Shown here: positions 1 to 37,042 of the stretch, piece by piece
How the letters are laid out: each line of letters starts with the position of its first letter
Numbering within the stretch: position 1 is the stretch's first letter
NCBI GenBank assembly: GCA_964347285.1
Contig: CAYFYE010000011.1
Coordinates: 1-37,042, forward strand
Origin: an uncultured Acidimicrobiia bacterium
GTDB lineage: Bacteria > Actinomycetota > Acidimicrobiia > Spongiisociales > JAOTWH01
Length of the DNA stretch: 37,042 nt
Reading direction: 5' to 3'
Program-made: the position numbers and the translations under genes
The notes under the pieces: model-generated
Database searches by the model: none
Told to the model about the DNA's origin: nothing
What the model saw: the letters and a program-made list of their open reading frames with translations, nothing else

Positions 1-1
1 G

Positions 2-286
2 GGCGTGCTCGGCGTCGATGAAGGCGCCGGCACCGCCGTTGCGCTGAGCCTCGGCCACCACGTGGAGAGCGAGGGTGGTCTTGCCGCTTCCCTCGGGGCC
101 GAAGATCTCCACGATGCGGCCCCGGGGCACGCCGCCGATGCCGAGGGCCAGGTCCAGCGAGAGGGCGCCCGTGGGGATGGCCCTCACGTCGCGCACCGCC
201 CCTTCCCCGAGCTTCATGATGGCGCCCTTGCCGAACTGACGCTCGATCTGGGACAGGGCCATTTCGAGGGCTTTGTCTTGCTCCAC
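2..286 (-). CDS. recA: Recombinase RecA, N-terminal part (truncated by window edge)
   Basis: Not in the ORF track. Manual minus-strand translation from GTG at 286 gives (M)[26 protein letters not shown]...[39 protein letters not shown], the RecA N-terminus and Walker A. AGGAAGGAG Shine-Dalgarno just upstream. Confidence 0.98.
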
Positions 287-315
287 CGGCGCTCCTTCCT
301 CGACGTCTGCCGGGC

Positions 316-337
316 ACCGTACGGGCCTGATGTGACA
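316..337 (-). promoter_or_regulatory. PafBC/RecA-NDp-like promoter (TGTCAC-N10-TACGGT) proximal to recA
   Basis: Minus strand reads TGTCAC atcaggcccg TACGGT. Spacing matches the mycobacterial LexA-independent motif TGTCRG-N10-TAnnnT. Confidence 0.7.
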
Positions 338-397
338 GGTTTTCGAACTACAGCCGTGAACTTACGGGAATGTAATCCTACCTCCCGCGCCTCGAGA

Positions 398-426
398 AGG
401 CTACTCGAACATGTGTTCGATGTCGA
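398..426 (-). promoter_or_regulatory. SigA-type recA promoter (TCGACA-N17-TAGCCT) with a LexA SOS box (405-420) in the spacer
   Basis: 405-420 = TCGAAC-ATGT-GTTCGA, an exact actinobacterial LexA consensus. It is flanked by -35-like TCGACA (426-421) and -10-like TAGCCT (403-398) 17 nt apart. Confidence 0.9.
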
Positions 427-472
427 GGATCACCGCCGACCACCCCGATCTCCGCCACGAGCACCGGACGAG

Positions 473-862
473 CTACCGGCGTCGATACTCGTCGTCACTC
501 ACCTTGTCCGGAAACCACTCGGTGGGACCCCCCCAGGTGAGCGACAGATGGATGTGGGGCGACTGGGAAGCGGCGCCATGCCAGTGCCGCTCTCCCGGCG
601 GCGAGTAGACGACGTCGCCCGGCGTCAGCTCGACGGTCTCGCCGGCTTCGGTCTGCACCAACCCGCTCCCGCTCACCCCGTAGAGCACCTGACCTGCGGG
701 ATGGGTGTGCCAGTCGGTGCGGGCTGCCGGCTCGAACCACACCCCCAGCGCGTTCAGGCCCTCGGGGGTCTCGTGGCTGAGCGGCCCGAACCAGACCCGC
801 CCCGTGAAATGCTCCTCAGGAGCCGGGCTCCACTCGACGTGCTCGGCGGAAAGGTGCTTCAT
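473..862 (-). CDS. Cupin domain protein
   Basis: MKHLSAEH... with cupin motifs WHTHPAGQVLY and PGERHWHGA. GAGGAGG RBS before ATG at 862. Confidence 0.9.
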   Translation of the reverse strand: MKHLSAEHVEWSPAPEEHFTGRVWFGPLSHETPEGLNALGVWFEPAARTDWHTHPAGQVLYGVSGSGLVQTEAGETVELTPGDVVYSPPGERHWHGAASQSPHIHLSLTWGGPTEWFPDKVSDDEYRRR

Positions 863-906
863 GATCCTCCTCGGTCGTCGGCGCCTCGACCCTACCCCAC
901 AGCGAA

Positions 907-940
907 CCACTCCAGCGCTCGGCCGGCCCGCTCGGAGTGG
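907..940. terminator. GC-rich stem-loop downstream of the decayed gene, possible terminator
   Basis: Inverted repeat CCACTCC-AGCG ... CGCT-(C)-GGAGTGG. No U-tract. Confidence 0.4.
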
Positions 941-953
941 CTCCGCCCCCCGA

Positions 954-1340
954 TCAGGGCGCGTACGGGACGAACCCGCTATTGATGAAGTCGAGGTCGA
1001 CGCCCGGCGTCACCTGGTGGGCGAGGTCCGGCCTCGGCCCGCCGTCTAAGGTGAACTTGGCCCGGGCGTGGTGCCGCAGCCACACCACCTTGGAGGGATG
1101 TTCCGACCCGTCCGCGACGCTCACCCGCTCGTGGTAGGGACGTACCCGCGGGAGGCGTAGCGCTCCGCCTTCTCCTGGGTGTCGATGATCTCACGGGTGA
1201 CGTCCAGCAGCTCACCATCCGGGGCGTCCGACGACCACCACTGCGGCGCTCCAAAGGGCCCGGTGTTGTAGTGCTTGCCGACAAACTAAACGGGCCCGGC
1301 TTGCACCCAGGACTGGCCGGGAATGTCGATCGCACCCCGG
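954..1340 (-). pseudogene. Decayed gene remnant of unknown family (in-frame TAG plus 1-nt frameshift)
   Basis: Minus strand reads GAIDIPGQSWVQAGPV*FVGKHYNTGPFGAPQWWSSDAPDGELLDVTREIIDTQEKAERYASRGYV, then after a frameshift at about 1140 YHERVSVADGSEHPSKVVWLRHHARAKFTLDGGPRPDLAHQVTPGVDLDFINSGFVPYAP*. Protein-like composition and GC-rich third positions. No start codon with RBS. Confidence 0.65.
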
Positions 1341-1368
1341 GAGCGTCGGAAGCTTCGGCCAGGCTCGG

Positions 1369-1938
1369 CTACTCCAGCGGGAAACGCTCGAGGGGCTCGT
1401 AGCGGGCCGGCTTGCCCCCGCCCAGGTGGCTCTGGTAAAGCACGACCTCTCCCACCCGCCATCGGACCGGAGGGGGCGGTACCCGCTCGAGGACCGGGCC
1501 CACGTCCTGGTGGGGCCGGATCCGGCTCAACGTCAGGTGGGCATGGAAGGGCCGCTCCTCGGCCGAGAACCCCGACGCTTGGGCCGCCTCCTCGGTGACG
1601 GCGGCCAGGCGGGCCAGCTCCTCTTCGCCCCGCTGCAATCCCACCCACAGCACCGTGGCCCGGGCCGGACGGGGGAATGCCCCGAGGTTCCCCAGCACCA
1701 GGTCGAAGGTCTCCCCCAGCTCAGATCCATCCACCGCGGCCACCACCTTCTCGTACTGGAGCCTGGTGGTCTTGCCCAGGAAGCGCAGCGTGAAGTGCCA
1801 GTTGGCCGGCGGCACCGGGCTGCCCGGGACCGGTTTGCCGCCGAGGGCGCCGGCCAAGTGGGCCGCCAGTGCGTGACGGGCCTCGTCGGGCATCGCCGCC
1901 GCGAAGAACAGTCGGCCTACTGGGTCGTTGGGATCCAT
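1369..1938 (-). CDS. thpR: RNA 2',3'-cyclic phosphodiesterase (2H phosphoesterase, LigT/ThpR)
   Basis: RLFFA start, two HxT motifs (HFTLRFLG, HAHLTLSR), usual position after cinA. Confidence 0.93.
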   Translation of the reverse strand: MDPNDPVGRLFFAAAMPDEARHALAAHLAGALGGKPVPGSPVPPANWHFTLRFLGKTTRLQYEKVVAAVDGSELGETFDLVLGNLGAFPRPARATVLWVGLQRGEEELARLAAVTEEAAQASGFSAEERPFHAHLTLSRIRPHQDVGPVLERVPPPPVRWRVGEVVLYQSHLGGGKPARYEPLERFPLE

Positions 1939-3188
1939 CGCTCCTCCGACCAGGCTCCGGTCACCGCCAGACGAGTGAGGTGGAGGGCCGCCGTGGTGGT
2001 ATAGGTGAGCACCCGCTCCCGGTCGCCGGGCATCTTCACCGTGCGGGCCCGGGCCGCCTCTGGGGTCTGCACGGCCACGACCATCGTCCCCACCGGCTGC
2101 TCTTGTGGATCGGGGCCGGCCGAGCCGCTCACCGCCACCGCCACGTCGCCGCCCAACCGGGAGGCCGCTCCGGCCGCCATGGCGAGGGCCGTTTCTTCGC
2201 TCACCGCGCCGTGCTCGGCGAGGACGTCGGCCGGCACGCCGAGCTCCGTCTCCTTGAGGTCGGGGTGGTAGGCGACCACCGAGCCCCGAAAGACCCGGGA
2301 CGAGCCGGGCACCGACGTGACCCGTGCCGCGATCCGGCCCCCGGTGGCCGACTCGGCGGTGACCAGCTTCCAGCCCCGCTCCTCCAGCCGGCGCACCAGG
2401 ACAGACTCGATGGTGTCGTCGTCGACTCCGAACACCAGGGGCCCCAGGCGCCTGCGCAGCTCGGCCTCGACCGGATGGATCAATGCCTCGGCCTCACGGC
2501 GCCCGGGCGCGGCAGCGGTGAGACGCAGCTTGATCTCTCCGCCCGACGCCAGGAACGCCAGGGTGGGGTTGGTCGAGTCGGCATAGAGATCGGAAAGCAG
2601 TTCGGCGATGCGCGACTCCGACTCGCCCCAGGTGCGCAACAACCGGCTCACGAAGACTCGACCCTCTCCCCCGACCTGCTGCCGCAAGAAGGGCATGACG
2701 TGATCGTCCAGCATCGGGTAGAGCTCGGCCGGAACTCCGGGCAGGGCGAAGATCCAGGTCCCATCGTGCCGCAGCTGCAAGCCGGGCGCGGTCCCCTTGG
2801 GATTGGGGATCATCTCGGCGCCGTCGGGGTACTCGGCCTGGCGCAAGTTGCTCTCGGGCATCTCCCTGCCCCGGAGCGCCCACCACTCGGCCAGCTCGGC
2901 GGCGTAGGCGTCGCTGAAGGCCATTTCGCGGCCGGTCGCCTCGCACAGGGCCTGGCGGGTGATGTCGTCCTGGGTGGGGCCCAGGCCTCCGGTGATGATG
3001 ACCGCGTCGGAGCGGCTGAGGGCACGGCCGATCACCGCCGCCGCCCGCTCCAGGTTGTCGCCCACCACCGACTGGTGGTAGTGGTCGAGCCCGGCTTCGG
3101 CCAGGCGGGCGCCGATCTCGGCGGCGTTGGAGTTGACGATCTGGCCCAGCAACAGCTCGGTACCCACCGCCACCACCTCGACGATCAT
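1917..3188 (-). CDS. cinA: Competence/damage-inducible protein CinA (MocF domain plus PncC NMN deamidase)
   Basis: MIVEVVAVGTELLLGQIVNSN, GGLGPTQDDIT, TAESATGG, HGAVSEETA. ATGA overlap with the rimO stop. Confidence 0.96.
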   Translation of the reverse strand: MIVEVVAVGTELLLGQIVNSNAAEIGARLAEAGLDHYHQSVVGDNLERAAAVIGRALSRSDAVIITGGLGPTQDDITRQALCEATGREMAFSDAYAAELAEWWALRGREMPESNLRQAEYPDGAEMIPNPKGTAPGLQLRHDGTWIFALPGVPAELYPMLDDHVMPFLRQQVGGEGRVFVSRLLRTWGESESRIAELLSDLYADSTNPTLAFLASGGEIKLRLTAAAPGRREAEALIHPVEAELRRRLGPLVFGVDDDTIESVLVRRLEERGWKLVTAESATGGRIAARVTSVPGSSRVFRGSVVAYHPDLKETELGVPADVLAEHGAVSEETALAMAAGAASRLGGDVAVAVSGSAGPDPQEQPVGTMVVAVQTPEAARARTVKMPGDRERVLTYTTTAALHLTRLAVTGAWSEERWIPTTQ

Positions 3189-4492
3189 TGCGCCACCCGG
3201 GCTTTGAGATCGGCCTCGTAGGCGGCGGTGACCTCGGCGGTGACCCACTCTCCGGGCCGCCCCCGATCGAGGAGGACCACCCCGTCGATCTCCGGGGCCT
3301 GGCGGTAGGAGCGGCCCACCGGTGTGCCCTCCTCCACCATGTCCACCAGCACCTCGACGGTGGAACCCACCTGGGCGGCGTTGCGCTCGGCCGTGATGCG
3401 GTCCTGGACGGCCTGGAGGTGACGGACCCGCTCCACCTTTTCCTCCTCCGGGACCTGATCGGGCAGCGTCGCCGCCACGGTGCCCTCCTCGGTCGAGTAC
3501 GGGAAGAACCCGGCCCAGTCGAGCCGGGCCGCTTCACAGAAGTCGGCGAGCTCCTCGACCTGGTCGTCCGACTCGCCGGGAAAGCCGACGATGAAGCTGG
3601 AGCGGAGGGCAGCCCCGGGATCGGCGGAACGGATCGCAGAGATGAGCTCGAGATGGCTCTCGGCGCCGCCGGGGCGTTTCATGGCCCGCAGCAGCGGCGT
3701 GGAGGCATGTTGCAGGCTCAAATCGAAATAGGTAGCGACCAGGGGGTTGGAGGCCATCTCTGCGATAAGGGCGGGGCGGATCTCGCTCGGGTACAGGTAG
3801 AGCAGCCGCAGGAGGCCCAGGCCCTCGATGTCGCCCAGGAATCGCAGGAGCTCGACGATCCCGCCCGGGGCATCGATATCACGTCCGTAGGCGGCCAGGT
3901 CCTGGGCCACCAGCACCACCTCGCGCACGTCCTCAGCCACCAGGTGGACGATCTCGTCTCGGATGTTCGCAGGGGGGCGGGAGCGCTGCCGACCCCGAAA
4001 CAGGGGAATAGCGCAGAACGTGCATTGCTTGTCGCAGCCCTCGGCGACCTTCACGTAGGCATACGGAGTGGAGGGGGCCGGACGGCGCACCTCGTACAGG
4101 ATGTCCATCTTCGAGTCCTGCCCGCGCGCCGACTCCCAGCCGGTGAGATCGTCGAGGCGATCCACCAGCTCCCCGTAGCGGTCCAGGCCGATGACGGCGT
4201 CGGCCTCCGGCAGCGCCTCGGCCAGCTCGATCTCGTAGCGCTGGGCCATGCAACCCAGCACCACCAGCCGCGCCTCGGGGGGTTTGGCGGCCTCCAAGTC
4301 GAGGATGGTCTCGATGGACTCCCGGCGGGCCGCCTCGACGAAGGCGCACGTGTTGATCATCACCACATCGGCGTCGCCGGGACGGTCGGCGGCCGCGTAA
4401 CCGGCCTCGGCCAAGCGGGTAGACAGCTTGTCCGAGTCCACTTCGTTCTTCGCGCAGCCCAACGTCTCCAGGAACACCCGGGGAGCGGTCAT
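3185..4492 (-). CDS. rimO: Ribosomal protein S12 methylthiotransferase RimO
   Basis: TLGCAKNEVDS, INTCAFVEAA, radical SAM CxxxCxxC (GCDKQCTFCAIP), C-terminal TRAM with QAPEIDG. Confidence 0.96.
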   Translation of the reverse strand: MTAPRVFLETLGCAKNEVDSDKLSTRLAEAGYAAADRPGDADVVMINTCAFVEAARRESIETILDLEAAKPPEARLVVLGCMAQRYEIELAEALPEADAVIGLDRYGELVDRLDDLTGWESARGQDSKMDILYEVRRPAPSTPYAYVKVAEGCDKQCTFCAIPLFRGRQRSRPPANIRDEIVHLVAEDVREVVLVAQDLAAYGRDIDAPGGIVELLRFLGDIEGLGLLRLLYLYPSEIRPALIAEMASNPLVATYFDLSLQHASTPLLRAMKRPGGAESHLELISAIRSADPGAALRSSFIVGFPGESDDQVEELADFCEAARLDWAGFFPYSTEEGTVAATLPDQVPEEEKVERVRHLQAVQDRITAERNAAQVGSTVEVLVDMVEEGTPVGRSYRQAPEIDGVVLLDRGRPGEWVTAEVTAAYEADLKARVAQ

Positions 4493-4502
4493 GACGGCGA
4501 GT

Positions 4503-5027
4503 CTACGAGTCGGCCAGCCGCCGATAGCTGCCCCGGAAGTAGGCGAGGGGATCGGTGAACTCGGACAGCTCGATGCGATCGATCTCCCCGGCCGCAAGCA
4601 GGTGGTAGGTGGCCTCCTCGCCGCCGACGAACCGGCAGTAGGCCCGGGTGCCGAGGGGCAGCTCGGGCCCGTAGTCACCGTCGACCACCTCGCGGCCCCG
4701 GAACGGCCCGCCCGGGCTCGGCCTCAGCCCGGCAAACACGTCGGCGATGTCCCCGTCGGCGTCGCCCAGGACGTGGACCACGAAGCGCCCGGTCTCTTGC
4801 ATGGCCTCGAACAAATCGGTGGTGGTGCCCACCAGGAAATACACCCGAGCCGGCTCGCCCTCGGCGACCATCAGCGACGAGACCGTCAGACCGGCCCGAC
4901 CCTCCGGTCTCCCGGCGGTCACGATGGTGACCGGCGCTACCAGCCGTCCTCGGAGGCGCCGGGCCGGGTCCCGCTCGCCCAGGGGCGGTTGGAAGGGGTG
5001 CTCGTCGTGTATGGAGCCGTCACTCAT
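4503..5027 (-). CDS. Flavin reductase family protein
   Basis: RRLRGRLVAPVTIVTAG...GLTVSS...PLAYFRGSYR, typical of the Flavin_Reduct family. Start chosen at MSDGSIH. Confidence 0.85.
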   Translation of the reverse strand: MSDGSIHDEHPFQPPLGERDPARRLRGRLVAPVTIVTAGRPEGRAGLTVSSLMVAEGEPARVYFLVGTTTDLFEAMQETGRFVVHVLGDADGDIADVFAGLRPSPGGPFRGREVVDGDYGPELPLGTRAYCRFVGGEEATYHLLAAGEIDRIELSEFTDPLAYFRGSYRRLADS

Positions 5028-5118
5028 AGGGTCTCCGGCCCTCGATGGCCTCGTCGGAGTGGCACCGGTCCCGGCCGTAGACAGGTCGCGACCCCGACCG
5101 TTCCCTCCGTTCCGGGAT

Positions 5119-6000
5119 TCATTCCAGAGCCACTTCGACGGCGGCGCGCTGGTCGAACCGAAGTCGGGTCGCATAGCCGGCCGCCCGGGCCGCAGCCACG
5201 GCCTCGTCGAGATCCCGACCGGCATGTTCGGCGCTATGGGCGTCGCTGCCCAAGGTGATCGGCACCCCGGCCTCGAAAAAGGCCTTCAGGAAGGCCGGAG
5301 CCGGGTACACCTCTCGGGCCGGGGAGTTGAGACCGTTGCTGTTGACCTCCACGGCGGTTCCGCTGGCCGCCGCCGCCGCCGCCACGCCGTCGTAGAGATG
5401 GAGCGGTTCCTCGGCGAGGCGGTAGCCCTGCTTCTTGACGACATCGACGTGGGCCAGCACGTCCACGGCTCCCGAGGCCGCCAGCGCCGTCTCCCACTCG
5501 AAGTAGCCCGCCCAGGCCGCCTCGACACCGCGCTGGTCGAACTCGGCGGCCACATCGCTGTTGTCGATGCCCCAGCCCACCACCCAGTGCACCGATCCGA
5601 TGAGGAAGTCCCACGGATAGGGTGCCAGCAGGTCGACGACGGCGTCGATCGTGTCGGGAAAGAAGTCGACCTCCAGCCCCAGCAACACCGGCAGCCCCCG
5701 GTCCTTGGCGGCCAGCACGGCATCGACGTAGCCGGCGAGTGAGAGCAGGCGGTCCTCTTCGACGAACTCCTGCGCCTGGCGGGCCAGCCATTCCACCGGC
5801 TCCTTCTCCCAGAACGGACCGAGGGCCTCGGCCGATTCCGCGCAGCGGTACAGGTGCTCGGTGAAGCCCAGCTCGGTGATTCCTCGCCTGGCGGCCGCCT
5901 CGACGTAGGCCTCGATGTGGCCCGGCGGGTACTCCCCGGGCGGCGGGCCCTCGCCGGTGTGTGGGGCGTGGGGATGCAGGTGGAGGTGGTAGTCACTCAC
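5119..6000 (-). CDS. PHP-domain phosphatase, histidinol-phosphatase HisJ/HisK family
   Basis: DYHLH, GFTEH, LGLEVD, IGSVH, LAHVD and GSDAH metal motifs. Confidence 0.88.
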   Translation of the reverse strand: MSDYHLHLHPHAPHTGEGPPPGEYPPGHIEAYVEAAARRGITELGFTEHLYRCAESAEALGPFWEKEPVEWLARQAQEFVEEDRLLSLAGYVDAVLAAKDRGLPVLLGLEVDFFPDTIDAVVDLLAPYPWDFLIGSVHWVVGWGIDNSDVAAEFDQRGVEAAWAGYFEWETALAASGAVDVLAHVDVVKKQGYRLAEEPLHLYDGVAAAAAASGTAVEVNSNGLNSPAREVYPAPAFLKAFFEAGVPITLGSDAHSAEHAGRDLDEAVAAARAAGYATRLRFDQRAAVEVALE

Positions 6001-6109
6001 GACCCATGGAGGGTACCCCCGTCGCGTTGTCCGGAATTCCGTGCAAAAAGGAGGCCGCCCTCCCCGACGGCTTCGATGCGACCAGTCGTTGCTCGGTTGA
6101 GGAGACCCC

Positions 6110-7228
6110 CTAGGGGGCAAATCCCTCCAGGGCCTCGATGACGGCTCCCAGGAAGCGCCGGCCGAGAGCGCCGTCGATCACTCGGTGATCGTAGGAGAGC
6201 GACAGAGGGAAACGACGCACCACGGCCAGCTCTCCGTCGACGACCCCGGGTCGAAGGTCGGCCCGACCCACCGAGAGGATGGCAGTCGTGCCGAAGGGAA
6301 CGATCGGAGTTCCATAGCCGCCCCCCACCGCCCCGATGTTCGAGATGGTGAATGTGGCGCCCTGCAGCTCGTCGGGGGAGGCGGTCCGTTGCCTGGCCGC
6401 GTCGGAGAGGCGCTTCACCTCCTCGGCCAGCTGCTCGAAAGACAGGCCGTCGGCACCCCTCACCACGGCCACCAGCAGCCCATCGGCGGTGTCGACGGCG
6501 AATCCAACGTCATAGTGCTTCCGGAGCAGCACCACGTCTCCGGCCACCGACGCATTGAACTCGGGGAACTCGGCCAGAAGGGGCGTCACCGCCCCGATGA
6601 GCAGCGCCTCCAGGAGCGGCCCGCCGGCAGCCTTTCGAGCCGCCAGCAAAGGTTCGGCTTCGGCCTCGCCGTAGGTGGTGACGTGGGGTATCTCCCGCCA
6701 CGATCGGATGAGATGCTCGGCGATGGCCCGCCTCGTCGGCGACAGCTCGACCCGCTCCAGCGCTCCCCCGCCGGCGGCGGCCCGGACGTCCTCTGCGGTG
6801 ATGCGTCCCTCCGGCCCCGATCCGGACACGGAACCCAAGTCGACGCCCAGCTCGGCGGCCAGCTTGCGTACCGCCGGCAGGGTCCGGGGACCGGCGACGG
6901 CGGCTTCTTCGCCCAGCGTCCCGACGATGGGCGCCGCCGGCGCGAGAGATGGTGCCGCAGAGGCCGCCCGATCGGGAGCCCACTCCTCCCCGGCCTCGCC
7001 GATGACCGCAAGGATCTCTCCCACCGCCAGGACCTCGCCTTCGGCGGCTCCCTGGTAGAGCAGCACGCCGGCCACCGGGGCCGGAATCTCACTGACCGCC
7101 TTGTCGGTCTCCACCTCGACCATCGGAGCGTCGAGGGCCAGGTCGTCGCCGACCCGGGCCAGCCAGGTCACCACGGTGGCTTCGGTGAGGCCCTCGCCGA
7201 TGTCGGGGAGACGGAACTCGTGGGCCAC
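6110..7228 (-). CDS. pdhC: 2-oxoacid dehydrogenase E2, dihydrolipoamide acyltransferase
   Basis: One lipoyl domain (EVETDKA), E3-binding motif (GSGPEGRITAEDV), catalytic YDHRVIDG. PDH versus BCKDH specificity unresolved. Confidence 0.93.
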   Translation of the reverse strand: MAHEFRLPDIGEGLTEATVVTWLARVGDDLALDAPMVEVETDKAVSEIPAPVAGVLLYQGAAEGEVLAVGEILAVIGEAGEEWAPDRAASAAPSLAPAAPIVGTLGEEAAVAGPRTLPAVRKLAAELGVDLGSVSGSGPEGRITAEDVRAAAGGGALERVELSPTRRAIAEHLIRSWREIPHVTTYGEAEAEPLLAARKAAGGPLLEALLIGAVTPLLAEFPEFNASVAGDVVLLRKHYDVGFAVDTADGLLVAVVRGADGLSFEQLAEEVKRLSDAARQRTASPDELQGATFTISNIGAVGGGYGTPIVPFGTTAILSVGRADLRPGVVDGELAVVRRFPLSLSYDHRVIDGALGRRFLGAVIEALEGFAP

Positions 7229-8205
7229 TATGCCTCCAGGGCTCGGCGAGCAGCCGCCACGATCCGCTCCACGGCGGGAATGTGATGGTGCTCGGCCCGG
7301 CGCAACGGGACCACGATGTCCCAGCCGGTCACTCGCTCGACCGGGGCCTGCAATGAATACAAGGCCTTCTCCTGGATCAGGGCGGCCAGCTCGGAAGCGA
7401 AACCGCCGGTCCGGGGGGCCTCCTGCACCACCACCGCCCGCCCGGTCTTGTGCACCGACGTGAGTACGGTCTCGGTGTCGAGGGGGACCAGGGAGCGCAG
7501 GTCGACGACGTCGGTCGAGATGCCCTCGGCAGACAGCAGTTCGGCGGCGCTGCGCACCTCACGCAACATCGCCCCCCACGAGATGAGGGTGAGGTCGCCG
7601 CCTTCTCGGGACACCGTCGCCGCGCCGATCGGCACGGTGTAGGCGTCGTCGGGCACGTCCTCCTTGAGGGCCCGGTAGATGCGGATGGCCTCCAGGAACA
7701 CCACCGGGTCGGGATCGGCGATCGCCGCCAGCAAGAGCCCCTTGGCGTCGTAGGGCCCGCTCGGGACCACCACCTTGAGGCCGGGGACGTGGGCGAAGAA
7801 GGCCTCGGTGGATTCCGAATGGTGCTCGGCGGCCCCGATGCCCCCTCCGTAGGGAATTCGGATGACCAGCGGAGCGGTGAAGCGGTGCCGGGAACGATTG
7901 CGAATGCGGGACACGTGGCTGACTACCTGGTCGAGGGCGGGATAGGCGAATCCCATGAACTGGATCTCGGCGACCGGGTGCAATCCACCGACCGCCATCC
8001 CGAAGGCGGTGCCGACGATGCCCGACTCGGCGACCGGAGTGTCGATCACCCGCCGCTCCCCGTGCGCCTCCTGGAGTCCGTCGGTGACCCGAAACACGCC
8101 GCCGATTCGGCCGACATCCTCGCCGATGACGACCACCCGATCGTCGGCGGCGAGGGCGTTGTCGAGGGCCGAGTTGATTGCCTGGGCGACGTTTCGCTCG
8201 GCCAT
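7228..8205 (-). CDS. pdhB: 2-oxoacid dehydrogenase E1 beta subunit
   Basis: GEDVGRIGGVFRVTDGL, DTPVAESGI, AEIQF, EHHSES. Confidence 0.95.
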   Translation of the reverse strand: MAERNVAQAINSALDNALAADDRVVVIGEDVGRIGGVFRVTDGLQEAHGERRVIDTPVAESGIVGTAFGMAVGGLHPVAEIQFMGFAYPALDQVVSHVSRIRNRSRHRFTAPLVIRIPYGGGIGAAEHHSESTEAFFAHVPGLKVVVPSGPYDAKGLLLAAIADPDPVVFLEAIRIYRALKEDVPDDAYTVPIGAATVSREGGDLTLISWGAMLREVRSAAELLSAEGISTDVVDLRSLVPLDTETVLTSVHKTGRAVVVQEAPRTGGFASELAALIQEKALYSLQAPVERVTGWDIVVPLRRAEHHHIPAVERIVAAARRALEA

Positions 8206-9248
8206 CAGTCGGAGCCTCCGTCCCGGAGCAGCATCGAACGCTCTTCCACAAGGGTTTCGGTCGGGGCGGCGAACATCCCCTCGAAGATGTCGGCCGGTCC
8301 CAGCGGGGGAAGTGCCTCGGCCTCCCCCACCGCCGCCTCGATCAGTGCCCCCTCCTCGGCCTCGATCTGGTCCTGCCAGGCCTGGTCCCAAGCGCTCTCT
8401 TTCTCCAAGAACCGGCGCACCCGCTCTACCGGGTCGCGGCGCCGTCGTTCCTCGACCTCCCCCTCGCCGCGGTAGCGCCCGGCATCGTCGGATGTGGTGT
8501 GGGCCCCAATGCGGTAGGTGAGCGCCTCGATGAGGGTGGGTCCCTCGCCGGCCCGGGCCCGGGTCACCGCCTCGGCGCAGGCCCGGTAGACGGCGAAGAG
8601 GTCGTTGCCATCGACCTGCACTCCGGGAATCCCGTAGCCGACGGCCTTGGCGGCAAGGGTCTCGGCAGCCGTCTGGCGTTCCCGGGGCATCGAAATGGCG
8701 AAGCCGTTGTTCTCACACACGAAGATGGTCGGGGTCCGGTAGACCCCGGCGAAGTTCATCGCCTCGTGGAAGTCGCCCTCCGAAGTGGCCCCGTCACCGA
8801 ACAGTGTGAGTGCCACCCGGTCGCGCCCCTGATAGACCTCGGCCCACCCCAGCCCGACGGCGTGAAGCATGTGGGCCCCGACGGTGATCGAGGGGGGCAG
8901 CACCGGCACTCCATCGGGCGGCGAGCCGCCCCGCTCGTCACCGGTCCGCCCCAGTATGAGATTGACCCAGGGGTAGCCGTGGAACCACATGGCGGCCGCG
9001 TCCCGGTAGGTGGCCACCAGCCAGTCATCGGGTCGGAGAGCGGCGACGGCACCGATCTGAGTGGCCTCCTGGCCCTCGAAAGGAGCGTAGGTGGCCAGGC
9101 GACCCTGCCGCTGCAGCGCCGAAGCCTTGTGGTCGTAGAGACGGGCGGCGACCATGGCCCGATACAGGGGGCGCGTCTCCTCGATGTCGATCGGAGCATC
9201 GCCGACGAGTATGCCTTGGGTGTCGAGGATCTGGAGCGGTTCGGGCAT
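8205..9248 (-). CDS. pdhA: 2-oxoacid dehydrogenase E1 alpha subunit
   Basis: LQRQGR, TPP motif GDGATSEGDFHE...NN, YRIGAHTTSDD. Confidence 0.95.
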   Translation of the reverse strand: MPEPLQILDTQGILVGDAPIDIEETRPLYRAMVAARLYDHKASALQRQGRLATYAPFEGQEATQIGAVAALRPDDWLVATYRDAAAMWFHGYPWVNLILGRTGDERGGSPPDGVPVLPPSITVGAHMLHAVGLGWAEVYQGRDRVALTLFGDGATSEGDFHEAMNFAGVYRTPTIFVCENNGFAISMPRERQTAAETLAAKAVGYGIPGVQVDGNDLFAVYRACAEAVTRARAGEGPTLIEALTYRIGAHTTSDDAGRYRGEGEVEERRRRDPVERVRRFLEKESAWDQAWQDQIEAEEGALIEAAVGEAEALPPLGPADIFEGMFAAPTETLVEERSMLLRDGGSD

Positions 9249-9388
9249 CGGGGTGAGGCTAACGGACCCTGGGCTCACACCCCCTCGCGCGAGGTCCGAG
9301 ACGAGGCGACGGCCGGCTCAGCTACGCAGCCGGGACAGGGTCGCGACCAGCCGGGCCACTCGCCACAACAGGAGCACGTAGGAACGTC

Positions 9389-11623
9389 TCACATCGATGC
9401 CTCGGCGCCTTCCAGTTTCTCCTCCAGCTCCTCGATGGTCATCAAGACCTCGCGGGCCTTGGAGCCCTCAGAGGGGCCGACGATGCCTCGCCGTTCGAGG
9501 ATATCCATCACCCTGCCGGCCCGGGCAAAGCCGATACGGAGCTTGCGTTGCAACATCGACGTGGAGCCCAGCTGGGAGCGGACCACCAACTCCATTGCCT
9601 GACGGATGACATCGGGATCCTCGCCTTCCCACTCGTCATGGTCCCGGGCCTGTCGCTGGGCCGCCTCGAACACCTCTTCGTCCCGGTAGGCGGTGGTGCG
9701 GTGACGGCGCACCCACTCCACCACGGCATGGATCTCGTCCTCTGAAACCCATGCCCCCTGGATGCGCTCCGGCTTGGGGTCGCGGGCCGTGACCACCAGC
9801 ATGTCGCCCAGCCCGACCAGCTTCTCGGCACCAGCCGAGTCGATGATCACCCGGCTGTCGGCCTGGGAGGCCACCGAAAAGGCGAGGCGCGAGGGAATGT
9901 TGGCCTTGATGACGCCCGTGATCACGTCTACGGAGGGCCGTTGGGTGGCCAGCACCAGGTGGACTCCCACCGCCCGGGCCATCTGGGCGATCCGGACCAC
10001 CGTCTCCTCGACGACCCGGCCGGCCACGATCATGAGGTCGTTGAGCTCATCGACGATCACGGCGATGTAGGGGAAGCGGTCGAAAGCCTCTTCATCCAGT
10101 GCGCCGGCGGCCCACTTCTCCCGGTAGCCGTCGATGTCACGCACCCCGGCCTCGGCGAGAAGCTCGTAGCGGCGTTCCATCTCACCGACCGCCCACTGCA
10201 GGGCACCGGCGGCTTTCTTGGGATTGGTGATCACCCGGGTGAGCAGGTGGGGGATCCCGTTGTACTGACCCAGCTCGACCCGCTTGGGATCCACGAGGAT
10301 CACCCGTACCTCTTCGGGAGTCGTCCGCATCAGGAGCGAGGTCACGATGGCGTTGATGCATGAAGACTTGCCCGCCCCCGTTGCTCCCGCGATGAGGAGG
10401 TGGGGCAACTCGGAGAGGTTGAGCATGTGTGGGGTCCCGTTGATGTTCATACCCAGGCCCACCTGGAGTGGATGGGTGGCCGCCGTCGCTTCCTCACTGC
10501 GCAGCACATCGGCCAACGTCACCAGCTTTCGATGGCGGTTGGGAACCTCGACGCCGATGGCGCTCTTGCCCGGAATGGGTGCCAGCAGCCGCACTTCGGG
10601 TGCCGCCAGGGCGTAGGCGATATCGTGCGACAACCCGGTGACCCGCGACACCTTGACCCCGGCCGCCAGCTCGATCTCGTATCTGGTCACGGTGGGACCG
10701 GGGACGATGCGGACCAGGCGGGCATCGACGCCGTGCTGGCGCAGGGTCCGCTCCAGCTCCCGTCCCGTTTCCTCCAGGGCCCGCCGGCTCGGGGCGCCTT
10801 CGTCTATCGCCGAATGAAGCAGGTCGAGCGGTGGCAGCTGATAACTACCGGTCCCTTCGGGAATGGGCTGCTTGGGAGCTTTGGCCTTGGGTCGTGTCTG
10901 CGGCTGGGCCCGCTTCGGGCGGGCCGGCTGCGGCTTGGGTGTCGGACGACTTCGCGCCCCGGGCCTGGTCCCAGTCGAGTGGACCTCGGGAGTGCGGGAG
11001 CCGTGTGCCCACACGGCCAGCTTCCTGACCGCAGCCAGCAGTGTGAGACCGACCTCGCGCAGGGTGGTCCTGGTGACCACCAGCACGCCAATGCCGGTGA
11101 AGGCAAGAAGGATCGTGAAGGCGCCCCAGAAGCCAACGACCCGGCGCAGCGGGAAGGCGATCAGCGAGCCGACCGCACCACCCCGCTTGGCAACCAACTC
11201 GACGTTGCCGGCCAGCGACAGCGCCCCGGTCATCAGGTGGAAGAGCGCCAGCGAACCCAAAAAGACCATGCCCAGGCCGATGGCAAACCGGCCGTGTTCT
11301 CGGCGAGGAGGACGCACGATCAGCGCCGCGCCGAGGATGACCAGCGCCACCGGTACGACGTAGCCCCACAAGCCGAAGAGCACTTCGAGCACCGTGGCGA
11401 GGGCCCGGCCCACCGGCCCGGCCAAATCGAGATACGCCAGGGCGACCAGGGCACCAGCCACCACGAGCAACAAGCCCCACAGGTCGTCGGTCTGGCGACC
11501 GAGCCGGTCGGAGATTCGCTGCCGCCAGGCCGCCAGCGCGGCACCCGAGCGGCCTTTTCGCTTCGGCGCTGACACCCGCCTCCGCCCGCTTGCCCGGGAG
11601 CGGGGGGATGTCTTGGTGCCCAA
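9389..11623 (-). CDS. ftsK: DNA translocase FtsK
   Basis: N-terminal TM domain, PHLLIAGATGAGKS, VDELNDLM, LATQRPSVDVITG, gamma domain STSMLQRKLRIGFARAGR. Start uncertain (TTG 11623 chosen; ORF open to 11665). Confidence 0.96.
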   Translation of the reverse strand: MGTKTSPRSRASGRRRVSAPKRKGRSGAALAAWRQRISDRLGRQTDDLWGLLLVVAGALVALAYLDLAGPVGRALATVLEVLFGLWGYVVPVALVILGAALIVRPPRREHGRFAIGLGMVFLGSLALFHLMTGALSLAGNVELVAKRGGAVGSLIAFPLRRVVGFWGAFTILLAFTGIGVLVVTRTTLREVGLTLLAAVRKLAVWAHGSRTPEVHSTGTRPGARSRPTPKPQPARPKRAQPQTRPKAKAPKQPIPEGTGSYQLPPLDLLHSAIDEGAPSRRALEETGRELERTLRQHGVDARLVRIVPGPTVTRYEIELAAGVKVSRVTGLSHDIAYALAAPEVRLLAPIPGKSAIGVEVPNRHRKLVTLADVLRSEEATAATHPLQVGLGMNINGTPHMLNLSELPHLLIAGATGAGKSSCINAIVTSLLMRTTPEEVRVILVDPKRVELGQYNGIPHLLTRVITNPKKAAGALQWAVGEMERRYELLAEAGVRDIDGYREKWAAGALDEEAFDRFPYIAVIVDELNDLMIVAGRVVEETVVRIAQMARAVGVHLVLATQRPSVDVITGVIKANIPSRLAFSVASQADSRVIIDSAGAEKLVGLGDMLVVTARDPKPERIQGAWVSEDEIHAVVEWVRRHRTTAYRDEEVFEAAQRQARDHDEWEGEDPDVIRQAMELVVRSQLGSTSMLQRKLRIGFARAGRVMDILERRGIVGPSEGSKAREVLMTIEELEEKLEGAEASM

Positions 11624-11692
11624 GAGAGGATCACCATACCCGCTCAGTGACACCGGGCCAATCACCCCCTGCCGGGATGGTTCTGGTTGTGG

Positions 11693-13324
11693 TCAGACCT
11701 CCAGCACGACCGGGAACACCACCGGCCGTCGCGACGTCTCGCGGCGGATGACCCGGGTGGTGGCCTCTCGGGCGTGGCGGCGGACGGTGTCGGCCTCACA
11801 GGGGCGCTCGAGCCGCTTCAGCTCTTCGGCGACTTCCCTGGCCGCCAGCTCGAGCACCGGCTCCGGCTCGTCGGCGAGGCCGTGACTGTCGAGCGTGGGA
11901 CCCACCAGGATCTCCCCGGTGTGGCCGTCCATCCCGATGGTGACGATCACCACGCCGTCGTCGGCGAGGTGGCGCCGGTCGCGCAGCACGCCGTGAGCGA
12001 CGTCGCCGAGGCCGCTGCCATCGAGGAACACATAGCCGGCCGGCACGGCCCCCGGCTCGTGGCGGATCTCGCCGTCGGCCAGCACGATGGCGTCGCCGTC
12101 CACGCACACGACCACCTCGGGAACTCTCATCTGGCGAGCCAATTTGGCGTGGGCCAACAGGTGGCGATACTCCCCGTGCACAGGAACCAACGCCTCGGGC
12201 CGGACCACGTTGAGGAAGGTGCGCAGCTCCTCCTGGGCCCCGTGTCCCGAGACGTGCACCTCCGCGTTGTGCCCGTGGTAGACGTGCACGCCCCGACGCA
12301 ACAAGCCGTTGATCACCCGACCCACCTTCACCTCGTTGCCGGGAATCGGAGTAGCCGAGATGATCACCGTGTCCCCGGCCTCGAGGTCCACCCAGCGGTG
12401 CTCGCCGGCCGCCATCAAGGACAGGGCGGCGAACGGCTCGCCCTGGCTGCCGGTGCAGATGATGGCTCCATCCTCGGGCGGCAAGGCAAGCACATCGTCG
12501 ACGGGCAGCAAGCGGTCTTGCGGGTAATCGATGATTCCGAGCTCACGGGCGAGCGCCGTGTTGCGTTCCATGGATCGACCTAGGAAGGCGAAGGAGCGGC
12601 CGGCGTCGACGACCGCGTTGACGATCTGCTGCACCCGATGTAGATGGCTGGAGAAGCATGCCGCCACCACGCGCCCCTGCGACTCGACGACCAGTTCGTA
12701 GAGCGGCTGGCTGAGCGATGACTCCGATGGGACGAAGCCGGGCCGCTCAGCGTTGGTGCTGTCGGCCAGCAGCAGGCGCACCCCGCTCGACGCCAGCTCG
12801 GCGAATGCGGGAAGGTCGGTGGGTCGAGCGTCGACCGGGGTCGGATCGAGCTTGAAGTCGCCCGAGTGGACGACGATCCCCTCGGGCGTATCGAACGCCA
12901 CTGCCGCCCCGTGCGGAACGCTGTGGCTCACCTGGATCAGCTGGAAACGGAACGGACCGGCCGTCACCCACTCCCCCAGCTCGACCGGTTGGAGCGTGGC
13001 CTCGACCTCCGCCTCCTCGATGCGGCTCCGAGCCAGTTCCAAGGACAGGGACGTCCCATACACGGGGACGTTGACGTCGCGCAGGAAGAAGGCCAGCGCA
13101 CCGACGTGATCCTCGTGGCCGTGGGTGAGCACCACGCACTCCACGGCGTGGGAACGCTCGACGACCGAAGAGAAGTCGGGGAGCACCAGGTCCACGCCGA
13201 GCATGTCGTCTTCGGGAAACATCAGGCCGCAGTCGATGAGGGCGATGCGGCCGTCGATCTCGATCGACGCGCAATTGCGCCCCACCTCGCCCAAGCCCCC
13301 CAAGAAAGTGATACGAACGCTCAT
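11693..13324 (-). CDS. rnj: Ribonuclease J
   Basis: LGGLGEVGRN, LTHGHEDHVGA, HSGDFKLD, TGSQGEP, HVSGH, PVHGE. Confidence 0.97.
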   Translation of the reverse strand: MSVRITFLGGLGEVGRNCASIEIDGRIALIDCGLMFPEDDMLGVDLVLPDFSSVVERSHAVECVVLTHGHEDHVGALAFFLRDVNVPVYGTSLSLELARSRIEEAEVEATLQPVELGEWVTAGPFRFQLIQVSHSVPHGAAVAFDTPEGIVVHSGDFKLDPTPVDARPTDLPAFAELASSGVRLLLADSTNAERPGFVPSESSLSQPLYELVVESQGRVVAACFSSHLHRVQQIVNAVVDAGRSFAFLGRSMERNTALARELGIIDYPQDRLLPVDDVLALPPEDGAIICTGSQGEPFAALSLMAAGEHRWVDLEAGDTVIISATPIPGNEVKVGRVINGLLRRGVHVYHGHNAEVHVSGHGAQEELRTFLNVVRPEALVPVHGEYRHLLAHAKLARQMRVPEVVVCVDGDAIVLADGEIRHEPGAVPAGYVFLDGSGLGDVAHGVLRDRRHLADDGVVIVTIGMDGHTGEILVGPTLDSHGLADEPEPVLELAAREVAEELKRLERPCEADTVRRHAREATTRVIRRETSRRPVVFPVVLEV

Positions 13325-14202
13325 GCCTGCTGGGCTCGGGCCAGGGCCTCCTTCACCGTCGCGACCGTGCCCGCCTGGGCCGGCACCAGTGGCAATCGCG
13401 GCTCACCCACCGATCCCCACACCTCGTTCATGGCCGCCTTCACCGGAATGGGATTGGGCTCGATGAAGAGGGCATCGAAGAGCGGAATCAGTGCCTGGTG
13501 GATCTTGGTCGCCGTTCCCAGATCCCCCTCCGCCGCAGCACTCACCATCCGTTTCACCTGCGGACCGGCCAGGTGCGACGCCACCGAGACCACACCGACT
13601 CCCCCGGCGACCATCATCGGCAGCGTCAGGTTGTCGGATCCCGAGTAGATAGCCAGAGCTTCGCCGCACGCTTCCCGCTCTTGGGCAGTGAAGCCGAGGT
13701 CCTCCACGGCGTCCTTGACCGCCACGATCCCCGGCGCCTCGGCGAGGCGGGCCAGGGTCTCCACCTCTATCCGCCGCGAGGTACGTCCGGGGATGTTGTA
13801 CAGGAGTACCGGCAGTTCGCTGGCCTCAGCGATGGCCATGAAGTGTCGGTACAAGCCCTCCTGAGGAGGCTTGGAGTAGTAGGGAGTCACCGCCATGACG
13901 GCGTCGCATCCCACCTCGGCCGCTCGGCGGGTGAGCTCGACCGATTCCCTGGTGTCGTAGGTCCCGGTGTTGGCCACGATGGTGGCCTTGCTGCCGACCG
14001 CTTCCACGACCGTGCGGAACATCGCCACTTTCTCATCGGACGACAGCACCGGCGACTCACCGGTCGTGCCCGCCACGACCAGGCCGTCGGAACCGTTGTC
14101 GACCAAGTACTCGGCCAGCTTCCACACCTGGCCGTAGTCCACCTCGCCGCCGGACTCGAATGGGGTGATCATGGCTGTGAGGACTTCACCGAACGGGGCC
14201 AC
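13321..14202 (-). CDS. dapA: 4-hydroxy-tetrahydrodipicolinate synthase
   Basis: TAMITPF, GTTGES, TPYYSKP, LYNIPGR, AVKDA, PNPIPVK. AAGGAGG RBS before GTG 14202. Confidence 0.96.
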   Translation of the reverse strand: MAPFGEVLTAMITPFESGGEVDYGQVWKLAEYLVDNGSDGLVVAGTTGESPVLSSDEKVAMFRTVVEAVGSKATIVANTGTYDTRESVELTRRAAEVGCDAVMAVTPYYSKPPQEGLYRHFMAIAEASELPVLLYNIPGRTSRRIEVETLARLAEAPGIVAVKDAVEDLGFTAQEREACGEALAIYSGSDNLTLPMMVAGGVGVVSVASHLAGPQVKRMVSAAAEGDLGTATKIHQALIPLFDALFIEPNPIPVKAAMNEVWGSVGEPRLPLVPAQAGTVATVKEALARAQQA

Positions 14203-14246
14203 CAGAACCTCCTTGATCCGTACTCGACGGTAGCAGCGGTAATCTC

Positions 14247-14273
14247 GGATCGTTCTGGCCCATTCAGGTGTTG
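14247..14273 (+). promoter_or_regulatory. Possible SigR/SigH-type ECF promoter (GGATC-N18-GTTG) of the thioredoxin gene
   Basis: Imperfect match to GGAAT-N18-GTT, 8 nt before the ATG of a thioredoxin, a classic target of this sigma class. Confidence 0.4.
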
Positions 14274-14281
14274 TGATTGCC

Positions 14282-15115
14282 ATGGAATTCGTCAAAGACG
14301 TCACTACCGAGGACTTCGGGCGGGCCGTCCTCCAGCGCAGTCACAAGATGCCCGTGGTCGTCGACTTCTGGGCCGAGTGGTGCGGCCCATGTCGCACCCT
14401 GGACCCGATGCTGGAGCGGGTGGCCCAAGAGCACGCCGGCGCCTTCGAGCTGGTGAAGGTCGATGTGGACCGCAATCAAGCTCTCGCTCGGCAATTCGGT
14501 GTCCAGGGCATACCGATGGTGCTCGGCTTTCGAGACGGGCAAGCCGTTTCTCGCTTCACCGGCGCCATACCCGAGGCGGCGCTGCGACAGTGGGTCGATG
14601 ACCTTCTCCCCTCGGAGGCCGACCTCGTGGTGGATCGAGCCCGGGACGCCGTCCTGGAGGGGGATCATGACCAGGGCGAGGCCTTGTTCCGGCAGGCCCT
14701 CGAGCACGACGACCGCCACCAGGACGCCGCCACCGGCCTCGCCTCTCTGCTGATCGCACGCGGCCAGACCGAGGAGGCCCTCATCGTGCTGGGCAAGCTG
14801 TCCCCCACTGCAGAGGTGGAGCGACTCCAGGCGGCCGCCCGAGTGACCGCTTCCCAAGAATCCGATGTCCCCGCCCTCGAAGCCAAGCTGGAGGCCGATG
14901 CTTCCGACCAGCAAGCCCGTTTGGAGCTGGGCCGGGCGCTGGCAGCCAAGGCCGAGTTCGAGCCCGCCCTGGACCACCTGCTCGCCGTGGTGGCATCGCG
15001 AGGCGACTCTCGGGAAGAGGCTCGTCGGGTTATGCTCGACATCTTCGACCTGCTCGGCGCCGACCATCCACTCGCCGTCGAGTATCGCCGCAAGCTCGCC
15101 AGCGAGCTGTTCTAG
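14282..15115 (+). CDS. Thioredoxin-TPR co-chaperone (YbbN/CnoX-like) with intact WCGPC
   Basis: VVVDFWAEWCGPC, GVQGIP, C-terminal TPR repeats ending YRRKLASELF. Confidence 0.92.
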   Translation: MEFVKDVTTEDFGRAVLQRSHKMPVVVDFWAEWCGPCRTLDPMLERVAQEHAGAFELVKVDVDRNQALARQFGVQGIPMVLGFRDGQAVSRFTGAIPEAALRQWVDDLLPSEADLVVDRARDAVLEGDHDQGEALFRQALEHDDRHQDAATGLASLLIARGQTEEALIVLGKLSPTAEVERLQAAARVTASQESDVPALEAKLEADASDQQARLELGRALAAKAEFEPALDHLLAVVASRGDSREEARRVMLDIFDLLGADHPLAVEYRRKLASELF

Positions 15116-15124
15116 GGACCGACC

Positions 15125-15160
15125 TCATCCTTTCGGAAAAGTCATCCTTTCGGAAAAGTC
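15125..15160. repeat. Exact 17-bp tandem duplication (TCATCCTTTCGGAAAAG x2 + TC)
   Basis: Copies at 15125-15141 and 15142-15158, read directly from the sequence. Confidence 0.9.
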
Positions 15161-15212
15161 CGGCGGTTGTGGCCGTGCGACATCACCTTGGTCGGTCGAA
15201 CCGGGAGCCCCC

Positions 15213-15251
15213 CAGGCGGGCCGGCCGCCCCTACCGAACCGGCCCCGCCTG
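15213..15251. terminator. GC-rich stem-loop between convergent genes
   Basis: CAGGCGGG-CCGG ... CCGG-CCCCGCCTG, 12-bp stem with a 1-nt bulge, just past the lipoprotein stop. Confidence 0.5.
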
Positions 15252-15258
15252 ATCCGTT

Positions 15259-16338
15259 CTAGGCAGCCGCGCTGGTCTCGCCGAGCCGCATGATCATGTC
15301 CAGCGACACGTCGAGCTTCATGGATCCGGAACCTTCCGGAGAGTCGAACTTCATGTCCATGACCATGTCGGTTGTACCGCTGGTACGGACCATCAGCCCG
15401 GCACCGGGATCGAACCACGTCGTCACCTCGATCGACGGAAACTCCATGGCGATATTGAATTCGATGCCCATGTTCTCGAACTCCCGCATGCCGAACTCGG
15501 CGAAGGCAAGGTCCGACTCGCTCATGCCGTAGGGGGCGGGATCCATCTCGGTGAACGCCTTGATCATGTCTTCGAGATCGAGCTCGATGGGGGCGACGTC
15601 GGTGCTCGATTCGATCACCAGCGTGTCGCGGCCCCCGACCTCCTCGGCTTCGACGACGCGGTGATGGGTCACCGCGGTTATCGCCCCGAAGCCGGGAATC
15701 TCTTGAGTGTTCTCCGTGCTCCACTCGGCCCCGATGCGCAGCTGCTCTTCGGGAAAGGTGGGACCGAACAGCGCCCCGAAGGTACCCAAGCCGGTCGGGT
15801 CGAACCCGCCGCCGAGACCGCTCAGGAACTCGGTGGGAACCGTGACATCACCCGAACGCATCTCGAGCACGTTGCCCTGCTCGTCGAGGACGACCACCAT
15901 CTCGGGGATCATCCCTTCGGTGCCGGCCAGCTCGGTGAGGTCGGAGGCAGGCAGCAGGTCGGCCAGGGACTCCCCATCGATGCTGAACTCGCCAAACGTG
16001 ACGTTGTCGATCGAAGGCTGCAGCAAAATCTCGACCGTGCCTGGGTCGGGGCCGGCCCCGACCGCGTAGTCGAGGGCCCCCTCGGCCTGCATGGTCATCG
16101 CCATGTTCTCGAAATCGCCCACCCCGCTGAAGTCGCCGTTGCCCTGCATCGACATGTCCATGCTGAAGTCGTAGCCCAGAGTGGTGTCGGGGTCGTAGGA
16201 GTAGGCGAGGGTCATTGCCTCCCCCTCGGTGCCCTGGCGAACCCCGGCATCGGCATCCCGACCGGCGCCCTCCCCCGAACCGCACGCCACAACCACCAGT
16301 GACAGGGCGGCCAATACCGCCGGGAATCGCACGCGCAT
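15259..16338 (-). CDS. Hypothetical acidic lipoprotein
   Basis: Signal peptide and lipobox (MRVRFPAVLAALSLVVVA-C), AAGGAGG RBS, acidic and beta-strand-like body. Confidence 0.85.
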   Translation of the reverse strand: MRVRFPAVLAALSLVVVACGSGEGAGRDADAGVRQGTEGEAMTLAYSYDPDTTLGYDFSMDMSMQGNGDFSGVGDFENMAMTMQAEGALDYAVGAGPDPGTVEILLQPSIDNVTFGEFSIDGESLADLLPASDLTELAGTEGMIPEMVVVLDEQGNVLEMRSGDVTVPTEFLSGLGGGFDPTGLGTFGALFGPTFPEEQLRIGAEWSTENTQEIPGFGAITAVTHHRVVEAEEVGGRDTLVIESSTDVAPIELDLEDMIKAFTEMDPAPYGMSESDLAFAEFGMREFENMGIEFNIAMEFPSIEVTTWFDPGAGLMVRTSGTTDMVMDMKFDSPEGSGSMKLDVSLDMIMRLGETSAAA

Positions 16339-16395
16339 GTCCCTCCTTGGGCTCGGTTCTCCTCGTTTCTTCGGACGGTTGAGGCCCGGACTTGA

Positions 16396-17157
16396 CTAGT
16401 CGAGGCCGAGGAGCCCCTCGAGGCCCACGGTGACTCCGGGTCGGTCGGCCACCTGCCGCACCGCCAGCAGAACTCCGGGAATGAACGATGCCCGGTCCGT
16501 CGTGTCGTGACGGATCGTGAGGATCTGGCCCTCGCCGCCCAGGATCACCTCCTGATGGGCCAGCAAGCCGGGTAGGCGCACTGCGTGCACCCGCACCTCG
16601 TCGACTGCGGCACCGCGGGCTCCGGGGACCAGTTCCTCCGACTCGGCGGCCCGGCGTTGGGCAGCGGCGCCGCCGATCCGGGCCGCAGTGGCCAATGCGG
16701 TGCCCGAAGGGGCATCGGCCTTGCGATCGTGGTGCAGTTCCACCACTTCGGCGGCCGAGAAATGGGGGGCAGCCTTCTCGGCGAAATACATCATCAGCAC
16801 CGCCCCGATCGAGAAGTTGGGGGCCACCATGCAGTTGGGCGGTCCCGGGCCCCACAGTTCCTCCAGCTGGGCGAGTCGGGCGGCATCGAAGCCCGAGGTT
16901 CCCACAACCGCGTGGACGCCGCGCTCTCGCCATGACGCCAGGTTGTCCATGACCACCGCCGGGTTGGTGAACTCGACCACGACCTCGGCGCCGGCCACGG
17001 CGGCCGGATCGTCCGCAACGGCGAGTCCGGCGATCTCGACTCCGCCGTGGTGGGGGTCGTACAGGGAAACCAGCTGCAGGTCGGAGGCCTGATCGACTGC
17101 CGCGGCGACCAGCCGACCCATCTGGCCGGCCGCTCCCGATACCGCCACCCGGATCAT
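16396..17157 (-). CDS. dapB: 4-hydroxy-tetrahydrodipicolinate reductase
   Basis: VSGAAGQMG, VVGTSG, APNFSIG, ELHHDRKADAPSGTA. Confidence 0.97.
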   Translation of the reverse strand: MIRVAVSGAAGQMGRLVAAAVDQASDLQLVSLYDPHHGGVEIAGLAVADDPAAVAGAEVVVEFTNPAVVMDNLASWRERGVHAVVGTSGFDAARLAQLEELWGPGPPNCMVAPNFSIGAVLMMYFAEKAAPHFSAAEVVELHHDRKADAPSGTALATAARIGGAAAQRRAAESEELVPGARGAAVDEVRVHAVRLPGLLAHQEVILGGEGQILTIRHDTTDRASFIPGVLLAVRQVADRPGVTVGLEGLLGLD

Positions 17158-18404
17158 GCGACGAACTCGCCCAGGTCCTCGGCCTGGAAGGGACCGGTGG
17201 CGCCGATGACTCGCGGGGTGCCGAATACTTCTGCAGCGAGAACGGCCACATCACCCCCGGTCACCGCCTCCACTCGCTCGACGATCTCGTCCACGCTGAG
17301 GTGCTCCACCCCGGTCAGCTCATTGCGGCCCAGCCGGGACATCCGGCTGTTGGCATCTTCCATCGCAAGGGCCAGGCTTCCCTTCGTGTGGCCCTTGGCC
17401 CGCTCCAGCTCCTCCTCGGTGATGCCGTCGGCGGCGACTTTGTCCAGCTCGTCGTTGACGAGCCTCAGCACATCAGCAGTCTGGCTGGGGGTCGTCCCCA
17501 CATAGACCCCGTAGGCCCCGGAGTCGGCATGGGGCCAGCGGAACATGTAGACCGCGTAAGCCAGGCCCCGCTTCTCGCGGATTTCACGAAAGAGGCGCGA
17601 GGACATCCCGCCGCCCATGACGTGGGCGAGAACGCCGAACGCAAAACGGCGCTCGTCGTCCCTGGTCAGGCCCTCGCCTCCCAGCACCAGGTGAGCTTGC
17701 TCGGTGTCGCGATGCTCCACCTTGACGCGCGGTTCCACCGGAGCCGGGCGGTGGCTGTGGTCCACCTCGTCTCCCGAGAATCCATCGAAGCGCTCCGCGA
17801 TCTCCTCGACCACGGCTTGGTGGTCGAGGTTGCCGGTCACCGCCACGACGAGCGAGGGCCCGCCATAGCGTCGGCGCCAGTAGTTGGCGATGGTGTCCCG
17901 GCTCATCTCGGCAATGGAATCCTTGGTACCCAGTACCGGAAACTCGAGGAGGTGACCTTCCCACAAAGCTCGGGCAAAACGTTCGTAGGCCACGTCGGTG
18001 GGATCGTCCTCATTCATGTTGATTTCTTCCAATACCACATGGCGCTCGGAGTCGATTTCGTCCTGGCGAAACGCCGGGCGCTGGATCATCTCGGCCAGCA
18101 GCTCCACCCCGAGGGGAAGGTCGGCGTCACGCATCCTGGCCCAATAGCACGTGTACTCCTTCGACGTGAACGCATTGGATTGGGCGCCGACGGCGTCGAA
18201 CGCTTGGGCTATGTCCTGGGCGCTGAGTTCCTCCGTCCCCTTGAAGAGCAGGTGCTCGAGGAAGTGGGAACAGCCGGCTTCGACGGGAGTCTCGTCCCTG
18301 CTGCCGGTATCGACCCAGCAGCCGATTGCGATGGAGCGCACTTCGGGCATCTGCTCGGTGATGACACGGATTCCGCCCGGCAGCGTGGTCAGTTCGTAGT
18401 GCAC
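17154..18404 (-). CDS. M16 (pitrilysin) family zinc peptidase
   Basis: HFLEHLLFKGT (HxxEH), NAFTSKEYTCY, GGGMSSRLFREIREKRGLAY. Confidence 0.95.
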   Translation of the reverse strand: MHYELTTLPGGIRVITEQMPEVRSIAIGCWVDTGSRDETPVEAGCSHFLEHLLFKGTEELSAQDIAQAFDAVGAQSNAFTSKEYTCYWARMRDADLPLGVELLAEMIQRPAFRQDEIDSERHVVLEEINMNEDDPTDVAYERFARALWEGHLLEFPVLGTKDSIAEMSRDTIANYWRRRYGGPSLVVAVTGNLDHQAVVEEIAERFDGFSGDEVDHSHRPAPVEPRVKVEHRDTEQAHLVLGGEGLTRDDERRFAFGVLAHVMGGGMSSRLFREIREKRGLAYAVYMFRWPHADSGAYGVYVGTTPSQTADVLRLVNDELDKVAADGITEEELERAKGHTKGSLALAMEDANSRMSRLGRNELTGVEHLSVDEIVERVEAVTGGDVAVLAAEVFGTPRVIGATGPFQAEDLGEFVA

Positions 18405-18575
18405 CGCGGCGATATTAGGGACCGGCGCCGACAGCGGCCGAGTGGGGCCGAAGGATCGAGCAAAGAAACCGGCCGCGGGGCTCGCCGATCCCGTGTAAGT
18501 TGGGGTTGGTAGGACGTGACATTGGGCGAGGAAAGGTAGGGCGATCGGGCCCGATCCAGACCCGGTAGGAGGTAG

Positions 18576-19286
18576 ATGATGGCCGACAGCTCAGATAGGG
18601 CCCAGCAACCGGCCGCCGCAACCAAGGATCAGGCGTCCCAGTCGCAGGCGCCGTCGGGCAAGATCGGGAGCGACAGGGGTCAGACGCAGGGAAACCCGCT
18701 GGCACAGCCGGCCAGCCCATACGACTCGGCTCCCACGGTCGGTGCCACAGGCCGAACCCCGACGTTGTGGCGCTCCTCCATTCGGCCCGTGGTCAAGTCC
18801 CCGGACGGCTGGTTGCTGGACGAGCTACACAGCACACTCGACGCCGGCAAGCGCGAGGTGCGGGGCTTACGGCGCCGCCTGCGCATCACGTATTGGGCCA
18901 CCATCGTTCTCTCGGTGGGCCTGTTCCTCTTCGGAGTAGCGCTGATCGGTTTCCCGGCCCGCGCCTTCTTCCGCGGCGACATCGATGAAATCAGCTTCGC
19001 CATCCTCGGCGGTTTCGGCGGCCTGGTGCTCGCCCTGCTCCTCTACTTCCGTCCGCTGGAGAGGCTGCAGGCGCTGGTGGCCGATTCCACGTATGTCGCC
19101 ATGGTGAAGGACAGCTTTCAATACCAGGTCACACTGCGTCTGCTGGCTCTCGACACCGACGATCCCGAAAGCCTGACCAGCGCAGCCGGCTACGTGGCCG
19201 AAGCCGCCCAGGCGTCCATGGATCTGGTCTATACCCAGATGCAAGCCCGCCGCGCCGCCGGCTACTCGAGCGCTGTGGGCGTCTAG
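18576..19286 (+). CDS. Hypothetical membrane protein (2 TM helices, disordered N-terminus)
   Basis: AGGAGG RBS and two hydrophobic segments (TIVLSVGLFLFGVALIGF; FAILGGFGGLVLALLLYF). Confidence 0.8.
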   Translation: MMADSSDRAQQPAAATKDQASQSQAPSGKIGSDRGQTQGNPLAQPASPYDSAPTVGATGRTPTLWRSSIRPVVKSPDGWLLDELHSTLDAGKREVRGLRRRLRITYWATIVLSVGLFLFGVALIGFPARAFFRGDIDEISFAILGGFGGLVLALLLYFRPLERLQALVADSTYVAMVKDSFQYQVTLRLLALDTDDPESLTSAAGYVAEAAQASMDLVYTQMQARRAAGYSSAVGV

Positions 19287-19294
19287 CCGGCGCC

Positions 19295-20077
19295 ATGCGA
19301 ACCATCGCCGTGGGGGTGCTGCTGGCCCTGGTCGTCACCGCGTGCGGCGACGCAACCGAACCCGAGAGCCCGACCGCACCGTCGCCGGTCGTCACCGGCC
19401 CGGGGGCTCCCACCACGGTATCGGAACCAGACGAGACGGCTCCGATCACATCCGAGGCCGACGAGTCCGCAGCGGCCGGCCCGAGGGAGTTGACCTTCAC
19501 CACGTCGGACGGTCTCGTACTCGAAGGGACGGCATTCGGAGACGGTCCGGACTGGGTGGTGCTGGCCCACATGCGCCCGGCGGACATGAGCTCGTGGTTC
19601 CCGTTCGCCCGGCTCCTGGCCGGCGAGGGCTACTCCGCTCTTGCGTTCAACTTCCGCGGCTACGGCAACAGCGAGGGCGACGGATTCGATGTCGAGAGTG
19701 ACGTCATCGCCGCCATCGACTTTGCTCTCGACCAAGGAGCCGAACGACTGTTCGTCATGGGAGCCTCGATGGGCGGCACCGGGTCGCTGGCCGCCTCCGC
19801 CCGGCGGGACGTGGCCGGGGTGGTCACCTTGTCGGCGCCGGCGGCGTTCGAGGGCACAGACGGCCTGGGTGCGGTGCCCAACATCGTCGCCCCCAAGCTG
19901 TTCATCGCCGGCGATGGCGATGCCGACTACGCCGACATCGCCAACACCCTGGCCGACGCAGCTGCAGAACCCAAGGAGGTGGCGATCTACGCCTCGGGCG
20001 AGCACGGCACCAACCTGTTCGAGAGCAACGGCGATGAACTGACCGCGCTGCTGTTCGAATTCCTGGCCGGGAGTTGA
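19295..20077 (+). CDS. Alpha/beta hydrolase lipoprotein
   Basis: Lipobox LVVTA-C, Pro/Thr linker, FNFRGYGNS, nucleophile GASMG, C-terminal HGT. Confidence 0.88.
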   Translation: MRTIAVGVLLALVVTACGDATEPESPTAPSPVVTGPGAPTTVSEPDETAPITSEADESAAAGPRELTFTTSDGLVLEGTAFGDGPDWVVLAHMRPADMSSWFPFARLLAGEGYSALAFNFRGYGNSEGDGFDVESDVIAAIDFALDQGAERLFVMGASMGGTGSLAASARRDVAGVVTLSAPAAFEGTDGLGAVPNIVAPKLFIAGDGDADYADIANTLADAAAEPKEVAIYASGEHGTNLFESNGDELTALLFEFLAGS

Positions 20078-20143
20078 CGCTCCCCCGCCCGGTAGGGAAG
20101 GGGGATCCAGAGGACGCCAACCAGGAAGAGGGCGAACGGTCGG

Positions 20144-20569
20144 TCAGTCGATCTCGGGGGGCCGGCGCAGCTGCTTGATTTGAGCCCGGCGGCGCTTCTT
20201 CTCCACACGCCGTCGCTTGGCCGCCGGCCCGGGGCGAGTGGGGCGCCGCCGCTTGGGTGGGATGAGGGCACTTCCCACGATCTCGGCCAAGCGCCGACGA
20301 GCGGTTTGTCGATTGCGCCACTGGGAACGGGATTCGTCGACGATCACCGCCACCACCCCGTCCTGGACCCGGGTCCCCAGCCTGGCGATCAGGCCGGAAC
20401 GGAGGTCGTCATCGACCGCCTCGCTGGAACCGAGGTCCCATCGCAATTCGGCACGGGTCGCCGAGCGATTGGCGTGCTGACCGCCGGGCCCGCCCGACGT
20501 TGTGAAGCGCCACTCGAGCTCTCGCTCGGGAATGACGAGTTTGTCGCCCACCACCAGGTCCTCGCTCAT
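20144..20569 (-). CDS. arfB: Alternative ribosome rescue peptidyl-tRNA hydrolase ArfB
   Basis: SGGPGGQHAN (GGQ), RSQWRNR, basic tail RRPTRPG...KKRRRAQIKQLR. Confidence 0.93.
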   Translation of the reverse strand: MSEDLVVGDKLVIPERELEWRFTTSGGPGGQHANRSATRAELRWDLGSSEAVDDDLRSGLIARLGTRVQDGVVAVIVDESRSQWRNRQTARRRLAEIVGSALIPPKRRRPTRPGPAAKRRRVEKKRRRAQIKQLRRPPEID

Positions 20570-20660
20570 ACCTTCATTATGCGGCAGCAACACCCCCAAA
20601 CCTTGGTACTCGGTCGATATGCCTTCGGTCTTGTCTGGTGATGCGGCACAATGGGGGGTT

Positions 20661-22766
20661 ATGCGCGCTCGCAACGAGACGATCCTCGCTTCGGTCCTGC
20701 CGCCCGAGGAGCGGACGATCGAGGCGGTCGTGGCCCGCTACCAGCGGGTGGCCCCCGCCGTCACCCGATTCGCTCGCTCGCTGTCGGGCAACGACGAGCT
20801 GGTGGTCCGCCTCGGATCGAAGACGGCGGCCTCTGATCACGAAATCGTGGTCGATCCCGGCGTATTCCAAGCCGCCTATACCCGGTCGGCGCCGGTCACC
20901 CCGCCCGAGGTGGCGCTGGCGACGGCTCTACACGAGGTCGTCCATCTGGTGGCCACCGACCTCGACGAGCGCCGTCCCCTCCCCAGGGAGTGGCTTCCCG
21001 ACGATTATCAAGGGGAGGTATCACTGGAGCCGCTGTCTCTGCTCGATGCGCTCGGCGAGGCGGGCGGACCGGCCGCCGAAGCGCTCTTCTTTACTCTCGA
21101 GGACGCCCGCCAGGAGCTGCAGCTGTTCGTCGGCTACGACGGAGCGCGTTCGGTCCTCGCCGATCTCTATCTCTCCTCGGTATCCGCCGCCATGGAGGAA
21201 GCCCGGCCGCTGGGCCAGTTCGCCCTGAGCGCATTCTTGGTGACGGCCCGTTACCTGTCCAAGGAGCATCTGCAGAAGCGGACCGAACCGCACGTCGCTA
21301 CGGCGCTGGACGACGCCGTGCCCTTCCTCGACGAGGCTCGAACGGCAGGCGACGCCTGGGAGGTGGCCGGCCTCGCTCTCCAGCTCCTGGCGGTGGCTCG
21401 CCTCCACGGATTGGTGTCGGATGCCGCCGAAAACGAGACGGTCGGCCAAGCCGAGCGCCGCGAGGCCGACGAAGCCGAGGCCCTGGCCGAGGGTATCGAT
21501 GCCGTCCGCATCGTCAGTCCCATCCTGCGCGACTCGGTCGGCTACGAGGAGACCCGTGGGTCGGCCGAGGCGCTCGCGGCCGAGCACGGCCGTACCGGTG
21601 AGGTCGATCAAGCCGGCGATGCCAGCACCGATCAGATCGTTCGCATCTCCGAAGCCCCCACCGTGTACCTGCCGTCGGGCCAGGGAGGCAAGCTCCTGGT
21701 AGGACGCATTCCCAGTCGCTTCAGCCGGTTCGCCCCCCAAGGCCGCACCGCCCTGGCCGAGACCGCTCGGCGTTGGGGAGTGGCGCAACGCCGGGTGTCC
21801 GGTGAGCTGTATCCGCTCTTCTTGGCCAATCAGCGGCGTGGCCTTCGGTCCGGCTACGACGCCGGGGACTTGTCGCCCCACGCCGCCCTCTTGATTGGTG
21901 CCGGACTCTACGAGCGCATGTTCGAGCGACGGGCTGTGGCCACCCGTCGTTCGTATGCGGTGAGCCTTCTGATCGACGGCTCGGCCAGCATGCTGCAACC
22001 GCGCGGCCTCGACCAGGCTCATCGCCGCCCCTGGGCCATGGCCGCCGCCACGCTCGGAGCGTGGACCTTGGCCCGCCTGGCCGAAGAGCTGCAGGTCGAG
22101 TTCGAGGTGGCCCTGTTCAACCGTTCGTTCGCCGCCACCCAAGACGACAGCGAGCAGTCGTTCGTCGGGCGCCTCAACACGACCCACGGCGAGCTGCGCC
22201 GCACCCGGGGTGGTGCGGCCGGGCGGCTCACCCGCACCGTCAACCACTATCTGATCAAGACTTTCGACGACCGGTGGCGCAATGCCGAGGATCTCCTCGC
22301 CGGGCTGTTCTGGACGGCGGCCGTGCCCAAGGAGGCGGCCGCCGAGGCTCGCCGCTATCCCGATCAGGCGCCGCCTGTGTCCATGTTCACCAAGGCCGCC
22401 AACGTCGACGAGTTCAACGTGGGTTACGCCGCCGAGCGCCTCGGCTCACGCCGAGCTCCGTCCCGCATGCTGGTCGTGCTCGCCGACGGGATGACCAGGG
22501 GTTCGGTGGCCGCCCTGGCGGAGGCGGTCGCCGAAGTGGAGCATTCCGGTACCACGGTGCTCGGCATCGGCATCGGCGACACCACCGTGGAGACCGCCTA
22601 CCGTCGCAACGAGGTCGTTGAACGTCCCGAGGCTCTGGCCCAGGCGATGGTCGAAGGAGTGCGGGGCGCCCTGGCACGGGCCCTGGCGGTTTGGGGTGGA
22701 GACACCTGGTGGGGCCATTCCTCGGAGCGGACCCCCTACCATCTGCCGACCGCAAGGAGAGCCTGA
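20661..22766 (+). CDS. VWA-domain protein with N-terminal HEXXH/EDAR region (CobT/NorD-like architecture)
   Basis: LHEVVH at 20931-20945, LEDAR at about 21096, MIDAS LLIDGSASM at about 21966, VVLADG, VLGIGIG. Start chosen at MRARNET. Confidence 0.85.
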   Translation: MRARNETILASVLPPEERTIEAVVARYQRVAPAVTRFARSLSGNDELVVRLGSKTAASDHEIVVDPGVFQAAYTRSAPVTPPEVALATALHEVVHLVATDLDERRPLPREWLPDDYQGEVSLEPLSLLDALGEAGGPAAEALFFTLEDARQELQLFVGYDGARSVLADLYLSSVSAAMEEARPLGQFALSAFLVTARYLSKEHLQKRTEPHVATALDDAVPFLDEARTAGDAWEVAGLALQLLAVARLHGLVSDAAENETVGQAERREADEAEALAEGIDAVRIVSPILRDSVGYEETRGSAEALAAEHGRTGEVDQAGDASTDQIVRISEAPTVYLPSGQGGKLLVGRIPSRFSRFAPQGRTALAETARRWGVAQRRVSGELYPLFLANQRRGLRSGYDAGDLSPHAALLIGAGLYERMFERRAVATRRSYAVSLLIDGSASMLQPRGLDQAHRRPWAMAAATLGAWTLARLAEELQVEFEVALFNRSFAATQDDSEQSFVGRLNTTHGELRRTRGGAAGRLTRTVNHYLIKTFDDRWRNAEDLLAGLFWTAAVPKEAAAEARRYPDQAPPVSMFTKAANVDEFNVGYAAERLGSRRAPSRMLVVLADGMTRGSVAALAEAVAEVEHSGTTVLGIGIGDTTVETAYRRNEVVERPEALAQAMVEGVRGALARALAVWGGDTWWGHSSERTPYHLPTARRA

Positions 22767-23755
22767 TGCCCGACACGGTCACCTTCACCGACCCCTCTGG
22801 GGAATGCAAGCCCATCGAACTGGAGACGTTCGTACTCCCCAAGGGCATAGCCGATCGGGCTCAGCGCAGGGAACGCATCCCCGACCCCGACCCGTACTAC
22901 GTGGACCTGGGCATGCTCTTCCGGATGGCCCAGCTCGAAGACACTCGCCGCCGGCACTTCGCCGAAGTCCCTCTCCACCTGGCACTCCGAGGCCACATGG
23001 GCACCGGCAAGGACCACGACCTCGAGCAGTTCGCCGCCCTGCTCCACCTCCCCTACTACCGCATCCCCCTGACCGGCGAAGTCCGGGACATCACCCTGAT
23101 CGGCTCGGTGAAACTCTACGGGGACGGCCGGGGGGGCACCGAGAGCCGCTGGGAGGATGGCGACATCACCAGGGCGCTGCGCGGGCCGGCGCTCCTCAAT
23201 CTCTCCGAGTTGAACGCAGCCGGAGCCGAGACCCTGTTCGCACTGCACGGCCTGCTCGACCGATACCAGGCACTGGGTTTGCCCACCGGTGAAACGGTCC
23301 ACCTGCGCGACGATGTGCGCCTGTTCGGCACGATGAACCCCACCGACCTTCGCGACTACGCCGGCACCCAGACCCTCAACAAGGCGTTCGCCGACCGATG
23401 GGTCATCTGGGAGAAATCCTTCCCCACCGAGGAGCAGGTCGCCGAGATGCTGCACCGGCGCTACCCCGACCTCAAGGACGAGTTCATCGACGTGATCGGG
23501 CGGCTCGCCATCGAAGTCAACAACTCATTCACCGCCCCCGACGTGCGGACCCGGGTGGAGACGCCGATGAGCCTGCGCACCGTCCTCGACCGCGTCCCGG
23601 CCGGCCTCCATATCTACCAGGACGCCGACGATCCGCTGCGCCGATCCTGGGAGGAGTTCGTCCTTCCCCGCATCGATCCCTACGACCGCGACCACTACGA
23701 GACGGTGTGGAGCGCGGTGGCCCGCACCGGGCCCTCCGGCCCACCGTTCGGATGA
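22766..23755 (+). CDS. MoxR/CbbQ/CobS-like AAA+ ATPase with atypical Walker motifs
   Basis: LRGHMGTGKD, WEDGDITRAL, LLNLSELNAA, GTMNP, YAGTQTLNKAFADRW, MSLR. TGATG overlap with the VWA gene and AAGGAG RBS. Confidence 0.9.
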   Translation: MPDTVTFTDPSGECKPIELETFVLPKGIADRAQRRERIPDPDPYYVDLGMLFRMAQLEDTRRRHFAEVPLHLALRGHMGTGKDHDLEQFAALLHLPYYRIPLTGEVRDITLIGSVKLYGDGRGGTESRWEDGDITRALRGPALLNLSELNAAGAETLFALHGLLDRYQALGLPTGETVHLRDDVRLFGTMNPTDLRDYAGTQTLNKAFADRWVIWEKSFPTEEQVAEMLHRRYPDLKDEFIDVIGRLAIEVNNSFTAPDVRTRVETPMSLRTVLDRVPAGLHIYQDADDPLRRSWEEFVLPRIDPYDRDHYETVWSAVARTGPSGPPFG

Positions 23756-23792
23756 CGAGGCAGGAAGCGATGATTACTACCTTGAGAGCACG

Positions 23793-24866
23793 ATGAGCAA
23801 ACGACCCGAGCGTGGCTACGACCTCGGCGACCCCGAGCTGGACCGCAAGCTCGAGGAGCTGGTTGCGGCCGTCATCGAGAAGCGGGGCGACCACACCAAC
23901 CACACCCACGATGTCGACCTGATCGGGGAGCTCCTGGTGAGTGGCCTGAAGATGCTGAAGGACGAGACCCCGCGAGCCGACCTCAAGCTCGCCAACAGTG
24001 CCCTCAAGGAGATGCGCTATTCATTTCTCATCTTCAACCAGTATCGGGCCATCCCCAAGGTGACGATCTTCGGCTCGGCCCGTACCCCGGCCGAGGATCC
24101 CAACTACCAGCTGGCCGCCGAGTTTGCCCGGGAGATGGCGGACAACCGGGGCTGGATGGTCATCACCGGCGCCGGCCCGGGGATCATGGAGGCCGGCAAC
24201 CTGGGCGCCGGCGAGGCCGGGTTCGGCGTCAACATCCGCCTCCCCTTCGAGTCGGAGCCCAATCCCTACCTGCACGAGAGCCGGACCATCAACTACAAGT
24301 ATTTCTTCACCCGAAAACTCATGTTCGTCAAGGAGTCCGATGCCTTCGTCATCTTCCCGGGCGGGTTCGGGACCCAGGACGAGCTCTTCGAGCTGTTGAC
24401 CCTCACTCAGACCGGCAAGAGCAACATGCACCCGATCGTGCTGATGGAAGCCGAGGGCACGAACTACTGGAAGGCTTGGCGTCACTTCACCGGTGAGCTG
24501 GAAGATCAGGGGATGATCTCCCCGGAGGACAAGCACCTGTTCAAGTTCACCTCCGACGTCGAAGAGGCCGCCCAGGAGATATGCGACTTCTACCTCAACT
24601 ACCACTCACAGCGCTTCGTTCGGGGTCGGCTGGTGCTGCGCCTCCGCCACCCCACCACCCCCGGGCTGATCGAGGAGCTGAACGAGGACTTCGCCGACAT
24701 CTTGACCTCGGGCCGGATCGAGGCCATCGAAGCTACCGATGACGAGATCCGTGACGACGACAACGTCGATCTGTTCCGCATCAGCATGGATTTCAACCGG
24801 CGCCACTTCGGCCGGCTTCGTCAGCTCATCAACCGGCTCAATCAGATCCTCGGCTCTCCTTCCTGA
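23793..24866 (+). CDS. LOG family (TIGR00730-like) nucleotide phosphoribohydrolase, long form
   Basis: VTIFGSART, ITGAGPGIMEA, YFFTRKLMFVK, PGGFGTQDE. Confidence 0.93.
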   Translation: MSKRPERGYDLGDPELDRKLEELVAAVIEKRGDHTNHTHDVDLIGELLVSGLKMLKDETPRADLKLANSALKEMRYSFLIFNQYRAIPKVTIFGSARTPAEDPNYQLAAEFAREMADNRGWMVITGAGPGIMEAGNLGAGEAGFGVNIRLPFESEPNPYLHESRTINYKYFFTRKLMFVKESDAFVIFPGGFGTQDELFELLTLTQTGKSNMHPIVLMEAEGTNYWKAWRHFTGELEDQGMISPEDKHLFKFTSDVEEAAQEICDFYLNYHSQRFVRGRLVLRLRHPTTPGLIEELNEDFADILTSGRIEAIEATDDEIRDDDNVDLFRISMDFNRRHFGRLRQLINRLNQILGSPS

Positions 24867-24906
24867 CCAGGAACGGACTACCAGCCCAGGCCTAGAATGC
24901 GCGGTT

Positions 24907-25644
24907 GTGCATGAAATACTCGCCGACGTGGTGGCCGAACAGCAGGCTCTGGACCAGTTCCTGCAAGGCATAGGCGACCGCGACTGGCTGAAGCGGACCC
25001 CGGTGAACCGCTGGAACGTTCGCCAGCACATCGCCCACCTGGCGACCTTCGAGGAGTATGCCCGCGACGCTCTCGAGAGCCGGGGATCGCGCCTCTCTGA
25101 AGCACTCGACTTCGCCACGTTCGACGAATTCGTGAACGACACCGCCGACCGGGGCCCGGCCCGATCTCAAGAGGTCATCGAGTGGTGGAGGCTGGCTCGG
25201 GCAGCCGTCGTCGACTCGCTGAGCCGCAAAGATCCCGGCGAGCGCGTGCCTTGGTTCGCCGGCAAGATGAGCGCCAAGACCTTCGCCACGTCGCGCCTGG
25301 TCGACACGTGGCTCCATGCTCTCGATATCCACACCACGTTCGGCTCCGAACCCGAGGAGCTGGATCGCCTGCGACATGTGGCCTGGTTCGGCTGGAAGTC
25401 GCTCCCCTATGCGTTCGAGGTCAACGGAGAGGACTACAAGGAGCCGGTCCGGGTCGAGCTGATCGGGCCCGGCTACGCCAAATGGGTCTTCGGTCCGGAG
25501 GACGCCGAGCACGTGATCAAGGGCAAGGCGTCCGAGTGGTGCCGGGTGTGTGTCGGCCGCCTCGACGCCGACAAGGCACGCAGCCTCGTGCCCGAGGGCA
25601 AAATGGCGGAACTCGCCCTGCGGGTGGCCCGCACCTACGTGTGA
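24907..25644 (+). CDS. Mycothiol-dependent maleylpyruvate isomerase-like (MDMPI, DinB-fold) metal-binding protein
   Basis: WNVRQHIAHL, VPWFAGKMSAKTFATSRLVDTWLHALDI, LRHVAWFG, WVFGPEDA. Leaderless-type GTG after TAGAAT. Confidence 0.85.
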   Translation: MHEILADVVAEQQALDQFLQGIGDRDWLKRTPVNRWNVRQHIAHLATFEEYARDALESRGSRLSEALDFATFDEFVNDTADRGPARSQEVIEWWRLARAAVVDSLSRKDPGERVPWFAGKMSAKTFATSRLVDTWLHALDIHTTFGSEPEELDRLRHVAWFGWKSLPYAFEVNGEDYKEPVRVELIGPGYAKWVFGPEDAEHVIKGKASEWCRVCVGRLDADKARSLVPEGKMAELALRVARTYV

Positions 25645-26075
25645 CGGCGTCCCGCTTCGACCCCGGACCCATCCACCTGCTCCGACTGGGCCCCGGCGAG
25701 GACCTGGTGGGGAGCATCACCGCCTACGCCAAGATCCACGACATTCGTTCCGCCTCGGTCACCCTCCTCGGGGCGGTTCGCTCCGCCTCGTTGCGTTACT
25801 TCGACCAGCACCGCAAGGACTACCGCGACTTCCGCATCGCCCGCCCCCTCGAGGTCACCTCCGGAATCGGCAACATATCGATCCTGGACGACGAGCCCTT
25901 CCTCCACGCCCACGCCACCTTCTCCGACGAGGACGGCCAGACCTTCTCGGGCCATATCAACTTCGGGACCGAGGTCTTCCACATCGAGGCTACGATCCAA
26001 GAGCTCGATGGGGTGGCCCCGGTCCGTGAGATGGAAGAGCTGACCGGCTTGATGGTGTGGAGCATGGACCGGTAA
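25641..26075 (+). CDS. PPC/DUF296 domain protein
   Basis: LLRLGPGEDL, LEVTSGIGNIS, PFLHAHATFS...SGH. GTGA overlap with the upstream stop. Confidence 0.88.
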   Translation: MTASRFDPGPIHLLRLGPGEDLVGSITAYAKIHDIRSASVTLLGAVRSASLRYFDQHRKDYRDFRIARPLEVTSGIGNISILDDEPFLHAHATFSDEDGQTFSGHINFGTEVFHIEATIQELDGVAPVREMEELTGLMVWSMDR

Positions 26076-26218
26076 CGGTCCGAAAGGTCGCCGCCGACGG
26101 CGTCCACTGAGCTACCGGGCGGGGCCCCCGAACACCGGCCCACACGCCGCCGCCGATTCTGGGGGCCGCGTGCTCTCGCGATCCGTGGAGCGCTTGGCTT
26201 CGGCGTCGGGTCGGCCGG

Positions 26219-26519
26219 TTGCTCGACTTCGAAGCAATCCGTTCGGCGGCCTTTACCGGGGCGAGGAGGGTTCAGCGACTATCTCGCCGACCTGGACCTG
26301 ATCGGGATGGCCGGACACGAGATCGAGTCCGTGTTGAAGGAAGGGAACCGGACTGGCCCCGTGATCCACGTCGACTCGACCGTGAAGGCGACGAGGAAGG
26401 GACGGCGGCTCGAGCGTTCACATCCACGACTTCGCCGACGACGAAACTCGTTCGACTTCGCCGGGTTGCCGCCTACGACGGGAGGGCTGGAACCCCTGGC
26501 GGAAGTCACGATCGCGTGA
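26219..26519 (+). pseudogene. Possible degraded ORF remnant
   Basis: Protein-like pieces in shifting frames (LDFEAIRSAAFTG / FSDYLADLDLIGMAGHEIESVLKEG...VIHVDSTVKA / VHIHDFADD / SFDFAGLPP...LEPLAEVTIA*). No recognisable family. Confidence 0.3.
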
Positions 26520-26709
26520 GCGAGGACCAGGCGACGCCGGTCGCCTCGGCCCTCCCGGTGGTGGTACGTCGGGTGGAGAGGGATCTCTCCGCCCGGCCTG
26601 CCCCCGAGAGACGGACGCCGAGGAGGCCGGGCTCAGGCCTCGATGACGGACACCGGCTGACATCGTGGCCCGGCCGAGTGCTACCCGTCGAGCTAGGAGA
26701 GGCCCCTCC

Positions 26710-27633
26710 TCACTCCTGAACGGCGGCCTCCTTGGGACGGGCGATGCGGCGGCCCAGTCTCCAGATGCCGAAGGCGAACAGAGCGAACAGCGCCACCGGC
26801 ACCACGGCCGCCGCGGCAACGATGAGGAAGCTGAAGATGCCCATGATCACCTGTCGGGCGCTGTCGAGCGCCTCCGCCAACTCCGATGGCTCCTTGGGCT
26901 CTTCCGGCGGCGGCAGCTCTGCCGGTGCCTCGGTGAGCGTCACGGTGACCGCGGATAGTTCGGTCCTCGACTCCAGATAGCGGAGCCGCCCTTCGATCTG
27001 CTCGATGGTGAGCTGTACCTCGCCCAATTCGTCCTGAAGGCGGAGCGCCTCTTCGATCGTGGCGGCCTCCTCCATGAGCCCCAACAAGAACGATTCGGTG
27101 GCCTTCCAGTGACGCAGTCGCGACTCGAGATCGACGAACTCCTCGCTGACGTCCTGAGTGTTCATCGTGAAGCTCACCTGTTCGCCGAGGGCGCCAAACG
27201 CATCGATGGCTTCGTCGAAACGGCCGGCCGGCACCCGAACGGTTGCGGTGCCGAACGCGAACTCGTCGTCCCCCTCCTCGAAGACGCCGGTGGAGGCGTC
27301 GCTGACGTAGCCGCCGAGATCGGCTGCGATGAGACGCAGCTCGCGCCACCGCTGCTGGAAGCTGCCCTGATCGACCCGGACCTGGAGCCCGGCGTCGCGG
27401 ATGATGCGCACCTGCGGTGACGAGATCTCGTCCACCGCGGGCACCTCGGATTCACCCGCACCCACCACGTCCACGCCGACCGACTTGAAACCGTCCTCCG
27501 GCTCGGCCGTAACCATCTCCCGCGACGGCGCCGTCTCTGCCTCGCCGCCCACGACCCCATCCGCCTCGTCTCCCGTAGTGCAGGCGGCGAGCGCAACGGC
27601 CATCGCAACGACCAGGATTCCCAATGGTTTCAT
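26710..27633 (-). CDS. DUF4349 domain lipoprotein with coiled coil and C-terminal TM anchor
   Basis: Lipobox ALAA-C, IIRDAGL, TVRVPAGRFD, QDVSEEFVDLESRL, IEQIEGRLRYL, C-terminal hydrophobic helix. Confidence 0.88.
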   Translation of the reverse strand: MKPLGILVVAMAVALAACTTGDEADGVVGGEAETAPSREMVTAEPEDGFKSVGVDVVGAGESEVPAVDEISSPQVRIIRDAGLQVRVDQGSFQQRWRELRLIAADLGGYVSDASTGVFEEGDDEFAFGTATVRVPAGRFDEAIDAFGALGEQVSFTMNTQDVSEEFVDLESRLRHWKATESFLLGLMEEAATIEEALRLQDELGEVQLTIEQIEGRLRYLESRTELSAVTVTLTEAPAELPPPEEPKEPSELAEALDSARQVIMGIFSFLIVAAAAVVPVALFALFAFGIWRLGRRIARPKEAAVQE

Positions 27634-27679
27634 CGTTCATCTCCCTTCGCTATCGAGGTAGAAACCCCATCGAAGGTGG

Positions 27680-27706
27680 GACGACGCAGCGCGTTCAATC
27701 GGTTCC
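27680..27706 (-). promoter_or_regulatory. Putative ECF sigma promoter (GGAACC-N17-CGTC) of the DUF4349 gene
   Basis: Minus strand GGAACC gattgaacgcgctgcgt CGTC, about 45 nt upstream of the ATG. Confidence 0.5.
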
Positions 27707-27742
27707 CGTGCGTAGGTGCGATGGACCGGCGGCGGAGGACGC

Positions 27743-28384
27743 CTACCGGCTCGGCGGATCGTCGGCCGACTCCGGCTTGCTCACCTCGAAACCGATCTTG
27801 GTCAGAAGGCGGAGGAAGGCGGGAGCGGGGTCCTTGAACTGGAGAGGGCGTAAGGCGTCCTCGAACTGGTCGAAGAAGCTCAGCAGGGTGGTGATGACAT
27901 GGGTGTGGGTGATCGTGTTGAGGTTGCTCTCCGGGGCGCGGCCGAAGGCCACGATCCGGGTGCGGACGACCCCGTGGCCTCGCGAAGGCGAGGTGTGGAA
28001 ACCGTCCTTCTGGAGGCCGGCGACGACCTCCTCGAGATCCTCGGCATACAGCCAGGCGATGCGCTGGAGCACGGCATGGAGCGTTCGATGATCCAGCAGT
28101 TTGGGGTTGATGGCGGCCTCGCCCTGTTTGACCTCCCCGATGATCACGTCGACGCAGTCTTCCTCGAGGCGCAGCTCGGGGTCGTCGATCAACAACATCC
28201 CGCATTCGGGATCGTGCGGGTCGCCGACGTAGACGTTGCCCGGAAAGCGGACGGCGACAACATCGACATCCGTGATCGTGTCGTAGGTGCCGTCGTCCTT
28301 GCGCCCCTGGACCTCGAACTCGGTCAGCGTCAGGTAACCGGCCAGACGCAGGTAGCTCTCGACGAGGTTGATGCCGATGTCCAT
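27743..28384 (-). CDS. Hypothetical protein with PD-(D/E)xK nuclease-like motif
   Basis: LVESYLRLAGY ... TDVDVVAVR ... VIIGEVKQG, the E...D...ExK pattern of the restriction-endonuclease-like fold. Confidence 0.75.
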   Translation of the reverse strand: MDIGINLVESYLRLAGYLTLTEFEVQGRKDDGTYDTITDVDVVAVRFPGNVYVGDPHDPECGMLLIDDPELRLEEDCVDVIIGEVKQGEAAINPKLLDHRTLHAVLQRIAWLYAEDLEEVVAGLQKDGFHTSPSRGHGVVRTRIVAFGRAPESNLNTITHTHVITTLLSFFDQFEDALRPLQFKDPAPAFLRLLTKIGFEVSKPESADDPPSR

Positions 28385-28451
28385 GGTCTCATTCTCCCCA
28401 ACGGGCGCAGCCCGGCGAGCATTTCATCACAAACCCGGACGCACCGGTCGG

Positions 28452-29702
28452 GTGCCGACCCTGGCGAAGTTCGGGGACGAGCGAGAAATCGTCGTCGTCC
28501 CGGATGCCTCGAGCAAACCCCATCTCGCTCCTCGGCCGGCGATTGTGCCGGTGATCATCGCCCTGATTGGCGGCCTGGCGGCCGGCTACCTGCTGGCGGC
28601 AACCGGCGACGCCGAGCCGGCCGGGAAACGATTGAGCCCGACTGCCATTGCTCCGGCGGCCACTGCCGCTCCGTCCCCGAACGACCTCGGAGGGCCAACC
28701 CTGGAAACCTTCGTGGAGGGAATCAGCGGCACCCTCTACGCCGGCGCCGACACTGGCGGCCGGCAGCTGCTCACCTGGCCGGCCCAGGAAGGAGCCCAAC
28801 GATCCCCCCTCTCACCGGGGCGCTGGAGCCACCGGCTCGATGCCGCCCAGCGTCGGGCCGGCGCATTGGGCCCCTCGGGTGGAAGTCCCCTCCCCTCCCT
28901 GTACCTGGGCACGTGGCCGACCCTGCGCCCGGCCGCCATCGGTCACCAGCTTCTCCTGGCACCCCACCGAGCCCGGTCGCCTGGCCTGGGTGCAGCAGGA
29001 GGGTGACCACTTCGTGCTCTCTACGGCCAACGCCGGGAGCCTCGCCGGTGGCCGCCCTGTGGCGTCCTTCGATCAGCTGGTGAAGGTCGAGGCGTGAGGA
29101 GATTGGGGATTTGCCGTGAGCACCGGTCGTCGCACCGCCCGTCTGCTCGATGACACAACGGAGCAAGCCGTACGCGGGGTGGCCACGCTCGACCCCGATG
29201 GCGTGCTCCTGGCCATGATGGACGCTCAGGTACTGGCGGCGGCCCCGGATGGGAGGCTCGTCCTGGCGACTGGTGCCCGGCTGCTCGTGGGTCGCAGCTG
29301 GCTCTTGAGCGATTCTTCCCTGACCGGAGTGGATCGCTTCATCGAATTCGACGATCCGCTGGAGTATCCGGCGTCGGCCGCCTGGCTGCCCAAGTCCGAT
29401 CGGATTGCGGTTCTCAGCCACCGCTTCGGCACGGATGCCGGAGGTCCGGCCCCGGTTCGCCTCTACTCGAGTGATGGCCGGTTGCTGAACGACATCCGGG
29501 CCGGCATCCTCGCCAACTCCGTGGCCTGGAGCCTCGACGAGCGATATCTGCTGGTGGGCGGATTCGATCCCGACACCGGCCTGGCCCGGCACCGGCTCCT
29601 CTTCATCGACTGGGCCTTCCGGCACCGTCAGACGGTCGGCCCGACAACCGGATCCACCTCATTCCGGTCGAGGTACAAGCCACCCCTCTCGGCCTCCACT
29701 GA
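28452..29702 (+). pseudogene. Disrupted membrane-anchored beta-propeller-like protein
   Basis: GTG 28452, TM helix (IVPVIIALIGGLAAGYLLA), frameshift at about 28940 into VTSFSWHPTEPGRLAW, in-frame TGA at 29095-29097 within VEA*GDWGF, continuation with AAWLP and VAWSLD blade-like motifs, and a probable second frameshift near 29630. Confidence 0.7.
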
Positions 29703-30980
29703 ATCCGGTACCGCAACGGGGCCCCGTACCGTCTCGTCCAGCAGGCGACCCGTCTCCCACTCCCAATCCCGGCGCCGCTGCGTGGACGCTCGGGCCACAG
29801 CTTCCCGCCCGAACCGCTCCCGCACCTCGTCCATCGCTCGATCGAGCCGGTCCCAGGTATGCAACCCACCCCCGGGATTCCCCGATCGCTCCGAGGCGCC
29901 CAGCGGAAGCTCGGCCTGTGAGGGACTCGCCGGCCGGAGCTGGGATACCGTCACCCCCAAGAGGCGGAGGCCTCGCCCGTCCCCGGGTCGGCCGACTCCG
30001 GCGTCCGTCGCCTCCAGCGCTCGAGCCACGAGGTATCGCGTCACGCTGAGAATCAGAGCCGAGGTATGGGTCGGCTCGACGAGAGTGTGACGTCGGGTGA
30101 TCGTGGCGAAATCGGCGAACCGGAAGGTCACGGTGACGGCCCGCCCCGCCAAGTCGGCCTTGCGCAGACGGGCCGCCACCCGGTCGGCCAGCCGGACCAG
30201 CACTGCGTCGATGGCGTCCGGAGAGTGGACGTCCCGACCGAACGTGCTCTGTGAGCCGACCGAGCCCCGCCCCCGGGCGGGATCGACCCGACGGGGATCC
30301 CGATTCCAGGCCAGGGCATGAATGTGGGCTCCGGCCGCTCGACCCAGGATGGTGGTCAGGGTGGCCGGTTGTAGTCGCGCCACGTCGGCGACGGTGCGGA
30401 CCCCATACCGCCGCAACCGCTCCAACGTGGCATCGCCCACCCCCCACAGCAACCCGGCCGGAAGCGGGTGCAGGAAGGCCAACTCGTGGCCGGGAAGGAC
30501 TACCACGATGCCGTGAGGCTTGGCGACCGGACTGGCCACCTTGGCCAGGAACTTGGTGGTAGCCGCCCCGACCGACAAGGGCAGCCCCACCTCGGACTGC
30601 ACCCGGGTACGCAACAGACGGGCAATGTCGCCGGGCGAACCGAAATGGCGGATCGCTCCGGCGACATCGAGGAAGGCCTCGTCGGGCGACAGAGGCTCGA
30701 CGCCGGGAGTCACATCTCGGAAGATCGCAAACACGGCGTCGCTTGCTTCTCGATAGTCGGCCATCCGGGGCGGTACCGTCACCAGTTCCGGGCAACGGCG
30801 TCGGGCCTCTGACCCCGACATACCCGAGCGGACCCCGTAGGGGCGCGCCTCGTAGCTGGCAGCCAGCACGACGCCTAAGCCCACGGCAACCGGTCGGCCC
30901 GTGAGCCGTCGATCTCGCCTCCGCTCGACCGAGGCGTAGAACGCGTCGAGGTCGGCGTGGAGGATCGTCGCTCCGCTCAC
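29628..30980 (-). CDS. dinB: DNA polymerase IV (Y family)
   Basis: ILHADLDAFYASVE, AASYEARPYGVRSGM, SPDEAFLD, KFLAKVAS..KP, LWGVG, clamp-binding-like QAELPL. Confidence 0.95.
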   Translation of the reverse strand: MSGATILHADLDAFYASVERRRDRRLTGRPVAVGLGVVLAASYEARPYGVRSGMSGSEARRRCPELVTVPPRMADYREASDAVFAIFRDVTPGVEPLSPDEAFLDVAGAIRHFGSPGDIARLLRTRVQSEVGLPLSVGAATTKFLAKVASPVAKPHGIVVVLPGHELAFLHPLPAGLLWGVGDATLERLRRYGVRTVADVARLQPATLTTILGRAAGAHIHALAWNRDPRRVDPARGRGSVGSQSTFGRDVHSPDAIDAVLVRLADRVAARLRKADLAGRAVTVTFRFADFATITRRHTLVEPTHTSALILSVTRYLVARALEATDAGVGRPGDGRGLRLLGVTVSQLRPASPSQAELPLGASERSGNPGGGLHTWDRLDRAMDEVRERFGREAVARASTQRRRDWEWETGRLLDETVRGPVAVPDSVEAERGGLYLDRNEVDPVVGPTV

Positions 30981-30986
30981 CGCACC

Positions 30987-31008
30987 ATTGTCTTCTGCGC
31001 CTGTGACA
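30987..31008 (-). promoter_or_regulatory. PafBC-like promoter of dinB (TGTCAC-N10-GACAAT), leaderless
   Basis: Minus strand TGTCAC aggcgcagaa GACAAT ggtgcg GTG. Same CTGTCACA core and spacing as at recA. Confidence 0.6.
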
Positions 31009-31019
31009 GATTTCGGTGC

Positions 31020-31376
31020 CTAGTCGATGATCCCCCCGCCGAACGCCGCATCGAGAAGCGGCCTGGCCAGCTGCAGGGTCATGCCGACCGTCGTCGTGAA
31101 CAAGAGGATCAGAAAGAAGGGCTGGCCGGAGAAGAGGAAGGCGCCGGCGAGAACGGCCCCGACTCCCAGGCCTCTCGGCACCGGCACCGCAGGGACGAGA
31201 TCGCGGCGTCGTGATACCGCCACGAACAGGGCCGCGGCGACCCCGAGAAGCGCACCGAGGAAGCGAATCAGATCGACCTCGTAGAGCTGCTCGGCTCCCA
31301 TGCCTCTCAACACGGAGGAGGGGAACGTGACCAGCGCCAACGCCGCCGCGGCCAACACGATGGCGGGTTTCTTCAT
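31020..31376 (-). CDS. Small hypothetical membrane protein (about 4 TM)
   Basis: GGAGGAGG RBS and a hydrophobic 118-aa ORF. Confidence 0.75.
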   Translation of the reverse strand: MKKPAIVLAAAALALVTFPSSVLRGMGAEQLYEVDLIRFLGALLGVAAALFVAVSRRRDLVPAVPVPRGLGVGAVLAGAFLFSGQPFFLILLFTTTVGMTLQLARPLLDAAFGGGIID

Positions 31377-31493
31377 TTCACCTCCTCCGCAGTGCGACGC
31401 TAGCGGACCGGCGTCCGGCCCGGGCCCTTCCGCCGTGAGCGTGGGGCACCGGGCCCGATCGGGGGCGAGGCCGCGGTGGAGTCCCGACCCGCC

Positions 31494-31787
31494 TCACCGC
31501 CCCAGGCGGGCCAGCCCATCGAAGGGGAAGATGCCGGTGTGGTGGCCGTCGGGCTCGAAAATGAAACTGATTCCGTAGTTGCCCACCAGCTCGGCCGAGG
31601 CGATGCGAATCGGCTCCGGGCCCGCCAACACTCGCGCGGTGGCCTCCTCTCCCTCCGGCTGCCCGCACAAAGCACACCAGCACGCCTCCCGAAGGCGCCG
31701 TCCCGTGAGCGTGGTCCTCGACCCGTCCTCCCAGGTCAGCAAGACCCGCTCGCCCTGCTCGATCTCCACCCGGACGGGAACCTCCAC
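31494..31787 (-). CDS. DUF971 / gamma-butyrobetaine hydroxylase-like N-terminal domain protein
   Basis: LTWEDG, LREACWCALC, VGNYGI, DGHHTGIFPFDGL. Confidence 0.88.
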   Translation of the reverse strand: MEVPVRVEIEQGERVLLTWEDGSRTTLTGRRLREACWCALCGQPEGEEATARVLAGPEPIRIASAELVGNYGISFIFEPDGHHTGIFPFDGLARLGR

Positions 31788-31828
31788 GCCTCGAGGGTAC
31801 CGCCGATCCCGGCTGTGGGAGCGAGCCG

Positions 31829-31855
31829 GGAATGACCCAGTGCCGGGGAGAGTTG
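31829..31855 (+). promoter_or_regulatory. SigR/SigH-type ECF promoter GGAAT-N18-GTTG
   Basis: GGAAT (31829-33), 18-nt spacer, GTTG (31852-55), 9 nt before ATG 31865. Confidence 0.7.
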
Positions 31856-31864
31856 TTCGGCCAC

Positions 31865-32260
31865 ATGAACGACGACGTTCGGACTGCACTCACCAGCGAT
31901 CGGGTCATCGACATCACCACCATCGGCCGGAAGACCGGACGGCCCCGCCGTATCGAGATCTGGTTCCACAACCTGGACGACCGCATCTTCATCACCGGCA
32001 TGCCGGGACGGCGCAGCTGGTATGCCAACCTGCGAGCCAACCCCGACTTCACCTTCCACCTCAAAGACAGCACCGAAGCCGATCTCGCCGCACGGGCCAC
32101 GGCAATCACCGATCCGGTGGAAAGACGTGAGATCCTCACCGAGATCACCAGCCGGGTCGGCGCCGCCGAACGCATCGATGCCTGGGTGGAGCGCAGCCCG
32201 CTCATCGAGGTAGAGCTCGCAGAGGAAGAAGGCCTCGGGAACCGGCCACAATTGCCCTGA
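31865..32260 (+). CDS. Deazaflavin (F420)-dependent nitroreductase family protein (DUF385/Ddn-like)
   Basis: ITTIGRKTGRPRRIEIWF, RSWYANLRANP. Confidence 0.85.
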   Translation: MNDDVRTALTSDRVIDITTIGRKTGRPRRIEIWFHNLDDRIFITGMPGRRSWYANLRANPDFTFHLKDSTEADLAARATAITDPVERREILTEITSRVGAAERIDAWVERSPLIEVELAEEEGLGNRPQLP

Positions 32261-33459
32261 TGCCGACGCCGAAACTGAACATCCGCTCCGGACATCCCGA
32301 CTTCCTCGACCTCGACTGGTCGCGCTCTGTGACGGAATGGGACCCCGATCGGCTCGTAGACCTCCCCACCGGTATCCATCGGCATGAGATCGTGTTCGTG
32401 CCCTACCTGCGCGATATCTACGCCGTCAAGGAGATGTCCCTCGAGCTGGCCCGCCACGAATGGCAAATGCTGCGCGGCCTGCGTAATCGTGATGCCTCGG
32501 TGGTGGAGCCGGTGGGTATCGTCGAGCGTCCGTGGATCCCTCCGGACGAGGAAGGGGCCGGAGCGGTCATCACTCGCTACCTCGACTACACCTTCTCGTA
32601 CCGCGAGCTCATCGAAGGGGGCGGCTTCGGGCCCCGCCGCAACCAGATGCTCGACGCCTTCGCCAACCTCCTGGTCGAGCTGCACCTGCTCGGAGCGTTT
32701 TGGGGTGATTGCTCGCTTTCCAACGTCCTTTATCGCTACGACGCCGAGGCGCTCCAAGTGACGATGGTCGACGCCGAGACCGTTTCCCTCCACGACCGGC
32801 TGACCGAGGGGCAGCGGACCGAGGACCTCCATCTCATGATCGAAAACGTGGCCGGGGGCATGGCCGACATCGCCGCTTCCCAAGACATCGAGGTCGACGC
32901 CGGCGACCTGGCGCTCGGAGACGACATCGCCCTCCGCTACGAGGGGCTGTGGCACGAGCTGACTCGCGACGAGGAGATCCGTCGCGATGAGACCTACAAG
33001 ATCCACGATCGGGTCGAGCGGCTGAACGCCATGGGCTTCGAGGTGGAGGACGTCGAGATCGTCCCCGGCGCCGAGGGTGAGTCGCGCCTTCGACTCCGGC
33101 TCAAGGTGGGCGGCCGACGCTTCCACGCCCACCGGCTCTACGAGCTGGCCCGAGTGGAGGCCACGGAGCGCCAGGCCCGCCAGATCCTTTCCGACCTCCA
33201 CTACCACCACGCCAAGCAGGGCACCGACTCTCCAGCGGGAAAAGCGGTGGCGGCGGTGCAGTGGCGGGTCAACGTGTTCGAGCCTCTCCTCGTGCGCATC
33301 GAGCAGGCCATGGGGCCCTCAGGCAACCCGGTGCAGGGATACGCCGACTTCCTCCACCACCGCTACCTCCTGGCCGAGCAGGCCGGCCGTGATATCGAAA
33401 CCGAGAAGGCGTTCGAAGACTGGCTGGTCTCCGGCCGGCCCGGCTATCCGCTCAGCTGA
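32260..33459 (+). CDS. DUF4032 domain protein (Kdo/WaaP kinase-like fold)
   Basis: DFLDLDW, GIHRHEIVFV, YAVKE, LHLLGAFWGDCSLSNVLYRYDA, VDAET, HRYLLAEQAGRDI. TGATG overlap with the upstream gene. Confidence 0.88.
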   Translation: MPTPKLNIRSGHPDFLDLDWSRSVTEWDPDRLVDLPTGIHRHEIVFVPYLRDIYAVKEMSLELARHEWQMLRGLRNRDASVVEPVGIVERPWIPPDEEGAGAVITRYLDYTFSYRELIEGGGFGPRRNQMLDAFANLLVELHLLGAFWGDCSLSNVLYRYDAEALQVTMVDAETVSLHDRLTEGQRTEDLHLMIENVAGGMADIAASQDIEVDAGDLALGDDIALRYEGLWHELTRDEEIRRDETYKIHDRVERLNAMGFEVEDVEIVPGAEGESRLRLRLKVGGRRFHAHRLYELARVEATERQARQILSDLHYHHAKQGTDSPAGKAVAAVQWRVNVFEPLLVRIEQAMGPSGNPVQGYADFLHHRYLLAEQAGRDIETEKAFEDWLVSGRPGYPLS

Positions 33460-34230
33460 TCAACCCAGTCCGGCGGCGCTGGTGGCACCGGTGGCCCCTC
33501 CATCGACGGGGAGGGTGATCCCGGTGATCCAAGAAGCGGCGTCCGAAGCCAGGAAGACGACGGCGCGAGCCACATCCTCGGGAAGCCCGATCCGGCGCAG
33601 GGGATGGGCCTGGGCCACCTCCTTCTCCCGGCCTTCGTAGAGGTACGTGGCGAAGCGGGTCCGCACCAGCCCGGGGGCCACTGCGTTGACCCGCACCCCG
33701 GGGGCCATCTCCAGCGCCAGCTGGCGAGTGAGGTGGATCACAGCCGCCTTGGAGACGTTGTAGGCACCCAGGGCGGGACTGGGCTGTAGCCCGGCAATCG
33801 AGGCAACGTTGACGATGGCCCCGCCGTGGGTGCTCATCCACTGTTTCCAGGCCTCACGGGCGTACAGCAGCGGGCCCCGTTGGTTGACGGCCCAGACCTT
33901 GTCGATGGCGCTCAGTTCGACGTCGGTGAGGTCCCCGGCCACCGGGTTGGTGCCGGCGTTGTTCACCAGTATGTCCAGCGCCCCGAAGTGCTCGACGGCC
34001 CTCTTGGTCGCCGCGGTGACCTGCTCCGGCTCGTCGTTCTTGGCCACGACCGCCAGCACCCGGTCCGGCTCGCCCAGTCTGGTCGTCGCCTCTTCGAGAT
34101 TCTCGGGTTTGCGGGATGTGATCACGACCCCGGCCGCGCCGGAGGCCAGCAGCTCGGCAGCGCAAGCTTCGCCGATGCCCCGGCTGGCCCCAGTCACGAG
34201 GGCGACCTTGCCCTCGACGCGGATGTCCAT
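33460..34230 (-). CDS. Short-chain dehydrogenase/reductase
   Basis: TGASRGIG, VNNAG, YNVSK, VNAVAPG, LPVDGG. Confidence 0.95.
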   Translation of the reverse strand: MDIRVEGKVALVTGASRGIGEACAAELLASGAAGVVITSRKPENLEEATTRLGEPDRVLAVVAKNDEPEQVTAATKRAVEHFGALDILVNNAGTNPVAGDLTDVELSAIDKVWAVNQRGPLLYAREAWKQWMSTHGGAIVNVASIAGLQPSPALGAYNVSKAAVIHLTRQLALEMAPGVRVNAVAPGLVRTRFATYLYEGREKEVAQAHPLRRIGLPEDVARAVVFLASDAASWITGITLPVDGGATGATSAAGLG

Positions 34231-34265
34231 GGGCGGATGGTAAGTGAGAATCCGGCCGACGGCCC

Positions 34266-34772
34266 CTAGTGCCGCTTCACTCCCCCGTACTTCATCCGGG
34301 TGTCTTCCATGCGGGCCACCTCGGCCTGCTCTCCTTCTCCTTGGAACCCGCAGTCGACCAGCTCGCCGTAGAACACCGTATGAGTTCCGACATCTCTTTG
34401 ATCCCACACCGTGCACTCGATGAAGGCGATGGCCTCTTCAAAGATGGGCACGCCGGTGGACCCTTCCCGGATCGGGCGGCCGTTGAGGGTCATGCCCTCC
34501 TTGGTGGCCGGCTTGGAGAACTTCACGAACGGTCGAGTATCGGCTCGATCCCAGAGGTTGATACTGAAGGCCCCTCCTTGGCTGATGAGCCGATGAGTCA
34601 GCGCAGATCTGTCGATGGCGATGGCCACCAACACCGGCTCCATCGAGACCTGGGTGACCCAGCTGGTCGTCATCCCGTTCCATTCCTCCCCGGCCCGGGA
34701 TCCGACCAGGCACAGCACGTTGGGGATCCTCCACAACACCTTGTTGATGGTCTCGTCGCTGGGCGGCGCCAC
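34266..34772 (-). CDS. Flavin reductase family protein
   Basis: NGMTTSWVTQVSMEP, GVPIFEEA, VGTHTVFYGE, C-terminal MKYGG. Confidence 0.9.
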   Translation of the reverse strand: MAPPSDETINKVLWRIPNVLCLVGSRAGEEWNGMTTSWVTQVSMEPVLVAIAIDRSALTHRLISQGGAFSINLWDRADTRPFVKFSKPATKEGMTLNGRPIREGSTGVPIFEEAIAFIECTVWDQRDVGTHTVFYGELVDCGFQGEGEQAEVARMEDTRMKYGGVKRH

Positions 34773-34849
34773 TGCGGACTCCAATCGCTCGCAGCACCAC
34801 ATTTTGGTGCCGTCGGCGCCCGACGGCCAGGCCACCTAGGCTCTTCGCG

Positions 34850-35350
34850 ATGCACATTCTCATCGCCACCAGCGGTGCGTTGGCACCCGGTCCGGCGGCC
34901 CTGTTCACCGCCCGGCTGGTAGACGAGGGCGACACCGTGTCGGTGATCACCGTCATCGAGGTGCCCCGGTCGTTCCTCGATGAGATCCGCTCCGAGGAGT
35001 GGCATCCCCTCGGGGACGACCGGCCATGGGGACCGCATGAGGATGTCATCGGCCGATACGTCGAGGAGCGGGGCCGGCGGCTCACCGACCCGCTACTGGC
35101 CGCCCTGCGGGCCGAGGGCATCGAGGCGGAAGTCAACTTGCTGGAAGGTGAGGAACCGGCCCAAACGATCCTCGAAGTCGCCGAGAAGCGGGGAGCCGAT
35201 CTCATCATTCTCGGCGCCACCCGGCCCATATTCGATGAGGCGAGTTGGGAGAGCGTGTCCTTGCGCGTCATCCAAGACGGTCGACAGCCGGTGCTCATCG
35301 TGCCGGCCCAGCCGCGGCCGGCCGAAGACGACGAACCCACGGATGCCTGA
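34850..35350 (+). CDS. Universal stress protein (UspA domain)
   Basis: HILIATSG, GEEPAQTILEVAEKRGADLIILGA, SVSLRVI...PVLIVP. Confidence 0.88.
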   Translation: MHILIATSGALAPGPAALFTARLVDEGDTVSVITVIEVPRSFLDEIRSEEWHPLGDDRPWGPHEDVIGRYVEERGRRLTDPLLAALRAEGIEAEVNLLEGEEPAQTILEVAEKRGADLIILGATRPIFDEASWESVSLRVIQDGRQPVLIVPAQPRPAEDDEPTDA

Positions 35351-36233
35351 GCTCTTGCGCACCCCTGACGAGCGGTTTGTCGACCTGCCCGATTTCCCTT
35401 TCGAACCCCGTTGGTTCGATTGGGACGGCATTCGCCTCCACTACCTGGACGAGGGCACGGGCCGGCCGGTGGTCCTTTTCCACGGAGAGCCCACTTGGTG
35501 CTTCCTCTACCGCAAAGTCATGCCGCCACTGCTCGACGCCGGCTATCGGGTCATTGCCCCCGACTACTTCGGTTTCGGGAAATCCGACAAGCCCACCCGA
35601 CCCGAGGCCTACACGTACGACGCTCATACAGTCGCCATGGCGGCTCTGCTGGAAGGCCTGGGCGTCGAAGGGGGGGCGGCCGTCGTCCAAGATTGGGGCG
35701 GTCCCATCGGGCTGCGTCTGGCGGTGGAACAGCCCGGTCTCTTCGATCGCCTCTCGATCCTCAATACCGCCCTCTTCACCGGCCGCAAGACGTCTGAAGG
35801 GTTCATGCGTTGGCGCACGTTCGTCGAACAGAGTGCGGACCTTCCCATCGCGTTCATCATGGAGCGCTCGATGGCCCGTCCCTGGCAAGACGAGGTCGTG
35901 GCCGCCTACGAGGCCCCCTTCCCCGACCGCTCCCACAAGGAGGGAGCCCACCGTTTCCCCCTTCTCGTGCCGCTGTCGCCCGATCAGCCCGGGGCCGAAG
36001 TGATGGCCGAGGTCCGGGCGGCTCTCGAGCACTGGGAAAGACCGGCCCAGGTCTTGTTCTCCACGCAAGACCCGGTCTTCTCACCTCGAGTCGGTGAGCG
36101 CTTCGTGGAGCGCATCCCCGGTGCCGAGGCGCTCGAGCTGATCGATGAAGCCGGCCACTTCCTCCAAGAGGACCAGGGCCAGGAAGTCGGTCGGCGGATT
36201 TCCGCTTTCCTTCAGGCCACCGAGTCGAAGTAG
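35343..36233 (+). CDS. Haloalkane dehalogenase (HLD-I type)
   Basis: LRTPDERF, FHGEPTWCFLYRK, APDYFGFGKSDKP, nucleophile QDWGG, AGHFLQED. Confidence 0.92.
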   Translation: MPELLRTPDERFVDLPDFPFEPRWFDWDGIRLHYLDEGTGRPVVLFHGEPTWCFLYRKVMPPLLDAGYRVIAPDYFGFGKSDKPTRPEAYTYDAHTVAMAALLEGLGVEGGAAVVQDWGGPIGLRLAVEQPGLFDRLSILNTALFTGRKTSEGFMRWRTFVEQSADLPIAFIMERSMARPWQDEVVAAYEAPFPDRSHKEGAHRFPLLVPLSPDQPGAEVMAEVRAALEHWERPAQVLFSTQDPVFSPRVGERFVERIPGAEALELIDEAGHFLQEDQGQEVGRRISAFLQATESK

Positions 36234-36751
36234 GCCCGGAGCACTGCGTAAGCGGGTCCGGTGAACAGGGTCGGTTCATCGAGCATCGCCCGCACCTCAT
36301 CAACCGGGTACCAGCGCGGATCGGCGGTCTCGCCGGGACTGGGCACCGGTTCTCCCTGGGCCTTGCACACGAATGCGATGCACAGCACCGGCACTGCGCC
36401 CTCCGTCCCCACCGCCACGGCCAGGGGACGGAAGGCGAGGAAGGGGCGGCGGAGATGGGCCTCGTGGCGAGTCTCGTCGATCTCGACCGATTGGACCTCC
36501 AGTCCGGCCTCCTCGGCCACCTCTCGCCGCAGCGCCTGCCACGGGCCCTCGCCGGCCCGCCAGCGCCCGGCGGGGACCTCGAGCAGACCTCGAGTGGGCT
36601 CCCCGGGGCGGTCACGGCGTTGCAGCAGCAGGCGGGAGCCATCGGCGGTCAGGACGATCGCCGACACGATCGGAATTGCCAGCGGCTCCCCGGCCACCTC
36701 GGGCACCTCGATCGTGGCCCAATCGGCCCCCGCCCATACCCGGTATTCCAT
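36212..36751 (-). CDS. NUDIX hydrolase
   Basis: LLLQRR and a Nudix box PAGRWRAGEGPWQALRREVAEEAGL. Start chosen at ATG 36751 (ORF open to 36796). 22-nt tail-to-tail overlap with the dehalogenase. Confidence 0.88.
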   Translation of the reverse strand: MEYRVWAGADWATIEVPEVAGEPLAIPIVSAIVLTADGSRLLLQRRDRPGEPTRGLLEVPAGRWRAGEGPWQALRREVAEEAGLEVQSVEIDETRHEAHLRRPFLAFRPLAVAVGTEGAVPVLCIAFVCKAQGEPVPSPGETADPRWYPVDEVRAMLDEPTLFTGPAYAVLRAYFDSVA

Positions 36752-36825
36752 AGCCGCTGAGGCTACCGGCGCCGATTTCGCCGTTAGTGACTCCACGTCG
36801 CCGCCGACAGGCGTAAGCTGAGGCC

Positions 36826-37042
36826 ATGAGAGAGTTCAGCGTCAGGCTCTCCAACCGGCCGGGAATGCTGGCGATGCTCACCGAGCAGCTCGCCGAAGCA
36901 GGAGTGGGTATCGAGGCCCTGGCCGCCTTTGGGATGGAGTCCGAGGGTCTCGTCCGCCTCATGGTCGACAACGAGGTGCTCACCCGCAAGATCCTCGGGC
37001 GCGACGGTCTGGAGTGGGAGGAGCGCGACATCCTCACCACCC
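36826..37042 (+). CDS. ACT domain protein (truncated by window edge)
   Basis: Not in the ORF track. Manual translation gives MREFSVRLSNRPGMLAMLTEQLAEAGVGIEAL..., the ACT signature NRPG.L...L...GV.I. Confidence 0.85.
   Translation, partial: MREFSVRLSNRPGMLAMLTEQLAEAGVGIEALAAFGMESEGLVRLMVDNEVLTRKILGRDGLEWEERDILTT

What the first reader, a model, noticed from the sequence alone, without database searches (positions are those of the whole stretch)
22991..23215. AAA+ ATPase with an apparent reciprocal swap of Walker A and Walker B Mg2+ ligands (GK-D and S-E)
Seen: Walker A is GHMGTGK-D (GAC at 23012-14), where P-loop NTPases have Thr or Ser. Walker B is LLNL-S-E-LN (TCC at 23204-06), where MoxR/CbbQ/dynein-type AAA+ proteins have hhhh-D-E-hN. 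The lysine, catalytic glutamate, sensor-1 (GTMNP), Arg-finger region (AFADRW) and sensor-2 (SLR) are all intact. Established: the Walker A Thr/Ser and Walker B Asp are hydrogen-bonded and together position Mg2+. Inference: both changing in mirror fashion suggests a compensatory inversion that keeps the enzyme active with inverted metal-site geometry, rather than decay. I know of no described MoxR-type subfamily like this.
Basis: partly seen in the sequence, partly recalled or inferred. Interest (0 to 1): 0.8.

Follow-up and report, generated by a model that had tools for sequence, protein, structure and literature searches.

The report
AAA+ motor with swapped magnesium-site residues
A conserved ATP-driven motor protein of uncultured Acidimicrobiia bacteria has exchanged the two residues that normally hold the magnesium ion of ATP while keeping every other catalytic residue, so it is a natural test of what those near-universal residues do.

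Summary
The gene at 22766-23755 encodes a 329-aa AAA_5 (CobS/MoxR-type) ATPase with GHMGTGK-D83 (GAC 23012-14) and LLNL-S147-E148 (TCC 23204-06).

It is not drift or a sequencing error.
- All 120 closest database homologues carry D and S, as do 45 of 45 genomic loci (44 genomes, two orders, 57-100% identity).
- Synonymous codons turn over at both positions.
- K82, E148, N191, R211 and R271 stay invariant.

Every relative outside this clade (at most 43% identity) has GK[ST] and [DE]E. Among 514 aligned AAA_5 domains, Asp at K+1 occurs only together with Ser-Glu. This is a single evolutionary event, so it is not statistical covariation.

The change is wider than a two-residue swap: M78, H84, D85, E87 and N145 are also clade-specific.

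The gene is translationally coupled to a CobT-like HExxH-VWA partner. No CobN was found, so the client is unknown.

Activity and metal-site geometry were not tested; no model coordinates or co-folding were available.

I found no description in print. Asp at K+1 does have a precedent in HD-Pnk kinases (GKD with N-x-T-N).

This scan has already found the same swap on at least eight other genomes.

Verdict: a real new variant of a known kind, of moderately high interest.

The parts
22766..23755 (+). CobS/MoxR-type AAA+ ATPase gene, 329 aa (P0001), stop codon included
   Evidence: Pfam AAA_5 at 2.5e-12, 47.4 bits against a cut-off of 22. 120 homologues of 329-339 aa begin at this start. AF2 model has pLDDT 89.3. 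Foldseek top hits are CbbQ and NorQ.
22991..23014 (+). Walker A / P-loop, G76-H-M-G-T-G-K82-D83. The K+1 residue is Asp (GAC 23012-14) where P-loop NTPases have Ser or Thr.
   Evidence: GHMGTGKD in 120 of 120 homologues. Asp in 45 of 45 loci, with GAC 32 and GAT 13.
23015..23026 (+). First turn of helix alpha-1, H84-D85-L86-E87. These are clade-specific polar or acidic replacements of E/S/T, A/L/G/F and R/K/M/A in canonical relatives.
   Evidence: Invariant in 37 of 37 clade members and absent from 8 of 8 outgroup sequences.
23189..23215 (+). Walker B strand and following turn, A142-L-L-N145-L-S147-E148-L-N150. Ser (TCC 23204-06) sits at the Walker B Asp position, Asn145 replaces a hydrophobic residue at D-2, and the catalytic Glu148 is kept.
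   Evidence: Ser in 45 of 45 loci with four TCN codons, and Asn145 in 44 of 45. Aligned with D or E of 8 of 8 outgroups. Strand 142-147 in the model.
23336..23338 (+). Sensor-1 Asn191
   Evidence: Invariant in alignment A2, 45 of 45 sequences. Corresponds to N186 of Brucella CobS (passage).
23396..23398 (+). Arg211, the presumed trans-acting arginine finger
   Evidence: Invariant in A2. Corresponds to R-finger R210 of Brucella CobS.
23576..23578 (+). Sensor-2 Arg271 (in S-L-R)
   Evidence: Nearly invariant in A2. Corresponds to R271 of Brucella CobS.
20661..22766 (+). Partner gene: a CobT-like adaptor of 701 aa, with an N-terminal HExxH region and a C-terminal VWA domain
   Evidence: Lies immediately upstream in 45 of 45 loci by tblastn. 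The start at 20661 fits the homologues, and the longer ORF from 20502 overlaps the divergent RF-1-domain gene. PHROG CobT-type hits. Weak profile hit to CobT structures at 6.3e-05. Pfam VWA is below cut-off, 17.2-17.4 against 23.8 bits.
20931..20945 (+). HEVVH (HExxH) motif of the partner
   Evidence: H91, E92 and H95 are invariant in 16 of 16 partners.
21975..21989 (+). DGSAS, the D-x-S-x-S part of the MIDAS motif in the partner's VWA domain
   Evidence: D439, S441 and S443 are invariant in 16 of 16 partners.
22754..22768 (+). Translational-coupling junction: AAGGAGAG ribosome-binding-like site followed by TGATG, where the partner's stop TGA (22764-66) overlaps the ATPase's ATG (22766-68)
   Evidence: In 16 of 16 long loci the partner's stop lies from 14 nt before the chosen ATPase start (a 13-nt gap) to 7 nt past it (an 8-nt overlap).

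Best explanation
The gene encodes a hexameric-type AAA+ motor of the CobS/MoxR (AAA_5) group. It works with the CobT-like HExxH-VWA adaptor encoded just upstream, on a client that is still unknown. It is not the cobaltochelatase.

In the common ancestor of two Acidimicrobiia orders the Mg2+-holding dyad of the ATP site was rebuilt. The carboxylate moved from the Walker B strand (Asp to Ser147) to the P-loop (Ser/Thr to Asp83). This came with changes at M78, H84, D85, E87 and N145.

I infer that the protein still binds Mg-ATP and hydrolyses it:
- Asp83 ligates Mg2+ directly through one carboxylate oxygen, in place of the Ser/Thr hydroxyl.
- The Ser147 hydroxyl donates a hydrogen bond to Asp83 or to a Mg-bound water.
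- Net charge and the combined side-chain length across the contact are both preserved.
- Glu148 activates the water.
- Asn191, Arg211 (from the neighbouring subunit) and Arg271 act as in CobS.

Shown: the substitutions, their fixation under purifying selection, the canonical state of all outgroups, the fold, and the coupled partner. Inferred: nucleotide binding, hydrolysis, oligomer state and the exact metal geometry.
For: Fixation:
- D83 and S147 occur in 120 of 120 closest homologues at 74-100% identity.
- They occur in 45 of 45 loci from 44 genomes of two orders, down to 57% identity. Both sites use synonymous codons.

Catalytic apparatus kept:
- G76, G81, K82, E148, N191 and R211 are invariant and R271 nearly so, across the clade plus 8 canonical relatives.
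- They map one-to-one onto the ATP-pocket residues named for Brucella CobS: K77/S78, D141/E142, N186, R210 and R271 (passage).

Derived state:
- All 8 nearest single-domain relatives have GK[ST] plus [DE]E. So do 2 of 2 same-phylum outgroup genomes.
- Of 387 non-clade AAA_5 domains, none has Asp at K+1.

Fold:
- AF2 pLDDT is 89.3. The P-loop and Walker B blocks score 91-96 with canonical strand and helix ends, and both beta-hairpin inserts are present.
- Foldseek matches CbbQ and NorQ at probability 1.00 and target-normalised TM 0.80-0.84.

Selection and importance:
- The ATPase is 57-83% identical where its partner is only 28-64%.
- The pair is kept in genomes of about 1 Mb.

Chemical plausibility:
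- HD-Pnk-type HD+AAA_33 kinases carry GKD, with N-x-T-N in place of the D-x-T-N Walker B.
- The family is described as a purified, biochemically analysed end-healing kinase (passage in PMC6097658).
Against: - No assay, no coordinates and no co-folding with ATP/Mg were available, so neither binding, hydrolysis nor geometry is shown.
- The main text of Kozlova et al. (PMC9599734) says replacing either residue abolishes activity in tested P-loop NTPases. Their supplement says AAA+ proteins with a non-Ser/Thr K+1 residue (torsinA, DnaC; Asn) have very low ATPase activity and may be switches.
- A metal-bound carboxylate cannot serve as the buried proton trap that paper proposes.
- The helix behind the P-loop has become much more acidic (D83, D85, E87). 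That could disfavour triphosphate binding.
- Another clade-specific acid, E105 after strand beta-2, could be the real substitute for the Walker B Asp, as in MglA or Clp1. I could not place it in space.
- The two columns changed once, so their coupling is an inference from one event.
- That the biochemically tested Runella HD-Pnk itself carries GKD comes only from earlier scan notes. The paper was not held.
Confidence: 0.6

Rival explanations
1. Nucleotide-state switch instead of a motor. The protein binds Mg-ATP tightly through the inner-sphere Asp83 but hydrolyses it very slowly, or only when the partner or client triggers it. It would act like torsinA or DnaC, as a conformational latch for the VWA adaptor.
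For: The only AAA+ precedents for a non-Ser/Thr K+1 residue listed by Kozlova et al. (torsinA, DnaC; Asn) have very low ATPase activity and are discussed as possible switches (supplement passage). Mutating either dyad residue is reported to abolish activity (main text). A direct carboxylate ligand would be expected to raise Mg affinity and slow product release (inference).
Against: TorsinA has also lost the catalytic Glu. Here Glu148, sensor-1 N191 and the Arg finger R211 are invariant in 45 of 45 aligned sequences, which is hard to explain if hydrolysis did not matter. CobS, the nearest solved relative, is reported as a highly active ATPase (passage).
Confidence: 0.25
2. Active ATPase with altered metal or nucleotide preference. 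The carboxylate at K+1 and the extra acidic and His residues (H84, D85, E87) retune the site for another divalent ion (Mn2+, Ca2+, Fe2+ or Co2+), or couple metal sensing to the motor. That would be relevant to a chaperone family that inserts metals.
For: There are seven clade-specific substitutions around the pocket, not two, and they include a His and two more acids on the first turn of alpha-1. Related MoxR/VWA systems (CobST, NorQD) drive metal insertion (abstracts).
Against: This is purely inferential. K+2 and K+3 side chains normally point away from the metal site (recalled, not tested). No metal-handling genes were noted among the neighbours.
Confidence: 0.1
3. Pseudo-ATPase. The P-loop no longer binds nucleotide, and the protein is only a scaffold for the VWA partner.
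For: Both 'strictly conserved' dyad residues are gone, and the P-loop helix is unusually acidic.
Against: The GxxGxGK glycines and lysine, Glu148, Asn191, Arg211 and Arg271 are all invariant over a divergence of 57-100% identity. The motifs are the most conserved parts of the protein. Dead AAA+ domains in the giant relatives show scattered, variable replacements instead (K/R-S-N, H-S-N, T-S-S).
Confidence: 0.04
4. Artefact or private drift of this one assembly.
For: None was found.
Against: The same residues occur in 120 of 120 database homologues from several sources and in 45 of 45 loci from 44 genomes, with different codons.
Confidence: 0.01

Closest known systems
CobS/CobT, motor and adaptor of the aerobic cobaltochelatase CobNST (PDB 9ujv, 9uka; bioRxiv 10.64898/2026.07.21.739949 and 10.64898/2026.10.09.757910, abstracts and passages read)
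   Same: It is the best single-domain solved relative by profile (6.8e-48). It has the same layout of Walker A, Walker B Glu, sensor-1 Asn, Arg finger and sensor-2 Arg at nearly the same residue numbers, and H2 and PS1 beta-hairpin inserts. The adjacent partner has a CobT-like N-region and a MIDAS VWA domain.
   Different: CobS has K77-S78 and D141-E142; this protein has K82-D83 and S147-E148. It scores 47.3 bits against a cut-off of 558.55 for the CobS equivalog. The gene order is reversed, with the adaptor first. No CobN was found in 5 of 5 genomes tested. The partner carries an invariant HExxH.
NorQ/NorD and CbbQ/CbbO (MoxR AAA+ with VWA partners)
   Same: They are the top structural matches: 6l1q, the 9qh4-9qh9 series and 5c3c, at probability 1.00 and target TM 0.80-0.84. 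They share the AAA+ plus VWA two-gene logic, and the VWA engages the ring pore (passage).
   Different: Sequence identity is 18-24%. Their Walker motifs are canonical, as for all non-clade domains I aligned (the NorQ and CbbQ sequences themselves were not aligned here). Their clients are known (cNOR, Rubisco); here the client is unknown.
Midasin/Rea1-type giant multi-AAA proteins
   Same: Their summed sequence scores are the highest after the clade itself. Individual AAA_5 domains are 27-34% identical.
   Different: They are eukaryote-type giant proteins with six fused domains. Their active domains are canonical ([ST] plus [DE] in 366 of 387 non-clade domains).
TorsinA and DnaC (AAA+ with Asn at K+1)
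   Same: Both are AAA+ proteins whose Walker A K+1 residue is not Ser or Thr (supplement of PMC9599734).
   Different: They keep the Walker B Asp, so the carboxylate has not moved. TorsinA also lost the catalytic Glu. Their ATPase activity is very low.
HD-Pnk family (HD phosphoesterase fused to a D-x-T-N-type P-loop polynucleotide kinase; Munir & Shuman 2017, paper not held, known here from reference lists and PMC6097658)
   Same: Walker A ends in GKD and the Walker B acid is gone. GLPGMGKD was found in 77 HD+kinase-type ORFs, and 57 of the 70 ORFs of typical length have hhh-N-A-T-[ND] by pattern. AAA_33 was found in 3 of 3 scanned and HD in 2 of 3. D-x-T-N is the Walker B of that kinase family (passage). 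This looks like an analogous relocation of the carboxylate in an enzyme family reported as active.
   Different: It belongs to a different P-loop class (kinase, not an ASCE/AAA+ hydrolase). It transfers phosphate to a 5'-OH instead of activating water, has Asn and not Ser at Walker B, and has no catalytic Glu or Arg finger in trans. That the assayed Runella enzyme has GKD rests on earlier scan notes only.
MglA GTPase and Clp1 polynucleotide kinase (Walker B Asp replaced, acid supplied from a neighbouring strand)
   Same: They are natural cases where the Walker B Asp was lost and another acidic residue compensates (supplement of PMC9599734).
   Different: There the K+1 Ser/Thr is kept and the new acid sits on the adjacent strand. 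Here the new acid is the K+1 residue itself.

Membership tests
AAA+ ATPase, AAA_5 (dynein-related/MoxR/CobS group, PF07728) | Pfam AAA_5 match above the gathering score | tested here: met
   2.5e-12, 47.4 bits against a cut-off of 22, residues 96-236 of the 354-aa ORF.
AAA+ ATPase, AAA_5 (dynein-related/MoxR/CobS group, PF07728) | Fold of MoxR-type AAA+ with helix-2 and pre-sensor-1 beta-hairpin inserts | tested here: met
   Foldseek to CbbQ and NorQ at probability 1.00 and target TM 0.80-0.84. The hairpins at 113-119/125-131 and 169-171/177-179 are in the expected places, as described for CobS.
Canonical P-loop NTPase active site | Walker A GxxxxGK[S/T] | tested here: not met
   GHMGTGK-D; Asp in 120 of 120 homologues and 45 of 45 loci.
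Canonical P-loop NTPase active site | Walker B hhhh-D (or Glu) followed by the catalytic Glu | tested here: not met
   L-L-N-L-S-E. Ser is at the Asp position and Asn at D-2. The catalytic Glu148 is present.
Canonical P-loop NTPase active site | P-loop Lys, sensor-1 Asn, Arg finger and sensor-2 Arg present | tested here: met
   K82, N191 and R211 are invariant and R271 nearly invariant in A2. They map to the CobS pocket residues.
Canonical P-loop NTPase active site | Mg-dependent ATP binding and hydrolysis | not testable with these tools
CobS (cobaltochelatase subunit, TIGR01650 equivalog) | Score above the curated equivalog cut-off | tested here: not met
   47.3 bits against 558.55.
CobNST cobaltochelatase system | CobN (PF02514) encoded in the genome | tested here: not met
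   0 of 5 genomes: G000 (90% complete), two same-order genomes and two genomes of about 1 Mb. The control search detected the family in 5 of 14 reference genomes.
MoxR-type AAA+ / VWA two-component chaperone | Adjacent VWA-domain partner with a MIDAS motif | tested here: met
   The partner lies upstream in 45 of 45 loci. D-x-S-x-S is invariant in 16 of 16. The stop and start overlap or nearly abut. The Pfam VWA hit itself is below cut-off.
MoxR-type AAA+ / VWA two-component chaperone | Physical complex of ATPase ring and VWA partner | not tested
Anti-phage defence or phage-borne cobST cassette | Match to defence-system models, or location on phage or viral contigs | tested here: not met
   PADLOC gave 0 families for ATPase, partner and LOG. 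Phage records gave 63 matches, all below 60% identity and the 15 listed at 25-30%. No relative was found in IMG/VR.

The most novel reading that the evidence does not exclude
The clade is a working AAA+ motor in which the Mg2+ ion is held by an inner-sphere P-loop carboxylate, and the Walker B position supplies only a hydroxyl. If so, the 'universal' [Ser/Thr]K+1-AspWB dyad is not required in that arrangement for activated ATP hydrolysis. The proton-relay model built on it (Kozlova et al. 2022) would then have a natural counter-example, or at least a natural test. The same relocation of the carboxylate has arisen independently in HD-Pnk kinases.
Probability: 0.35. Interest if true: 0.8.

Novelty: new variant of a known kind. 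Interest (0 to 1): 0.62.

Why it matters
The Walker A Ser/Thr and the Walker B Asp are treated as the two strictly conserved, catalytically essential residues of all P-loop NTPases. One current model makes their hydrogen bond the universal proton trap of catalysis (PMC9599734).

Here a whole bacterial lineage has kept, under strong purifying selection, a motor in which the two residue types have changed places while the rest of the catalytic machinery is intact. Wild type, the two single revertants and the double revertant form a ready-made double-mutant cycle to test what the dyad does: metal ligation, proton relay or both.

The motor-adaptor pair is also conserved in genomes of about 1 Mb and has no known client, so it marks an unexplored housekeeping function in abundant uncultured Acidimicrobiia.

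Tried and rejected
- **Sequencing error or private drift:** rejected.
- **Cobaltochelatase:** rejected. No CobN in 5 of 5 genomes, and the CobS equivalog score is far below cut-off.
- **Phage cassette or defence system:** rejected.
- **Intermediates (GKD with DE, or GK[ST] with SE):**
  - None among 514 aligned domains from the 270 proteins retrieved.
  - None in the identity gap between 57% and 43% in the 1.84-billion-protein representative library. Only 19 proteins reach E <= 1e-30, and they are clade members, fragments or giant multi-domain proteins.
  - None in 301 class-level or 401 phylum-level genomes.
- **LOG gene as third component:** not adopted. It lies downstream in 30 of 38 same-order loci (some flanks are only 1.5 kb) but in 0 of 7 loci of the 1-Mb family.
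- **RNA evidence:** no RNA holder was listed.
- **Rfam:** no match in the window.
- **Complex prediction for ATPase plus partner:** not available.
- **Munir & Shuman 2017:** not held under DOI or PMC id.
- **Aligning HD-Pnk kinase domains with this genome's own AAA_33 hits:** uninformative. Those hits are adenylate-kinase-like and APS-kinase-like.
- **ESM Atlas:** gave only AAA_5 clusters.
- **Whether clade-specific E105, R107 and D108 face the active site or the pore:** could not be decided without coordinates.
Full report
**Observation**

The stretch 22991-23014 reads GGC CAC ATG GGC ACC GGC AAG GAC (G-H-M-G-T-G-K-D). The stretch 23192-23215 reads CTC CTC AAT CTC TCC GAG TTG AAC (L-L-N-L-S-E-L-N).

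The mechanical ORF runs from a TTG at 22691 (354 aa). All 120 listed homologues are 329-339 aa and start at the MPDT-type start. The gene is therefore 22766-23755, 329 aa. Its ATG overlaps the TGA of the upstream gene (TGATG), and AAGGAGAG lies just before it.

In gene numbering the residues are K82, D83, N145, S147, E148, N191 (sensor 1), R211 (in AFADRW) and R271 (in SLR).

**Family**

- Pfam gives AAA_5 (2.5e-12, 47.4 bits, cut-off 22).
- NCBIfam gives only a weak CobS match (47.3 bits against a cut-off of 558.55).
- PHROGs gives the phage CobS-type family phrog_249 (2.1e-25).
- A profile of the family finds midasin, then CobS (9ujv, 6.8e-48), CbbQ and NorQ among solved structures.
- An AlphaFold2 model built on 45 sequences is confident (pLDDT 89.3, pTM 0.87). 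Lys82 opens helix 82-93 and Ser147 ends strand 142-147. Two beta-hairpins sit where CobS has its helix-2 and pre-sensor-1 inserts.
- Foldseek ranks CbbQ (6l1q) and NorQ (9qh4-9qh9) first, at probability 1.00 and target-normalised TM 0.80-0.84.
- The ATP-pocket residues named for Brucella CobS are Walker A G71-S78, Walker B D141-E142, sensor-1 N186, R-finger R210 and sensor-2 R271 (passage). They correspond one-to-one to G76-D83, S147-E148, N191, R211 and R271 here.

**Drift or a fixed feature?**

- All 120 closest database proteins (74-100% identity, several sources, labelled Acidimicrobiia or Actinomycetota where named) have GHMGTGKD. By HMM alignment they all have K-D...S-E.
- I fetched 45 genomic loci from 44 genomes: 37 genomes of the window's own order and 7 of a second family with genomes of about 1 Mb. 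Identity ranges from 57% to 100%.
- All 45 loci encode Asp at position 83 (GAC 32, GAT 13) and Ser at position 147 (TCC 18, TCG 14, TCA 7, TCT 6). Asn145 is present in 44 of 45.
- Synonymous turnover with an unchanged residue is the signature of purifying selection.
- Across the clade plus 8 canonical relatives, G76, G81, K82, E148, N191 and R211 are invariant and R271 nearly so.

**Relatives and the covariation test**

- In the 50%-identity representative library (1.84 billion proteins) only 19 proteins reach E <= 1e-30. They are one full-length clade representative, clade fragments and giant multi-AAA proteins. The next single-domain relatives are at most 43% identical.
- All 8 of the nearest single-domain relatives that I aligned with the clade (A2) have GK[TS] and [DE]E; a ninth, P0219, aligned in A1, is also canonical. 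So do the two nearest genomes found elsewhere in the phylum (39% identity).
- I aligned every AAA_5 domain in the 270 proteins retrieved. Of these, 514 domains have both columns aligned.
  - 127 have D/S, and all of them are clade members.
  - Among the 387 others (119 proteins), 366 have [ST] with [DE] and 6 have Asn with Asp.
  - None has Asp at K+1. The three with Ser at the Walker B position lack the catalytic Glu and look degenerate.
- The two states therefore never occur apart in what I could examine.
- The change happened once, on the stem of one clade. This is perfect association from a single event, not repeated covariation.
- The 270 proteins are the best hits of two searches, not a random sample.

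**The remodelling is wider than a swap**

Several positions are invariant in 37 of 37 clade members and never show that residue in the 8 outgroups. They cluster at the pocket:

| Position | Clade | Outgroups |
|---|---|---|
| 78 | M | T |
| 83 | D | T/S |
| 84 | H | E/S/T |
| 85 | D | A/L/G/F |
| 87 | E | R/K/M/A |
| 145 | N | I/L/V/M (at D-2 of the Walker B strand) |
| 147 | S | D/E |

A second block follows strand beta-2: E105, V106, R107, D108, T110 and S114. Without coordinates I cannot say whether this block faces the active site or the pore.

Several outgroups use Glu instead of Asp at the Walker B position (hhhhEE). This subgroup therefore already shows some plasticity there.

**Context**

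- The upstream gene (20661-22766, 701 aa) lies immediately upstream in 45 of 45 loci. In 16 of 16 long loci its stop lies from 14 nt before the chosen ATPase start (a 13-nt gap) to 7 nt past it (an 8-nt overlap).
- This partner has an invariant HExxH (HEVVH, 20931-45) and an invariant D-x-S-x-S MIDAS motif (DGSAS, 21975-89).
- It has PHROG CobT-type hits and a weak profile hit to CobT structures (6.3e-05). Pfam VWA is below cut-off.
- It evolves faster (28-64% identity) than the ATPase (57-83%).
- CobN was not found in 5 of 5 genomes tested, including single-contig genomes. The pair is therefore not a cobaltochelatase.

Distribution:

| Sample | Result |
|---|---|
| Class-level sample, 301 genomes | The family is in G000, in 76 of 76 other genomes of its order, and in 58 of 65 genomes of the 1-Mb family, many of which are incomplete. 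|
| Remaining 18 hits in that sample | Weak (E of 7.7e-9 or worse, 26-31% identity). |
| Phylum-level sample, 401 genomes | Only the own-order genomes and the two canonical outgroups reach 1e-12. |

One positive genome in the class tally (G254) is unpublished, and nothing depends on it.

- The gene is single-copy in G000.
- It has no close relatives in phage records (63 matches, all below 60% identity, the 15 listed at 25-30%) or in IMG/VR, and no PADLOC hit.
- Downstream neighbours in the window are a LOG-family gene, an MDMPI_N/DinB gene and a PCC-domain gene.
- MDMPI_N and PCC also lie downstream in a locus of the 1-Mb family. LOG does not (0 of 7 loci).
- I treat all of these as neighbours, not components.

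**Literature**

Kozlova et al. 2022 (PMC9599734; abstract, section 4.2.8 and supplement passages read):
- They call [Ser/Thr]K+1 and AspWB the only strictly conserved proton-capable residues of the two motifs.
- They say replacement of either abolishes activity.
- Their listed exceptions are:
  - Gly at K+1 in NMP kinases.
  - Asn at K+1 in torsinA and DnaC, which have very low ATPase activity.
  - Glu at Walker B in dethiobiotin synthetase.
  - Asn at Walker B in Clp1, with a Glu on the next strand.
  - Thr at Walker B in MglA, with an Asp on the next strand.
- In the passages I read, no Asp/Ser exchange is mentioned.

Full-text searches for GKD with Walker A and AAA+, and for Acidimicrobiia with MoxR or VWA, gave nothing relevant.

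- A pattern scan found GLPGMGKD in 77 ORFs. Of these, 70 have typical length (about 350-400 aa), and 57 of the 70 have hhh-N-A-T-[ND] by pattern.
- Of three ORFs scanned, three have AAA_33 and two have HD.
- D-x-T-N is the Walker B of that kinase family (passage in PMC7363723).
- HD-Pnk of Runella is described as a purified, biochemically analysed 5'-OH kinase (passage in PMC6097658).
- The original paper was not held. That the assayed enzyme itself has GKD therefore rests on the scan notes.
- This makes an inner-sphere Asp at K+1 chemically credible. It concerns a kinase, not an AAA+ hydrolase.

**Mechanism**

My best reading (0.6) is a working CobS-like motor whose Mg2+ is ligated directly by the Asp83 carboxylate. 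Ser147 would supply the hydroxyl partner. Charge and combined side-chain length across the contact are conserved. Glu148, Asn191, Arg211 in trans and Arg271 would act as usual, and the ring would act on the VWA adaptor as in CobST and NorQD. All of this is inference from conservation and homology.

Rivals:
- A slow nucleotide switch, as in torsinA or DnaC (0.25).
- Retuned metal preference (0.1).
- A pseudo-ATPase (0.04).
- An artefact (0.01).

**Limits**

- Model coordinates are not exposed.
- No RNA run was listed.

**Earlier work in this scan**

The scan has reported the same swap, the CobS/CobT-like pairing and the HExxH partner on at least eight other genomes. My tests agree with those notes but were run independently on this window.

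Noticed in passing
window 20144-20674 (-): An RF-1-domain gene (GGQ motif, ArfB/peptidyl-tRNA-hydrolase-like; Pfam RF-1 at 6.4e-14) is transcribed divergently from the partner gene. Its 5' end overlaps the long ORF from 20502, which argues for the partner's start at 20661.
   Followed up: partly
window 23793-24866 (+): A LOG-family (Lysine_decarbox / SLOG cluster 4) gene lies 38 nt downstream of the ATPase, with an N-terminal extension of about 85-130 aa ahead of its Pfam domains. It lies downstream in 30 of 38 same-order loci but in 0 of 7 loci of the 1-Mb family, so it is probably only a neighbour.
   Followed up: partly
window 24739-26075 (+) and L041:9272-11201: MDMPI_N/DinB-fold and PCC-domain genes follow the pair both in the window and in a locus of the distant 1-Mb family (there with BtpA between them). 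This is synteny kept across orders, and no functional link is shown.
   Followed up: partly
proteins P0147 (2600 aa) and P0263 (1959 aa): Giant multi-AAA_5 relatives whose repeated domains (4 and 2) have GK-N with D-E. This is Asn at K+1, as in torsinA and DnaC, and could be a stepping stone from Thr through Asn to Asp.
   Followed up: no
P0175, P0200, P0203, P0219; L056:5299-5910; L057:6078-6731: The nearest canonical relatives, including two Actinomycetota genomes, have Glu instead of Asp at the Walker B acid position (hhhh-E-E). The focal VWA query found no match in either of the two Actinomycetota loci by tblastn; the neighbourhoods of the database proteins were not examined.
   Followed up: partly
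L058-L137 (e.g. L121:1811-2920, L070:1739-2929, L100:2111-3217): HD + AAA_33 kinase ORFs of about 370 aa in Bacteroidota, Proteus, Providencia, Xenorhabdus and Escherichia carry GLPGMGKD, with N-A-T-N where D-x-T-N kinases have their Walker B Asp. This looks like an independent relocation of the metal-site carboxylate.
   Followed up: partly
proteins P0125, P0128, P0131: Database entries join a partner C-terminus or unrelated sequence to part of the ATPase, or run out of frame mid-gene. They are probably frameshifted or chimeric metagenome gene calls around the overlapping stop and start.
   Followed up: no
window 22766-23755, residues 105-114: A second clade-specific block (E105, V106, R107, D108, T110, S114) follows strand beta-2, where outgroups have x-T-T-x-D/E...K. 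Whether it faces the pore and partner or the ATP site is unknown.
   Followed up: no
window 13321-18404 (-); L041:1198-5227: The pair sits in core-chromosome surroundings. An M16 peptidase gene lies upstream in the window (17154-18404; the ORFs below it, down to 13321, were not scanned), and DapB, DapA and FtsK lie upstream in the 1-Mb family. This is consistent with vertical inheritance.
   Followed up: partly
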